64,000 nt of DNA. Source: Mucilaginibacter sp. (lineage in GTDB: Bacteria; Bacteroidota; Bacteroidia; Sphingobacteriales; Sphingobacteriaceae). Numbering within the stretch: the first letter of the stretch is position 1; each line of letters opens with the position of its first letter. Made by a program: the position numbers and the translations under genes. The stretch lies in contig JAQBNZ010000129.1 of the NCBI GenBank assembly GCA_028288285.1, forward strand, positions 31,390 to 95,389. Reading direction: 5' to 3'. Of this stretch, positions 1 to 64,000 are shown in pieces. The notes beneath the pieces are model-generated. The model saw nothing but the letters and a program-made list of their open reading frames with translations. It searched no databases and was not told the DNA's origin.

Positions 1-1
1 C

Positions 2-652
2 AGCAAAGCCCTCGACACTGCGTCGAAAGGTCTTGGACTTAACCTTGAGAAGCTGATTGGTAGTTATAATACAGTCAGCAGGTCAGCACCCTTGCCTACG
101 GGTATCGGAGGAGCGATAGGGCAGCTCATCTCCTCCGGCGGAAGCCTCTATATCAGGAAAAAACAAGCTGAAGAGGTCAAAAAGATCATACCACTGGCCG
201 ATACTATAATCGCGCAAATGACTAATAATATCCTTGTGTTGCTAAACGGTCAAATCGGCGCAGGACAAACCAACCTACCCCAGCTTATAGCATTAGAGAA
301 AGATAATATTGCACGGAGTTATAAACGTTTCTTAGGACTGAACCGGGAACAGATAAGTATACGGAAGGGAAAGGATACAACCGGTTACCGTGGAACCATT
401 GTAAGTGAGCGTTTCGCCGGCCTTGAGGATGACCGTGAATGTCTGAGACTGTTGGAAAACCTAAATTATACAGAACAGTTGCGATTACAATGTATTGCAG
501 CAACACAGAACCTGCGGAAAGCCCATAAAAAATTGCTTGAGTCCGTACAGCAAAAGAAAGACCTTAAAGAAATAGTTGCCGAAGTACAGTACTACGGAGA
601 AAACCAAAGAAAGATGCACCAAATTATAAAAGCCATTAATAGACAGCCATGA
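2..652 (+). CDS. Hypothetical alpha-helical protein, 5'-truncated by the window edge
   Basis: Frame is open from position 2 (SKALDTASKGLGLNLEKLIGSYN...) through the tracked ORF 92..652. Its stop overlaps the next ATG (ATGA). No family recognised. Confidence 0.7.
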   Translation, partial: SKALDTASKGLGLNLEKLIGSYNTVSRSAPLPTGIGGAIGQLISSGGSLYIRKKQAEEVKKIIPLADTIIAQMTNNILVLLNGQIGAGQTNLPQLIALEKDNIARSYKRFLGLNREQISIRKGKDTTGYRGTIVSERFAGLEDDRECLRLLENLNYTEQLRLQCIAATQNLRKAHKKLLESVQQKKDLKEIVAEVQYYGENQRKMHQIIKAINRQP

Positions 653-990
653 ACACCGAAAAACTTAAAACCCTGGAACAAATTTCCAAAGCGATGGACG
701 AGGTTAACGAGGCCAGTCAAAACCCGGAAAATAGTACTGAGGAACAAAGAGCTCTGGATCAAATCAGCGTGACGTTGCAAAAAATGCAGAACGACATTAT
801 TCTCAAAACGGAGAAAGAACTCGTATCTGCTCTTAGTCAGCCCGGTAAAGATCTCTCAGAACTGTCCAAAGCACTCAACAACTCAACAGAAAAACTTAAA
901 AAGATTTCCAAGACGGTCCAGGCAGTGAGCAAGACGGTGGAGGTACTGGTCAAGATCATCACATCAGCTGCTTCAGCAGGTTTATTGTAA
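649..990 (+). CDS. Hypothetical small coiled-coil protein
   Basis: 113 aa with heptad-like helices and a hydrophobic C-terminus; translationally coupled to the upstream ORF. Confidence 0.7.
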   Translation: MNTEKLKTLEQISKAMDEVNEASQNPENSTEEQRALDQISVTLQKMQNDIILKTEKELVSALSQPGKDLSELSKALNNSTEKLKKISKTVQAVSKTVEVLVKIITSAASAGLL

Positions 991-1004
991 ATAGAGATCA
1001 AAAA

Positions 1005-2306
1005 CTAATTTACGTTTATCACAAAAATCGTTTTTTTATCAGCAATTGTCTTTAAAGAAAATCCATACCCGTGATTTAGCATAATCTCTCTTACCAGCGT
1101 TAAGCCTATGCCTTGCCCGTCTTTTTTTGTACTGAAGAATGGCGAAAACAGATTAGCAATCTCATTGTCACTTATCCCCTTTCCATTATCGCTTATAGTT
1201 AACTGGCGCGTTTTATGATCTATATTGAAAACTATCTCCCCACTTTCATCAATTGCTTCAATCGCGTTTTTTACAATGTTAATAAGCGCCTGTTCTAATT
1301 GCTCAACATCAGCATTTATGATGAATGGTTTTGAATCAGACTCGTATATTAAACGCACACCTTTTTCTCCGGCTTTTATTTGCATTAATTCAATAACAGC
1401 TTTAACTAACTGGTGGAGGTCGGTTGGTTTCTTATTGGCAGGGGGCAGCTTCACCAGGTCGGCAAAGTTGCGTATAAAGTAGTTGAGGTTTTGGTTACGG
1501 TCAAACGCTACTTGCAGGGCATTATTCATCTGATTATTTGGCTGTCTGTTCCACAGATCGTAATTGTTTAAAGCAGATTGCAAAATGGAATTAACCGGAC
1601 CAATAGTGTTGTTCACTTCATGGGCCATCATCCGTATTACCTTACCATAGGTGTTTTTTTCGGCAGCCAGTATCTCGGCAGTGAGTTCTTCTATCATCAA
1701 AAAGCCGCGCTGAAAGCCGCGATCAATAAAGTGCGATTTCTGCACCTTGTAAGTGTTAACACCATCAAGCTTTATAGTAATCGTTTCGCCGGCTTTTAAG
1801 TTTGCCGCCTGTTCCAAAAGTGGGTGGTGCAACTGGTTTATCTGTTGCCCGCTCAATTCCTTTTCGCTACTGTTTAGTATCTGTGCTGCTTTGGGGTTAA
1901 GCTGATGTATGCGGTTGTCATGATCTAATATCACTATCCCGGTTGGTGAGGTATGTATAAGCTTTTCCAGGAAAAAGTGCTGCTCTTCTTGCCGGGTACG
2001 TTCGTTCCTTAATTCATCTATCATATGGTTGTACACGTTTATTAATTCATCAACCTCATACTTACCAGTTGGCAAAAACTTAACATTAAAATCCTGGTCT
2101 TTAATAGCCTCTATGCCCTGCAGTAACATTTTTATAGGGCTTATCAGTTGCCTGTAAAGCTGGATGGCTATTACCACCGATATAATTACAAAAACCTCAG
2201 ATATAATAAAGAAAACCCGGTTTTGATTGAAAATATAAAAGGTAAGGCACAGCGTTAAAAGGTGCAGTATTACAACAAAAACAATATACTTAGTCCTCAG
2301 CTTCAT
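1005..2306 (-). CDS. Sensor histidine kinase (TM-HAMP-PAS-HisKA-HATPase, NtrY-like)
   Basis: H-box MAHEVNN, N-box NIVKNAIEA, DNGKG, FSPFFSTK, GQGIGL. Start taken at ATG 2306 (MKLRTKY). Confidence 0.92.
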   Translation of the reverse strand: MKLRTKYIVFVVILHLLTLCLTFYIFNQNRVFFIISEVFVIISVVIAIQLYRQLISPIKMLLQGIEAIKDQDFNVKFLPTGKYEVDELINVYNHMIDELRNERTRQEEQHFFLEKLIHTSPTGIVILDHDNRIHQLNPKAAQILNSSEKELSGQQINQLHHPLLEQAANLKAGETITIKLDGVNTYKVQKSHFIDRGFQRGFLMIEELTAEILAAEKNTYGKVIRMMAHEVNNTIGPVNSILQSALNNYDLWNRQPNNQMNNALQVAFDRNQNLNYFIRNFADLVKLPPANKKPTDLHQLVKAVIELMQIKAGEKGVRLIYESDSKPFIINADVEQLEQALINIVKNAIEAIDESGEIVFNIDHKTRQLTISDNGKGISDNEIANLFSPFFSTKKDGQGIGLTLVREIMLNHGYGFSLKTIADKKTIFVINVN

Positions 2307-3663
2307 CGTAAGGTATTTCAAATTTATCCAAGCGCCGGTATAATGCACTGCGCGTAAGGCCGAGTGCGGTGGCTGCCCGGCTTACTTTATTTTTATGGAA
2401 CAACATGGCACGTTTTATCATTTCAATTTCCATCTCCTCCAATGTTACTGAACCTACACCCGGCCATTGCATATTACCATTTTTTTGTGGCGATAATTCC
2501 AGCTGCGATCTAAAATCATCTATTTCCAGTACATTTTTTTTACTTACCAGGATAGATCGTTCTACCAAATTCTTTAACTGCCTGATGTTGCCTGGCAGGG
2601 GCAATTGCTGCAACCATTTCATAGCGCTTTTTGATACCGTAAGCCCTGGCCTGTTATAGATTTGTTTAAGGTTATTAATAAAAAAGTCAACCAGCAGCGG
2701 AATGTCCTTTGGCCGCTCGCGCAGGGCTGGCAGGGTTACCGTGATAAGGTTAATACGATACAACAGGTCTTCCCGGAAAGTGCCACTGCCTACCATGACA
2801 GATAAATTTTTGTTGGTAGCACACACAATACGCAGATCTACGATTTTGGTGCGGCTACTACCTAACACTTCGTACGTACGGTCCTGCAATACTCGCAGCA
2901 GCTTTACCTGGCTGCCGGCATCAAGATCGCCTATTTCATCTAAAAAGATAGTGCCCTTGTTAGCCATCTCAAACCTGCCGGCCCTATCAAAACGGGCATC
3001 GGTAAATGCACCACGCACATGGCCAAACATCTCACTCTCAAATAATGAGGTTGATATCCCGCCCAAATTTACCTTTATAAACGGCTTGTTACGGCGTAGG
3101 CTATTTTGGTGCACCGCCTCGGCTATTAGTTCCTTCCCGGTACCGCTTTCGCCCATTATCAATATAGAAGCATCGGTTGTAGCCACCCTGCCAATGGTTT
3201 CCAGTATCTGCAGCATTTGCGGGTCTTCACCTATAATATGCTGGAAGTTATAATCTTTATCCAGTTGTTTGCGGGTGCGGTTAACTACGCTTTTCTCTTG
3301 CAGATCAAGCAAGGTTTTTACAGACTGTAGCAGGTGTCCGTTATCCCAGGGTTTGTTGATAAAATCATTTGCGCCCATTTTCATGCCTTGTACTGCCAGC
3401 ACAATGCTGCCCCAGCCGGTGAGCAGTATCACCGGGATAGCCTCATCAGCTTTTTTAATGTCGTTTAGCAGCGCCATGCCTTCCTCACCGGTTGTACCGA
3501 TGGAGAAGTTTAGATCGAGGATGATAAGCTCGGGCCTTTTGTGTTTAATAATGCGCATTGCCTCGGCAGGCGTTTCGGCACCGGTTACTTCATAACCTTC
3601 GCTTTTTAATAACAGCTGCAGCGATGTTCTTACAGCAATATCATCATCAATAACCAGTATCAT
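2290..3663 (-). CDS. Sigma54-dependent response regulator (NtrC family)
   Basis: Receiver domain, GESGTGKE Walker A, GAFTDA loop, FREDLLYR, C-terminal Fis HTH. Confidence 0.95.
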   Translation of the reverse strand: MILVIDDDIAVRTSLQLLLKSEGYEVTGAETPAEAMRIIKHKRPELIILDLNFSIGTTGEEGMALLNDIKKADEAIPVILLTGWGSIVLAVQGMKMGANDFINKPWDNGHLLQSVKTLLDLQEKSVVNRTRKQLDKDYNFQHIIGEDPQMLQILETIGRVATTDASILIMGESGTGKELIAEAVHQNSLRRNKPFIKVNLGGISTSLFESEMFGHVRGAFTDARFDRAGRFEMANKGTIFLDEIGDLDAGSQVKLLRVLQDRTYEVLGSSRTKIVDLRIVCATNKNLSVMVGSGTFREDLLYRINLITVTLPALRERPKDIPLLVDFFINNLKQIYNRPGLTVSKSAMKWLQQLPLPGNIRQLKNLVERSILVSKKNVLEIDDFRSQLELSPQKNGNMQWPGVGSVTLEEMEIEMIKRAMLFHKNKVSRAATALGLTRSALYRRLDKFEIPYDEAED

Positions 3664-3681
3664 ACAGTCAAAGCTAAATTA

Positions 3682-4866
3682 TTATTCTTCATGTAATGCA
3701 ACCGCCGGATAAATTGCTGCAGCCTGTTTACCCGGGTAAAGTGAACAAACCAGCACCAGTATGTAAATAAATATGATAGACAAGAGCATTGCGATAACAT
3801 AAACGCTTGAGGGCAAGTCGAAAACGTTTAACAGGGGGAACTGTACGGCAAAAAACGAGCCTATAATAAGCGACAATGTTGCCAGTATCATGGCCTCGTT
3901 TACCAGTTGATATGATACCGAGTTACCTGATGCACCAACTGCCCGGCGCAAGCCAATTTCGCCGCGCCTTTTATTAATATTATACCAAAGCACACCAAAA
4001 ATACCCAAAGCCACATTTATAATTAGGAATGCGGCCACAATAGAAAGTATAATAAGCGGTACAAGCGTAAACTTATTATAAGCTGTTAACTTGTTAGATA
4101 AATGCTCAATCTCAATATTTGAATTCTTTAACGAATTAGCCATGAATTTATACAGACGGCTTTCAAAGGCGGCATCAGCATCAGGGCTTACCTTTACCAG
4201 TATTTTACTCAGCCAATGGTAGGCAGATGTATCATAAAGTGCATACATAGCCTTCGCTGGTGCCTGATAATCGCCATCAAATTTAATATTGTCAACAACA
4301 CCTATTATCTTGATCTTATTTTTATCGTCATAATTGCCAAAAATTTTCCCAATGGCATCTGCATTACCAAAAAGCCTTTCTTTTAGCACATTGTTTATCA
4401 CTATTATTTGCTGGCCGGGTACGTGATCTGCCTTGTTATACCAACGCCCTGCTAATAATTTAAGATTAAGCGTATGTGGGTAGTTTTCATCAACCCAAAA
4501 ATTATTTATCTGGCTAATTTGTTCTCCCTTGTATTTTATGCCGGTGCTCATATGTGAATTTGAGAAGGGTATGTTTGCGCTGGTAATGGATGCATCAAGC
4601 ACCTGCGGCATTGCCTTAATATTGCGTACAAGGCCCTGGTAAAATAGCTTTAGCGAATCGGCATTTTTAGTTTCCAGTGTATTGTTGTAATTAATGGCCC
4701 ACACATGCTCGTAATCTATCCCCATAGGCTTAGCATAATTGCTATAGGAGTTTAAGCCGAAGCTAAACACGGCAAATATTACCATGAAAGACAGAAGGAT
4801 CTCCACAATAAGCAAGGAATTTTGCTTCTTTTTATTCCAGATCATTTTAAATAAATGCTTTAACAT
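3682..4866 (-). CDS. ABC transporter permease (MacB/FtsX family)
   Basis: N-terminal TM, periplasmic domain, EIGLRRAVGA motif, C-terminal TMs ending PAVALHEE. Confidence 0.92.
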   Translation of the reverse strand: MLKHLFKMIWNKKKQNSLLIVEILLSFMVIFAVFSFGLNSYSNYAKPMGIDYEHVWAINYNNTLETKNADSLKLFYQGLVRNIKAMPQVLDASITSANIPFSNSHMSTGIKYKGEQISQINNFWVDENYPHTLNLKLLAGRWYNKADHVPGQQIIVINNVLKERLFGNADAIGKIFGNYDDKNKIKIIGVVDNIKFDGDYQAPAKAMYALYDTSAYHWLSKILVKVSPDADAAFESRLYKFMANSLKNSNIEIEHLSNKLTAYNKFTLVPLIILSIVAAFLIINVALGIFGVLWYNINKRRGEIGLRRAVGASGNSVSYQLVNEAMILATLSLIIGSFFAVQFPLLNVFDLPSSVYVIAMLLSIIFIYILVLVCSLYPGKQAAAIYPAVALHEE

Positions 4867-4895
4867 AATATTTTGAATTTTAAGGTTAATTAAAT

Positions 4896-6128
4896 TTATT
4901 GAGCCTTTAAAGCCGTTACGATGTTGAGTTTAGACATGCGCCAGGCGGGATAAACCCCGGATAGCAATCCAAAAAAGATACAGGTAAGGAAGGCATAACA
5001 CAGCACCGTGAAGTTTAAGCTGAGGTTGAGGTTGGCTATAAACTGCGCATCGTTGATGAAATACATCACCACTACCGATAATACCACCCCAATCATCCCG
5101 CCCAAAAACGTCAGGATCAGGTTCTCTACAATAAACTGGTAAGCCAGCGTTTTTGATGATGCCCCGAAGGCTTTGCGCACCCCAATTTCCGACGAACGCT
5201 CCATAATGCGGGTAATGTTCACGTTCACCAGGTTTAGCGTAGGCAGCAGCATCACAAACAAGGCAAATAGGCTTATGGCTGTCAGCGCGTACACCATTCC
5301 CGAACTTGTTTCACTCCCGGTGCGCACATAGCCTTCGATATAGGAATCCGCGTGACTGTAAACATGGTCCCACTCCTTACCGGGTATAGGCAGTTTGGCT
5401 ACGATATCGGCATATTCTTTTTTCATTTTTGGCACATCGTCCATATTTTTTGCCAGCACAATAGCGCCATAATTACCCATATAACCCTTATCTGCTTCCA
5501 GCTTTGTTTTAGAGGTGGTGATTGGCAGGTATATATCTGAATATAATATGTACGAGGTGATTGGCAGGCTTTTAACTACGCCGCATACCTTATATTTAAT
5601 ATTATCGGCCTCGATATATTTGCCAACTGCAGAGCTTTTATCGTCGCCAAAATATTCCTTTTTCATATCCTCGGATATAACCGTAACGCGTTCGGCATTA
5701 TCTGTTTGCTGTTTGCTGATGGGTTTGCCCTCGATAAAATCAAAATCGAGCACTTCCCAGAAATCGGCATTGGTGTACTTATAGTTGATAACGATCTTGC
5801 GGTTATTTACATAAGTATTGGTAGAGCCGTACCCTGATGAAATTGCCACTTTAACCGGCATTTTCATTTTGGCAATGTAATGGTTGATGTAGTAATAGGT
5901 TAGCGCGCTGGCGTTCATGGATTCTTTTCCGCGCAGCTCTATTTTACTGATATAAAGGGAACGGTCGCGCTTTTTATCGGGATAATTGTCGTTTATTACT
6001 TTATCGATAAAAGCGGTCATCACCAGCAGTAGGGTCAGCGTAAAGCTAATGCCGAACAAGCTGATAAAAGTGAAGAACTTTCTTCGCCTTAAAACCGCTA
6101 TGGCTATTTTAAAATAATTTTTTAGCAT
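4896..6128 (-). CDS. ABC transporter permease (MacB/FtsX family)
   Basis: MLKNYFKIA start, EIGVRKAFGA, GVYPAW motifs. Confidence 0.92.
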   Translation of the reverse strand: MLKNYFKIAIAVLRRRKFFTFISLFGISFTLTLLLVMTAFIDKVINDNYPDKKRDRSLYISKIELRGKESMNASALTYYYINHYIAKMKMPVKVAISSGYGSTNTYVNNRKIVINYKYTNADFWEVLDFDFIEGKPISKQQTDNAERVTVISEDMKKEYFGDDKSSAVGKYIEADNIKYKVCGVVKSLPITSYILYSDIYLPITTSKTKLEADKGYMGNYGAIVLAKNMDDVPKMKKEYADIVAKLPIPGKEWDHVYSHADSYIEGYVRTGSETSSGMVYALTAISLFALFVMLLPTLNLVNVNITRIMERSSEIGVRKAFGASSKTLAYQFIVENLILTFLGGMIGVVLSVVVMYFINDAQFIANLNLSLNFTVLCYAFLTCIFFGLLSGVYPAWRMSKLNIVTALKAQ

Positions 6129-6153
6129 GATCTTAATTTTTTAGGTTGATGAA

Positions 6154-6819
6154 TTATTGAACCTGCGATCCGTCAAACAACCTTACCAGGCGATGGGTTT
6201 TTTGAGCCATGTTCTCGTCATGTGTAACCATTACAATGGTAGTGCCTTCGTTGCGGTTAAGCTGTAACAGAATTTCCATTATCTCGTTACCCATGGCGCT
6301 GTCCAGGTTACCGGTAGGCTCATCGGCCAAAATAATTTCGGGACGGCCTACAATGGCGCGTGCAATTGCCACACGCTGCCTTTGCCCGCCCGAAAGCTGC
6401 GAAGGGAAGTGTTTGATACGATTGCTTAAACCTACCTTTTCCAAAGCCTCGGTAGCAAGCTGTTTCCGCTCCTTAGCGGTCGAATCGCGATACAACAAAG
6501 GAAGCTCCACATTGTCCAATACCTGCAAGTCATTTATAAGATGGTAGCTTTGAAAAATAAAACCAAGCTTTTTATTGCGAAACTGGGCAAGCTTCTTGTC
6601 TGAGAATTTATGGGTAGCTTGTTCATCAATGCTAATGCTGCCTTTTGATGGCATATCCAGCAAACCAATTATGTTTAGCAGCGTGCTTTTACCACAGCCG
6701 GAAGGGCCCATTATAGACAGGAACTCGCCTTTTTCTACTTCAAGATTAATGCTGTTAAGTGCCAGGGTTTGGATAGTGTCTGTACGGTACACCTTTTCAA
6801 TGTTTTGTAATCGTATCAT
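6154..6819 (-). CDS. ABC transporter ATP-binding protein (LolD/MacB-like)
   Basis: [31 protein letters not shown]. Confidence 0.95.
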
Positions 6820-6839
6820 GTGATTTAAGTTAGTATTTT

Positions 6840-8294
6840 TTATTTATATGTTATTTTTTGATTTCGTTCAAAGTCATAAAGCGACAGATACCGCAACTGA
6901 TAATAGGCTCCCCAAAAATCGCGGAGGGCAGCTATATAGTCACGTTTTGCCTGGTCATTTTCCTGGAAGGCAATGCTTAGGTCGGTGATGCTCAGGTCGC
7001 CCAGTACATATCTTTCACGTGCTATCTGATATTTTTCGGATGCAATGCTATCTGCCTGCGCGGTAAACACCAGCTGGTTTTTCATCATATTAAACAGCGT
7101 AACCTGGGTAACTATTTGCTGTTTAAAGGTTTGTTTATCCTGCTCAACGGCGTACTCTACAAACTGCTCATTTGCCTGCGCCGTTTTAGTACGCGATTTT
7201 GACCGCCCCCAATCCAATACTGGTATGCTAAATTGCAGTTGCAGCAATTGCTGGTTTTGTGGTGATCTGTAAACATCAGCAATAGTTCTTGCGGTGTTGG
7301 AGTAACCCAGGTTGGCAGTAAGAGTAGCTATTAGCCCGCTTTGTCCTTTTGCTTTGGTAACATCACGTTTGGCTTCGGCAATGCGGCGCATAAAGGCTAT
7401 CGCATCAGACCGGTTCTCAAAAGCCTCTGCCAATACCCTGTCTGCAGATACTTCCATGTTAATAGTCGATCCCGGCAGTTCAAGGGCAATCTTATCCTCG
7501 CCCTCGGTACCTGTATAAGTGCGCAGATTCAGTGTGGCAATTTCCATATCGCGTTTTGCGGTGCCAACGGCTTTTTGCGCGTTAAGGCGCTCCAGCTGTA
7601 ACTGTAATATCTCGTTTTTAGATACTTTGCCCAGCTCAAATTTTAAGTTGGCTATTTTTAGGATTTTTTCGGTATTGGTAAAGTTTGTTTCGGCTATTTG
7701 AAGGTTAACCTGCGCCAGCAGCAGATCAAAAAAGTAGCCGCTCACGGTAATAGATATCTGCTCCTGCGATTCGATATAGGCTTGTTTGCTTTCGTTAAAT
7801 TTTAACGGCTCTATCTTTTTATCCCATCGTAAGGCATTAAACTGAAATAGCGGCTGACTATAACCAATGGCATAGGGCACACCATTGTATAACACATTAT
7901 TACGGTCGAAATCAGAAAAGCGCTGCATTTGGGTGGTGCCGTAAATTGTACCGCCTGTTGCGGTTAAACCCTGACTAAAATTAAGTTGCAGGGACGAATT
8001 ATCATTATGTACCGGCTGGAATAGGATAGTGCCATCTGGCTGTAATACTTGCTGTGTAGTTTTGCTGTAGCCGGGCAGGATGCCGCTCAATGATAGTTGC
8101 GGCTGATAGTTTGATTTAAAGGTGCGCCATTGCCAGTACTTTGTCTCGCGTACAGTAGTGGCCTGCTTGGCGGCTATAGAATTGCTTTTAGCCATATCAA
8201 CCACCTGCTGCAGGGTAAGCCGTGTAGTATCTGCAGTGCTGCCAAACGCCAGCTTGCTTATGAATATAAATATAATAAGGTTTAGATACTTCAT
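6840..8294 (-). CDS. TolC family outer-membrane efflux protein
   Basis: Signal peptide, LTLQQVVDMA, two helical OEP-like repeats, operon context. Confidence 0.9.
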   Translation of the reverse strand: MKYLNLIIFIFISKLAFGSTADTTRLTLQQVVDMAKSNSIAAKQATTVRETKYWQWRTFKSNYQPQLSLSGILPGYSKTTQQVLQPDGTILFQPVHNDNSSLQLNFSQGLTATGGTIYGTTQMQRFSDFDRNNVLYNGVPYAIGYSQPLFQFNALRWDKKIEPLKFNESKQAYIESQEQISITVSGYFFDLLLAQVNLQIAETNFTNTEKILKIANLKFELGKVSKNEILQLQLERLNAQKAVGTAKRDMEIATLNLRTYTGTEGEDKIALELPGSTINMEVSADRVLAEAFENRSDAIAFMRRIAEAKRDVTKAKGQSGLIATLTANLGYSNTARTIADVYRSPQNQQLLQLQFSIPVLDWGRSKSRTKTAQANEQFVEYAVEQDKQTFKQQIVTQVTLFNMMKNQLVFTAQADSIASEKYQIARERYVLGDLSITDLSIAFQENDQAKRDYIAALRDFWGAYYQLRYLSLYDFERNQKITYK

Positions 8295-8298
8295 GACC

Positions 8299-9546
8299 TT
8301 AGTTGTTGATGGTTAACTCTTTCACGTTCTTGTACTCGGCCATATCTGATGTTATTACTACATCACCGGGCTTAACGCCATCCTTTATCTCCACATAATC
8401 AAAATTGCTTAAGCCTATGTGTACAGATGTTCGCTCGGCCTTACCACCATTCAGCACAAAAATATCCTGGTTTGCCGGGCCTCTGAATGCCGGGCCGTTA
8501 GCCACACGCATCACTTTGCTGTGCATATTGGTCACTAAAAATACATCCACTTTCATGTTTGGCCTAAGTTGTTTGCTGTTGCGCTCATCAAGCTGTACAT
8601 CAAAAGTTACAATACCGTTCTGCACTGATGGATATACATTTACCACATGTCCCTTTAGTTGCGTCTCGTTTATGCGCACTATAACCGGCATGCCGTTGTG
8701 CAGTTGATCCATATAATTATCAGATATGCTGCCATTAACTTTAAAGCTGCTCAAATTGGCAATGCGGGCAAGCGATTCACCTTCGCGCACCGTAGCGCCA
8801 ATGTTTTTATTTACATAAGTAACCACTCCGCTACGGGTAGCTATAATGTTGGCCAGCTGTAGTTTGCGTTGTAATTCTCGCAGATCATTCTCCTGTATGG
8901 CCAATGCAATTTCGGCCTCCTTAATTTCTATCTGCATGGTTTGCTGCTTGCTTTTAATCTCGTTCTCCAGTTGTTTCTTTTCCAGTTGGGCAACTTTCAG
9001 GTTTAGCTGGGCTTGCTCAATACCCTCGCGTGTACCGCCACCAGCTTTAAAAAGACGTTTGGCATTTTCTACTGCATCGGCCAGGTTACTAATGCGAAGC
9101 TGTTTAATGTCGTTGTTTGATTGTATGTCAAAAAAACTTTTGTTCAGATCGAGCTTCAGCTTACTGATCTCGTTACGTTTGCTTTGCAACTGGAAGTTGA
9201 TCTTCTCAAATTCCGTTTGAGATGCCGATTTATCAAGCGTAAGAATAGATTGCCCTGCCTTAACCTTGTTGCCTGCATCCATTACCACATTTTTTATAGA
9301 GGCACTTATAGGGCTGGTTAATATCTCCTCAAATTCGGGCAGTACCTCGCCGCTGGCATTCAATGTGTTTTCTACATCACCCCGTTCAACTATTCCGGTA
9401 ATTATCTGCGCTTTACTAATGGTTGATTTAAGTGTTGCCCGTATAAACCATATTGCTAATACAAACAGCGCCAGTATTACGATACCTATAGTGATGCCCT
9501 TTTTTCTTTTCTGGGCTGATACTTCTTCTTCAATTACCTTATCCAT
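8299..9546 (-). CDS. Efflux periplasmic adaptor subunit (MacA/HlyD family)
   Basis: N-terminal TM, lipoyl-like halves flanking a coiled coil, C-terminal GLSN..VEIKDGVKPGDVVI. Confidence 0.9.
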   Translation of the reverse strand: MDKVIEEEVSAQKRKKGITIGIVILALFVLAIWFIRATLKSTISKAQIITGIVERGDVENTLNASGEVLPEFEEILTSPISASIKNVVMDAGNKVKAGQSILTLDKSASQTEFEKINFQLQSKRNEISKLKLDLNKSFFDIQSNNDIKQLRISNLADAVENAKRLFKAGGGTREGIEQAQLNLKVAQLEKKQLENEIKSKQQTMQIEIKEAEIALAIQENDLRELQRKLQLANIIATRSGVVTYVNKNIGATVREGESLARIANLSSFKVNGSISDNYMDQLHNGMPVIVRINETQLKGHVVNVYPSVQNGIVTFDVQLDERNSKQLRPNMKVDVFLVTNMHSKVMRVANGPAFRGPANQDIFVLNGGKAERTSVHIGLSNFDYVEIKDGVKPGDVVITSDMAEYKNVKELTINN

Positions 9547-9572
9547 TTGTGATAAATTATGTATATCTGGTT

Positions 9573-9588
9573 TGCAAGGCTTGTACCA
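9573..9588 (-). promoter_or_regulatory. Sigma54 (-24/-12) promoter of the export operon
   Basis: Minus strand reads TGGTAC-AAGCC-TTGCA, matching TGGCAC-N5-TTGC, 27 nt upstream of the first gene. The operon encodes its own sigma54 activator. Confidence 0.8.
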
Positions 9589-9639
9589 AAGTTAAACGAT
9601 TGTAATACAGTTAGTTATTTGGTTATGGCTTTTAAAAAG

Positions 9640-9655
9640 TGACCGATATCGGACA
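9640..9655. promoter_or_regulatory. Probable enhancer site for the NtrC-family activator
   Basis: Near-palindrome TGACCGATATCGGACA about 50 nt upstream of the sigma54 promoter; a weaker copy (TTTTGATTTCGAAACA) follows at 9661-9676. Confidence 0.55.
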
Positions 9656-9748
9656 AAGTATTTTGATTTCGAAACAGAATGATCAGACAAACTAAAATTT
9701 AAAAAGCCAAAGCACAAACAACTCGTTCTTTCTGACTGTTTTGAACAC

Positions 9749-10180
9749 ATGGCAAGGAAGAAAGACCTGACAAGGTTTATGGAGGCGCAGGAGAGGGACT
9801 ATCAGGTGGCGTTCGCGGAGGTGAAAAAGGGCAGAAAACGCAGCCACTGGATGTGGTACATTTTTCCTCAGATAGAAGGGCTTGGTATTAGCGAGATATC
9901 CCAGTTTTATGCCATAAAAGACATACAGGAAGCAGAATTGTATTTAAAGCATCCTGTATTAGGCAGCAGGCTCATTCGTATTTGTAAAGAACTGCTTAAA
10001 CAGGAGGTAAGCGATGCCAATATGATATTTGGCAGCCCTGACGATATGAAGTTAAAGTCATGCATGACCTTGTTTGCATCCTTAGAAAACACAGATGCGG
10101 TCTTCCAGGCAGTATTAAACAAGTATTTCCAGGGAGCCAAAGACGATAAAACATTAAGTATCATAACAATTAAAAAATAA
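9749..10180 (+). CDS. DUF1810 family protein
   Basis: RFMEAQ, GRKRSHWMWYIFPQ, YLKHPVLGSRL, IFGSPDDMKLKSCMTLF. Confidence 0.9.
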   Translation: MARKKDLTRFMEAQERDYQVAFAEVKKGRKRSHWMWYIFPQIEGLGISEISQFYAIKDIQEAELYLKHPVLGSRLIRICKELLKQEVSDANMIFGSPDDMKLKSCMTLFASLENTDAVFQAVLNKYFQGAKDDKTLSIITIKK

Positions 10181-10184
10181 AATC

Positions 10185-11318
10185 ATGTGTACAAAAAACG
10201 CCTGTTTCAACCCGGGGCAATGTATCATTCCCCCTTACATGACTATTAAGCTAATTTCAGCATCAGATGAAATGCAAGGCTTTACAAAATTAAGTCTGGG
10301 TAATTTCAGCGTTGATGAAGAGATGAGGGGACGAAGGCAGGCTTTTAGTAAGATAACACATACACAAAAGATAACGTTGGCTAATGAGCAGTTTCAGCCT
10401 GGTGATGGTGAAAAGGCCTCACTGCTGGGTATACAAAGTGAAGAAAGCTTAATAACACCAAAAGTAAATAGGGAAGTATATGATGCAGGTCATCAGCCCG
10501 TTCAGCCTGGTAAACTTGTCCGAAAAGAAGGAAGCGCACCGGTTGCTGACAAGGATGTAAATAATGTTTATGATTATGCCGGTGCAACGTGGGACTTGTA
10601 TTATTCTATTTTTGGTAGAAACTCAATAGACAACGCTGGCATGAAACTGATACAAACAGTTCATTATCGAAAAGATTACCAGAATGCGTTTTGGGATGGT
10701 AAACAAATGGTTTACGGTGATGGAGATGGAAAAATATTTTCTTCATTCACTTCAGATATTGATATTGCCGGACATGAGCTGACACATGGCGTGGTTCAAT
10801 ATGAATGTAACCTGGCCTATCAGGATCAAAGCGGGGCATTAAATGAGTCACTTGCTGATGTTTTTGGAGTTATGATAAAGCAAAAGGCATTGAACCAGGA
10901 TGTTAAAGCTTCAAATTGGCTTATTGGAGAGAATACATTAATCGGATCAAATTATGCTATTCGTTCTTTAAAAGCTCCAGGAACAGCATACGTGAACCAT
11001 CCGGACCTGGGAACTGACCCTCAGCCTGCTGATATGTCGGGATACAGCGCAGATCCGAATGATAATGGAGGAGTACATTTAAACTCAGGTATCCCTAATC
11101 ATGCCTTCTATCTCGCCGCATTTAATGTTGGAGGCTTTTCCTGGGAGAAAGTGGGTATGGTTTGGTATAAAGCAATGTGCAATAAGTCGTTGGTGCCTGT
11201 AAATGCAACCTTTGCCGATTTCAAAGCTGCTACCATTGCTGAATCCGCCAAACTTTTTGGGGCATCAGACAAGGTAACAAAGGCGGTACAAGACGCTTGG
11301 AAAACCGTTGGGGTATAA
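10185..11318 (+). CDS. M4 family zinc metalloprotease, protealysin-like
   Basis: Short propeptide with CIIPPYM, NAFWDG, HELTHGV, GALNESLADVF, GGVHLNSGIPN; no signal peptide. Confidence 0.92.
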   Translation: MCTKNACFNPGQCIIPPYMTIKLISASDEMQGFTKLSLGNFSVDEEMRGRRQAFSKITHTQKITLANEQFQPGDGEKASLLGIQSEESLITPKVNREVYDAGHQPVQPGKLVRKEGSAPVADKDVNNVYDYAGATWDLYYSIFGRNSIDNAGMKLIQTVHYRKDYQNAFWDGKQMVYGDGDGKIFSSFTSDIDIAGHELTHGVVQYECNLAYQDQSGALNESLADVFGVMIKQKALNQDVKASNWLIGENTLIGSNYAIRSLKAPGTAYVNHPDLGTDPQPADMSGYSADPNDNGGVHLNSGIPNHAFYLAAFNVGGFSWEKVGMVWYKAMCNKSLVPVNATFADFKAATIAESAKLFGASDKVTKAVQDAWKTVGV

Positions 11319-11331
11319 TTATTTTAGCTGT

Positions 11332-11610
11332 ATGAAAGTGAAACTAATACAGGGTGGCGGATTTATGGGGCGTACTAAATCTGCAGAGGAAGATCTTACA
11401 GAATATTCTCCGGACGTTAAGCAACACCTGGAAGATACACTTGAAGAACTTCAAAAATCGGCAACTGCCAATACTGATTCAGCAAAGCGGGACGATTTTA
11501 ATTATTTTATAGAATATAATGGCAACCGTGCACAGCTCAGTGAAGATACTGAACTTCCAAAAGAGTTGCACGGTTTGGTTGATAAGTTAAAGAATGACCT
11601 TAAATATTAG
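11332..11610 (+). CDS. Emfourin-like protealysin inhibitor
   Basis: Small protein directly after a protealysin-like gene, with GGGFMG near the N-terminus and RDDFNY. Confidence 0.75.
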   Translation: MKVKLIQGGGFMGRTKSAEEDLTEYSPDVKQHLEDTLEELQKSATANTDSAKRDDFNYFIEYNGNRAQLSEDTELPKELHGLVDKLKNDLKY

Positions 11611-11625
11611 CTTTTATTTGCTGAT

Positions 11626-11942
11626 AACTTCAAATCTTTTTATTCTGTTGCTCAAAAAAAGAAAACGATCAGGTGAAAACTTTAAACCCATTGTTTCAGT
11701 TACTACAAAAGAGGAAATGATAAAATAGAAATTGTAATTCATGATAACGGGACAGGCATTCCTCAAAAAAAGTTTATAAAATTTTTCAATCTTTTCTTAC
11801 AACCAAGCCAACAGGGCAGGGAACATGTTTAGGACTATCATTAAGTTATGACATTATAAAAGCTTAAGGAGGATAGATAAAAGTAGAATCAGTACGTGGG
11901 GAGAGTACTTAGTTTATTGTAAAATTACCTATACAAGTTTAA
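11626..11942 (+). pseudogene. Decayed histidine-kinase HATPase_c fragment
   Basis: Manual translation across frameshifts gives FYSVAQKKK...FKPIVSVTTK...IEIVIHDNGTGIPQK...FQSFLTTKPTGQGTCLGLSLSYDIIKA*GG*IKVES...FIVKLP, with internal stops and no N-terminal part. Confidence 0.85.
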
Positions 11943-12007
11943 TCTGTTAATTGTGAACTTCTATTTATAAAATTTCATAAGCCTTATATCATCAAAAACT
12001 GAAAGAC

Positions 12008-12994
12008 ATGAATTCATCAAAAGAAATGCTACCCGTTGCTGAAGATCCTGCTTTATCCAAAGAGACGAAAGCTTTTTTGGCTGCTTTAAATGCACCAGGA
12101 GGCCCCGGATTGGAAACTCTCTCGCCTGAAGATGCAAGGCAGGTATTGGTTGGCGCACAACAATCTGTTGAAGTTGATTATTCAGGCATAGAAGAAACAG
12201 AGAAAACTATTACTGCTGACGGTTACACCATTAAATTGAACATTGTAAAGCCTGAAGGTGCGACTGGTACATTGCCTGTATTTATTTTTATCCATGGGGG
12301 CGGTTGGGTACTTGGCGATTATCCAACCCATAAACGTATGGTTCGTGATCTTGTGGTGCTTTCTGGTGCCGCCGGTGTTTTTGTTAACTACACGCCTTCA
12401 CCCGAGGCACATTATCCACAGGCCATTAATGAGATTTATGCCGCCACCAAATGGGTGTCTGAAAACGGGGCTGAGATTGGCGTAGATGGTAAGCGTTTGG
12501 CTATTGTTGGTAACAGCGTTGGCGGCGATATGTCAGCAGTTACCGCAATTAAGGCGAAAGAACAGGGTGGCCCTGAGATTAAACTACAAATTCTGATGTG
12601 GCCGGTTACTAATGCTAAATATGATTGGGAATCCTATCAGCTATATGGCAAGGACCGATTTTTAACTGCCTCGCTGATGCAATGGATGTTTGACAATTAT
12701 ACTACTGACCAGAATGAGCGCAATGAGATTTATCATTCCCCTTTAAATGCTTCACATGAGCAATTGCAGGGTTTGCCGCCTGCCTTGATACAGGTAGCAG
12801 AGGCTGATATTCTTAGAGACGGAGGCGAGGCTTACGGCCGCAAGCTGGACGAAGCGGGCGTTGCTGTAACCACTATCCGTTATAACGGTATGATTCATGA
12901 TTTTGGGCTGCTCAATCCACTGGCACATATTCCGCAGGTCAAATCTCTTTTTGTACATGCCGCGGCAGAACTGAAAAAATATCTCGGCATATGA
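12008..12994 (+). CDS. Alpha/beta hydrolase (HSL family esterase/lipase)
   Basis: HGGGW oxyanion motif, GNSVGG nucleophile elbow, DILRD, GMIHDF. Confidence 0.92.
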   Translation: MNSSKEMLPVAEDPALSKETKAFLAALNAPGGPGLETLSPEDARQVLVGAQQSVEVDYSGIEETEKTITADGYTIKLNIVKPEGATGTLPVFIFIHGGGWVLGDYPTHKRMVRDLVVLSGAAGVFVNYTPSPEAHYPQAINEIYAATKWVSENGAEIGVDGKRLAIVGNSVGGDMSAVTAIKAKEQGGPEIKLQILMWPVTNAKYDWESYQLYGKDRFLTASLMQWMFDNYTTDQNERNEIYHSPLNASHEQLQGLPPALIQVAEADILRDGGEAYGRKLDEAGVAVTTIRYNGMIHDFGLLNPLAHIPQVKSLFVHAAAELKKYLGI

Positions 12995-12998
12995 TTAT

Positions 12999-13028
12999 TT
13001 GGCCGAAATGACTTTCATCTTTGGCCAA
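12999..13028 (+). terminator. Putative terminator hairpin
   Basis: TTGGCCGAAATGA/TCATCTTTGGCCAA imperfect stem right after the hydrolase stop. Confidence 0.45.
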
Positions 13029-13154
13029 TCTTGTTACTCGTGTGAATCGTTAAAACAAAGATTTCCAAATTTGCCTATCAGGTAGGGAATTGGTGAGATT
13101 GAGATTATATTATAAAATGTTTAACTTGCATTATTATAAACCCAGCCCATATTC

Positions 13155-14963
13155 ATGACTCAAACGCTTCGGCCGACCGGTATTGACGTGATTGGAGATA
13201 TTCCATGGGGGACACATTTTTGTCATTTCTACGAAACCAAGCAAGATCTGATATCCGTTCTGGTGCCTTATTTTAAAGCCGGGTTGGAAAATAATGAATA
13301 CTGCATCTGGATAACATCAGGGCATACAACAGTTGAAGAAGCATTAACCGCATTAAAGGGATCTGTGCCAAACCTTGACCAATATTTTGAACGCGGAAGT
13401 ATAGAAATACTTTCTCATCGGGATTGGTACCTCAGGGCTGGTCATTTTGAGTTGGGTAATGCCATTCAATCAATATTAGACCGCTTGCGTATTGCACTTC
13501 AGCAGAATTTTGAGGGCTTGAGGCTTAATGGTGATGAAGCATGGGTAGACAGAAGAAAATGGCATGATTTTATCGAATACGAAGGCGCACTAACTCCGGC
13601 TATTTTAGGCAAAAGGCTCATCATATCATGTGATTATCAATTGGCAAAACATGATGCGGCCGATTTGCTGGATATTGCAGCCCTCCATGAATGCGCAGTA
13701 GCTAAACGTAAAGGAGAATGGGAAGTGTTGGAAGTGCCACAATTAAAGAAAACCAAGGCCCAGCTTAACCTTGAAAAGAAATTGCTTGAACAACGTGTAG
13801 CCGATAAGACAGAAGAATTACTACTGATTAACGAGGAAGTAAAAATTGAACGTACCAAAAGAGAAAATACGGTGCTGTCATTAAATAGGTCACAATCAAA
13901 TCTAAAGACAATATTTGACACGGCCGATATTGCCTTCATACTGCTTGACAGTAACTTGCATATTCTTTTATTCAACGCTATAGCCAGTTACTGGTCTGAG
14001 TTGTCTTTCGGTGCCCTGTTGAAAGAGGGTGCATATTTTCCTGGGTTGTTTAACGAAGAACGCAAGCAATCACTCGTCAATATGATGAATGAAGTATTGT
14101 CTGGCCAGTCGCTTAACTACGAGACAAATTATTATATGCAGGATGGCAGCACAGAATGGTTTCGCGTTAGTATTGATCCTGTACGAGATATAAAGGATCA
14201 AGTTATCGGACTGTGTTACTCGGCAACTAATATTACTCAGGGTAAATTGATTGAATCAGCGCACAATCGTGTAAATGGCCAATTGGCACAACGTAATAAG
14301 GATCTGGAAAAATTTGCTTATATAGTTTCCCATAACCTCCGCTCCCCGTTGGCTAACATGATCGGTTTGGCCAAGATGCTTAAACAAGATAGTATGCCCG
14401 CATCAGAACGAGGTGAGTTAGAGGCTTTCTTGTTTCAATCTATTGAAAATCTGGACGATGTGGTACATGATCTTAACCGCATTCTGCAACTCGACACTGA
14501 CCATAGCCTTAAAAAGGAAAAAGTGATCTTGCCAGAACTTGTTAATGAAGTAGAGACTCGTTTTCAAGCGCTAACTAAGCATGATAGTATCAAAATAATT
14601 ACGGATTTTACCAAAGCCAATGAAATTTTTTCTGTTAAAAGTAATCTGCATAGTATTTTTTATAACCTAATTGCCAATAGCATTATATACCGCCAGTTGG
14701 GAAGGCCGCCTGTTATCGAGATAAGGTCGGAAAGTCAACAGGGTAAGTTAATCATATATTTTAAGGACTATGGGAAGGATAATTATTTGAAAAAAGGAAA
14801 AACCAAAGATAAATCATATGAAAAAATCGGCTTAAATACACAAACTAATGGAATAGGGTTACATACGGTAAAAAGTAAGGTGGAGGCATTAGGTGGTTCT
14901 ATTGGAGTTAGTGCATTGCCAAAAAATGGCACAGAGTTTCGTATTGAATTGCCACTGCAATGA
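13155..14963 (+). CDS. MEDS-PAS histidine kinase with degenerate ATPase domain
   Basis: N-terminal PWGTHFCHFYE (MEDS), PAS domain, H-box SHNLRSPL. G1 and F boxes are aberrant. Confidence 0.8.
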   Translation: MTQTLRPTGIDVIGDIPWGTHFCHFYETKQDLISVLVPYFKAGLENNEYCIWITSGHTTVEEALTALKGSVPNLDQYFERGSIEILSHRDWYLRAGHFELGNAIQSILDRLRIALQQNFEGLRLNGDEAWVDRRKWHDFIEYEGALTPAILGKRLIISCDYQLAKHDAADLLDIAALHECAVAKRKGEWEVLEVPQLKKTKAQLNLEKKLLEQRVADKTEELLLINEEVKIERTKRENTVLSLNRSQSNLKTIFDTADIAFILLDSNLHILLFNAIASYWSELSFGALLKEGAYFPGLFNEERKQSLVNMMNEVLSGQSLNYETNYYMQDGSTEWFRVSIDPVRDIKDQVIGLCYSATNITQGKLIESAHNRVNGQLAQRNKDLEKFAYIVSHNLRSPLANMIGLAKMLKQDSMPASERGELEAFLFQSIENLDDVVHDLNRILQLDTDHSLKKEKVILPELVNEVETRFQALTKHDSIKIITDFTKANEIFSVKSNLHSIFYNLIANSIIYRQLGRPPVIEIRSESQQGKLIIYFKDYGKDNYLKKGKTKDKSYEKIGLNTQTNGIGLHTVKSKVEALGGSIGVSALPKNGTEFRIELPLQ

Positions 14964-15014
14964 GCAATTAATGCTTCAAATAATGTTAACAACAGGGTAT
15001 CTGGAGTTAGCTAC

Positions 15015-15794
15015 TTATTGTAAATCTTTAATTTCTATCCATACCGGTGCATGATCGCTGGATTTCTCCCATCCCCGTACATGGCGGTCAACTTCTGCTT
15101 TTAATAATAAATCTTTAACCTGCGGGTTAAGCAAAAAATGATCCAGACGTAAGCCGGCATCCCGGCCATAGGCGTTTCTCAGATAATCCCAAAATGTATA
15201 AATCCTTTCATTTGGATACAGCGTTCGCAGTGCATCCGTCCAACCCTGGCTAACAAGCTTTTTAAAAGCTGAGCGTATTTCTGTACGGAAGAGCGCATTG
15301 TCTACATATTTCTCCGGCTTATAAACGTCCAACTCGGTTGGCATTACATTATAATCACCAATAAGTATTACAGGGTGATTAAATTTTAGCAGCTTTTTGG
15401 CATGGGCAGTCAGCCTTTCAAACCAGCGCAGTTTGTAATCGAACTTTGGGCCGGGATAAGGGTTGCCGTTTGGTAAATAAATACAGCCAATTATAATACC
15501 GTTAATAAATGCCTCAATATACCGGCTATGCAAATCTTCCGGTTCTCCGTCAAGACCACGCCTTGTTTCTTTAATTTCTCCATATCGTGATAGTATTGCT
15601 ACTCCGTTCCAACTTTTTTGCCCATTCCAAATAGCATGATAGCCGGCATCCAGTAAATCTTGTTCCGGAAATTTATCATCGGTTGTTTTAAGTTCCTGAA
15701 GACATACAACATCAGGCGCAGCCTCTTTAAGCCAACGAAGTAAAACCGGTAGGCGGCCATTAACGCCATTGATGTTATAGGTTGCAATCTTCAT
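15015..15794 (-). CDS. xth: Exodeoxyribonuclease III
   Basis: MKIATYNING, LQELK, YLPNG, GDYN, GLRLDH, SDHAPV. Confidence 0.93.
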   Translation of the reverse strand: MKIATYNINGVNGRLPVLLRWLKEAAPDVVCLQELKTTDDKFPEQDLLDAGYHAIWNGQKSWNGVAILSRYGEIKETRRGLDGEPEDLHSRYIEAFINGIIIGCIYLPNGNPYPGPKFDYKLRWFERLTAHAKKLLKFNHPVILIGDYNVMPTELDVYKPEKYVDNALFRTEIRSAFKKLVSQGWTDALRTLYPNERIYTFWDYLRNAYGRDAGLRLDHFLLNPQVKDLLLKAEVDRHVRGWEKSSDHAPVWIEIKDLQ

Positions 15795-15953
15795 TTATCA
15801 GTAACAACACCTTTAAAGCTAAGTTTGATAGGGCAACAAAAAAGGTAGTCCTGAAGTATTTGTTAGCGATCTTTTCTGCCAGCAATTTTGTAACTTCGTT
15901 TATTGAATAGAATAGGAGAGTTGGCTCATTAATAATGAGGTACTAAATACCGA

Positions 15954-17042
15954 ATGCTATTTTGCAATATGAGAAATACATTTTTAGCAATCTTATTTGC
16001 TTTTATATTTTTATCACTGTTCACTTCCTCAACTGTATTAGATGAACGGGTTATAGCAGCCGGCAGTCAGCCGCAGGTCAGTGTAGATAATAATGGTGTA
16101 ATCAGAATTGTATTTGGGCGGGATGATAAAATATTTTGTGCTTCATCACTTGATAAAGGAATTACGTTTTCAGATCCGGTATTAGTAGCAAGCGTTCCGG
16201 AAATGCATCTGGGCATGTCACGCGGACCTCAGCTGGCCAGTGGAGCGCACTACTCCATAGTTACTGCTATGGACAAAGCTGGTAACATCCATTGGTTCAG
16301 GCTTAATCATTTATCTAATAAATGGAAAAGCATGGGCATCATTAATGATATTAAAGGATCGGCGCCGGAAGGATTAATGAACATTGCAGCAGACAAGGAA
16401 AAGGATCGTTTTTACGCGGTATGGCTGGATATCCGGATAGGAAAGCACAACCAAATTTATTTTGCTGATCTTGCGGAAAAAGCAAATCAATGGTCAAAAA
16501 ATCAACTGGTTTATAAATCACCAGATGAACATGTTTGCGAGTGCTGTCAGCCACATATTTCTGTACAAAATTCAGTAGTTGCCATTATGTTCCGTAATTG
16601 GTTAAAGGGTTCCCGGGATTTGTATGTTTTGAGATCGTCCAATTCAGGAAAGTCATTCTTGCCTGCAGAGAAATTAGGTTCAGATACCTGGAAACTGAAT
16701 GGCTGCCCGATGGATGGGGGAGGAATTGTGGTTGACAAAGCTGCCTCAATCCAAACAACATGGCAGCGTAAGGGATTAGTTTATTACTGCCAGCCCGGCC
16801 AGCCCGAAGTATTTATAGGGAAAGGCAGAACCAGCAGCATTTCTGGCACAGGAGCGAATACATACATCAGCTATCAAAATACTGATACCCTTAAATTAGT
16901 ATCAATTAAAGATAAAAAGGGCCTTTTGATAGGTAATGGAGCTTTTTTGAAGATTGCTACCTTGCCTGAAAACAAAGTACTTTGTGTGTGGGAAAGGGAT
17001 AAAAATATTGTTTACAAGAAAATAAGTAGCAATCTATTATAA
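15954..17042 (+). CDS. Secreted BNR/Asp-box beta-propeller protein with CECC motif
   Basis: Signal peptide (start may be ATG 15969), SLDKGITF and SSNSGKSF Asp-boxes, CECC and GCPMDGG motifs. Confidence 0.7.
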   Translation: MLFCNMRNTFLAILFAFIFLSLFTSSTVLDERVIAAGSQPQVSVDNNGVIRIVFGRDDKIFCASSLDKGITFSDPVLVASVPEMHLGMSRGPQLASGAHYSIVTAMDKAGNIHWFRLNHLSNKWKSMGIINDIKGSAPEGLMNIAADKEKDRFYAVWLDIRIGKHNQIYFADLAEKANQWSKNQLVYKSPDEHVCECCQPHISVQNSVVAIMFRNWLKGSRDLYVLRSSNSGKSFLPAEKLGSDTWKLNGCPMDGGGIVVDKAASIQTTWQRKGLVYYCQPGQPEVFIGKGRTSSISGTGANTYISYQNTDTLKLVSIKDKKGLLIGNGAFLKIATLPENKVLCVWERDKNIVYKKISSNLL

Positions 17043-17069
17043 ATGTTACCCCGCAACACATTTTAGCAA

Positions 17070-18578
17070 TCAGGCAGATCTTTTTAATTCTTTTATTTCT
17101 GCATCTGGTCTAAACATTTTTACTACCGTACGTTTTATAGCTGATGATGGCGCATACAAATTATTGGTTATTTGGCGGCCGAAATTCTTGCGTAATTTAT
17201 TTCTGAACGAAGCACGCATGTGTATTCTTACCTTATCTTTATGAGTTTCGCCGTCCTCCTTCACTTTAGCTAAAAGCTTTAATGATAGCATTGCCAGTAA
17301 ACCACCTATTATGAAAAAGTAATTCCAGCCCTGTAGGTCGAGCATTTTTATGTTAGATATATTGCCGGTACTTTTAAACTGTAAATTCCATAATATTTGG
17401 TGAGTGGCAAAAAAATCAGCGAGTAAACCACCTATCATAGGTGCTATTGTTGAAAAGAATGCCACAAACATATTTTTAGCAGTAATATAAACTATAGCCT
17501 CATTTTTAGGTGCAAGCTTAATGCCAATATTGCTCAGTGCCAGGTTGATACCCGCGGTTGAAAGGCCGCTTATTATATGAATAACTATTAATATACCTAA
17601 AATAGTAATGGGTGATGATGGCATAGCTGTAAAGGCAAATGCCAGTATACAAGCAATGTAAAGCGGTGCGCATATATTAATAATGGTTTTGTTACTAAAC
17701 CTGTCGCTATAATTTCCCCAAAGTTTTAAGAATGCAATACTGCTTAATTGACTAATTATAGCCAGCCCTATTACATAAGAAAGCGGCAGGCCAATAGTCT
17801 TTAACATAAATACAGCAAAAAATGGTGTGGCCAAATTCAATGCAAATGCCCAAAGCGAATTAAATGCCAGCAGATTTCTGAAATTTTTGTTTTTAAGCGA
17901 TTTGCCAAACATGCTCATCACGTTATCATTCATTATGGTTGGCTTTGGTTCGGGCGTGCGTAAAAGTAAAAACACACTAAACATGCCCAATACGCCACCT
18001 GCTAAAAACAAAGTGGTATAAGCAGTTATTTCATGAGCGGGGTAATGCTTTTTAACATAATCTATACATAAAGCTGTTGCCAGGCTTAATGTAACATTTA
18101 GTGTTTGGGCCATACGGCTTCGTTTGCTAAAAAAGCTGCCGAGGCGTTCGCCTGGGATGAGGTCCTTCATCCATGAGTTCCAGCTGGCACCGGCTATGTC
18201 ACCAAATATATGCTGAAAGAAAAGCAGCATCAGCAACACTTGTATGGTTGTAGTGCCGGTAAACAGTAAGGGCATTACACCCACTGCAATAAGGGGTAAA
18301 CGCGCCAGTAAATTAAACAGCGCTGTGATGGCTTTTCGATTATTGAATTTTTGCACCAGCCATATAGATGCTAACTGAAAGATAGTAGTAAATGTTGGCA
18401 GGGCTGCAAGTAAACCTAACTGAAAGTTGGTAGCACCCATGTGTATAGCCATTGCCGTTAAAAAAGTGCCGCTGGTAAACACAATCATTGCTTCGGCCGA
18501 GAGGCCATCTGCAATTACATAATTAAGACCAGAATTTAACTGGTTGTTTGTAATTTTTTCTGTAGGACGTAAATTCAT
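17070..18578 (-). CDS. MFS transporter
   Basis: About 12 hydrophobic helices, WGNYSDRFSNK motif-A-like loop. ATG 18578 preferred over TTG 18596. Confidence 0.85.
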   Translation of the reverse strand: MNLRPTEKITNNQLNSGLNYVIADGLSAEAMIVFTSGTFLTAMAIHMGATNFQLGLLAALPTFTTIFQLASIWLVQKFNNRKAITALFNLLARLPLIAVGVMPLLFTGTTTIQVLLMLLFFQHIFGDIAGASWNSWMKDLIPGERLGSFFSKRSRMAQTLNVTLSLATALCIDYVKKHYPAHEITAYTTLFLAGGVLGMFSVFLLLRTPEPKPTIMNDNVMSMFGKSLKNKNFRNLLAFNSLWAFALNLATPFFAVFMLKTIGLPLSYVIGLAIISQLSSIAFLKLWGNYSDRFSNKTIINICAPLYIACILAFAFTAMPSSPITILGILIVIHIISGLSTAGINLALSNIGIKLAPKNEAIVYITAKNMFVAFFSTIAPMIGGLLADFFATHQILWNLQFKSTGNISNIKMLDLQGWNYFFIIGGLLAMLSLKLLAKVKEDGETHKDKVRIHMRASFRNKLRKNFGRQITNNLYAPSSAIKRTVVKMFRPDAEIKELKRSA

Positions 18579-18729
18579 AAATAATAACAGCCGCAACGCA
18601 ACTGTAGATTTTGAATTTTAATAAATAGTAATTAAATAGGGGGCAGACTTTTGGCCTGCATGTTATAAACATACAAATTGCTTGCCGTAGTATCTTGTAA
18701 GTTAATTTTTTTTAAAAATGATGATTTTC

Positions 18730-18756
18730 AATAAGTTAACCATTGGTTAACTTATT
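18730..18756. promoter_or_regulatory. 27-bp perfect palindrome, candidate operator
   Basis: AATAAGTTAACCA-T-TGGTTAACTTATT in the divergent MFS/glycosyltransferase intergenic region. Confidence 0.45.
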
Positions 18757-19145
18757 TGACATTATGCCATTATTGCAGAAAGTGGGAAAGATGCAAGAAT
18801 AAATTTTGCAAGTTGTTGATATATGTCATAAACTCTTATATGTCTCTCTTAAATAAAAGACTTATAAAAGCGACTTGTTTTTAATTTTTGAGTATGTAAT
18901 TGTGGGTTTAGCATCAAATTTATGTTCAGCAAAGCAGAAGCGTTTGTAATAATAAGTGGACATTATAGTATTCCTAAAAAGTTTAAAATTCATTTTTCTT
19001 CATAGAATTTATCAAATTTTCAATTTTTTTGTGAAAAGTAAAGCCAAATTAACAATCTTATAATGAAAGTAATTTATTTATAGGTTAATAAGCGCTTTGG
19101 CTTTGTTCTTGTTCATTAAAAATATTGTTTCATATAGCGATAATT

Positions 19146-20114
19146 ATGCAAAGCAGAATAAAGGTTTTTACATGGCACATTCATGGTAGTTATTTATACT
19201 ATCTGTCACAGGGTAATTACGATATATACATACCTACAAAAACAGAAAAAACAGAAGGATATTATGGCAGGGGAGAAACATTCCCGTTTGGCAATAATGT
19301 GATTGAGGTGCCTGCAGAGGAAGTTAAAGATTATCAATTTGATTGTATTCTGTTTCAAACCAATAACAATTACCAGATTGATCAATATGAAATACTTTCA
19401 GCAGAGCAACGCGAACTACCCCAAATTTATCTGGAGCATGACCCTCCCCGCCAACACCCCACAGATACCAAGCATATAATAAACAACCCAGATGTGATAT
19501 TGGTGCACGTTACGCACTTTAATAAACTAATGTGGGATAATAACAATACACCAACCCGTGTAATAGAGCATGGAGTTACAGTGCCTAAAGCTATATACTC
19601 AGGGCAATTAAATAAAGGCATTGTGGTAATAAATAATTTGCCAAGCCGGGGGCGTTTGCTGGGCCTGGATGTTTTTTTAGAAGCGCGCCAGCATGTGCCG
19701 CTTGATCTGGTTGGTATGGGTACCGGCGAGTTAGGATTGGGCGAGGTATTGCATCCCCAGTTACCCCAATTCCAGAACCGCTATCGTTTCTTTTTTAACC
19801 CTATAAGATATACCAGCCTTGGTCTGGCCATTTGCGAGGCCATGATGATGGGTATGCCGGTTGTAGGACTGGCTACAACAGAGCTTTCAGCAGTTATTGA
19901 TAATGGGCATTCAGGATTCATTCATACGGATGTCGATTACCTTATTGAAAAAATGGAATTGCTAATTAAAGACCCCGAGCTGGCAAAAGAAATAGGTAAT
20001 AATGGGCGTGAAGTTGCCATGAAGCGTTTTAATATACAACGCTTTGTTAATGATTGGGAACAACTGTTCATAGAAGTGGCATCACGCAAGAACAAAAATT
20101 TAATATCAGCCTAA
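19146..20114 (+). CDS. Glycosyltransferase (GT-B, family 4-like)
   Basis: TWHIHGSY N-terminal motif, SLGLAICEAMMMGMPVV, C-terminal RFNIQRFVNDW. Confidence 0.85.
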   Translation: MQSRIKVFTWHIHGSYLYYLSQGNYDIYIPTKTEKTEGYYGRGETFPFGNNVIEVPAEEVKDYQFDCILFQTNNNYQIDQYEILSAEQRELPQIYLEHDPPRQHPTDTKHIINNPDVILVHVTHFNKLMWDNNNTPTRVIEHGVTVPKAIYSGQLNKGIVVINNLPSRGRLLGLDVFLEARQHVPLDLVGMGTGELGLGEVLHPQLPQFQNRYRFFFNPIRYTSLGLAICEAMMMGMPVVGLATTELSAVIDNGHSGFIHTDVDYLIEKMELLIKDPELAKEIGNNGREVAMKRFNIQRFVNDWEQLFIEVASRKNKNLISA

Positions 20115-20125
20115 ACAAACTGCAT

Positions 20126-21406
20126 ATGAAATATCAAAATAAAAGGATCGCATTTATAAGTGAACATGCGTCGCCATTGGCAGATCTTGGAGGAATAGAT
20201 ACCGGCGGACAAAACGTTTATGTTGCACAGTTAGCTAAGCATTTAGCAACTCAGGGTTACCTGGTTGATGTATATACCCGTCGTGATAATGAAAAAACGG
20301 CAGAAGTAGTTCATATGGCACCAGGTGTACGGGTAATAAACATAACAGCCGGCCCGGCATCGGTTGTTATTAAAGAAGAACTTTTGCAATATATGGATGA
20401 GTTTAAGGATAACATGATTGCTTTTATTGTAAAGAAGCATTTGCATTATTCGCTTATTCATGCCAATTTCTTTATGTCAGCATTGGTGGCAATGGGTATA
20501 AAGCAGGAATTAGATATTCCATTTGTAGTGACATTTCATGCTCTTGGCCATGTTCGGAAAATTCATCAGGCCGAGCAGGATAAATTCCCGGCCGAGCGCC
20601 TTTTAATTGAAGAACAAGCTGTTCAGCAAGCAGATTATATTATTGCTGAATGCCCGCAGGATAGGGATGATCTGATACAATATTATAATGCGCCTATAAA
20701 AAAAATAAGCGTTATTCCATGTGGTTTTAGTGATGAGGAATTTTATCCTATAGGAAAAACTATAGCACGTAATTTATTGAATTTGCCACAAAAGGAACAT
20801 ATTTTACTACAGCTTGGTCGGTTGGTTCCACGTAAAGGTGTTGACAATGTTATACGTGCCTTAGGCAAGTTAAAAACAAAAAAGCCGGTTAAATTAGTAA
20901 TTGTAGGTGGTGAAACCGAAACACTCACAGAGGAATGCAGTCCTGAATTTGCCCGCCTGATGAGTATTGCACGCGAGCACAATGTAGTTGATTCGATCAT
21001 ATTTACGGGCCGTAAAAATCGTGAGCAGTTAAAATTTTATTATGCCGCGGCAGATCTGTTTATAACCACGCCCTGGTATGAACCGTTTGGTATAACCCCG
21101 TTAGAGGCTATGGCTTGTGGCATACCTGTTATAGGTGCTAATGTAGGTGGTATAAAATACAGCGTTGTTGATGGCGATACCGGTTTTCTGGTAAATCCTC
21201 ATGACCCTGAAGCATTGGCAGAAAAAATTAGCAAAGTTATTGATCACGAAGGTTTATTAAGCCGGATGGGAGAGAACGCCATACATAGGGTAAATACTTA
21301 TTTTACCTGGGAAAAGGTGGCCAATAAGGTAAATAAACTGTATATGGCGCTGATGCCTGTTGCCAAAGAAAGCCAATTGGCCGAACAAAAATACCAGGCT
21401 GCTTAA
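20126..21406 (+). CDS. GT4 glycosyltransferase (MshA/sucrose-phosphate-synthase-like)
   Basis: HASPLA..GGIDTGGQNVYV, GRLVPRKG, EPFGITPLEAMACG. Confidence 0.9.
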   Translation: MKYQNKRIAFISEHASPLADLGGIDTGGQNVYVAQLAKHLATQGYLVDVYTRRDNEKTAEVVHMAPGVRVINITAGPASVVIKEELLQYMDEFKDNMIAFIVKKHLHYSLIHANFFMSALVAMGIKQELDIPFVVTFHALGHVRKIHQAEQDKFPAERLLIEEQAVQQADYIIAECPQDRDDLIQYYNAPIKKISVIPCGFSDEEFYPIGKTIARNLLNLPQKEHILLQLGRLVPRKGVDNVIRALGKLKTKKPVKLVIVGGETETLTEECSPEFARLMSIAREHNVVDSIIFTGRKNREQLKFYYAAADLFITTPWYEPFGITPLEAMACGIPVIGANVGGIKYSVVDGDTGFLVNPHDPEALAEKISKVIDHEGLLSRMGENAIHRVNTYFTWEKVANKVNKLYMALMPVAKESQLAEQKYQAA

Positions 21407-21408
21407 TT

Positions 21409-21972
21409 ATGAATAAGGCAATTTTTTTAGATAAGGACGGAACGCTGATCCCAGATATTCCATACAATATTAACCCGCATGTAATAACGCTGCAGCCGGA
21501 TAGTATTGAGGGCCTTAAGTTATTACAAAATGAAGGATACTTGCTTATAATTGTTTCCAACCAGTCTGGAGTGGCGAAGGGGTACTTTACTGAAGAAAAG
21601 TTGCAGGTAGTTAAAATAAAGATAAAAGAACTACTTGCAGTAAATGATATTCTTTTAAGCGGATTTTACTATTGCCCTCATCATCCGCAAGGCACAGTGA
21701 AATTATTTAATATTGATTGCGATTGTCGTAAACCTATGCCGGGAATGTTGTTGAAAGCAGCTACAGAGCACAATATTGACCTAACCCAATCATGGATGAT
21801 TGGTGATATTTTAAATGATGTGGAAGCAGGTAGCCGCGCCGGTTGTAAAACTGTTTTGATTGATAATGACAACGAAACAGAATGGATGCCGGGTGAACAC
21901 CGCATACCAGCCATAATTTGCAAAAGCATTAATAAAGCAGCCGAAAGTATTTTAATCACACAATTAACATGA
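21409..21972 (+). CDS. HAD IIIA phosphatase, GmhB-like
   Basis: DKDGTL, SNQSG, CPH..CDCRKP, IGDILNDVEAG. Confidence 0.88.
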   Translation: MNKAIFLDKDGTLIPDIPYNINPHVITLQPDSIEGLKLLQNEGYLLIIVSNQSGVAKGYFTEEKLQVVKIKIKELLAVNDILLSGFYYCPHHPQGTVKLFNIDCDCRKPMPGMLLKAATEHNIDLTQSWMIGDILNDVEAGSRAGCKTVLIDNDNETEWMPGEHRIPAIICKSINKAAESILITQLT

Positions 21973-23102
21973 ACTGGCACAATTGTAAAAATATACTTTG
22001 CATCCGCCCTGATAACATGGGAGATCTGATTATGACGGCTCCGGCCATTCGAGCGTTAAAGGAAACCTTTGGTGCAAAAATTACCATCCTGACATCATCA
22101 ATGGCACAGGTAATTATAAAGCACATCCCCGAAATAGATGATGCTATTATATATGACCTTCCCTGGGTAAAATCGGAAAAAACACCAGACCCGGAAAACT
22201 TTAACGATGTAATATCAACCATAAAAGAAAAAAAATTTGATGCAGCTGTCATCTTTACGGTTTACAGCCAAAATCCATTGCCTACAGCTATGCTGGCCTA
22301 CCTGGCGGGCATACCTAAAATACTGGCCTATTGCCGCGAAAATCCGTATCATTTAATTACAGATTGGGTGCCCGATAAAGAACCCTATCAAAATATAAAA
22401 CATCAGGTTCGGCGAGATCTTGATTTGGTGGCAAGCGTGGAGGCATTTGCTATAAACGAAGGTTTAAGTTTAGCTGTTGACGAAGGTTTGTGGAGTGCAA
22501 TATCAAACAAACTGACTGATAAAGGTATAGCCATAAACAAGCCCTGGTTAATACTACATGCTGGCGTAAGCGAAAGAAAGAGGGAATATCCTATCAAGAA
22601 ATGGGTCGAGGCAGCCAAAAGGTTAATTGCCGATAAGGGGTATCAAATATTATTGACAGGTTCAGAAACAGAAAAGCAACTTACGGAAGATTTGCAGGGC
22701 AAAATAGGAGAGGGAAGTTTTTCTGTTGCCGGCATACTTAATTTAGATGAGTTTATTTGCCTGGTAAAACATGCACCGGTTATATTATCTGTAAATACAA
22801 GTACAGTGCATATTGCCGCAGCAGTAGGCACGCCTGTTGTTGTATTATACGCACAAACCAATCCGCAGCACACACCATGGGAAGTTCCTCATAAAGTATT
22901 AGCTTACCCGGTCCCTGCATATTTGCGCAGCAAGAACGAGGTGATTGCTTATGTAAATAAAACCTTGTATAGTGTACCTATGAATTTACCAGATGCTGAT
23001 GATATTATTAACGCGGTAAGCGGTTTGCTTAAACAGCCATACTCACTACCTCAACCGTTTCACGAAATACAGAATGAAAATCCGGTGATTGCAGCCAGTT
23101 AA
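21969..23102 (+). CDS. Glycosyltransferase family 9 (heptosyltransferase-like)
   Basis: RPDNMGDLIMT, HAGVS, NTSTVHIAAAVGTP. Confidence 0.88.
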   Translation: MNWHNCKNILCIRPDNMGDLIMTAPAIRALKETFGAKITILTSSMAQVIIKHIPEIDDAIIYDLPWVKSEKTPDPENFNDVISTIKEKKFDAAVIFTVYSQNPLPTAMLAYLAGIPKILAYCRENPYHLITDWVPDKEPYQNIKHQVRRDLDLVASVEAFAINEGLSLAVDEGLWSAISNKLTDKGIAINKPWLILHAGVSERKREYPIKKWVEAAKRLIADKGYQILLTGSETEKQLTEDLQGKIGEGSFSVAGILNLDEFICLVKHAPVILSVNTSTVHIAAAVGTPVVVLYAQTNPQHTPWEVPHKVLAYPVPAYLRSKNEVIAYVNKTLYSVPMNLPDADDIINAVSGLLKQPYSLPQPFHEIQNENPVIAAS

Positions 23103-24021
23103 TGGTACGGTGAACACGTTTGTCCAGCGGGCCCCAGCGTTGCGGGTCACCATCCATACTAATTACAATGCTTGGAGTTTTAAAGGCCGATGCAATATGC
23201 GATATCCCTGTACAATTAGATATTAGCATAGCCGAATTTTTTATAAGTAAAGCTACAGCGCCCAAACTTGTTTTGCCTGCGGTATTGATGGCACCATGCC
23301 TCATATGTTGTATTACTTTGTTAACAATTGCCTCTTCCTCTTTAGTACCTGTAAGTATTACTTTAAGTTCCTGCTCCACACAATAATCAGCTAATGCGGC
23401 AAAATATTTTACCGGCCATTGCCGCCAGGCCCCACGTGAGCCAGGATGTATACAAACATATTTTTGCGGTTGGATAGGGAGGTTTAAATTATTAAAATTT
23501 TGCAGGTCATTGTCAGTTAACGGAAATTCCAGATCGGTTCCCTGTGATTCTATTCCTAAAAATTCCATTAATAAAATATGCCGTTCAATCTCGTGCCCAT
23601 AATCCGGGTAGGGCATAAATAAGCCATTGTTAGGTGCATAATGCCCTTCTTTTGAATAACCGGCTATGTACTTAGCGCCAAATAATTCCACCATAGGGTT
23701 AATGATTGAACCATCGCCCTGCATTTGTATGGCCAGGTCAAATTTCTCTTTTTGAACCTTTGATAGAAAATCAGTAAAGGCAGCCGGATCAAACTTTTGC
23801 TCAGGCAAGCCCGGGTACCCGGGGAAATGTATAAAGCTATCAAAATAGTCGCCAAATCTTTCCATTAATGATTTTGCCCACGGCAAGCCTATCAAAGTAA
23901 TATGAGCATTAGGGTAGGCATGCCGTAAAGCTTTTATGCCGGGTATAGAACACAGCATATCGCCCAGTTGCAAGGCTCTGAAAATGGCAATTTTTTTTAT
24001 TTCGGAGGAGGCAAGCTTCAT
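23029..24021 (-). CDS. Glycosyltransferase family 9 (heptosyltransferase-like)
   Basis: RALQLGDMLC, HPGS..RQWP, NCTGISHIASA. Confidence 0.88.
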   Translation of the reverse strand: MKLASSEIKKIAIFRALQLGDMLCSIPGIKALRHAYPNAHITLIGLPWAKSLMERFGDYFDSFIHFPGYPGLPEQKFDPAAFTDFLSKVQKEKFDLAIQMQGDGSIINPMVELFGAKYIAGYSKEGHYAPNNGLFMPYPDYGHEIERHILLMEFLGIESQGTDLEFPLTDNDLQNFNNLNLPIQPQKYVCIHPGSRGAWRQWPVKYFAALADYCVEQELKVILTGTKEEEAIVNKVIQHMRHGAINTAGKTSLGAVALLIKNSAMLISNCTGISHIASAFKTPSIVISMDGDPQRWGPLDKRVHRTINWLQSPDFHSVFRETVEVVSMAV

Positions 24022-24025
24022 TATT

Positions 24026-24994
24026 TTAAATAAATAATACCCGGTATTTTACAGCACCATACCATTGCCAAAAAACCGAAATAAACGGAATAATTAGCGA
24101 AGTTATAACCATTTCCGTAATGTGATTTAATGACAGTTTGGTAATATATAAACGCTTAATTATAAAAAAAGTAGTAAAGCCAAGCCATCCCACCAAGCCT
24201 ATATTAGCTAAAGGCTGTTGTTTTATAACAATACCGGTTAGCATAAATAAAAACGATGCAATAATCAAATAATACAATATAGGCGATGTTATCCTTCTAA
24301 CCTTTATACGAAATAATTGTGGGTGCTTTTTGTAAAGCAAGGCATCATACATGGTTTTCTTTTGTTCTTTAACACTTACACCCCATGCCGAACTGCGTAC
24401 AGGGTGAATAACAATTGCGCTATCTATCCGCTTTATAGGTATATGCTGATCTATCAGCTTAAATTCCAGGTCGCTGTCCTCGCGCCAGGCCATACTGAAT
24501 TGCTCATCAAAACCGCCGGCTTTTACTAAAGCGCTTTTAGTGCAGGCGCAATTAGCAGTAATAAACTCTGCAGTTTGCAGGTTGGCGGTGTTTAGTTCAT
24601 GATCAGTAGGACGTTTGCTCACCGGGACAATAACCTTACCAGTTATGGCTACACTTTCCTCTGTATTGCAATGTTGTACAATTTGGTTTAACCAGTAGGC
24701 ATCCGGCACGCAATCATCATCAGTAAAAGCAATAATGCCCCCTTTGGCATTAAGCCAGCCATAGTTACGTGCAGCAGCGGGCCCTTTTTTTTGAGGCAAT
24801 GACATATATCTCAAATTAGGTTTGTCAAATCCGGTCAAGTCATCAAATATCTTTTTGGTTTGTGCATCTGGGCCATCACTCACCACAATAATTTCATATT
24901 GTTCTTTATCAAACTTTTGCTGCAGAAGGGCCTCTAAACATCTTGACAATAACGCTGTACGCTGATAGGTGGGGATTACAACAGATACTATCAT
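24026..24994 (-). CDS. Glycosyltransferase family 2
   Basis: SVVIPTY, GPAAARN, FTDDD, GGFDEQF, REDSDL, C-terminal TMs. Confidence 0.9.
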   Translation of the reverse strand: MIVSVVIPTYQRTALLSRCLEALLQQKFDKEQYEIIVVSDGPDAQTKKIFDDLTGFDKPNLRYMSLPQKKGPAAARNYGWLNAKGGIIAFTDDDCVPDAYWLNQIVQHCNTEESVAITGKVIVPVSKRPTDHELNTANLQTAEFITANCACTKSALVKAGGFDEQFSMAWREDSDLEFKLIDQHIPIKRIDSAIVIHPVRSSAWGVSVKEQKKTMYDALLYKKHPQLFRIKVRRITSPILYYLIIASFLFMLTGIVIKQQPLANIGLVGWLGFTTFFIIKRLYITKLSLNHITEMVITSLIIPFISVFWQWYGAVKYRVLFI

Positions 24995-26715
24995 ATTTGT
25001 TTTTCAATTGCAAATGACCCTATAATTAACGCGTCAAACGGCGACGACCAAAAGCACTCAATGGCATCGCGTGGTGTACAAACAATGGGTTTACCCAGTG
25101 TATTAAAAGATGTGTTTACTAATACAGGTACCCCGGTTTTACGGTGGAATGCTTTTAATAAATCATAGTAACTTTTATGTTGATGCTCATTTATGGTTTG
25201 TATACGTGCTGTGCCATCAGTATGCCTAACTGCCGGTATTTTATCAGCTTTACAAGGCTTCACATCATAAATAAACAGCATAAAAGGGGAGTATCTGGCC
25301 CCTTCAAACCACTCGCCGGCCTCTTCTTCTAATACTACAGGTGCTACAGGGCGAAAATCTTCCCTGTCCTTAACCTCGTTCAATCTTGCCTGCATGGCAG
25401 GGTTTATGGGTGATGCCAGTATTGAGCGGCTACCCAATGCCCGCGGCCCAAACTCCATACGGCCCTGATACCAACCTATTATCTTATCCTGCGCAAGTAT
25501 ATCCGCAGTTTCTTCGGCAATATTGGTGAGCTTACGGTAAGGCACCTTCCATAGCTTCAGTAATTTTTCAATCTCTTGATCTGTATATTCAGGCCCCCAG
25601 TAGCAGTGGTCCATTACAAATGTTTTCTCAGTGGTTTTGCGTTGCTGTGCATCAACCCAAAGAGCAGCGCCTAAAGCGGTACCATCATCGCCAGAGGCAG
25701 GCTGTACCCAAATGTTTTTGAAAGCACCCCTGTCGCGTATGCGGGCATTTGCTACGCAATTAAGCGCTACACCACCAGCAAGGCAAAGGTTTTCTTCCTG
25801 TGTTTGCTGGTGCAGCCAGCCGGTAAGCTCAAGCATAGCCTCTTCCAAAACCAATTGTAGTGAATGTGCTATATTAAAGTGGAACGAAGTAAACTCTTCA
25901 TGCCTTAAACGTTTAGGGCCAAAGCGCTCTGTAAGATTTTGATTATTGATTGTATACTGCCCATTACCGGTTAGCTGTATTATTTCTCTAAAGTCCTTAG
26001 TAAATTCAGGCTTACCGTATGATGCCAGCGCCATCACTTTATACTCGTCTGAAGAATGCAGAAAACCCAGGTGAGTAGTTACATTTTCATACAGTATGCC
26101 TAAGGAATGCGGCATGTTTACCTGGCCAATACGATTTAATTGTTGCCTATTACCAATATTATAAGTTGTTGTGGCTAACTCGCCACGGCCGTCAACCGTC
26201 ATTACTGCAGCCGTTTTAAACGGTGAGCAGTTAAACGCACTGGCTGCATGCGATAAGTGGTGCTCAACAAAGTGCCATTTATCCCGTTGAATATTGCAGC
26301 CAATAAAGCGTTGCTGAAGATGGTGCGGATAACCGTCACGTAATTGCCCGGGCGCATTTATAATTGATGACAGGAACAACGGCTCCCAGGGATTAATGTA
26401 TTCATCGTTTAAATGTGAGCGACCTTCATCAAATGGGATTTCAATAGTTGGTTTACCACGATATTGTTCACCAACCAACAGGTACGGATCAAAAGAATAA
26501 GCAATATGGTCAATATCATTAATGTGGATACCGGCAACCTTTAAGCAATAATCAATAGCATGAAAAGGGAGCTCCCATGTTGAGAAGGGTACAGGGCGCT
26601 TACCATGTTTAAAATGGGTAAAGCGTTCTTCTTCGGTTGCGGCAAGTAAATTACCGTCTTTAATGATACAAGCCGCAGAATCATGAAACACGGCGTTAAT
26701 TCCTAATATGTACAT
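24991..26715 (-). CDS. Carbamoyltransferase (NodU/CmcH family)
   Basis: HDSAAC, EEERF, HHLSHAAS, DGRGE, GGVALNC, EFGPRALGSRS, NTSFN. Confidence 0.93.
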   Translation of the reverse strand: MYILGINAVFHDSAACIIKDGNLLAATEEERFTHFKHGKRPVPFSTWELPFHAIDYCLKVAGIHINDIDHIAYSFDPYLLVGEQYRGKPTIEIPFDEGRSHLNDEYINPWEPLFLSSIINAPGQLRDGYPHHLQQRFIGCNIQRDKWHFVEHHLSHAASAFNCSPFKTAAVMTVDGRGELATTTYNIGNRQQLNRIGQVNMPHSLGILYENVTTHLGFLHSSDEYKVMALASYGKPEFTKDFREIIQLTGNGQYTINNQNLTERFGPKRLRHEEFTSFHFNIAHSLQLVLEEAMLELTGWLHQQTQEENLCLAGGVALNCVANARIRDRGAFKNIWVQPASGDDGTALGAALWVDAQQRKTTEKTFVMDHCYWGPEYTDQEIEKLLKLWKVPYRKLTNIAEETADILAQDKIIGWYQGRMEFGPRALGSRSILASPINPAMQARLNEVKDREDFRPVAPVVLEEEAGEWFEGARYSPFMLFIYDVKPCKADKIPAVRHTDGTARIQTINEHQHKSYYDLLKAFHRKTGVPVLVNTSFNTLGKPIVCTPRDAIECFWSSPFDALIIGSFAIEKQI

Positions 26716-26899
26716 TAATCAATAATTTTCAAATCAACAGTATAAATCAAATTTATAAGCAAATACATAGTGTATCAGATACGCTACTTGTACTTAACAT
26801 AGTTAACGTTTTATAGTTTTAAGAAATAAAATGTAATTGAGTTGATATTACTCGTGAAAGGTGTAAGCAATAAAGAGTCACCCAATTGCTATATACAAC

Positions 26900-26928
26900 A
26901 AAGCCTGCGATCATAAATCGCAGGCTTT
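26900..26928 (-). terminator. Intrinsic terminator of the RND operon
   Basis: AAAGCCTGCGAT-CATAA-ATCGCAGGCTTT, a 12-bp perfect stem just downstream of the adaptor gene. Confidence 0.75.
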
Positions 26929-26959
26929 TACTTATTATAGGTAGGTAGTTGTAGGGTTC

Positions 26960-28066
26960 TTATTTAGTTGGTTTATTAACCTTAATGTCACTATTATCTC
27001 TTATCTCTTCATTGGCAGCCTTAACAATAATGTCATCTTCAGTAAGCGGACCAAAAACTTCTGTTTTATTATTAGCTGATCTGCCGGTTTTTACAGGTAC
27101 CCAATGCGCTTTATTATCAGTTACTTTTATTACATAAACACCTTGTGTTGAGTTGAGCACTGCTTTAGCAGGTACTACAAATGTTCCATCAGCACCGCTA
27201 AAAGGTATGTGTACTTCTGCTACCATGCCCGGTAGTAACCTTTTGTTTTTATTAATCACATCCATTTCGGTGCGTTGTGAACGTAAGCGTGAATCAAGTG
27301 CACCGGCCAGGCGGGTTATACGAGCAGTGAAATTCTCACCAGGGAAAGCCTTAACAGTAAAACTAATTTCACCTTTGTTATTTAATACACCGGTATAACT
27401 TTCCGGCACACTAACAGCCAAACGCAGTCTCTTTTGCTCTTGCAAGGTAAACACAGGCAAATCAGATCCTTTGCCTGTTGGGCCCACATATGCACCGGCA
27501 CTTACATTACGTGCAGTAATTATACCATCAAACGGCGCACGGATCTGCAAATAATTTCTGTTGTCACCTACCTCGCGGGAAGCTGCACGTGCCGATTCTA
27601 ACTGAGCAAAATCAGACTTTTGTTTTGCAAGAGCTAAATCAAGTTCATTAGGAGATACGGTACCCGGTGTTTTGCTGGTTTCCAATAAACGCTCATAAGT
27701 GGCTTTACTTGAAAGGTATAAGGCTTCCTGCGATTGCAGGCGCGATTGTGCACCCGATAATTGCGAGGTATACTCAGGGGCCTCCATAGTGGCAAGTAAT
27801 TGACCGGCCTTCACCTCAGAACCGATATCTACATTCAGTTTTTTTATAAAGCTGCTTACTTTGGCATAAAGATCAACCTGCTGATAAGCAATTAATTCGC
27901 CGGGTATATCAAGTGAAGTGCTTAATACACCTTTTTTAAGGGAAGTAACATCTTGAGCCGGAGTTGTTTCTACCTCGGCTTTTTTCGCTTCTGTATGGCC
28001 GCAAGCTTGTAATGTGGCTGCAACCATTAATATTTTTATAATATTTATTGCTGATAACTTATTCAT
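26960..28066 (-). CDS. RND efflux periplasmic adaptor (lipoprotein)
   Basis: Lipobox LQAC, IRAPFDGIIT, LLPGM. Confidence 0.92.
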   Translation of the reverse strand: MNKLSAINIIKILMVAATLQACGHTEAKKAEVETTPAQDVTSLKKGVLSTSLDIPGELIAYQQVDLYAKVSSFIKKLNVDIGSEVKAGQLLATMEAPEYTSQLSGAQSRLQSQEALYLSSKATYERLLETSKTPGTVSPNELDLALAKQKSDFAQLESARAASREVGDNRNYLQIRAPFDGIITARNVSAGAYVGPTGKGSDLPVFTLQEQKRLRLAVSVPESYTGVLNNKGEISFTVKAFPGENFTARITRLAGALDSRLRSQRTEMDVINKNKRLLPGMVAEVHIPFSGADGTFVVPAKAVLNSTQGVYVIKVTDNKAHWVPVKTGRSANNKTEVFGPLTEDDIIVKAANEEIRDNSDIKVNKPTK

Positions 28067-28072
28067 AAGGCT

Positions 28073-31000
28073 TTATAGGCTGGTTTTTGTGTTAACATAA
28101 TATTTACTTTCTTCATCTTCCGGATCTAACGATACGCTTTGTGTGGTGGCTTTACCTTGTCCCCATGCAAATGCAAGTGGTAGTATTAATAATGCTGCAA
28201 AGGTTGAGGCTATTAAGCCGCCAACAACGGCCCTGCCTAAAGGTGACGACTGGTCGCCCGCTTCACCTAAACCGCTGGCCATTGGTATCATACCTACCAC
28301 CATGGCTAACGCAGTCATTAGAATTGGGCGCATGCGTAAAGCAGCAGCTTCTTTTGCTGATAAGGTAGCGTTACCATTATATTTACGTAATTGTTCGGCA
28401 TTGGTAATAAGCAATACCGCATTGGATATAGATACCCCTACAGACATGATCATTCCCATGTATGATTGCAAGTTAAGTGTTGATCCGCATACCATTAATA
28501 ACCCCAGCGATCCTAATATTACCGCCGGCACAGTTGCCAATACAACGGCAGATACCTTAAACGACTGGAAGTTAGCGGCCAGCATCAGAAAGATCACTAT
28601 AATAGCTATCATTAGCCCGGTTTCTAAACTATCCATGGTATCGGTTAATGTTTGGCTTAGGCCAATCATCTCTACATTTAGTCCTTTTGGCAACTCGCCC
28701 AAGGCGATAATTGCTTTTTGTACATCTTTTGTTGCCGAACCCAGGTCCTTGTTATTTAAGTTGGCTGTTACCGATAGTACAGGCATGGCACCCAGGTTAT
28801 CATTTTCTCCATAGGTTGTCCCCGGAGTTAATGTTGCTACATCACTAAGCACCGGGCGGCTATTGTTTCTAAGCACAGGCGTTTCGCCCATGTCACTAAT
28901 ACTGGCCATTTTACTTTCAGGCACATCTATTTGTACACTATAAGTATAGCCCGATTTTTCATCAACCCATATGTTTTTCTCGGTATAACGGGATGATGAG
29001 GTAGAGGCTACGAGCGAGCGGGAAATATCATTCATATCAACCCCCAGCTGCGCAGCGCGTACCCTGTCAACCTCAACATTTATAGAAGGGTATTTGGTTG
29101 ATTGCCCAAGCTGCACATCGCGCAGGTAATCTATTTTACTTAACTGATTTATCAGCTTGTTGGCATATACCTCATTCAACTTTTTATTACGACCGGAGAC
29201 TCTTACCTCTACAGGCGTAGGCGAACCCTGACTCAATATTTTATCGGTCAGCTCTATCGGTTCAAAAGAAAGTTTCAGGTCAGGTATTTCTTTTGCAATT
29301 CTGTGTCTTATCTCTTCTTTTAATTCATCCAGGTTGGGATGATAATCGTCGCTCAATGCTATCTGTATAACCGCTTCACTTGGCTGCGCCATCCATAAAA
29401 ATACAGGATTGAGGGAGAATAGGTTGGGGTGTGTACCCACATAAGCCGAACTTATAGCAACATTGTCTTTGCCGGTGATGCCTTTTATGGCTGCAATTGC
29501 ATGCAGCGTTTTCTCTTCGGTGCGTTCTATACGAGTACCTTCAGCAGCTCGTAGTCGTACCTGAAACTGGCTTCCATTTACTTTAGGTAATACATCGCGC
29601 CCAATGCTGTTCATCATTAAACCGGCTGCCAGTATGGTAAGGAGCAGGTAACCAATTACAATAGGCTTGCGCATAGGCATAAGGCGGTCAATAAAGCGCA
29701 TGTAACGCTGTCTTATCTTTTCAAACATGCTAACCTTCCCGTTGTGGTTACTGTCTGCACGCTCAACTAAAGCTTTTTTCTGTGCCCAGGTATTGTGCTC
29801 GCTATCTGCATCAAATCCGGCTGCTTTAAACTCTTCATCATCGGTCATTTCCTGGCCGTCTGGCTTTTTATGATGTTTAACCTTCATTATCCAGTTGGCC
29901 ATTACCGGTACAAAGGTTTGTGCCAAAAAGTATGATATGATCATGCTGAAACCAATTGCCAGCGCCAGCGGCAGGAACAATGATCCGGGTATGCCCCCCA
30001 TGGTAAATGCCGGTGCAAACACAGCCAAAATACAAAACAATATAAGCAGCTTAGGGAAAGCGATCTCTTTACAGGCATCCCAAATGGCCAGGGCCTTTGG
30101 CTTACCCATATCAAAATGCTGGTGTATATTTTCAATGGTTACTGTACTTTCATCAACCAGTATACCTATGGCCAGTGCCAGGCCGCTCAGTGTCATAATA
30201 TTGATGGTTTGCCCAAAAAGGGTCAGGAATAGTACCGATGATATGACTGCTATAGGTATGGTTAATATTACAATGCAAGCGCCCCTTACATCACCTAAGA
30301 ATATTAATACCATTAAGCCGGTAAGTAAAGCACCAATAGCGCCTTCTGTAAGTAGACTTTTTACCGAGTTAATAACGTAGGTAGATTGGTCAAACTCGTA
30401 GCTTATCTTAACATCATCAGGTAGTTGGGCCTGTATTTTTGGGATAGCTTTTTTTAACTTCTGCACCACTTCCCATGTAGATGCATCGGCATTTTTTGCT
30501 ATACTAAGGTATACAGATCTTTTGCCGTTAACCAAGCCGTAACCCGCGGTAACATCGGCACCATCCTCAACACTGGCAACATCTTTCAAGTAAAGATTTT
30601 GTACTCCGCCTTTAAATAATGGAATGGTTTCAAAATCCTTAATGGTATGTTCGGTTGTATTGGTTGGGGTGATATAATTTTTATCGCCTATGCGCACGTT
30701 ACCTGATGGAGCGGTAAGATTGTTAACCCTTAAAGCCTCGACCAACTGATCGATAGTTAAGTTATGGGAGCGCATCATACTCGGATCAGCCTTTATTACT
30801 ACGGTACGGATGTTACCGCCAAATGGCGAGGGTGTAACAAGGCCGGGTATTTGAGTAAAAGAAGACCTTACATATACGTTGGCCATATCAAGCAATTCGT
30901 TGTTGCTGCGTGTTTTACTGCTTAATATAAGCTGGCCAACCGGCAATGTTGATGCATCAAAACGAATAATAAAAGGCGGGTTAGATCCCGGCGGAAAAAT

Positions 31001-31351
31001 TGCCTGAATTCTGTTGGCAAATGCGCTTACCTCTGCCGCTGCCTGCGCCATGTTGGTGCCTGGATAAAAGTTTATCTTCATCAGGGTTAGGCCCTGTATG
31101 TTTTTTGACTCGATACTTTTTATACCATTTACAAACAGTAATATATTTATATACTGCTTACTAAACATGGCCTCCATTTGGTTTGGTGTATAACCCGAAA
31201 AAGGATGCGAAAGATAAATAACAGGCAGGTCGAGCTTTGGAAAAATATCAACCTTTATAGTTGTTGCAGACTTTATCCCGAAGAACAGCAAGCCGGCAAC
31301 CAATACCATTATTGTAATAGGTTTACGTAGCGCAAAACGAATTAAATTCAT
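28073..31351 (-). CDS. RND efflux permease (AcrB/CusA superfamily)
   Basis: 1092 aa, GILVDESTVTIENI, RMRPILMT, PLGRAVVGGL. Confidence 0.95.
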   Translation of the reverse strand: MNLIRFALRKPITIMVLVAGLLFFGIKSATTIKVDIFPKLDLPVIYLSHPFSGYTPNQMEAMFSKQYINILLFVNGIKSIESKNIQGLTLMKINFYPGTNMAQAAAEVSAFANRIQAIFPPGSNPPFIIRFDASTLPVGQLILSSKTRSNNELLDMANVYVRSSFTQIPGLVTPSPFGGNIRTVVIKADPSMMRSHNLTIDQLVEALRVNNLTAPSGNVRIGDKNYITPTNTTEHTIKDFETIPLFKGGVQNLYLKDVASVEDGADVTAGYGLVNGKRSVYLSIAKNADASTWEVVQKLKKAIPKIQAQLPDDVKISYEFDQSTYVINSVKSLLTEGAIGALLTGLMVLIFLGDVRGACIVILTIPIAVISSVLFLTLFGQTINIMTLSGLALAIGILVDESTVTIENIHQHFDMGKPKALAIWDACKEIAFPKLLILFCILAVFAPAFTMGGIPGSLFLPLALAIGFSMIISYFLAQTFVPVMANWIMKVKHHKKPDGQEMTDDEEFKAAGFDADSEHNTWAQKKALVERADSNHNGKVSMFEKIRQRYMRFIDRLMPMRKPIVIGYLLLTILAAGLMMNSIGRDVLPKVNGSQFQVRLRAAEGTRIERTEEKTLHAIAAIKGITGKDNVAISSAYVGTHPNLFSLNPVFLWMAQPSEAVIQIALSDDYHPNLDELKEEIRHRIAKEIPDLKLSFEPIELTDKILSQGSPTPVEVRVSGRNKKLNEVYANKLINQLSKIDYLRDVQLGQSTKYPSINVEVDRVRAAQLGVDMNDISRSLVASTSSSRYTEKNIWVDEKSGYTYSVQIDVPESKMASISDMGETPVLRNNSRPVLSDVATLTPGTTYGENDNLGAMPVLSVTANLNNKDLGSATKDVQKAIIALGELPKGLNVEMIGLSQTLTDTMDSLETGLMIAIIVIFLMLAANFQSFKVSAVVLATVPAVILGSLGLLMVCGSTLNLQSYMGMIMSVGVSISNAVLLITNAEQLRKYNGNATLSAKEAAALRMRPILMTALAMVVGMIPMASGLGEAGDQSSPLGRAVVGGLIASTFAALLILPLAFAWGQGKATTQSVSLDPEDEESKYYVNTKTSL

Positions 31352-31360
31352 TATTGTAGA

Positions 31361-32752
31361 TTAAAGTTCATTTATAAATAGATTAAAATCGCCCGCTGCT
31401 GCTGCTTTTAGCAGTAACGCCTGCCACACATTATTGTAGGCAATGTCTCTGTCTGTTTCGGCGCGTATCAAAGCATACCTGGCCTGCGTTACATCAACCA
31501 GATTAGAGAGTCCGTTTTTGTACATTACCGATTTTTGTACCCATGCATCTGATGCTGCACTTATTTGTATCGGCACCTCGCGATAGTTTGATAGGGCATT
31601 TTTAATTCTCGTATCTGACAGATTTAGCTGAGCGTTAAGTTCCAGCTTGGTTTGATTATACTCATCCTGCAAACCGAGGCTAATATATCGCTGAGATTTA
31701 ACCTGTTGTGATATTCGTAACGGCTGAGTTAAGTTCCATGATACACCTACACCTATTAAATAATTAGATCGGGTTGGCTTAATGCCATCGGTATAATTGC
31801 TTGAATAAGCGGTTTGGTCTGCACCATAAGTGCTGCTAAACCCCGAGCCCCTTGTTTGAAAAACACCTACCAGAGAGAATACCGGGTAGTTAAAAGTTTT
31901 ATAATAAGCCGTCTGCCTGTCGCTTACATCTATCCGGCTTTTGTAGTAGTTTAATATAGGGTGATTGTTTATCACATCAGGCGATTGGGCAGCATTGATA
32001 TCGGCCGGTACGCGGGTTATAAATAAACTATCTAATGTGAAATTATAATTATCGGTACCAATAAGTACAGCAAGGTTTTTTGCTTGTTGCTGTTCGGCAT
32101 CAAGCGCCTGGGTAAGCAGTATTTTTGCACTGGATATTTCGGCATTAGCCTGTGATGAATCAACACCAGGTATAAGGCCGCCCCTTGCCCTTGAAATTAC
32201 TACCTGCCTGAAAGTATCAGCCCTGCTTAAATTTTTACGGTACGATGCGGTGAGCCTTTGCGATGCCAGCAAATTTAAATAGGCTGCAGAAACCCTTACC
32301 TTTTGTTGGAAGATCTCCTGCTGCAGATCGATACTATCACGGGCGGCTGCCGCTTGTGCTGTTTTAACCTTTTCTTTGGCACGGCCAAAAGCAAAAAAGT
32401 CCCAGTTAACATTAGTAAGATAAAGCGAGCCAAAAGCAGCATTCCAGTTTTGATTACTAAGTGCAAGACCAGATGAGGCTACAGCTCCACCAAAGCTGTA
32501 AAGTGGACCATTTTGGCCGTTTATTGTGCCGTAATCTTGCTGTGCACTAATATTTAAGTTAGGCAAATAGTCGCGCTTGGCCTGTGTTACACTTGCTTTT
32601 GATGCCTTGGCATAATTGGCTTTGGCCTTTACTATACCATAATTATCAACAGCTTGCTGTATGGCATCTTTTAGAGTGAGTTTTTGTTGTGCTTGTGCAC
32701 TATCTGTAATAAGTAAAACAGATAAGTAAAGTAGCGGCTGTAGTATTTTCAT
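31361..32752 (-). CDS. TolC family outer-membrane protein
   Basis: Signal peptide, LTLKDAIQQA, YLPNL, OEP-like repeats, operon context. Confidence 0.9.
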   Translation of the reverse strand: MKILQPLLYLSVLLITDSAQAQQKLTLKDAIQQAVDNYGIVKAKANYAKASKASVTQAKRDYLPNLNISAQQDYGTINGQNGPLYSFGGAVASSGLALSNQNWNAAFGSLYLTNVNWDFFAFGRAKEKVKTAQAAAARDSIDLQQEIFQQKVRVSAAYLNLLASQRLTASYRKNLSRADTFRQVVISRARGGLIPGVDSSQANAEISSAKILLTQALDAEQQQAKNLAVLIGTDNYNFTLDSLFITRVPADINAAQSPDVINNHPILNYYKSRIDVSDRQTAYYKTFNYPVFSLVGVFQTRGSGFSSTYGADQTAYSSNYTDGIKPTRSNYLIGVGVSWNLTQPLRISQQVKSQRYISLGLQDEYNQTKLELNAQLNLSDTRIKNALSNYREVPIQISAASDAWVQKSVMYKNGLSNLVDVTQARYALIRAETDRDIAYNNVWQALLLKAAAAGDFNLFINEL

Positions 32753-32875
32753 TTAGAACCCCAAATTTGCAATCACTTATGTAGTAATCTTTAAGCAAGA
32801 CTACTATATTATTTTGAAGCAAACTTGAAGCATTAATACTAAATTGCTATTTCTATTAGATTTTTGACAATTAAA

Positions 32876-34201
32876 TTATGCAAGTGCTGTATTTTCATTA
32901 AAAATCAGCTCCCTGTTTTCTTCAGACTCTTCAATGGTCTCTTGCACTTCAGCAAAATTTACCTGCAAAATGTGCAATCCATTTTCAAAAGTGTAAGAAA
33001 CTTTGAAATTGTTAACGGTACAAATTTGTTTTACAATTGACAGTCCTAAGCCAATGCTGTCTGCAGACTGGTTGCTTTTTTTGAACCTGCGAAACAGCAA
33101 CTCAGGTTCAATCTCAGGCGGAAGACCGGTGTTTTTTACGATAAGTGAATTACTGGTTAATGTTACATCAATTTCCCCATTTTCTATATTGTACCTAATG
33201 GCGTTACTTATTAAGTTGGTTACCAATATTTCGGCTAACACAGAGTGAATTTGAAGTGATACCTTATTATCAATATTGGTAGTTACGCGCAGGTTCTTCA
33301 TTTGTATCCAGTTCTCAAAAGAGGCAAGCGCTTGTTTAGTTATCAGGCAAAACCTGATACTTTCACTGGCCTCAAACTCAAAATTATCAAGTTTAGTAAG
33401 CAGCAACAGGGAGCGGTTTATCTTTACCAGTTTTTCAACCGCGTTTTGCATATCATCAATTAATACAGCCTGGTTTTCGCCTATATTGGTTTCTGATAAT
33501 AGTTCAAGCTTACTGCGGATAACGGCCAGCGGGGTTTGCACTTCGTGCGATGCATTTTCGCTAAACTCTTTTACGCGCAAATAATCCTCCAATGCTATGT
33601 CGGTCATCTTCTTTAAAAAGAAGTTAAGTTGCTTAAACTCCGCGGTGTTGGTAACTGGCAGCGCTATTTTTTCTTTCTGTCTTAAACTAAAGGCTTGTAT
33701 TATTTCGAGCGTTTTTTGAAAGGATGATAATACGTACCGGGAAATAAGCCTGCCGGAAATTGCTACAAATACAATGATCAATATCATTTTCCATACCAGG
33801 GCTCGCATCATACCTTGAATGATTAGTTCGCCACGGGTAATGTAATTATAAGTTGATACGCTGTAAACTAAATTATTAATTTTATAATAAGACACCACAT
33901 CAAGGCGGCACTCGTTGCGCTTTAACTCGGTATTGTAAAATCGATAGGTGCTTGCTTTCGTATTTTGAGCAGGCATGGCGCTAATTTGTTTTATAGCGAT
34001 GGGGCGGTCAAGTAAGTACTTATGCGGCGGAATACCTGCTTTTAGCTGTTCGGCCACTTTGTTATTTACATCCTGCAGGCGGGTAATTTCTGCAGAGCGT
34101 ATGTTATCTCTAATACTGTGGTATGATATAACCATACTAATGGGTGTTACCAAAAACACAATGCCAACCAACCACAGTGTTAACTTGTCAACTAATTTCA
34201 T
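32876..34201 (-). CDS. Sensor histidine kinase
   Basis: Two TMs, ASHEVQTPL, NLISNAIRY, GLGLSIV. Confidence 0.92.
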   Translation of the reverse strand: MKLVDKLTLWLVGIVFLVTPISMVISYHSIRDNIRSAEITRLQDVNNKVAEQLKAGIPPHKYLLDRPIAIKQISAMPAQNTKASTYRFYNTELKRNECRLDVVSYYKINNLVYSVSTYNYITRGELIIQGMMRALVWKMILIIVFVAISGRLISRYVLSSFQKTLEIIQAFSLRQKEKIALPVTNTAEFKQLNFFLKKMTDIALEDYLRVKEFSENASHEVQTPLAVIRSKLELLSETNIGENQAVLIDDMQNAVEKLVKINRSLLLLTKLDNFEFEASESIRFCLITKQALASFENWIQMKNLRVTTNIDNKVSLQIHSVLAEILVTNLISNAIRYNIENGEIDVTLTSNSLIVKNTGLPPEIEPELLFRRFKKSNQSADSIGLGLSIVKQICTVNNFKVSYTFENGLHILQVNFAEVQETIEESEENRELIFNENTALA

Positions 34202-34893
34202 ATTTCTGTTTCGGTGGATTTAAATCTGTAACCTAAACCGTAAATTGTATCTATATAATCTACGCCGTTAATTAAGCTGATCTTTTTGCGCAGATTTTTA
34301 ACATGCTGGTACACAAAATCTAAGTTAGCTAAATTATCAGTATAGTCTCCCCAAAGGTGGGCAGCAATAGCCTGGCGTGAAAGTACCCTGCTTTTATTTA
34401 CCATAAAATACATTAGTAATTCAAATTCCTTACGGGTGATATCTAATAGCTGATTATTAATAAAAGCTTCAAAAGTATCGGTATTGAGGCTTATTTCATT
34501 GAACGTTATTATATTGCTGTTATTACCATTCAAACTTTTACGGCGATAAATAGCACGTAAGCGGGCATGCAGCTCAGATAAGTGAAATGGTTTGGTGAGG
34601 TAATCATCGGCACCGCCTTCAAGGCCTGTTATTTTATCGTCCAAAGCTTCTTTGGCTGATATGATAAGTATGCCGCTCTGTATATTTTCCGTTTTAATAA
34701 AATTAAGCACATCCAGTCCGTTACCATCAGGCAGCATAATATCAAGCAGGATGCAATCGTAAGAAAAAGAAAGCAGTTTATCCTTTGCTACTTCAACCGT
34801 TTCGGCTAATTCACAAACATAACCGGCAAGTGTAAGAAAATCGTAGATACTCTTCGCCAGTTCCTTATTGTCCTCTAAGGCAAGTACTTTCAT
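34198..34893 (-). CDS. OmpR-family response regulator
   Basis: LLDIMLPDGNG, GADDYLTKPF, winged-helix domain with GLGYRF. Confidence 0.93.
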   Translation of the reverse strand: MKVLALEDNKELAKSIYDFLTLAGYVCELAETVEVAKDKLLSFSYDCILLDIMLPDGNGLDVLNFIKTENIQSGILIISAKEALDDKITGLEGGADDYLTKPFHLSELHARLRAIYRRKSLNGNNSNIITFNEISLNTDTFEAFINNQLLDITRKEFELLMYFMVNKSRVLSRQAIAAHLWGDYTDNLANLDFVYQHVKNLRKKISLINGVDYIDTIYGLGYRFKSTETEI

Positions 34894-34960
34894 ACAACAA
34901 ATATAAAACGCAATTCTGTATCAATTTTGAAACGTTTATATTCTTATAGCAAGATGACAC

Positions 34961-35983
34961 TTAATGATGATTTGTACTACCGTTAGGCTTGCGCTGGAAA
35001 CTCCATACCAGATAGATTAATGCAGGTAAAATAAAAAGGCTGCCTATTAATAAAGCCACGCCGAGGGCTTCAATAGTTTTATCGGCGCCTCTGTCACCAA
35101 TGAGCGAAAGATAGCCACCGTTTTTTAGGATAACGATATTGGGATAATGCTTATAGGTAGTGGTTAACAATATCATGGTAACCTGGAAACCGGCCAATAC
35201 ACGTATAATATAACGCTTGCCCCGATATATTAAGTACCAAAGCATAACAAGCGAAATGCTTGCCGCGCTTACAGCGGTTATACCAATTACGTTGCCGAAA
35301 ACCCATTGCACCAGTGGAATATGCTCTGTTATTGATGCTATAAAAACAGCAGCGCCGGCCACTACTGCGGCTATATTCATGATCCGGGCCTTACGGATAA
35401 AGCTTTTGCGTTCGGCTTCGTCGTTGGCTTCGCCTATTAAGTATATGGCAGCTAAAAATCCGCAAAGCGCCACGGTAAAAAACCCAATAGCAACAGAGAA
35501 CCAGTTGAGCCAGCTATACACATAAGCAGCCATAAAAGTATCAGCCTGCGGATCTATCCGGCCGGATACAGCGCTGCCCGCTATAATACCCAGGAACAAG
35601 GGAGTTATAAAGCTGGAGTAAACAAATATTTTGTTATATACCTTCTGCATATCATCAATCACGGCATCATAGTTCCTGAAGGTTAGGGCGGTACCACGGG
35701 CAATAATCCCCATTAGCATAATAACCAATGGGATATGCAGATAGGTTGACATGGTTGTATAAATAACCGGAAAACCCACAAATAGTATTACAATAGCAAT
35801 AATAAGCCACATGTGGTTAGCTTCCCATATTGGCCCAATGGCGTTGTACATAATACGGCGGGTGCGCGATTTATTGGCGTTTGATGTAAACATTTCAATA
35901 ATGCCCGCGCCAAAATCGGCACCACCCATTACCAGGTAAAGCAATAGGGCCAGCCATAAAAATAGTATCACAACATAAAGCAT
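34961..35983 (-). CDS. cydB: Cytochrome bd ubiquinol oxidase subunit II
   Basis: GGADFGAG, GPIWEANHMWLI; follows cydA. Confidence 0.9.
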   Translation of the reverse strand: MLYVVILFLWLALLLYLVMGGADFGAGIIEMFTSNANKSRTRRIMYNAIGPIWEANHMWLIIAIVILFVGFPVIYTTMSTYLHIPLVIMLMGIIARGTALTFRNYDAVIDDMQKVYNKIFVYSSFITPLFLGIIAGSAVSGRIDPQADTFMAAYVYSWLNWFSVAIGFFTVALCGFLAAIYLIGEANDEAERKSFIRKARIMNIAAVVAGAAVFIASITEHIPLVQWVFGNVIGITAVSAASISLVMLWYLIYRGKRYIIRVLAGFQVTMILLTTTYKHYPNIVILKNGGYLSLIGDRGADKTIEALGVALLIGSLFILPALIYLVWSFQRKPNGSTNHH

Positions 35984-35992
35984 CAACATATA

Positions 35993-37324
35993 TTAATTTT
36001 TAGTGTGCATGGGGTTAGTGGTATCGTAAATTTGGGGTACCATTCTTATTTGCCTGTAAAGCAGAAATATAACCACAATGCTTAACGTTAAATAAACGGC
36101 CGTAAAAAGGTAAAACGAGTAACCAATACCCGGCATGGGTGTTACGGCATCTTTAGTGCGCATAATGCCTTGTATGATCCAAGGTTGGCGACCAACTTCG
36201 GTTACCGTCCACCCGGCTTCAACGGCAATAAAGCCAATAGGGGTGGCAGCTATAAATAACCGCAAAAACCAGTGTTTATTAAACCAATCTCGCTTTTTAA
36301 TGAGCGCTATAAAATAAATAACCCCAATAGTCATCATTAGCATGCCTAACGCTACCATTAGCTGAAAAGAATAGTGGGTAACAGCAATTGGCGGCTGGTC
36401 TTTCTCGGGTATCTGGTCAAGGCCTGTTACGGGTGTTTTAAAATTGTCATGCACCATAAAGCTTAGCAGGCCAGGCAGTTCAAGCGCGTAGTTTACCTTT
36501 TTGTTTTTAACATCGGGTATGCCGCCAATTATTAAAGGAGAATATTCTTCCGTTTTAAAATGCGCCTCCATAGCCGCCAGCTTGGCCGGTTGTCTTTTGG
36601 CTACCATCTTTGCAGAGATATCGCCGCTTAGTGGCTGCAGTATACTGGCTACAACACCAAACACAGCCGCTATCCTGAAAGCTTTTTTGTGGAAGTTTAT
36701 ATTCATTTTCCTCACAATCATTAGCGCATGCACGCCCGCCACGGCAAAACCGGTAGCAGCAAACGCGGCTATTGACATGTGCAGCGCCTGCGAGAACCAC
36801 GCCGGGTTAAACATTGCCTTTATAGGGTCAATGTTGGTGTACTTGCCATTTATAAAATCAAACCCGGTGGGGCTATTCATCCAGCTATTTGCAGATACTA
36901 CTAATATCCCGGAGGCTATACCGCTGATGCCTACCACCACACCTGTAAACCAATGGAACCATTTGTTAAACCTGTTCCATCCGTAAAGGTAAAATCCCAG
37001 CGCTATGGCCTCAATAAAGAAAGCTGTTCCTTCCAGCGAAAAGGGCATCCCGAATATAGGACCGGCATGTTTCATAAAAGTTGGCCAAAGCAGGCCAAGC
37101 TCAAAAGAAAGTACAGTGCCCGATACTGCCCCGGTAGCAAAAAAGATAGCCACGCCTTTGCTCCAGGCTTTGGTTACGTTTTTATATACCGGGTTATTAG
37201 TTTTAAGCCATAAATAATGCGATACGGCCATAAAAAATGGCATTACCATGCCTATACAGGAAAATATGATGTGAAAGCCCAGGGAGAGCGCCATTTGTGA
37301 GCGCGCGGCCAAAAAATTATCCAT
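35993..37324 (-). CDS. cydA: Cytochrome bd ubiquinol oxidase subunit I (short Q-loop)
   Basis: FHIIF, ANSWMNSP, QPAKLAAME, AGWTVTEVGRQPW. Confidence 0.93.
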   Translation of the reverse strand: MDNFLAARSQMALSLGFHIIFSCIGMVMPFFMAVSHYLWLKTNNPVYKNVTKAWSKGVAIFFATGAVSGTVLSFELGLLWPTFMKHAGPIFGMPFSLEGTAFFIEAIALGFYLYGWNRFNKWFHWFTGVVVGISGIASGILVVSANSWMNSPTGFDFINGKYTNIDPIKAMFNPAWFSQALHMSIAAFAATGFAVAGVHALMIVRKMNINFHKKAFRIAAVFGVVASILQPLSGDISAKMVAKRQPAKLAAMEAHFKTEEYSPLIIGGIPDVKNKKVNYALELPGLLSFMVHDNFKTPVTGLDQIPEKDQPPIAVTHYSFQLMVALGMLMMTIGVIYFIALIKKRDWFNKHWFLRLFIAATPIGFIAVEAGWTVTEVGRQPWIIQGIMRTKDAVTPMPGIGYSFYLFTAVYLTLSIVVIFLLYRQIRMVPQIYDTTNPMHTKN

Positions 37325-37426
37325 GGTGCAAGTTACCCACTATGTAGCACTAACTGAACTTTTTAGTCTTTAAAAAAGTCATTTTTGAAATTTAGAATGA
37401 ATACAAATTTCAAATAAATTGGGCAA

Positions 37427-37699
37427 TTAATATTCTGCAAATAACTCATCAGGATAGCACCATAACCAACGCTCGCCGGGTTGGGCCGAAGCTATTACCG
37501 GATGCTGTGTTTTATGGTAATGTTTGGTCATGTGCTGATGCTCTGACTGGTCGCAGCAAAGCGTAACTCCGCAGGTTTGGCAGGTGCGTAGGTGGAACCA
37601 GTCGCTGCCAATTTTAATACACTCTTCGCAAACCAACTCGTCGCTTATTTTAACCTGGGTAATTGCGCTTAAGTGTTCACAAAGAGAGTCGTTTGCCAT
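37427..37699 (-). CDS. UBP-type zinc finger protein
   Basis: CEH, CEEC, WFHLRTCQTCG..CCD, H..KH...HP pattern. An alternative start lies at 37720. Confidence 0.85.
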   Translation of the reverse strand: MANDSLCEHLSAITQVKISDELVCEECIKIGSDWFHLRTCQTCGVTLCCDQSEHQHMTKHYHKTQHPVIASAQPGERWLWCYPDELFAEY

Positions 37700-37810
37700 G
37701 GTAATTGTATGTAGTATCAAATTTAATAAAGAATTATCAATTACTATTTACTATCTAAATGTAATTGCTTAAAACATTACCCCGCTAAATTTATTACCAT
37801 ACATATAAGC

Positions 37811-38734
37811 ATGGCATCTTCAAAAACATCAATTTACAGCGCTCTTTTAGCTAACATGTTAATTGCTATTACCAAATTTATAGCAGGAAGCATAAGTAAC
37901 AGCGGCGCCATGATAGCCGAAGGTATACACTCTGTTGTTGACACTATTAATGAATTGTTATTACTGCTGGGTTTGCACCAAAGCAAAAAGAAAGCCGATG
38001 CCACGCATCCGTTTGGTTATGGCAAGGAGCTTTACTTTTGGTCGTTTATTGTATCTATCCTTATTTTTGGTTTAGGCGGAGGAATATCTATTTACCAGGG
38101 AGTGGTACATATATCGCACCCCGAATCTTTGGAGGACCCTGCCATTAATTATATAGTATTGGGCCTGTCTATAATATTTGAAGGTGCATCATTAATAGTA
38201 GCCGCCAAACATTTTAACCAGGCCCGCGGAGAAACGCCCTGGTGGGAAGCCGTTGTTAAAAGCAAAGATCCGTCAAATTTTCTGGTACTGTTTGAGGATA
38301 GCGCAGCCGTAGCCGGGTTGTTTATTGTATTAATATGTACTTTTCTAAATCATCAATACCATTTGCCTTATTTGGATGGTGTGGCATCTATATTAGTGGG
38401 ACTGGTGCTGGTTGCTGTATCGGCCATATTGGCCCGCGAAAGCCGCAGCTTGTTAATGGGTGAAGGTATAGCGCCTGAAACAAAAACTAAAATTTGCCAG
38501 TTGGTTGAGCGCGATCCGTCGGTGTCAAAGGTGATGCACATTTTGTCAACCTATCAATCGCCAGAAGAAATCTTGCTAATGCTGATTATCAACTTTAAGG
38601 ACGATATTGATACACAGGATTTGAACATAGCCATTGATCGTATACGGGCAACTGTAAAAGAGGAGTGGCAATTAGTGCGCTTTGTAATTATACAGCCAGA
38701 AACTGTAGAGCATCATCATAGTTTTATGGAGTAG
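37811..38734 (+). CDS. Cation diffusion facilitator family transporter
   Basis: AEGIHSVVD, HPFGYGKELYFW, FEDSAA, LDGVAS. Confidence 0.92.
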   Translation: MASSKTSIYSALLANMLIAITKFIAGSISNSGAMIAEGIHSVVDTINELLLLLGLHQSKKKADATHPFGYGKELYFWSFIVSILIFGLGGGISIYQGVVHISHPESLEDPAINYIVLGLSIIFEGASLIVAAKHFNQARGETPWWEAVVKSKDPSNFLVLFEDSAAVAGLFIVLICTFLNHQYHLPYLDGVASILVGLVLVAVSAILARESRSLLMGEGIAPETKTKICQLVERDPSVSKVMHILSTYQSPEEILLMLIINFKDDIDTQDLNIAIDRIRATVKEEWQLVRFVIIQPETVEHHHSFME

Positions 38735-38758
38735 GGTTTTTAGTTATTTGTATCCATT

Positions 38759-38840
38759 TTAACCACAAAGGACACTAAGTAAGAAGATACAAAGTACACA
38801 GAGGCTTATTTTATTACTATGGTCTATTACTCTTTGTGTT
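38759..38840. repeat. Intergenic AACCACA(G/A)AG-type repeat remnant
   Basis: AACCACAAAGGACACTAAG...CACAGAG...CTCTTTGTG; related copies at 52139-52226 and 60411-60492. Confidence 0.5.
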
Positions 38841-38893
38841 TCTCCCTCTAATATTTCTCAAACGTTTAAGATATATTTTATTCCGATCATATC

Positions 38894-38916
38894 AATTACT
38901 AAAAATATTAGTAATT
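38894..38916. promoter_or_regulatory. Palindromic operator CTAA-N5-TTAG (putative SOS/LexA box)
   Basis: AATTACTAA-AAATA-TTAGTAATT, 10 nt before the ATG of the radical SAM repair gene. The same core occurs at 50647-50663. Confidence 0.7.
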
Positions 38917-38926
38917 TTGAATTGAT

Positions 38927-40183
38927 ATGAATGTGGACAGGATAACAGAGAAATTGAATATTTTAGCAGATGCAGCCAAGTACGATGTATCATGTGCATC
39001 AAGCGGCAGTAAGCGTAAAAACGAAAATAAAGGTTTAGGAAATGCCAGTAATGGTATATGCCATTCGTACACAGAGGATGGACGATGTGTATCCCTGTTA
39101 AAAATATTATTGACCAACCATTGCATTTTTGATTGCGCTTATTGTGTATCGCGCAAAAGCAATGATATCAAACGCGCCGCGTTTACGGTACAGGAAGTGG
39201 TTGACCTAACCATTAACTTTTACCGCCGCAATTATATAGAGGGCCTGTTTTTAAGCTCGGGTATTTTTAAAGATGCTGATTATACTATGGAACGCTTAGT
39301 TCGTATTGCTAAAAAACTGCGTACCGAGCATAATTTTAACGGCTACATTCATCTTAAATCCATCCCCGGTGCAAGTGATGAATTAATGAACGAGGCCGGC
39401 CTGTATGCTGATCGTCTGAGCGTTAATCTGGAAATGCCAACTGAAGCAGGACTAAAGCTATTGGCGCCTGATAAAAACCAGGCTGATATGATAAAACCAA
39501 TGGGATATTTAAAAAACGCTATTATTCAACATACCGAAGAAAAAAAGCTTTTTAAAAAGGCCCCGATATTTGCACCCGCCGGGCAAAGCACACAGGTAAT
39601 TATAGGTGCTACGCCCGAGAATGATAGCCAGGTGTTGCAATCTGCCAATTACTTTTATAAGAACTTTAATTTAAAACGGGTTTACTACTCGGGTTATGTA
39701 CCGGTACTGGCAGATAAGCGGTTGCCAGCCTTAAATACATCAGTACCTATGGTGCGCGAGAACCGGCTTTATCAGGCCGATTGGTTGATGCGGTTTTACG
39801 GTTTTCATGTTAACGAAATAGTGAACACTCAGCAGCCACACCTTGATTTGGATATTGACCCTAAACTGGGCTGGGCCATCCGTAATATGCAGACTTTTCC
39901 GATAGATGTAAACAAGGCCGATCTGCAAATGATATTGCGCGTACCGGGCATTGGGCTATTATCGGCACAAAAAATTGTAAGCGCACGCATATTTGGTAAA
40001 CTTAACTGGGATCAGCTTAAAAAAATGGGAGTGAGCATTAACCGGGCTAAGTATTTCATTACCTGCAAAAGCAACGAATTTGAACGGCGTGACCTTACGG
40101 GTAACAACATTAAGCAGTTTATACTGGCTGCATCGCAAAGCAAATACCTAAAAAATGCACAAACCCAGCTAAGCCTTTTTTAA
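38927..40183 (+). CDS. Putative DNA modification/repair radical SAM protein with HhH motif (TIGR03916-like)
   Basis: AAKYDVSCASSG, GICHS, CIFDCAYC (CX3CX2C), RENRLYQADWL, RVPGIG. Confidence 0.93.
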   Translation: MNVDRITEKLNILADAAKYDVSCASSGSKRKNENKGLGNASNGICHSYTEDGRCVSLLKILLTNHCIFDCAYCVSRKSNDIKRAAFTVQEVVDLTINFYRRNYIEGLFLSSGIFKDADYTMERLVRIAKKLRTEHNFNGYIHLKSIPGASDELMNEAGLYADRLSVNLEMPTEAGLKLLAPDKNQADMIKPMGYLKNAIIQHTEEKKLFKKAPIFAPAGQSTQVIIGATPENDSQVLQSANYFYKNFNLKRVYYSGYVPVLADKRLPALNTSVPMVRENRLYQADWLMRFYGFHVNEIVNTQQPHLDLDIDPKLGWAIRNMQTFPIDVNKADLQMILRVPGIGLLSAQKIVSARIFGKLNWDQLKKMGVSINRAKYFITCKSNEFERRDLTGNNIKQFILAASQSKYLKNAQTQLSLF

Positions 40184-40184
40184 C

Positions 40185-40946
40185 ATGACCACTACCTTAT
40201 TATATGATGGCACATTTGAGGGCCTGCTCACTGCCGTGTTTGAAGTATATGAACATAAACTGGGCTATGTAAAACTGGCGAAGGCAGATAAGCATACCAA
40301 AGCCATGTTTGAGCAGGTAATAAATGTAATTACTGATGAGGTGCGCGCTACCCGTGTGCTAAAAGGATTAAAATTGAAATTATCTCCGATGGGGGTGCAG
40401 CGACTATATGCCGCCCATTTAGCCGAAATGGATGGTGAAGAGAATATATTGTTAGGTTATATTAGGTATGCGTTTGATGCCGGGCAAAATATTGAAGAGG
40501 ATTACGGGAACAAATTTGTAATGCGCGTATCAGAAATGGTGCGCATGGTTCGGCGCGAAAAGCATAGGATGGAGGCTTTTGTACGATTTCAGAAATTAAA
40601 GGACGAAACCTTTTATGCTACCGTTGAGCCCGACTTTAACGTACTGCCGCTACTTATTCGTCATTTTAAAAGTCGTTATGCCGACCAGCGCTGGATAATT
40701 TATGATATGAAACGGCTTTACGGTGTTTATTATGACCTGCACGATACCCAGTATATAACGCTGGATTTTGCTACAAGCAACAAACCCAGCGAAGTAATGG
40801 CAGCCTTTTGCGAAGAGGAGGTTATTTATCAGCACTTGTGGAAGAGCTATTTTCATAGTGTAAACATCACATCAAGGAAAAATACTAAGCTGCATGTACG
40901 CCATGTTCCTAAAAGATATTGGAAGCATTTAACAGAGAAAATTTAA
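40185..40946 (+). CDS. Putative DNA metabolism protein (TIGR03915/DUF4130)
   Basis: YDGTFEGLLTAVF, EKHRMEAFVRF, HFKSRYADQ, PKRYWKHLTE; usual partner of the radical SAM gene. Confidence 0.9.
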   Translation: MTTTLLYDGTFEGLLTAVFEVYEHKLGYVKLAKADKHTKAMFEQVINVITDEVRATRVLKGLKLKLSPMGVQRLYAAHLAEMDGEENILLGYIRYAFDAGQNIEEDYGNKFVMRVSEMVRMVRREKHRMEAFVRFQKLKDETFYATVEPDFNVLPLLIRHFKSRYADQRWIIYDMKRLYGVYYDLHDTQYITLDFATSNKPSEVMAAFCEEEVIYQHLWKSYFHSVNITSRKNTKLHVRHVPKRYWKHLTEKI

Positions 40947-41002
40947 TTTTTTGAATTTTACGCTTTTTTTAATTGAATTAATACAAGAGTGGAAACTCTT
41001 AT

Positions 41003-41113
41003 TGTTAATAATACACTTGTTTATAAGCTCCGATTTTTAAAATGAATTAGCTTAATATCAATACGTACAGTGTGTTAATAACTGTATGATTGATGTTAAT
41101 AACATGTTAAAAA
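41003..41113 (+). repeat. Cluster of TGTTAATAA direct repeats (DnaA-box-like)
   Basis: TGTTAATAA at 41003, 41073 and 41094; TGTTTATAA at 41018; TGTTAAAAA at 41105. Confidence 0.5.
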
Positions 41114-41160
41114 TAAAAATAAAAAAATACTTGACAGATATCCTAATAGTCCCTATATTG
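41109..41160 (+). promoter_or_regulatory. Strong promoter for the putative ncRNA
   Basis: A-tract (UP-like), then TTGACA (41131-36), a 17-nt spacer, and TATATT(G) (41154-60). No ORF lies downstream. Confidence 0.7.
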
Positions 41161-41164
41161 TAAT

Positions 41165-41785
41165 TAACAAGAACGACGTACTTTGACAGCCTTACAGGAT
41201 TACAGAAACTGAATTCGGGTGAACCTTCGGGGGAACTAAAGATCAGGGAAGTGCCTGAATTAATAAAGAGAATAAAAGACGAAAGTAGTTTAACTCGGAA
41301 TTAATTAAAGAGGTATTATTAACACTGCAATACTTTACGGAGAAACGCAGAAGAAATAATGACCATGAAGCAATCGGCGTTAGCAAACAATGAGCAATCA
41401 GCATTCACTATGAATATGATTAATCAACGTTGTACAGATAACGACAGAGTCGACTTCCCCTAGGGAGATTGACAAAATCAATTATCGAAGATACAATGAC
41501 CTAACCGGAAACCGCAAGGAAGAAGGATAGTGTTCGGAGTTAAACGATATTGATGGAGTTACCTCCGCAAGGAGACAGACAAAGTCCGCATTAAGTCAAC
41601 ATTTGATTATATCAGCATTCAAAGTAATAAAGATGAATCAGCGTTAGCAATAACAAAGAGAAGATCAGGTCGGTTAATTTACACAAAACTTGTTAGCTTC
41701 TGAGTGGCTATGGTCATTCATGAGGTCAGGAAACGGAAGAAGAATCGAAAGAGGAAGCTTCCGTTTTCGATTTTATAAGGTTTTT
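41165..41785 (+). ncRNA. Putative large (~600 nt) structured non-coding RNA of unrecognised class
   Basis: No plus-strand ORF >=60 aa. Own promoter, boxA-like GTACTTTGACA, UUCG/GAAA/GCAA-capped hairpins, long-range helices (41358-66/41710-18, 41288-96/41537-45, 41421-27/41603-09), and a 5'-3' closing helix (41188-201/41769-82). Confidence 0.75.
41743..41776 (+). terminator. Possible terminator/3' hairpin of the ncRNA
   Basis: AATCGAAAG-A-GGA-AGCT-TCC-G-TTTTCGATT followed by TTAT. It competes with alternative pairings. Confidence 0.45.
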
Positions 41786-41854
41786 GGCATAGCAAATTGT
41801 CAGTACCTGCGAACCATCATAGTTTAAATGCCGCCGTCGCTCGACTCCCAGCTC

Positions 41855-42331
41855 ACAGGTGTTCGGAAGATAGTTGAATAGCTCCTCGGGTGAGTCAACT
41901 AAGCCATAGTTCCACAGTTTTAATGTTTCTTGATTGCCGTTGACTTTAGTCAACGGTTAAATGCAAATGATATTGGCTTTAGCCAAACAGATGAATGTGG
42001 CTAAAGCCATTCTTTACACTTTACTATCCGCCCCATAAATGGGACGGCAATGATATATCTAATATTCTCTGCCATCGTTTGGCTCCAGCCTACAGGTGTT
42101 CGGAAGATAGTCGAATAAGCTCCTCGGCAATTAACTCACCCCGACTACAATATGCTGGCGGTCGAGCGAAGGAAAGACCGGGTGAGTCAACTAAGCCATA
42201 GTTCCACAGTTTTAATGTTTCTTGATTGCCGTTGACTTTAGTCAACGGTTAAATGCAAAATGATATTGGCTTTAGCCAAACAGGTGAATGTGGCTAAAGC
42301 CATTCCTTACACTTTTACTATCCGCTCCATA
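41855..42331. repeat. Tandem duplication of composite REP-like elements (copy 1 41855-42037, copy 2 42092-42331)
   Basis: Near-identical copies carry the palindromes CCGTTGACTTTAGTCAACGG, GGCTTTAGCC and GGCTAAAGCC. Copy 2 has an extra ~52 nt (about 42128-42179). Confidence 0.85.
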
Positions 42332-42422
42332 GGCCGGGCGACTGTTTTAACTTAGTATTTTCCCTTACAACTTTACCAATATTTTCAATTACTCCCAACC
42401 AAAAACCCTACTTTAGTGTTCT

Positions 42423-43775
42423 ATGATAAAGGATACTACTGATAAATTGGACAGGAAGAAAAAAATATTTGTACTGGATACCTCGGTTATCCTATATGAT
42501 CATAACGCGTTTGAAAATTTCCAGGAGCATGATGTAGCTATCCCCATACAGGTGCTGGAAGAGCTGGACAATATGAAGAGCGGTAACGATACCCGTAACT
42601 TTGAGGCCCGCAGTTTTATCAGGCTAATGGATGATATGTCGCGTAACCGCCTCATTAATCAGTGGCTTCCGCTTAACGGCAAAAGTAAAGGCTGTTTTAA
42701 GGTGATAATGGATGTAAAGAACAGCAGTGCCGATGCCGAAGTTGTTTTTGGTTCAGAAAAAATAGACCACCGCATATTAAACGCCGCCCTGGGTGTGCAG
42801 TTTGAGCACCCTGATAGAAAAGTAATACTGGTTTCAAAAGATATATGCCTGCGGCTAAAGGCAAAATCACTTAACCTTAATGCTGAGGATTATGAAACAG
42901 GTAAGGTTAAAAACCTTGATGAACTTTATAGCGGCAAAACTGTACTAAACAAAGTAAGCGAAAAGCTGCTGGGCAAACTAAATAAAAATGATACCCTTAC
43001 CGGAGGAGAACTGGAAATAGAACCCAAAGCCGGTAATCAGTTTTATGTATTAAACAGTAAAAATGGTACAGCATCTGCCTTTTACAATTCGCAAAGCGGC
43101 CAGGCAGAGAGAGTGACCGAGCAGCCTGCCCTTAACATTTATCCCCGCAATTTAGAACAGGCCTTTGCCATACATGCACTGCTGCACCCGGATATTAAAC
43201 TGGTAACCATACAGGGCAATGCAGGTACCGGTAAAACGCTTTTAGCGCTGGCAAGCGCGCTGGAACAGCGTAAGCATTACCGCCAAATATTTGTTACCCG
43301 CCCAATTGTACCCTTAAGTAATAAGGATATAGGCTTTTTGCCCGGCGATGTTAAATCAAAGATAGACCCGTATATGGCGCCCATTTGGGATAACCTTAAA
43401 TTTATTAAAGACCAGTTTGCCGAAGATGAAAAGATGCAGGCAAAAATTGATGAATTGGTTGCAAATGATAAAATATCCATCACCCCGCTGGCCTTTATAC
43501 GTGGGCGCACACTAAGCAAGATATTTTTTATTGTTGATGAAGCGCAGAACCTTACACCCCACGAAGTGAAAACTATTATATCACGCGCTGGCGAAAATAG
43601 TAAATTTATATTCACAGGTGATATTTACCAGATAGATACCCCGTACCTGGATGCGGAAAGTAATGGCCTGTCTTATCTGATAGATAAGGCCAAAGGACAT
43701 CCGTTGTATGCCCACATTACTCTGCAAAAAGGGGAGAGGAGCGAATTAGCCAATTTGGCTAATGATTTATTGTAA
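42423..43775 (+). CDS. PIN-domain PhoH family protein (PhoH2-like)
   Basis: N-terminal PIN (VLDTSV, VLEELD, DHRIL, VSKD), GNAGTGKT, IGFLPG, FIRGRTL, VDEAQN, GDIYQID. Confidence 0.93.
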   Translation: MIKDTTDKLDRKKKIFVLDTSVILYDHNAFENFQEHDVAIPIQVLEELDNMKSGNDTRNFEARSFIRLMDDMSRNRLINQWLPLNGKSKGCFKVIMDVKNSSADAEVVFGSEKIDHRILNAALGVQFEHPDRKVILVSKDICLRLKAKSLNLNAEDYETGKVKNLDELYSGKTVLNKVSEKLLGKLNKNDTLTGGELEIEPKAGNQFYVLNSKNGTASAFYNSQSGQAERVTEQPALNIYPRNLEQAFAIHALLHPDIKLVTIQGNAGTGKTLLALASALEQRKHYRQIFVTRPIVPLSNKDIGFLPGDVKSKIDPYMAPIWDNLKFIKDQFAEDEKMQAKIDELVANDKISITPLAFIRGRTLSKIFFIVDEAQNLTPHEVKTIISRAGENSKFIFTGDIYQIDTPYLDAESNGLSYLIDKAKGHPLYAHITLQKGERSELANLANDLL

Positions 43776-43798
43776 GAGGCAGTCACCTTAAATTTTAT

Positions 43799-43828
43799 TG
43801 TCAATTGCGAGCGCAGCGCGGCAATCTC
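43799..43828. repeat. GTCATTGCGAG-type REP-like half element
   Basis: TGTCAATTGCGAGCGCAGCGCGGCAATCTC between convergent genes; a fuller relative lies at 54756-54868. Confidence 0.6.
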
Positions 43829-43876
43829 ATAGCCCATGCATAACAACTTTGCATGCGATGGTGCACGAACCACTCT

Positions 43877-46045
43877 TTACCTTAAGGCATTCTCTGTTAC
43901 CTTGGCTATATCAATGCTAATTTTATTAATAAAGCCCAGTTGCTCCTTCATCAGTATATCATCTGCCGTAAGCGGTATCTTTTCAGTTTCTGGTTTTATA
44001 ACTTCGGCTTTAACAGTTTCCGGCTTAGCGGCAGGTGAGGTAATAGTTTCACCTTTAAGTTTTTTATTTGTTTCTTTTAATACGGCAATGCTGCGTTTAA
44101 CCAGCTTTAATGTATCAGCATGTGGTTTCTGAGGGCCCGTTCTTATCAGTGCCGAAGCTATATTAGCTGTATATGACGACAGGATATGGTTCAGTACCAC
44201 AAACTTGTGAATATCTTTAATGTTGCGCTGTTTGCTTTTGGGTTCAGATGTCATGCGCTCAAAAGTGGCAGATAAGTTGGCCGAGTTTACATAAACATCT
44301 TTGCGGGCAAGCTTATACTCAGTAATGCTTACTTCCTTGCCTGCAATGCTTTCTGATATTTTTTTAAGATAGTTGATGTTAGCCGTAATAACCGACTCTA
44401 ACGTTTCTTTTATCTGCTCAAATTCCCATGTAGGGAATATAATATAACTGGCAACAAGTGCTATACTTGATCCTATAAGCGTATCAATAATGCGCTCCTG
44501 GAAAATGTTGATCTGACCAAGTCCTAAAAACTTAAACAGTATCAGCACATAAGGTGTCATGAAAATAACGCTCACTACATAGTTTAGCCTTAAAAAGCTG
44601 TATGCACCTACCATCAATACCACCAGTAATATAAATTGTACGGTTTTGTCGGGTATAAAAGTTAGTATCAATATACCTATTACACCGCCGCCAATGGTTC
44701 CTATCAATCTTTGATAATTACGCTGTTTTGAAAGACTAAAGCCGGGTTTTAGTATCACTATAATGGTAAGCAACACCCAATAGCTATGGCCGCCTAATGA
44801 GATATATTTAGAGGTGATATAACCTATTAAACAAACTAATGATACCCTTAACGAATGTTTAAAAGTAGCTGATTTTAACGAAAGGTTATCAAAAATAATA
44901 TGGGGTGCATAATCCTGATGGGTGACAAATTTAGAATACTCAACATCATCGTCTGGAGTGCCAATTAAACTTTCAGACGCTTTGGAGTGATAGTATTTAT
45001 AAATGTTTGATATGCTTTTAGTTAAGTCGCGCAGGTTTATCAAAATCTTCTTTAACACCAGGTTGCTTGTTTCTTTGTCATCTACACCAACTTCGTCAAT
45101 TTTTAGCTTTAATTGCTCCAGTCTAAACCCCAGATTACTTGTTTTTTCGGGCCTTGAATTGGCAAGAATGGAATAGCCAACATTATCCAGCTCATCGGCT
45201 ACATGATTCAAAAAATCTGATATCTCATGTAACACCCCCGTATCTTTAAACTTTTCGCGTATATAGGCATAATCATAATGAGTAGCCATTATTTGCTCAA
45301 ACATATCAACCAGGTCAATAAATGTAAGTACCAGTATCCGGCTTGCAGCGGTTGATTCCTTTACCATCAGTCGGCTTTTAAAAAGCAGTTCGCGAACAGC
45401 ATCCTGATGATTGCTTACCTTTATTTGTTGCAACACCAGCTTGCGGTAATTCTCATCAATATCTACCTCTGGCCTGTAAAAGTCTGCCTTAATTCGCAAA
45501 AATCTGGCAATGTCGGCAACGTTTTCACCCAGCGTTTGCTGGGCCGCGCGATAAGGGCGTATGCCAAAAAATATCATACTGAAAGCCATATACCACAAAC
45601 CGCCTGCTAAAACAGTAACGCAAAACAGGGGCAGCTCCCGCGGAGGTATGTCTTTATCCAACATAAATATCATTATCAGCAGCGAACTTGTACCTACAGA
45701 TGCAGCCCGGTTGCCGTACACATTAAACATGGAAAATATGAAGGAGAATAGCGTAATCTCTAATCCAAGTGCGTAAACGTTAAGCCGGGCAAAGCCGGTT
45801 ATCATAGCTACAGCAAAAAGGCATAAATTACCAATGGCCATTGCATTACGCTTTTGTGATACAGGGCCGGGGCTATCAATAGTGCATATACATAATGCGC
45901 CCAGAGAGAGGGTGAGGCCCAGGTTAAAATTACCCAATTGCATCATCACTAACGATGGCAGCAAAATACCGGCAGATATGCGCAAACCGTCAGAAAAATA
46001 CTGGCTGTAAAAAAAGCTTTTTATTTCTCTTTTATAATTGTTCAT
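43877..46045 (-). CDS. FUSC family membrane protein (YccS/YhfK-like)
   Basis: N-terminal TM block, FKHSLRV, HSYWVLLT..KPG, QRLIGT, ERIIDTLIG. Confidence 0.9.
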   Translation of the reverse strand: MNNYKREIKSFFYSQYFSDGLRISAGILLPSLVMMQLGNFNLGLTLSLGALCICTIDSPGPVSQKRNAMAIGNLCLFAVAMITGFARLNVYALGLEITLFSFIFSMFNVYGNRAASVGTSSLLIMIFMLDKDIPPRELPLFCVTVLAGGLWYMAFSMIFFGIRPYRAAQQTLGENVADIARFLRIKADFYRPEVDIDENYRKLVLQQIKVSNHQDAVRELLFKSRLMVKESTAASRILVLTFIDLVDMFEQIMATHYDYAYIREKFKDTGVLHEISDFLNHVADELDNVGYSILANSRPEKTSNLGFRLEQLKLKIDEVGVDDKETSNLVLKKILINLRDLTKSISNIYKYYHSKASESLIGTPDDDVEYSKFVTHQDYAPHIIFDNLSLKSATFKHSLRVSLVCLIGYITSKYISLGGHSYWVLLTIIVILKPGFSLSKQRNYQRLIGTIGGGVIGILILTFIPDKTVQFILLVVLMVGAYSFLRLNYVVSVIFMTPYVLILFKFLGLGQINIFQERIIDTLIGSSIALVASYIIFPTWEFEQIKETLESVITANINYLKKISESIAGKEVSITEYKLARKDVYVNSANLSATFERMTSEPKSKQRNIKDIHKFVVLNHILSSYTANIASALIRTGPQKPHADTLKLVKRSIAVLKETNKKLKGETITSPAAKPETVKAEVIKPETEKIPLTADDILMKEQLGFINKISIDIAKVTENALR

Positions 46046-46247
46046 GTATAAGGTAATTCTGCGGTATTATTATTGAGCAAAAATAAACAAATAAAGTTTG
46101 TAGGTGTTTCAATAACCAATATTGCATTAAAGTGGTTTAAATGTTATTAATTTTTCAGTTATTGCCCTTAAATAGATTTTAGATAACTAAATTCACGCCG
46201 TAAAGCCCGGCTTGCCGGAATATTTTAATTTGCTAACCTGTACTGTT

Positions 46248-48821
46248 ATGCCATCAACTCAAAGGCTCACTCAAAGAGAAACAACATTTAATTACGAAGT
46301 TGTAAAACGTTTTGAATTATACAATAGTTTGTTTCAAACACTTCCTTTTTACCAGGTTAAGGATACAGGTATATTATTGCCTTTTTTTAGTTCGCATTGC
46401 GATAAAGGGGCGGCAAAAAACTCATCACCGGCAAGTATAATTGAATCTTTCTTTAAAAAGTATGTGCCCGATATTGACCATAAGGAACAAATAAACCGTT
46501 TATTCAGGTTTATTCAATATATTGAAAGACAAGTAGTTTTGTTTGACGCTATTGAAGATTCATCTTTTAGTAAGGTGGGCCGTTCTGATGATTCGGGTAC
46601 ACTGCAAAGCTTAATTCAGCAGGCATCGGTAAGTGAGCATGCCCGCAAAAAAATTAGTGAACAATTGAAGGATTTTTCGCTAAGACTGGTATTGACTGCA
46701 CACCCAACCCAGTTTTATCCGGGTACGGTTCTGGGTATCATGACTGATCTGATAGAAGCCCTTAAAACCAATGATATTACTAATATTGATGTTTTGTTAC
46801 AGCAACTGGGTAAAACGCCTTTCTTTAATAAAACATCGCCAACACCTGTAGATGAAGCGGTTAGCCTGGTTTGGTTCTTGGAGAACATATTTTACCATGC
46901 ATTGTCTGGCATACAATCAAAATTAGAAGAAGAGTTTGAATTAGATGGTGGTCACCAGATTTTAGAATTGGGTTTTTGGCCAGGTGGCGACAGGGATGGC
47001 AACCCCAACGTAACTACCGAAACCACACGTGAGGTTGCATCCATATTAAGACAGATAATTTTCCGTTGCTACTACCGGGATTTTAGAGTATTAAAACGCC
47101 GTATTACCTTTAGAGGTTTTGCTGATAATATTGCCGCGCTTGAAAAGCTGCTTTATGAAAATGCCTTTAATGTACAGAATAAACCTAAAGATCTGCAGCC
47201 AGAAATGCTTGGTCTGCTTAAATCAATGAGGGAAACGCTCGTTACCGACCATGATAGCCTTTTTGTAAATATTGTTGATAACCTGATACAAAAAGTGCAG
47301 CTATTTGGATCATACTTTGCCACACTGGATATAAGGCAGGATAGCCGGGTTTTACGCGATGTATTTAAATACTGTACTAAAAATATATATACAGGCGTAC
47401 CAAAAGATTACCATGACCAAAGTGAAGAAGCTAAAATAAAAAGCCTTCCGTTTAACCAGGCTGATTTTAAGTGCCCGGCAACTGAAGATGACATGACCCG
47501 CGATACGCTTAATACCATCAGGCTGATGAAACAAATTCAGCAGAGTAATGGCGAAAAGGGTTGTCAACGTTTTATTATTAGTAATTGCCAGCAGGCAACT
47601 GATATACTGCAGCTTATTGACCTGTTTTTATGGAGCGGGTGGGAAAAGGATAAATTAAGTGTTGACTTTATGCCGCTGTTTGAAACAGTAAACGACTTAA
47701 AGCATGCAGGTGATGTAATGGAAAAATTATACACCCATCCATTCTACAAAACACATTTAAAAAGACGCGGAAACAAGCAAACTATAATGCTGGGCTTTAG
47801 CGATAGTACTAAGGATGGTGGTTATCTGATGGCTAATTGGTCTATCTATCAGGCTAAAGTTGAACTTACTGCTATAGCACGAAAACACGGTATTGCACTT
47901 GCGTTTTTTGATGGTAGAGGTGGCCCACCTGCACGTGGCGGTGGTAAAACGCATCGCTTTTATGCTTCAATGGGTAAAGAGATAGCTAACGAAAGTATTC
48001 AACTGACCATACAAGGGCAAACGGTTAGCTCACAATATGGGTCTGTAGAAACGGCAAGGTTTAATACCGAGCAACTGATAAATGCCGGCATAACTTCGGC
48101 ATTGCATCCTAACCATCAGGATCTGCTGGATGATAGGCATAAAGCCCTGATATCTGAAATGGCTGATGAAAGCCATAAACTTTTCTTAAGCCTGCGAGAA
48201 GATCCTTTATTTGTAGAGTATCTGGAAAAATTTAGTCCGCTTAAATTATTGTCGCATATCAATATCAGCAGCAGGCCAACCAAGCGTAATGCAGGTGCTA
48301 AGATGAAGCTTGAAGATTTGCGTGCAATTAGCTTTGTAACCTCATGGAGCCAATTAAAACAAAGCATTCCTGGTTTTTACGGAGTAGGTGCAGCATTAAA
48401 GAAAATGAAAGATAGCGGGAGCTGGAAAGAGGTTAAAGACCTTTATCGCTCTTCCGGATTTTTCAAAACTATGGTAGATAACTGTATGATGTCGATGTCA
48501 AAATCAGATTTTAGGGTTACGGCATATTTGGAAAAGGATGCCAGGTTTGGCGAGTTTTGGAAAGGCCTGCGCGATGAATTTGAATTAACCAAAAACCTAT
48601 TGCTGGAACTGACCGACTCTAAAGTTTTAATGGAAGAGTTCCCTGTAGAAAGCCGTTCAATTGCCATACGCGAGAAAATTGTTTTGCCTTTAGTAATTAT
48701 CCAGCATTACGCACTTGCTCTTTTAAATAAAACTAACGACGAGGAGTTAATTGGAATTTATAATAAGCTGGTAATACGTACAGTATATGGTATTATTAAT
48801 GCAGGCCGGAATTTAGCATAA
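46248..48821 (+). CDS. ppc: Phosphoenolpyruvate carboxylase
   Basis: LTAHPT, GGDRDGNP, LDIRQ, PLFET, MLGFSDSTKDGG, GRGG..ARGGG, LRAI. ATG 46248 preferred over TTG 46212. Confidence 0.95.
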   Translation: MPSTQRLTQRETTFNYEVVKRFELYNSLFQTLPFYQVKDTGILLPFFSSHCDKGAAKNSSPASIIESFFKKYVPDIDHKEQINRLFRFIQYIERQVVLFDAIEDSSFSKVGRSDDSGTLQSLIQQASVSEHARKKISEQLKDFSLRLVLTAHPTQFYPGTVLGIMTDLIEALKTNDITNIDVLLQQLGKTPFFNKTSPTPVDEAVSLVWFLENIFYHALSGIQSKLEEEFELDGGHQILELGFWPGGDRDGNPNVTTETTREVASILRQIIFRCYYRDFRVLKRRITFRGFADNIAALEKLLYENAFNVQNKPKDLQPEMLGLLKSMRETLVTDHDSLFVNIVDNLIQKVQLFGSYFATLDIRQDSRVLRDVFKYCTKNIYTGVPKDYHDQSEEAKIKSLPFNQADFKCPATEDDMTRDTLNTIRLMKQIQQSNGEKGCQRFIISNCQQATDILQLIDLFLWSGWEKDKLSVDFMPLFETVNDLKHAGDVMEKLYTHPFYKTHLKRRGNKQTIMLGFSDSTKDGGYLMANWSIYQAKVELTAIARKHGIALAFFDGRGGPPARGGGKTHRFYASMGKEIANESIQLTIQGQTVSSQYGSVETARFNTEQLINAGITSALHPNHQDLLDDRHKALISEMADESHKLFLSLREDPLFVEYLEKFSPLKLLSHINISSRPTKRNAGAKMKLEDLRAISFVTSWSQLKQSIPGFYGVGAALKKMKDSGSWKEVKDLYRSSGFFKTMVDNCMMSMSKSDFRVTAYLEKDARFGEFWKGLRDEFELTKNLLLELTDSKVLMEEFPVESRSIAIREKIVLPLVIIQHYALALLNKTNDEELIGIYNKLVIRTVYGIINAGRNLA

Positions 48822-48919
48822 TGGTTCGACAAGCACCATGACACAAGAAGACATTGTAAATATTATAAACCGTATGGTGCAAAATTTGTTGTACCACTAT
48901 TATAAGCTTAATATTTACA

Positions 48920-49453
48920 ATGAAAAAATCATTTTGCATTGCTATTACATTAGTGGTACTATTTGCGGCACAAGCCTGTAACGATACCCGGAGAGGCAAA
49001 AATTACAATGATAGGACCCTGGTTGATGATACCGGTATATCGTTAATAAAGAATGGAGTTGAATCTGGCAACGCGGAGGTAAAACTGTCCCTGCTGGCCG
49101 AAAAGCAATCGCAAAATGCCAAGGTTATTGATTTTGCCAAAATGATGATCACAGATCATACCGCTGTTGGTAACGAATTGAAAAAACTTGCTGCTGGTAA
49201 AAAAGTGAACACAAGTGATACTTTAACAATGGAACACCTGCACTTAATAACCAGTTTGTCAAAAAAAGCAGGTGCAGAATTTGATAAAGAATACATGCAG
49301 GCAATGGTTGCCGACCATAAAAGAGCCGTTGAAGTATTTAAAGCTGCTGCTGATAATACCGATGTAACTGTAAATCATTTTGCAAAGAAAACTATTCCTA
49401 AACTGGAAGGTCATTTAGAAGAAGCCAATAAAATATTTGCCTCTTTAAAATAG
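48920..49453 (+). CDS. DUF4142 domain lipoprotein
   Basis: Lipobox AQAC, FAKMMITDH, FDKEYMQAMVADH, LEGHLEEA. Confidence 0.88.
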   Translation: MKKSFCIAITLVVLFAAQACNDTRRGKNYNDRTLVDDTGISLIKNGVESGNAEVKLSLLAEKQSQNAKVIDFAKMMITDHTAVGNELKKLAAGKKVNTSDTLTMEHLHLITSLSKKAGAEFDKEYMQAMVADHKRAVEVFKAAADNTDVTVNHFAKKTIPKLEGHLEEANKIFASLK

Positions 49454-50647
49454 TTTTAATTGATGCTGAACCGGTGGCTTTGCTTTACCAAATACGGTAC
49501 GGCCGCCATATTTCCATGATTCATTTCTTTCTTTTTCAATAACCTGGTCAAAGTTGGCGTTGGGAGTAAAATCTTTTTCGGCAGCCTGGGCAATGTTGGT
49601 TAGGCGTTTTATAGCCTCACTTTTTTCTGATTGCCCCAGCTTGGCTTTATGTATTGCAGTTTGCAAAGTACCAATAGTTTCGTCATAAACTTTTATAGGA
49701 ACGGGGAATGGGTGGCCATCTTTACCACCATGTGCGAATGAAAACCTCGCCGGGTCTTTGAAGCGGGATGGTGTGCCATGAATTACCTCACTTACTAACG
49801 CTAAAGATTGCAGCGTTCGCGGTCCTAAACCTTGCAGTAATATCAACTCCTCAAAATCTTTTGGCTGCTTTTCGTGCGCCAGCCATAACACCGCGCCTAA
49901 CCGTTTCAAGTCTACATCTTTTGCTTTTACCTCATGATGATTGGGCATTACCAGCTTGTTTATTTCCTTCAACATCCTATCTGGTTGCTCCGCGGCTATC
50001 TGCATTATACCTGTTCGGCTGCTATCGGCCTGCTTATCGGCCATGTTTAATATATAGCCGTTGTTTTTTCCGTAGATGCTGGTATGCGGGTCATCAACAA
50101 AAGAGGTAAGCTGTTCCGAGTGCCAGTGGTAGCGGCGGGCGGTACTGCTTTGGTCGCTCATGCCTTGCTGTATTACGGCCCATTTACCGGTATTGCTCAA
50201 AATAAAGTTGTGAGTGTATAACTGAAAGCCATCCTGGATGGCAGTATTATCAATTTTCGCACTAAGCTTGCTGCACCTAACCAGGTAATTACCATCAAGC
50301 CCTGTAGCGTTGCCAATGTTTAATAATTCTTCGGGTGTACGCTTAGATGCTTTGCCTTTGCCGCCGCAAATATAAATACCCAGTTCGCGGCTATGTGGAT
50401 TTACGGTACGCTTTAAGGCGCCCATTACAGAAGTAGTAATACCGGATGAATGCCAGTCCATGCCCATAACAGCACCCAGGCTTTGAAACCAAAATGGATC
50501 GCTCAGGCGGCGCAATACTTCGTCCTTTCCGTAATCCATCACAATATTTTCAATTACGGCTAAACCCAGCTTGCCCATTCTTTCGGCAAGCCATAAAGGC
50601 ACATAACCATAATGCAAAGGCAAATCAGCACTTCCCGAACGTTTCAT
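49445..50647 (-). CDS. DUF763 domain protein
   Basis: ADLPLHYG, GMDWHSSGITT, GGKG, QDGFQLY, GLGPRT, DPARFSFAHGGKDGHPFPV. Confidence 0.9.
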   Translation of the reverse strand: MKRSGSADLPLHYGYVPLWLAERMGKLGLAVIENIVMDYGKDEVLRRLSDPFWFQSLGAVMGMDWHSSGITTSVMGALKRTVNPHSRELGIYICGGKGKASKRTPEELLNIGNATGLDGNYLVRCSKLSAKIDNTAIQDGFQLYTHNFILSNTGKWAVIQQGMSDQSSTARRYHWHSEQLTSFVDDPHTSIYGKNNGYILNMADKQADSSRTGIMQIAAEQPDRMLKEINKLVMPNHHEVKAKDVDLKRLGAVLWLAHEKQPKDFEELILLQGLGPRTLQSLALVSEVIHGTPSRFKDPARFSFAHGGKDGHPFPVPIKVYDETIGTLQTAIHKAKLGQSEKSEAIKRLTNIAQAAEKDFTPNANFDQVIEKERNESWKYGGRTVFGKAKPPVQHQLKLF

Positions 50648-50663
50648 ACTAACAAATTTAGTA
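50647..50663. promoter_or_regulatory. Palindromic operator CTAA-N5-TTAG at the DUF763 start
   Basis: TACTAA-CAAAT-TTAGTA abutting the start codon. Confidence 0.65.
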
Positions 50664-50788
50664 ATTTGTTAGCGTTTTTAATATTGTTTATGTAAAATAA
50701 ATAACGGGTTATTTTAGTATTGTAACTTTTAATTAAAAATATTGCAAACAAATACACATAATTGGGAATTGAACTTTAAAAAGCAATT

Positions 50789-51550
50789 ATGAAAAAGATA
50801 TTTATAATCCTATTAATATCAGTAAGCATATTTGGCGCATCGTCAGCAAATGCTCAAAATTCTGATACTACCGGAAGCAGGCATTGGTTTAAACATGATG
50901 TAGCAGGGGCTATGCAGATACAGGCAACTTACAGGAAGACCAATCTGAACCAGTTGAACCAAATACTCAACAGTAACAATATCCCTTCATTATCACATAA
51001 TAATATCTGGATCAATGCTTCTATGAGCCATATATTTAAAAAATTTATTGTTGAAGATGGTATAGGTTTTACTCCCATAACTTCATCAGAGGCTAATGGT
51101 ATAAAAGCAAAATATAACCAATACCAGGCCTTTTTAAGATTTGGATATAACATTGCAGAAAGCTCCAGTTACAGACTATACCCTTTTGCCGGGGTAAATT
51201 TTTCGGCAGTTGTATTAGGGATAAAAGATAATGCCCGCATAAATAATACTACCGATTTTTCCCAGGAGATATTAAACAGTACTTCAAGCAAAACCTTTTA
51301 TCAGCCAAACTTTGGGATAGATTTGGGTGCTGGTTTTGATTATCTGATAAAAGCAAAATCAAAGCAGATGGACAACTTTGAGGTTGAGCGTAATATTCCT
51401 ATTGGAGTAAGAGTGGGCTATTATATTAACGCTTACCAAGGCGACTGGAAGATTGAAAACCATTCCCTACAGAACGGGCCAAGCAATAAAAACAGTGCTT
51501 TTTTTGTCACGTTTAATATAGGCTTAGGCTACCATATCAGTAAAAGATAG
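50789..51550 (+). CDS. Hypothetical outer-membrane beta-barrel protein
   Basis: Signal peptide and alternating beta-strand patterns (LRFGYN, LYPFAGVN, VRVGYY, FNIGLGY). Confidence 0.7.
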   Translation: MKKIFIILLISVSIFGASSANAQNSDTTGSRHWFKHDVAGAMQIQATYRKTNLNQLNQILNSNNIPSLSHNNIWINASMSHIFKKFIVEDGIGFTPITSSEANGIKAKYNQYQAFLRFGYNIAESSSYRLYPFAGVNFSAVVLGIKDNARINNTTDFSQEILNSTSSKTFYQPNFGIDLGAGFDYLIKAKSKQMDNFEVERNIPIGVRVGYYINAYQGDWKIENHSLQNGPSNKNSAFFVTFNIGLGYHISKR

Positions 51551-51589
51551 AAACTATTATCACCTGCCAAAGTTAGTTATTAACGAGTT

Positions 51590-51646
51590 TCTGTTCCGCT
51601 TCTGTTCCGCTTTGTTCCGCTTTTAGCGGAACGGAACAGTGGCGGA
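51590..51646. repeat. TGTTCCGCT short tandem/inverted repeat between convergent genes
   Basis: Three TGTTCCGCT units followed by the complementary GCGGAACGGAACA. Confidence 0.65.
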
Positions 51647-51648
51647 TT

Positions 51649-52104
51649 TTATATTTCAAATGCATACTTAGCATCGCTCCAAAACTCATCAAGTGCAATA
51701 ATGCGAGGTTTAAAGAACGAGATCAGTTTGGGCCAGTCTTCCTTTTGATAGATGCTTACCGGCGAAATTTCTTTGTATATCCGGCTAATGGTTTTACCAT
51801 ATTCGTCGGTAGTGTGCAGTTGCCATTCCCAGTCTTCGTTAAGTGTACTGTGCAGTACATTTTTGTAGGTAGCAAATTGCTCAAAAAATAACTGTTGCAG
51901 CTCTTTATCCGGGTGGGTAATTTCAATAGAAATACCTGCTGCTTTATTATCAGCCTGCATCCTGAAAAAGATATGCTTTACACCTGTTTTGTAATTAACC
52001 CAGTTGGTCCTTAATCCTTCTGCAGATAAAACAGGGCCCATGTACTGCCCAAAAGCTGTCCAGAATGCTTGTCTTAATTGTGATGCCTGCTCTTTGCTAT
52101 ACAT
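51649..52104 (-). CDS. DUF4268 domain protein
   Basis: MYSKEQA..FWTAFG, NWVNYKTG, LDEFW. Confidence 0.85.
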   Translation of the reverse strand: MYSKEQASQLRQAFWTAFGQYMGPVLSAEGLRTNWVNYKTGVKHIFFRMQADNKAAGISIEITHPDKELQQLFFEQFATYKNVLHSTLNEDWEWQLHTTDEYGKTISRIYKEISPVSIYQKEDWPKLISFFKPRIIALDEFWSDAKYAFEI

Positions 52105-52334
52105 GGTTATTATTTATTGGGGCGAAGTAGTTTAATTTAACCACAGAGGCCACAAAGGAAAATTACAGAGTGACACAGAGATCTTAAATAGAGATAATAA
52201 TGAATCATAAGTCTTTTGTGGTAAAACTATTTTTTATTGATTTAACCTTGAATAGGTGTACAAAGTAGTTTAAAATATTTCGGTTAATAAAATCAGCCCG
52301 AATAATTACATTAGCAAATCCAATGTAATACCAA

Positions 52335-53822
52335 ATGAAATACCTTTTGCTGCTATTATTCCCGTTAATAACCATTACTGTTTTTTGCCAACAGGCTCCA
52401 AAACCTTATGGACCCTTACCTACAAAAGCCCAACTAAACTGGCAGGAAACCGGTATGTACTGTATTATTCACTGGGGGCCGGATACTTACACAGATAAAG
52501 AGTGGGGCTATGGAGATGAAGATCCTAAGCTGGTAAACCCAGCCCAATTTAGCGCGATGCAAATTGTTAGCGCGGCAAAAGCCGGTGGTTTTAAAGGTGT
52601 TATAGTAGTTGCCAAGCATCATGATGGTTTTTGCCTTTGGCCAACCAAAACAACTACGCATAATATTTCAAACAGTCCTTATAAAAACGGTAAAGGTGAT
52701 ATTTTGAAAGAGTACCGCGAAGCCTGTAACAAACTGGGAATGAAAATGGGGGTATATTGCTCACCATGGGACAGGAACAGTCCGCTTTATGGCAAGCCTG
52801 AATATGTTACCAAAGTTTACCGGGAGCAATTGAGAGAATTGTATGCCAGTTATGGCCCCTTGTTTATATCATGGCATGATGGTGCAAATGGCGGCGACGG
52901 GTATTACGGTGGTGCTAAAGAGGTACGTAAAATAGATCGATCTACCTATTACGGCTGGGACGAAACCTGGGGCATTACACGTAAAATGCAGCCGGGAGCC
53001 GTGTTGTTCGGTGATGTTGGCCCCGATGTGAGATGGGTAGGTAACGAAAAAGGTATTGCCGGCGAAACCAGTTGGGCAACTTATACACCTCATGCCCCTG
53101 ATGAAGGAAAAAAGCCAGGTAATGGCTATGTAAAAGACTATGAGGGAACCGAGGGCCACCGCGATGGTAAATACTGGATGCCTGCCGAATGTGATGTAGC
53201 ATTGCGCCCGGGTTGGTTTTACCATGCGCGGCAGGATGATTCTGTTAAAACACCACAAACTTTACTTGACCTATATTACAAAAGTGTAGGTCGCGGTGCT
53301 TGCCTGGATCTGGGTTTAGCGCCGGATAGGCGCGGGCTGTTGAATGAGCATGATGTTAATTCATTAAAGCACTTTGGTAACATATTGAAGGAAACCTTTG
53401 CGGTAAACCTGGCTAAAAGGGCAACGTTAATACCCAGCAATATAAGAGCAGGAAGCAAGGCGGATTTTGGTGCAGATAATCTGTTGGATAATAACCGATA
53501 TAGTTATTGGGCTACTGATGATAAAATTACGACACCTCAACTGGTGCTTGATCTGCATCAACCTAAAACATTTAACGTGATACGCCTGCGCGAAAATATA
53601 AAATTGGGCCAGCGTATTGAGGAGGTAGCTGTTGATGCCTGGCAGAACGGCAAATGGAACCAAATTGCCAAAGCCACAAGTATAGGTGGTAACCGATTAA
53701 TAAGATTGCCACAAGATGTAAAAGCCAGCAAAGTAAGGCTGCGCATTACCAAATCGCCGGTTTGTATTGCCTTGAGCGATTTTGGATTGTATAGAGAAAA
53801 AATTTATCCACCTGCTAAGTAA
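52335..53822 (+). CDS. Alpha-L-fucosidase (GH29) with C-terminal F5/8 type C domain
   Basis: KHHDGFCLW, YCSPWD, WHDGA, RWVGNEKG, PAECDV..RPGWFYH, SVGRG. Confidence 0.92.
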   Translation: MKYLLLLLFPLITITVFCQQAPKPYGPLPTKAQLNWQETGMYCIIHWGPDTYTDKEWGYGDEDPKLVNPAQFSAMQIVSAAKAGGFKGVIVVAKHHDGFCLWPTKTTTHNISNSPYKNGKGDILKEYREACNKLGMKMGVYCSPWDRNSPLYGKPEYVTKVYREQLRELYASYGPLFISWHDGANGGDGYYGGAKEVRKIDRSTYYGWDETWGITRKMQPGAVLFGDVGPDVRWVGNEKGIAGETSWATYTPHAPDEGKKPGNGYVKDYEGTEGHRDGKYWMPAECDVALRPGWFYHARQDDSVKTPQTLLDLYYKSVGRGACLDLGLAPDRRGLLNEHDVNSLKHFGNILKETFAVNLAKRATLIPSNIRAGSKADFGADNLLDNNRYSYWATDDKITTPQLVLDLHQPKTFNVIRLRENIKLGQRIEEVAVDAWQNGKWNQIAKATSIGGNRLIRLPQDVKASKVRLRITKSPVCIALSDFGLYREKIYPPAK

Positions 53823-53834
53823 TAGCCAATTAAT

Positions 53835-54737
53835 ATGAAAGTTATAACCTGTTCATTAATAATAGTTTATTGTATCTTATTTTTATCTTTTGATAAAGTA
53901 CTGGGGCAATCAACCACCCTGTTTGATTCGCAAAGCAAACCACAGTTAGTATCAAAACAGTTTGCATTTACTGAGGGGCCCGCCGTAGATAAAAAAGGAA
54001 ATATCTTTTTTACCGACCAGCCTAATAACAAAATATGGAAATATGATACTGATGGCAAATTATCAGTATTTATGGATAGCGCAGGCAGGGCCAACGGAAC
54101 ATACTTTGATAAAAAAGGCAATCTTATTGTTTGTGCCGATGAACATGACCAAATGTGGCAGATAAAACCCAATAAAGAAGTTAAGGTACTGATAAAGGAT
54201 TTTGGTGGGCATTTACTGAATGGGCCTAATGATCTTTGGATACACCCCAACGGAAACATATATTTTACCGACCCGTATTACCAACGCCCCTGGTGGACAC
54301 GTACCAAACCTGATCTTGATAATCAAAAAGTATTTTATTTGCCAAAAGGAAAAACTCAGCCAATAGCTTTAGAGGACAGTCTGAAAAAGCCAAACGGTAT
54401 AGTAGGCACGCCAGATGGTAAAATTTTATATGTTGCCGATATTGGAGATAATAAGATCTATAAGTTCAATATTAATGCCGATGGTGCCTTAAGTAATAAG
54501 AGCATTTACGTTAAACAAGGTGCAGATGGCATTACGCTTGATGCACTGGGTAACCTTTACCTGGCAGGTAATGGCATTACTATTTACAATTCGCAAGGCG
54601 AAAAAATAGCACACATCGATATTCCCGAACCCTGGAGTGCCAACGTATGTTTCGGTGGTAAAAACAGGGATGTACTTTTTATTACAGCATCAACCGCTAT
54701 TTACACCATGAAAATGAATGTAAAAGGAGTGGAGTAA
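53835..54737 (+). CDS. SMP-30/gluconolactonase/LRE family protein
   Basis: FTEGP, GPNDL, FTDP, PNGI, ADGI, NVCFGG. Confidence 0.9.
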   Translation: MKVITCSLIIVYCILFLSFDKVLGQSTTLFDSQSKPQLVSKQFAFTEGPAVDKKGNIFFTDQPNNKIWKYDTDGKLSVFMDSAGRANGTYFDKKGNLIVCADEHDQMWQIKPNKEVKVLIKDFGGHLLNGPNDLWIHPNGNIYFTDPYYQRPWWTRTKPDLDNQKVFYLPKGKTQPIALEDSLKKPNGIVGTPDGKILYVADIGDNKIYKFNINADGALSNKSIYVKQGADGITLDALGNLYLAGNGITIYNSQGEKIAHIDIPEPWSANVCFGGKNRDVLFITASTAIYTMKMNVKGVE

Positions 54738-54755
54738 GGAATTGTTATAATAAAT

Positions 54756-54868
54756 ATGTCATTGCGAAGCCCGAGCGTGGAATTGTGTGGTGGTGGGCTG
54801 TGGCAATCTCGTCGTATACAAGGCGTTCATGTTAGCTACGAGATTGCCGCGCTATCGCTCAATGACAT
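54756..54868. repeat. GTCATTGCGA-type REP-like palindromic element
   Basis: Terminal ATGTCATTG/CAATGACAT and inner GGCAATCTCGT/ACGAGATTGCC inverted repeats between convergent genes. Confidence 0.75.
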
Positions 54869-54883
54869 TAAATAAATTATATA

Positions 54884-56059
54884 CTACATTTTCCGCTGCG
54901 ACTTTTCCCACATGGAACTTTGCCTTTTGGTGAAATACCTGATAATGCCCATTAGTACAGCATAATTCATTACACAAAAATAGTAGGGGATAAAGAGCAC
55001 CTTAATCCGTAGCTGCCTTTTCTCCAGTATAAATCCTAAAATAGCGGATAGGTAAAATGCTACCTGTGCTACAAACATAAGCTGGTAAAAAACGCTATCG
55101 CCTGCAAAGGCTAACGCAAAATTGGTAATAAAAGCTATAATCAAAAAGAAGGGTGTAACCGTCCACCTCAATACCCGGTGACTCACATATTGAAATGAGA
55201 GAACAGGATATTTAAACGAAAATAACAATGGTTTTAAGCGCAAGATAGATTGTATGCCACCTGCAGCAATCCTTATCTTTCTTTTCAGTTCTTCGGTTAC
55301 GTTTTCTGATGCGTTTTCCAAAGCATATGCATCCGGCTCATAAATAATGCGGTAACCTTTGGCGGCTATCTGCATAGATATCATAAAGTCATCTAAAATA
55401 GTATCGGCAGGTACATCTTCATAAAGCTCCCGCCTCACACTAAACAGCTCACCAGCTGCACCAACTACAGAATATAATTCCGAATCCCATTTTTTTAATG
55501 CCGATTCATATTTCCAGTAAAAACCTTCACCGGCGGCGCTGGCATCGGCATTAGCATCAATCTGTACCCGTTTTTCGCCTGCTACTGCACCCACAGTCTT
55601 ATCAGAGTAATGACGGCATATACGGGTAATAGCCTCAGGGTTTAAAAATGTATTAGCATCGGTGAATACTACAACTTCAGTGGTCACAAATTCCATAGCA
55701 CGGTGTATGGCGGCAATTTTACCGGCACGTTCCGGGCGGTGCAATAACTGTATCTCAGGATATTGACTAATAATATCCGGCGTTTTATCGTTAGAACCGT
55801 CGGTAACAAAAAGAAACTTTAATTTACCGGCAGGGTAGTTCAACTGCAGGCAGTTGGCAATTTTACTGGCCATATAATGCTCTTCGTTATATGCAGCTAC
55901 AACAAGGGTACATTCTGGTAACTGATCATCTGTAACAACAGGTAATACCGGTTTGCCTTTCAATGATCTTTTAATTTTAATAATGAAATATAAAAGTATG
56001 CCATAGCCTGCAAAGGTGTAAAATGCTATAAGCAGACTAATCCAAAATGCTATTTTCAT
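54884..56059 (-). CDS. Membrane GT2 glycosyltransferase (CesA/PgaC-like)
   Basis: AAYNEE, TDGS, FTDAN, LDDF, RKIRIAAG, flanking TMs. Confidence 0.9.
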   Translation of the reverse strand: MKIAFWISLLIAFYTFAGYGILLYFIIKIKRSLKGKPVLPVVTDDQLPECTLVVAAYNEEHYMASKIANCLQLNYPAGKLKFLFVTDGSNDKTPDIISQYPEIQLLHRPERAGKIAAIHRAMEFVTTEVVVFTDANTFLNPEAITRICRHYSDKTVGAVAGEKRVQIDANADASAAGEGFYWKYESALKKWDSELYSVVGAAGELFSVRRELYEDVPADTILDDFMISMQIAAKGYRIIYEPDAYALENASENVTEELKRKIRIAAGGIQSILRLKPLLFSFKYPVLSFQYVSHRVLRWTVTPFFLIIAFITNFALAFAGDSVFYQLMFVAQVAFYLSAILGFILEKRQLRIKVLFIPYYFCVMNYAVLMGIIRYFTKRQSSMWEKSQRKM

Positions 56060-56979
56060 GAAGTTTTATTAAGTGTGTAGCCCAGGTCATTACTGGTTTT
56101 GCTGTGTGTAACATTCCACCAAACAGCCCGCAATAATAATGGTATAAAGTTGAATCTTTTTCCTTTAATGTAGTTGATAATGTTGCGGGGGGCTACTACC
56201 AGCACAAAGTAAATATAAAATACCAGGGCTTTAAAAAACGGCGCATTCCTGCGTATAAAAAGTATGCGGTTACGGTTCATAAAGTATTCTTTAACAGGGC
56301 TGTTCTTACCCACACTTATGGATTCTTTATGAAATATTACCGCACTGCCACATATCCAGGCCTGGAAGCCGGCATGGTTAATGCGCTCGCCCCAGTCAAC
56401 CTCTTCAAAGTATAAAAAAAAGTTCTCGGCCATTAAACCGACTTTTGCAATAGCTTCACGTTTTATCATCATGGCTGCGCCGTGGCAGTAGCCTGTTTGG
56501 CCAATAAAATTTTCGTATTGGCCATTATCTTTTTTCCCCTTTCCAATAGCGGTGTTGCGGCCGGTGAAATAATTAACCAAAGTAAAACCTGCATATTGTA
56601 TCAGGCTTTTATCGTTATAATATTTTATGAGGGGCGATATAACACCAATCTGAGGGTTGGCATTCAGTGTCTTAACTAATTTTTCAACCAGGCCAGGTGT
56701 AAACTCAGTATCGTTATTAACCAGGAAAAAATAATCGCCAGTAGCATTTTCAATGCCCAGATTATTACCACCCGCGAAACCCAAATTTATATCTGAACGT
56801 ATAAATTTAATATCAGTATATTTAGTGGTCCACTGGGGTACAGGATTTATTGTACTTGCATTATCAACTACAATTATCTCTATATTTTTATAGGTATTTG
56901 TTTCGGTAATTGAATTTAAAAGTTCTTCTGTTATTTGAGAATGATTAAAATTAACAGTGATAACAGAAACTTTGGTCAT
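56056..56979 (-). CDS. Glycosyltransferase family 2
   Basis: VVDNAS, NLGFAGGNN, VNND, FLYFEEVDW. Confidence 0.9.
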   Translation of the reverse strand: MTKVSVITVNFNHSQITEELLNSITETNTYKNIEIIVVDNASTINPVPQWTTKYTDIKFIRSDINLGFAGGNNLGIENATGDYFFLVNNDTEFTPGLVEKLVKTLNANPQIGVISPLIKYYNDKSLIQYAGFTLVNYFTGRNTAIGKGKKDNGQYENFIGQTGYCHGAAMMIKREAIAKVGLMAENFFLYFEEVDWGERINHAGFQAWICGSAVIFHKESISVGKNSPVKEYFMNRNRILFIRRNAPFFKALVFYIYFVLVVAPRNIINYIKGKRFNFIPLLLRAVWWNVTHSKTSNDLGYTLNKTS

Positions 56980-57045
56980 ATTGCGTAATATATTTAAACG
57001 TTATAATATTAATAAAAGTTAGCCACTTAAGCGCCATTTACTACA

Positions 57046-57546
57046 TTGGATAATAAACAAATTGTTGATGAGGCCGCATTGTTGGAGTTGAAAGCCGATG
57101 AGCTGGTAGTTTTACTTCAAAAAAGTGTTGTAGATAAGGATAGGGCAAGAGCCATACAAGAAAAAATATATCATGCGCTTGACAAGGATTCCATCCCCCG
57201 AAGAATTGAAGCTTTTAAGGAACTGGATGCTGTTGACGACCGGCTTGAACTGTTGAACGAATTTGAATATCTGCTATCACATCACCAGTTGGATAGTAAA
57301 ACTTCCAAAAAATATCTTTCACAAGAGCGACTTAAAAATTGGGTACTGATTGTAATAGGAATTATCATGATTACCCTGGGAATGGCCATGATTATTATGC
57401 CCGCACCGCCTTATTTTGAAATGTTTACTATTTTTTACTTTAATCCAAACGATGGGGTCACTTTAATGGACCTTATTGCCTTGCTTATTGTATTTACGGG
57501 TGTATATTTGTTCTTAAGTTCTGTGCTAAAAAAACAGGCTCAATAA
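57046..57546 (+). CDS. Hypothetical membrane protein (two C-terminal TMs)
   Basis: TTG-start ORF co-oriented with the partner-switch genes. Confidence 0.7.
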   Translation: MDNKQIVDEAALLELKADELVVLLQKSVVDKDRARAIQEKIYHALDKDSIPRRIEAFKELDAVDDRLELLNEFEYLLSHHQLDSKTSKKYLSQERLKNWVLIVIGIIMITLGMAMIIMPAPPYFEMFTIFYFNPNDGVTLMDLIALLIVFTGVYLFLSSVLKKQAQ

Positions 57547-57556
57547 CCCTAATTAA

Positions 57557-58690
57557 ATGCCTGTATCAAAAAAAATCCTGTTAGTTGATGATAACCAGCT
57601 GGTTTTAGAAATGATGGGAAGGGCGCTGGACAAAGAGGGCTTTTATTGTATGAAAGCCATATCTGCCAGCGCAGCTATGGATATGCTTAAGCTGGACACA
57701 CCCGACATTATCCTGTCAGACTATCATATGCCAGATATGAATGGTTTTCAATTCAGGCAAAATTTGATCGGGATGCCTGATTATAGCGACATCCCTTTCA
57801 TGTTTCTAACATCAGAAGGTGATAATAATTTAATGCTCGAAGGTATCAATCTTGAAGCTGTAGACTATATTTTGAAGGGTACTCCTGTACCTGTTATAGT
57901 ATCTAAAATAAATAATTTTTTACATACCGTACGTGAGCAGCATGAACGTGCACTTAAAGAGTTAAGTAAGGCTGCTGTATCTTTAAATCTTAACTCAATA
58001 CCTCAAAAAAATCCAATTGTAAAAGGGTTTGATGTTGATTTTTGGCATAAGCCATTTCAAAACTATCCCGGTGGCGACTTTATAGACTTTATTACCATAA
58101 ATGAACAATATACCTTTGTTGTATTGGGTGATGTAATGGGTAAAAAGTGGGGAGCCTGGTATTTTTCGTTCGGTTTTTTAAGCTACATAAGGGCAGCCGT
58201 GCGTATTTGCATCTCCGAAGGGAACTTTTCTACAAAAAGCATCCTTCAAAAAATAAACGCAGTGGTATATCATGATCCGGTAGTAAACGATGTACTATCA
58301 AGCCTGTCGCTCATTATGATTGATACGGTTGATGCTTCAATAAAATATTCTGGTGCCGGAGATTTGCCATTGTTGTACTATAATTCCGCAGAAAAGACAA
58401 CGGTTCAGATTACCTCGGCAGGCATGTTATTGGGCTTGATGCCCGATGGGGATTTTGACGAATTTATACTAAAACTAAACACCGGCGACCAAATATTTCT
58501 ATTAACGGATGGAATAATTGATTTTGAAGGGGTGGAAGGCAAAAGAACCGATTATAATACGTTTATTACAGCGATTACACCATATTTGGGTGAATCATTT
58601 TCGGAATTTAAAAAGGGTAACTTTTTAAAGGAAAAAACAATAGCGCATGTTGATGATTGCAGTTTAATTTTTTTACAAAAAATAGCTTAA
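57557..58690 (+). CDS. Receiver-PP2C phosphatase (RsbU/SpoIIE family)
   Basis: Receiver (LLVDD, LSDYHMP), GGDF, GDVMG, LTDG, DDCS. Confidence 0.9.
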   Translation: MPVSKKILLVDDNQLVLEMMGRALDKEGFYCMKAISASAAMDMLKLDTPDIILSDYHMPDMNGFQFRQNLIGMPDYSDIPFMFLTSEGDNNLMLEGINLEAVDYILKGTPVPVIVSKINNFLHTVREQHERALKELSKAAVSLNLNSIPQKNPIVKGFDVDFWHKPFQNYPGGDFIDFITINEQYTFVVLGDVMGKKWGAWYFSFGFLSYIRAAVRICISEGNFSTKSILQKINAVVYHDPVVNDVLSSLSLIMIDTVDASIKYSGAGDLPLLYYNSAEKTTVQITSAGMLLGLMPDGDFDEFILKLNTGDQIFLLTDGIIDFEGVEGKRTDYNTFITAITPYLGESFSEFKKGNFLKEKTIAHVDDCSLIFLQKIA

Positions 58691-59031
58691 TGATACTTAC
58701 AACAAACACTAACAAAAATGCTTTAATAGCTAATGTTGAGGCAAAAGAAGCAAATCTTACTGTTGCAGATAATTTAAAGGAAGAATTAGTAGCGCTGATT
58801 GATAAGGGTAACAAGTTTATTGTGGTTAATTTTGAAAATGTAGTTTATGTTGATAGCTCCTTTTTAGGGGCATTGGTATCATCACTTAAATACGCTATTG
58901 CCAACCAGGCCGATATTGTTATTGCCGGTTTAAACAAGGATATCTTTGCCCTGTTTCAATTGATAAGACTGGATAAGGCTTTTAAAATATTTACAACTGC
59001 TGACGAGGCGGCTGCAAGTAAAGCGTTGTAA
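58690..59031 (+). CDS. STAS-domain anti-anti-sigma factor
   Basis: YVDSSFLGAL phosphoacceptor motif, LIRLDKAF; ATG overlaps the upstream TAA. Confidence 0.9.
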   Translation: MILTTNTNKNALIANVEAKEANLTVADNLKEELVALIDKGNKFIVVNFENVVYVDSSFLGALVSSLKYAIANQADIVIAGLNKDIFALFQLIRLDKAFKIFTTADEAAASKAL

Positions 59032-59032
59032 C

Positions 59033-59596
59033 ATGCCCGGCGAATCATTTAAAAAGTTTGTTTTTACTAACAATGCAGATGCGTTATATCCGCTTAGTGT
59101 GGATATTATTGACCATTTAAAGCAACAAGTAAGCCCCGATGAAGCAGCCATACAGAAGTTAAGAATGGTTTTAATAGAACTGTTAACTAACGCTATAAAG
59201 CATTCTGGAAATAACGAAACTATTATTGAGGTATCAACAACTGCTCACAGCATCAATTTAAAAAAGACAGATCAGGGAAATACATTTGCCTTTACAACTG
59301 ATGGAGTTAAATTGGAATGGCCGTTGCCGGGAAATCATCACATGGGCCGAGTAGTTAGTATTTATGGTGACAATAATTGTACTTTAAAAGGCAATTTGGA
59401 AAATAATTGGAGTATTAACTTTTTTATAGAAGAGCATGCGGATACGGAAGCAATGGATAATGCAATTACATCTCTTCCAGAACACTTCGGACTAATGATA
59501 ATTACAAAGGCGTGTGATAATTTTACGTACAAATTTGATATTGATACCTGTACCAATAATTTTATTGCTACTATTAATACCGTAACAAGCAATTAA
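59033..59596 (+). CDS. RsbW-like anti-sigma/Ser kinase (HATPase_c_2)
   Basis: ELLTNAIKHS, TDQG, HFGLMII. Confidence 0.8.
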   Translation: MPGESFKKFVFTNNADALYPLSVDIIDHLKQQVSPDEAAIQKLRMVLIELLTNAIKHSGNNETIIEVSTTAHSINLKKTDQGNTFAFTTDGVKLEWPLPGNHHMGRVVSIYGDNNCTLKGNLENNWSINFFIEEHADTEAMDNAITSLPEHFGLMIITKACDNFTYKFDIDTCTNNFIATINTVTSN

Positions 59597-59763
59597 ATAC
59601 TTATATCCATATCTGCAGTATACATAATAAACTGTTTTCTCCTTGGTTAAAAAGCACTTTCAAAAGGTTAGTAAAAGTAAAACTATAGCCATTTTTAAAT
59701 GAATATTTGACTTATAATATCCATCTGTTTTTTATAAATTTAAATATCAATCACAATTGATAT

Positions 59764-59985
59764 ATGACTTTAAATTATTGGGCAAAATATAGGTCAGTTA
59801 TAATTTATGGTATTTTATTAGCCGCCTTGCTGTTGCTTTTAAAGTGGCTGGAGTGGCGTTTTATAATAGTTGATTATGCCTTTGAAATTTATGCCGGCTT
59901 TATAGCTGGACTACTTGTATCAATAATAGCTGCTTTAATATTGAAAAAGAAAGATAAGAGTGGAGCTGTAATAGCCACCGCTTAA
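59764..59985 (+). pseudogene. Small chimeric membrane ORF, probable deletion-fusion remnant
   Basis: The N-part (YGILLA..LLKWLEWRFIIVDYAFEIY) resembles membrane-anchored LuxR regulators; the C-part (GLLVSIIAALILKKK) resembles the end of DUF4199. Recognised from memory only. Confidence 0.5.
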
Positions 59986-59995
59986 TATATTTATC

Positions 59996-60379
59996 ATGAA
60001 AATTACTTTAACAAGCGTATTTGTGAATGACCAGGATAAGGCGTTGCAATTTTATACAGATGTATTAGGTTTCATCAAAAAGAATGAAATTCCGATAGGC
60101 GAGTTTAAATGGTTAACAGTTGTATCACCCGTTTTGCCGGATGGTGTTGAGCTATTGCTTGAGCCTAATAATAATCCCGCAGCTTCCACTTATCAAAAAG
60201 CCATTTTTGAGCAGGGGATACCTGCAACAGCTTTTAACGTTGATGATATAGATAAAGAATATGAGAGGCTTTTATCTTTAGGGGTGCGTTTTGTAACACC
60301 ACCTGCACAAGCAGGCACCGTAAAAAATGCTGTGTTTGATGATACCTGTGGTAATTTGATTCAGATATATCAATTATAG
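59996..60379 (+). CDS. VOC/glyoxalase family protein
   Basis: DQDKALQFYTDVLGF, ELLLEP, AVFDDTCGNLIQ. Confidence 0.92.
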   Translation: MKITLTSVFVNDQDKALQFYTDVLGFIKKNEIPIGEFKWLTVVSPVLPDGVELLLEPNNNPAASTYQKAIFEQGIPATAFNVDDIDKEYERLLSLGVRFVTPPAQAGTVKNAVFDDTCGNLIQIYQL

Positions 60380-60410
60380 GGTTATATAGTTTATAGTACA
60401 CAAACAGAAA

Positions 60411-60454
60411 AAGCACCAAGGTCACAAAGAAATTTCTTTGTGACCTTGGTGCTT
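60411..60454. repeat. 44-bp perfect palindrome; probable bidirectional terminator / REP
   Basis: AAGCACCAAGGTCACAAAGAAA|TTTCTTTGTGACCTTGGTGCTT between convergent VOC and rseP genes. Confidence 0.8.
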
Positions 60455-60498
60455 ATATACTATTTAAATCTTAATGTACTCTGTGGTTAAAAATACAG

Positions 60499-61851
60499 TT
60501 AATGCTTAGTTATCTGTTTCACAATATCATTACCAAAAGCAAATACCATTAAAGATATCAGCAGCACAAAGCCTACAATTTGCGCGCGCTCCAGGAACTT
60601 ATCGCTCAAAGGCTTACCTTTTATCATTTCAATAATAAGGAACACGGTGTGCCCGCCATCTAACCCCGGGATTGGCAACAGGTTGGTAAGTGCTAAAACC
60701 ATTGAAAGGAAGCCCACAAGGCTCCAAAAACGAATCCAGTCTACGTGGCTGCCAAACATTACCGCAATGCCTATAGGGCTTGATATTGCCTTACGTGCCT
60801 TAACCTGGCCCGTAAATATTTTACTGATGCCTTTAGCGTTATCAGTAAACATTCCCCATGCTTTGGTTGCACCAATAGGTAACGAGCCAAAGAAGCCATA
60901 TTTTATAGTAGTATCTTTAGGCAGGTCGGTTTTAACAGATATGCCGTATTTGCCATCTGCAAAGCCCAGCATGCCATCTTTATTCACTTGGGTAACCAGC
61001 GGTAGTGTAGTGTTGTTACGCTTAACAGTTAAGCCAACAGACTTATTTTTAAACTTCTTTAACTCTGTTTGAAATTCATCATAAAATCTGATAGGGGTAC
61101 CGTTTACAGCAATAATGCTATCACCTTTTTGTAAACCGGCTTTGGCAGCATTACTGTTTGGGATAACAGCACCAACCATAAAAGTAGTACGTGGCAAGCG
61201 GCCAATAAACTCTTCAATGCCGTAGTCAGAAAGGTCATTCAGGATTGTAGTAGGTACCTTTACATCCAACGTTTGGTTACCGCGTTGTACATTTAAAACA
61301 GTTTTATCCAGCAATACTTTTGAGCTTATTAAATCCTCAAAGCGTACAATAGGTTTACCGTTTACACCAATAATTTTATCACCGGCTTTAAGGCCCATAT
61401 GCTGACCGATTGTTCCCGGTACTATACCATATTTAATGTTGGCATTTGGAATGTAGGTTTCGCCATAGCGAATGGTCATCACCCAAAAGATGAAGATACC
61501 CACAATAATGTTCACGATAATACCTCCAAGCATCACAACAAGGCGCTGCCAGGCTGGTTTTGAACGAAACTCCCACGGTTGCGGCGGACCGGCCAACTGG
61601 TCGGTATCCATCGACTCATCTATCATGCCGGCAATTTTTACATAGCCACCCAGTGGTAACCAACCAATACCATACTCAACGCCTTTGTAGTTGAATTTGA
61701 AAAGGCTGAAATTCCATGCATCAAAAAACAGGTAAAACTTCTCTACTTTTATTCCGAAAGCGCGGGCTGCTAAAAAGTGCCCAAACTCGTGTAGTATTAC
61801 TAAAATTGAAAGACCAAGTATTAATTGGCCGGCCATTATTAAAACGCTCAT
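60499..61851 (-). CDS. rseP: RIP metalloprotease RseP
   Basis: HEFGH, PLGGYVKI, two PDZ domains, NLLPIPGLDGG. Confidence 0.95.
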   Translation of the reverse strand: MSVLIMAGQLILGLSILVILHEFGHFLAARAFGIKVEKFYLFFDAWNFSLFKFNYKGVEYGIGWLPLGGYVKIAGMIDESMDTDQLAGPPQPWEFRSKPAWQRLVVMLGGIIVNIIVGIFIFWVMTIRYGETYIPNANIKYGIVPGTIGQHMGLKAGDKIIGVNGKPIVRFEDLISSKVLLDKTVLNVQRGNQTLDVKVPTTILNDLSDYGIEEFIGRLPRTTFMVGAVIPNSNAAKAGLQKGDSIIAVNGTPIRFYDEFQTELKKFKNKSVGLTVKRNNTTLPLVTQVNKDGMLGFADGKYGISVKTDLPKDTTIKYGFFGSLPIGATKAWGMFTDNAKGISKIFTGQVKARKAISSPIGIAVMFGSHVDWIRFWSLVGFLSMVLALTNLLPIPGLDGGHTVFLIIEMIKGKPLSDKFLERAQIVGFVLLISLMVFAFGNDIVKQITKH

Positions 61852-61868
61852 TCTTTATTTATATATTA

Positions 61869-63053
61869 CTAAGATTGTAAAGCCTTTAACGGCATTTCTT
61901 TTATTAAATTTTGCGCAAATATGCGTGTTTCTTTATCAGTATTCAAATAGTCGGTTAGAGAGGGCTTTTCTATGTAAACTATTTGCTGCATGCAGTTTTC
62001 AATTATATCGCTCATGGCTAAAAAGCCGGTTGTGTTATTTAAAAAAGCGGCAACGGCTATCTCATTGGCCGCATTAATAATGCAAGGCATATTGCCACCG
62101 CGGTTTAAAGCCTCATAAGCCAGCTTTAAATTACGAAACGTACCAACATCCGGTTTTTCAAAGCTCAGGTTAGGGTAGTCCATAAAATCAAACCGCTTAA
62201 AATTACTTTTTACACGGTTAGGATAGGAAAGTGCATATTGTATAGGCAACTTCATATCGGGCAAACCCATTTGGGCCTTTATAGAACCATCCTCAAATTG
62301 CACCATAGAATGGATGATAGACTGAGGATGCACAATCACATCTATCTGGTTAACTTCCAAATCAAACAGCCATTTTGCCTCTATAACTTCCAGCCCCTTA
62401 TTCATTAACGAGGCAGAGTCTATAGTTATTTTAGCACCCATAACCCAATTTGGATGTTTAAGTGCTTGCTCACGGGTTACACCGGCTAAAAAATCAGTTG
62501 TTTTTCCTCTGAAAGGCCCGCCTGATGCAGTGATAATGATCTTCTCGATCTTATTATCTTCTTCGCCTGCAAGGCACTGAAAAATGGCGGAATGTTCACT
62601 ATCTACCGGTAATATTTTAACATTGTATTCTTTGGCCAAACTGGTAACCAGGTCGCCGGCTACAACTAAAGTTTCTTTGTTGGCCAACGCAATATCTTTA
62701 CCTGCTTTTATGGCATTGATAGTTGGTTCCAACCCTGCAAAACCAACCATAGCGGTTAATACCATATCAATATCAGGATGGGTAACCATGTCCTTTATGG
62801 CATTATAACCGGCTAATACTTTTATAGGCAGGTGAGATAGCGCTTCTTTTATTTGCTTGTATTTGCTTTCATCGCAAATAATGGCATACTCAGGCACAAA
62901 CTCAATAGCTTGGGTAATAAGCAGGTAGGCATTAGTATGCGCTGTAAGCATAAACACCCTGAATAAGTGGCTGTTATCCCTTATTACATCAAGTGTTTGT
63001 GTGCCAATACTACCTGTAGAGCCAAGGACGGCTATGTTTTTCACTTTGTTCAA
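61869..63053 (-). CDS. dxr: 1-deoxy-D-xylulose-5-phosphate reductoisomerase
   Basis: GSTGSIG, LANKE, PVDSEH, TASGGPF, HPNWVMGAKITIDSA. Start uncertain (TTG 63053 or GTG 63044). Confidence 0.95.
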   Translation of the reverse strand: MNKVKNIAVLGSTGSIGTQTLDVIRDNSHLFRVFMLTAHTNAYLLITQAIEFVPEYAIICDESKYKQIKEALSHLPIKVLAGYNAIKDMVTHPDIDMVLTAMVGFAGLEPTINAIKAGKDIALANKETLVVAGDLVTSLAKEYNVKILPVDSEHSAIFQCLAGEEDNKIEKIIITASGGPFRGKTTDFLAGVTREQALKHPNWVMGAKITIDSASLMNKGLEVIEAKWLFDLEVNQIDVIVHPQSIIHSMVQFEDGSIKAQMGLPDMKLPIQYALSYPNRVKSNFKRFDFMDYPNLSFEKPDVGTFRNLKLAYEALNRGGNMPCIINAANEIAVAAFLNNTTGFLAMSDIIENCMQQIVYIEKPSLTDYLNTDKETRIFAQNLIKEMPLKALQS

Positions 63054-63106
63054 TATATTTATATAACCGTCATCCCTTTGTACAATGTAATGACGCTTGA
63101 TTGTCA

Positions 63107-64000
63107 CTAATTGTTACTAATATAATTACTCAATTCATCTGCTATCTTCCGGTCGTTAGCCAGGCGCGGAACTTTGTTTTGCCCGCCCAGTTTACCTTGC
63201 GATCTCATATAATTTATAAAGGTATCCTTTTTTAAACTTTGGATGATCAACGGTTGCAAAATGTTACCCTCAATAAGGTCAAAATAGTAAATATTTTTTT
63301 GCTGCAGCACTTTATCTACTTTTAATGCAAATGCTTTTAGGTCTTTGGGTTCCTTGCCAAACTCAATAAACCATTCATGATAGGGTGGTCTGCCATCACC
63401 CGGCGCTACTTGCGGTGCTACAGTAAATTCTATCACATCAACACCTTCTTCCTTAGCCACACTCATAAGGGAATGCTCAACCTCCTCGCCAATAACATGT
63501 TCGCCAAAGGCGGATATATAATGTTTAATGCGGCCGCTAACAATGATCTTGTATGGGTTTTTTGAAACAAATTTAACCGTATCGCCTAAGCTGTAGCCCC
63601 ATAAACCGGCATTGGTATTCATTATGAGCGCATAATTTTTGTCCAGCTCAACATCTTTTAAATTAATGCGGGTAGGGTTTTCATTAAAATATTCGTCAGA
63701 AGGAATGAACTCATAAAATATGCCAGAATTAACCAATAACAACAAACCCTTTTCTTTTTGCGAATCCTGAAAGGCTATAAACCCTTCAGAAGCCGGATAA
63801 GTTTCAATGGAATCTATTTTGGTGCCAATACTTTCTTCCATACGGGCGCGATAAGGCTCATAATTAACTCCACCGTGCACAAAAAGTTTGAAATTGGGGA
63901 AGATATCCTTTATCTTTTTACCGCCTGATACAGCGGACAACCTATCAAAATACATCTGGCACCACGGTGGTATGCCCGATATAAGGCGCATATCTTCTTT
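63107..64000 (-). CDS. GH3 auxin-responsive promoter family protein (5'-truncated by the window edge)
   Basis: ETYPASEGF, GIFYEFIP, GLWGYSLGDTV, GGQNKVPRL. Confidence 0.88.
   Translation of the reverse strand, partial: KEDMRLISGIPPWCQMYFDRLSAVSGGKKIKDIFPNFKLFVHGGVNYEPYRARMEESIGTKIDSIETYPASEGFIAFQDSQKEKGLLLLVNSGIFYEFIPSDEYFNENPTRINLKDVELDKNYALIMNTNAGLWGYSLGDTVKFVSKNPYKIIVSGRIKHYISAFGEHVIGEEVEHSLMSVAKEEGVDVIEFTVAPQVAPGDGRPPYHEWFIEFGKEPKDLKAFALKVDKVLQQKNIYYFDLIEGNILQPLIIQSLKKDTFINYMRSQGKLGGQNKVPRLANDRKIADELSNYISNN

What the first reader, a model, noticed from the sequence alone, without database searches (positions are those of the whole stretch)
41165..41785. Unrecognised ~600-nt highly structured ncRNA transcribed like a stable RNA
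Seen in sequence: the segment has no plus-strand ORF and lies behind its own promoter. Local hairpins: AATTCGGGT/GCCTGAATT (41212-20/41253-61) enclosing CC-TTCG-GG (41224-31); AC-GAAA-GT (41279-86); AGGTATT/AATACTT; CGTTGT/ATAACG (41428-43); GTCGACTTCCC/GGGAGATTGAC (41449-73); CC-GCAA-GG (41512-19); CTCC-GCAA-GGAG (41563-74). Nested long-range helices: AATGACCAT/ATGGTCATT (41358-66/41710-18), GAAGC/GCTTC, TAATCAA/TTGATTA (41421-27/41603-09), ATCAAT/ATTGAT (41477-82/41549-54). The ends pair with each other (AGCCTTACAGGATT 41188-201 with GATTTTATAAGGTT 41769-82). G-U wobbles, GNRA/UUCG loops and A-rich linkers all favour the plus strand. Established knowledge: this size and style recall large ornate RNAs such as ROOL, GOLLD and OLE. 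I see no hallmarks of RNase P, tmRNA, SRP, 6S, rRNA or group I/II introns. Inference: a possibly undescribed Bacteroidota large RNA class.
Basis: partly seen in the sequence, partly recalled or inferred. Interest (0 to 1): 0.93.

Follow-up and report, generated by a model that had tools for sequence, protein, structure and literature searches.

The report
Large RNA partner of PhoH2 nuclease
This is a real, conserved, folded ~610-nucleotide non-coding RNA of soil Bacteroidota, found only in genomes that also carry the RNA-cutting helicase PhoH2; it likely binds and restrains that enzyme, and it is probably an expanded form of a family first nominated in an October 2026 preprint.

Summary
The RNA is real. 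A conserved promoter (41131-41159) precedes a structured element at about 41166-41774. Rfam has no match. I recovered 142 distinct full-length homologs of 258-620 nt in the window's family (Sphingobacteriaceae by record titles). Contigs from four metatranscriptome studies cover only this interval, not the flanking genes. The gene downstream is phoH2 (PIN RNase + PhoH helicase). In 151 family genomes all 50 RNA carriers have phoH2, and none of 97 genomes without a phoH2 match has the RNA. In 11 of 50 the RNA faces away from phoH2 and in several it is unlinked, so it is not a leader. The window copy carries a ~296-nt insertion built from a repeated internal-loop motif. A preprint (bioRxiv 10.64898/2026.10.21.760802) already nominates a 357-nt PhoH2-adjacent Bacteroidota RNA, very probably this family, without a function. 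Best model, inferred and untested: an abundant trans-acting decoy/inhibitor of PhoH2, an RNA counterpart of the PhoAT antitoxin. Verdict: new expanded variant of a just-nominated, uncharacterised family.

The parts
41131..41161 (+). Promoter-like site: -35 TTGACA, 17-nt spacer, -10 TATATT(GT)
   Evidence: same two boxes at the same spacing before homologs
41166..41774 (+). The ncRNA, long form (~609 nt; both ends inferred, +/- a few bases)
   Evidence: homology boundaries; metatranscriptome contigs confined to bins 41140-41809, first piece at 41168
41166..41187 (+). Near-invariant 5' segment; 5' strands of P1 (41166-71, pairs 41689-94) and P2 (41178-87, pairs 41673-82) around a conserved internal loop
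41189..41314 (+). P3 domain (P3 41189-93/41310-14) enclosing P4/P5 (UUCG loop) and P6 (GAAA loop)
   Evidence: covariation
41315..41360 (+). P7/P8 arm with UACG loop
41361..41671 (+). P9 arm (41361-68/41665-71) carrying a ~296-nt insertion (41369-41664): repeated internal-loop motif RTC-RRY-RTT (6 copies), likely an irregular rod capped by several hairpins; short homologs have one GNRA hairpin here
41696..41726 (+). P10 hairpin (UAYG loop)
41729..41774 (+). P11 hairpin with conserved UC-GNAA-GA tip and U-tract; likely intrinsic terminator
   Evidence: not flagged by the simple terminator scan
42409..42416 (+). Promoter-like TACTTTAG 6 nt before the phoH2 start codon; predicts a separate, nearly leaderless mRNA
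   Evidence: sequence; similar element before most in-family phoH2 genes by eye; pattern precedes 3.9% of 2749 ORFs of G000
42423..43775 (+). phoH2: PIN_4 RNase + PhoH helicase, 450 aa; PIN acidic residues D19/E47/D115/D140, Walker A and Walker B invariant

Best explanation
The element is a separately encoded, structured non-coding RNA found only in genomes with PhoH2, and it likely acts in trans as an abundant decoy that binds this PIN-RNase/helicase and holds its activity in check. Shown: discrete conserved gene, covarying fold, no conserved ORF, presence in RNA libraries with empty flanks, one-way dependence on phoH2, independence of orientation. Inferred: it has its own promoter and terminator; the near-invariant 5' segment with the P1/P2 internal loop is the PhoH2 contact; binding occupies the enzyme so that it does not unwind and cut cellular RNA until the RNA is lost, remodelled or out-titrated (for example under stress). 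In this it would do the job that the small PhoAT protein does in mycobacteria; no small ORF fits between RNA and phoH2 in the tight loci. Gene duplications and the ~296-nt insertion would raise dose, size or avidity. No binding or inhibition has been shown.
For: Same 151 family genomes: RNA in 50, phoH2 in 54; all 50 RNA carriers have phoH2, 0 of 97 without a phoH2 match have the RNA; patchy genera match exactly (2/4, 2/3, 1/2, 8/9); 2 of the 4 phoH2-only genomes have a weak copy directly upstream of phoH2. Five same-genus genomes without the RNA have only a single-domain PhoH. Linkage in the 50: 26 within 300 nt upstream, 6 at 300-1500 nt, 3 further, 11 divergent, 4 on other contigs; a link that survives inversion points to action in trans. 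Four metatranscriptome studies show the RNA with no cover on flanking genes, the same pattern as the RNase P gene. 8 of 50 genomes have 2-3 copies. The motif [ACG]GT[AT]CT[AT]T of the RNA's first 25 nt (124 of 142) also lies in 19 of 28 phoH2 leaders outside the family, against 3.2% local and 1.8% genome background (motif chosen after looking). PhoH2 is reported as a sequence-specific helicase/RNase with an upstream antitoxin PhoAT (PMC7390352, passages).
Against: No direct evidence of binding. Adjacent genes are lost together trivially, and kin are not independent; only about 4 unlinked or distant cases speak to this. PhoH2 orthologs in 41 genomes of other families have no match to the RNA model (20 of 28 loci rescanned without filters), so PhoH2 does not universally need this RNA, and G017 in the family appears to lack it. 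A M. smegmatis phoH2 deletion grew normally (abstract text), so PhoH2 may not be a toxin needing an inhibitor. The elaborate conserved fold is more than a simple decoy needs and fits a scaffold as well. The repeated motif is nearly absent from short forms (0.07 per RNA), so it is not the universal binding site. Single-sequence folding of the window copy gives P3-P5 and P9 near-zero probability. Contigs show neither strand, ends nor level.
Confidence: 0.45

Rival explanations
1. The RNA is a structural or activating subunit of a PhoH2 ribonucleoprotein machine: it scaffolds the helicase ring and PIN domains, or brings them to substrates such as stalled ribosomes or structured RNAs, as Y RNA does for Ro60-PNPase (analogy recalled).
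For: Same co-occurrence data; multi-domain fold with conserved GNRA/UNCG tips and expansion segments at fixed sites; the preprint reports other RNA architectures beside other PhoH2 lineages.
Against: 41 out-of-family orthologs show no such RNA; only 11 residues are family-specific and conserved in PhoH2, with no extra domain; no variable single-stranded guide and no genome match longer than 16 nt.
Confidence: 0.27
2. The RNA has its own function (storage, self-assembly like ROOL/GOLLD, or sequestering another protein) and PhoH2 is its dedicated maturation or turnover enzyme.
For: Dependence is one-way: RNA never without phoH2, phoH2 often without RNA. Long forms gain a repeated motif (4.4 copies on average; 6 in the window against 0.07 expected) that could make RNA-RNA contacts.
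Against: No other gene was seen to stay linked (upstream neighbours switch between the repair pair and a transporter); a genome-wide profile for other partners was not run.
Confidence: 0.15
3. A cis-acting leader, attenuator or riboswitch that controls phoH2.
For: 26 of 50 copies end within 300 nt of phoH2 on the same strand with a terminator-like hairpin; a related short motif lies in phoH2 leaders of other families.
Against: 11 of 50 are divergent, 7 distant or unlinked; in the window a ~500-nt repeat intervenes; phoH2 has its own promoter-like box.
Confidence: 0.04
4. A tmRNA-derived or tmRNA-mimicking RNA tied to ribosome rescue, with PhoH2 as the nuclease.
For: 12 of 22 nt identical in register with the 5' end of the host tmRNA (random P about 0.0014 for one register; family mean 10.9, distant homologs 8.9, random 5.2); the 3' hairpin recalls the T-arm by eye.
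Against: Comparison made after looking; family HMM has no hit on 4 tmRNAs; no Rfam tmRNA match; a normal tmRNA exists elsewhere; no acceptor/CCA end or conserved tag ORF; the shared bases are paired in P2 here.
Confidence: 0.05
5. A housekeeping RNA in disguise (6S-like RNA polymerase decoy) whose link to phoH2 is only positional.
For: No RF00013 match in G000 (76% complete); strong promoter, irregular terminal duplex.
Against: Not found in 101 of 151 family genomes, and lost with phoH2 even within one genus; branched rather than rod-shaped.
Confidence: 0.04

Closest known systems
COMPASS cluster #1,412,455, PhoH2-associated candidate ncRNA (Sun et al., bioRxiv 10.64898/2026.10.21.760802)
   Same: Bacteroidota; multistem; no Rfam family; next to PIN_4+PhoH gene (148 of 326 adjacent, 228 within 5 kb); 357 nt, matching the short form; expressed in Pedobacter mucosus.
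   Different: The window copy is ~609 nt with a ~296-nt insertion. The text I read mentions no long form, divergent loci, co-loss, tandem copies, leader motif or mechanism. I could not see its figures, sequences or supplements, so identity is inferred (about 0.9).
Mycobacterial PhoAT-PhoH2 (type II toxin-antitoxin with helicase)
   Same: PIN-PhoH enzyme with intact motifs; a partner encoded just upstream.
   Different: Partner here is an RNA with its own predicted promoter and terminator; protein scores 253 against a 680 cut-off on NF053827.
Type III toxin-antitoxins (ToxIN, CptIN, TenpIN; recalled)
   Same: RNA gene, terminator, then an RNase gene.
   Different: No array of short pseudoknot repeats in the core, toxin is not ToxN-like, and RNA and gene need not be co-transcribed.
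ROOL, GOLLD, OLE large RNAs
   Same: ~600 nt, ornate, apparently abundant, function open.
   Different: No Rfam match; most members are 340-380 nt; not found in phage or plasmid collections.
Y RNA / Ro60 (recalled)
   Same: 5' end closes a bulged stem; RNA tied to an RNA-decay enzyme.
   Different: TROVE protein in only 1 of 5 RNA-bearing genomes tested; much larger; two hairpins follow the closing stem.

Membership tests
COMPASS PhoH2-associated RNA #1,412,455 | Lies beside a PIN_4+PhoH gene | tested here: met
COMPASS PhoH2-associated RNA #1,412,455 | Bacteroidota, ~357 nt multistem, no known-family annotation | tested here: met
   short forms mostly 340-380 nt; no Rfam hit; the window copy is longer by an insertion
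COMPASS PhoH2-associated RNA #1,412,455 | Sequence/structure match to the cluster's own model or to the P. mucosus locus | not testable with these tools
   figures, database and bioRxiv supplements not readable; named genome not searchable
Type III toxin-antitoxin | RNA upstream of and co-transcribed with the RNase gene, terminator between | tested here: not met
   32 of 50 upstream within 1.5 kb, but 11 divergent and 7 distant/unlinked; separate promoter-like box
Type III toxin-antitoxin | Tandem short pseudoknotted repeats processed by the toxin | tested here: not met
   core has no repeats; repeated motif only in long forms; processing not testable
Type III toxin-antitoxin | ToxN/CptN/TenpN-family toxin | tested here: not met
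   PIN_4+PhoH; PADLOC gives only 66-aa helicase-motif hits
Type III toxin-antitoxin | RNA neutralises the enzyme | not testable with these tools
   needs bench test
ROOL/GOLLD/OLE | Score above Rfam model threshold | tested here: not met
ROOL/GOLLD/OLE | Self-assembly into RNA multimers | not testable with these tools
   needs mass photometry or cryo-EM
tmRNA | tRNA-like domain with acceptor stem, T-arm, CCA, and tag ORF | tested here: not met
   canonical tmRNA found elsewhere
RNase P RNA | RF00010 match, P4 motifs | tested here: not met
   RNase P is on contig C78; no match here
6S RNA | Rod with central bubble, near-universal in the clade | tested here: not met
   branched fold; in 50 of 151 genomes
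Y RNA | Co-occurs with Ro60/TROVE | tested here: not met
   1 of 5 genomes
CsrB-type sponge | Excess GGA motifs | tested here: not met
   15 observed vs 13.7 expected

The most novel reading that the evidence does not exclude
PhoH2 of these bacteria is a ribonucleoprotein: a large RNA, born from an autoregulatory motif in the phoH2 leader, became a free-standing partner that controls a hexameric helicase-RNase. That would be the first RNA antitoxin or scaffold for a PIN-domain enzyme, and the ~610-nt form, with its multiplied internal-loop motif, would be an RNA caught expanding into a multivalent or self-assembling particle.
Probability: 0.3. Interest if true: 0.88.

Novelty: new variant of a known kind. 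Interest (0 to 1): 0.62.

Why it matters
PhoH2 proteins are widespread in bacteria, archaea and phages and their biology is poorly understood (PMC7390352). A dedicated, apparently abundant RNA partner gives a direct handle: one RNA, one enzyme, culturable hosts, and natural variants from 258 to 620 nt that mark a minimal core and optional domains. The analysis adds what the text of the preprint lacks: genome-level co-loss, action in trans, a covarying core, a shared leader motif, and an expanded form the size of ROOL/OLE that is a ready cryo-EM target.

Tried and rejected
Rfam scans: nothing. tmRNA origin: genome and relatives have a normal tmRNA, HMM comparison empty; only a short 5' likeness remains. 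RNase P elsewhere. Conserved small ORF: peptides from the conserved ATG run 2-99 aa with frameshifts in the 61 of 142 copies where the pattern was found; lengths mod 3 are 60/44/38. Antisense or guide role: no match over 16 nt to the own genome. Mobile carriage: 16 and 8 pattern hits in viral contigs were chance; no phoH2 relative in viral contigs with exact peptide patterns (close relatives only); no blastn match in phages or plasmids. My first model of nine separate hairpins in the insertion was dropped for the outer modules: local hairpins show no covariation (3 cells vs 1.7) while a nested rod does (28 vs 17+/-3; its pairing is 78%, and the per-sequence folds split between the two). Origin of the long form: the core tree does not resolve it (smallest clade holding all 24 long forms has support 0.23 and 14 other rows). 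The weak G138 match lies in coding-like sequence. No solved PhoH2 or PhoH2-RNA structure, only 3B85. A structure-aware alignment could not be run, so alignments are sequence-only; model R1 covers the 3' 124 positions with 4 pairs and can miss distant members. Depth figures from contigs were not used to rank genes. No complex prediction was sent (the tool does not score RNA). Earlier-finding look-ups returned nothing.

Full report
Observation. The segment lies between a radical-SAM/TIGR03915 repair gene pair (38927-40946) and a 450-aa ORF at 42423-43775. It has no plus-strand ORF of 50 aa or more, folds better than shuffles on the plus strand (z -4.85 against -2.48) and follows a TTGACA-17-TATATT site. 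Rfam gives nothing at gathering score in the window, nothing better than E 1.1 locally, and nothing of note in six homolog loci. It is single-copy in its genome.

Homologs. BLAST found it in 66 of 401 family genomes, including 49 of 55 others of the genus. Named records with the 5' motif are mostly Mucilaginibacter, plus Daejeonella and unclassified Bacteroidota; hits in other phyla were chance. A model of the 3' 124 positions (only 4 pairs) found it in 50 of 151 family genomes, 14 of 34 genera, and in none of 149 genomes of other families in a phylum sample. I extracted 142 distinct full-length copies of 258-620 nt (4 further hits were dropped for lack of a 5' match); 105 are 400 nt or shorter and 24 are 595 nt or longer. 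Those inspected keep a promoter-like pair of boxes, a near-invariant 5' segment and two 3' hairpins followed by a U-tract.

Structure. The comparative fold is: P1 joining the 5' end to 41689-94; a conserved internal loop; P2; a junction bearing P3 (with P4-P6), P7/P8 and P9; then P10 and P11 after P1. On 23 long forms the 92 core pairs are 90.8% paired, 37 show double-sided changes, 124 cells against 46+/-6 in shuffles, and slid controls fall to 31-50% (the structure was drawn on one of these sequences, which favours it over slid versions). On 66 diverse short forms the consensus has 63 pairs, 85.5% paired, 562 double-change cells against 217+/-18 (my own alignment, with gappy columns removed). 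Single-sequence folding of the window copy supports P1, P6-P8, P10 and P11 but not P3-P5 or P9. The window copy differs from the common form by a ~296-nt insertion at the tip of P9. It holds six copies of a 9-nt motif (0.07 expected; 0 of 5000 resamples reach 5); long forms average 4.4, 300-400-nt forms 0.07. Covariation favours a nested irregular rod for the outer copies over separate hairpins, with hairpins at the tip; this part is less certain.

Not coding, not a known housekeeping RNA. No ORF is conserved. RNase P lies on another contig; tmRNA is present, split over two contigs here and whole in four relatives. A 12-of-22 identity to the tmRNA 5' end is unexplained, but the bases pair differently and the family HMM does not hit tmRNA. 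GGA is not enriched; Ro60 is in 1 of 5 genomes.

Expression. Twenty-three runs from 15 studies, mostly soil metatranscriptomes, hold part of it. I laid 4 of them, from 4 studies, on 39800-43800: contigs cover only the five bins 41140-41809, insertion included, with pieces of 107-224 nt at 0-3 differences, and nothing lies on the three flanking genes. The RNase P locus shows the same pattern in the same runs. These are contigs from runs chosen for holding the stretch, from relatives rather than this strain; they show neither strand, exact ends nor level. The preprint reports coverage in nine P. mucosus libraries.

The partner. The downstream gene is PIN_4 + PhoH, with catalytic and Walker residues invariant across in-family and out-of-family orthologs. 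In the same 151 genomes phoH2 is in 54. All 50 RNA carriers have it; none of the 97 without a match has the RNA; patchy genera agree exactly. Of the four phoH2-only genomes, two have a weak but complete-looking copy just upstream, one is in 960 contigs, and one (60% identity) shows none. Five of the six BLAST-negative genomes of the genus were tested for both: no RNA, and only a single-domain PhoH. Arrangement in the 50: 26 within 300 nt upstream, 6 at 300-1500 nt, 3 further, 11 head-to-head, 4 on other contigs; 8 have extra copies. Kin are not independent and neighbours are deleted together, so I give no p-value; the divergent and unlinked cases carry the argument for action in trans. Outside the family 41 genomes have phoH2 orthologs with no RNA match. 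Yet 19 of 28 of their leaders carry the 8-nt motif that sits in the RNA's first 25 nt in 124 of 142 copies, against 2-3% background; 16 of the 19 are one family and I chose the motif after looking, so this is a lead; it could also be a DNA site.

Mechanism. I commit to a trans-acting decoy/inhibitor of PhoH2 (0.45), with scaffold or activator (0.27) and dedicated substrate with its own function (0.15) as main rivals; that the RNA works with PhoH2 in some way I put near 0.85. PhoH2 is described as a hexameric, sequence-specific helicase-RNase that loads on single-stranded loops and has an upstream protein antitoxin in mycobacteria (PMC7390352, passages; PMC5499597 and PMC7824862, passages). An apparently abundant RNA in the antitoxin's place, with an invariant loop, extra gene copies and variable expansions, reads most simply as a titrating ligand. 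Every step past co-occurrence is inference.

What is known. The preprint 10.64898/2026.10.21.760802 (I read the abstract, term passages and sections 9, 10 and 50; figures and supplements not seen) nominates cluster #1,412,455, a 357-nt multistem RNA beside PhoH2 in Bacteroidota, with no function. In this family the stretch upstream of phoH2 is occupied by this RNA in most adjacent cases, so the two are very probably the same. Its unseen figure S14 lists 27 PhoH2-associated motifs and may include the long form. Seven searches listed no other description; term searches in PMC11109978 and 10.64898/2026.09.22.753630 found nothing relevant; most subscription papers are not searchable. Statements on type III systems, Y RNA, CsrB and 6S are recalled.

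Verdict. A real and interesting RNA, not an artefact and not categorically new: an expanded variant of a family nominated weeks ago and still without function, now with evidence that it is a trans-acting partner of PhoH2. Interest 0.62.

Noticed in passing
window:41834-42340: A ~293-nt tandem duplication of palindromic, REP-like elements sits between the RNA and phoH2; parts recur in 39 BLAST hits on 16 contigs of the genome.
   Followed up: partly
L284-L304 (family f23), about 60 nt before the phoH2 start: A conserved leader motif, GCCGTTCTTTAACATCATCTAC followed by a hairpin, precedes phoH2 in a family that lacks the large RNA; candidate cis-regulatory site sharing its core with the RNA's 5' segment.
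   Followed up: partly
window:42409-42423 and L252-L281: Most in-family phoH2 genes have a promoter-like TAnnTT(A/T)G only 5-8 nt before the ATG, suggesting nearly leaderless mRNAs.
   Followed up: partly
L023, L027, L029, L031, L091, L176, L180-L182, L186, L190, L214, L215, L217, L237, L245: Tandem, diverged copies of the RNA, each with its own promoter-like site; paralogs differ in the 5' internal loop and in length.
   Followed up: partly
L237, L240, L243, L244, L245, L251: Minimal forms of 258-268 nt keep P1-P3, P8, P10 and P11 but shrink the other arms; useful as a minimal construct.
   Followed up: no
L198, L199 (G000 contigs C67, C88): The genome's tmRNA is split across two contig ends, so ARAGORN misses it; one break is followed by integrase-island-like sequence by position only.
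   Followed up: no
window:41169-41190 vs L194:1501-1522: 12 of 22 nt identical in register with the tmRNA 5' end; unexplained, probably chance.
   Followed up: yes
window:43877-46045 and L175-L251: The YccS/YhfK-type transporter gene lies after phoH2 in the window but upstream of and divergent from the RNA in many other genera, so the locus has been rearranged while RNA and phoH2 stayed together.
   Followed up: partly
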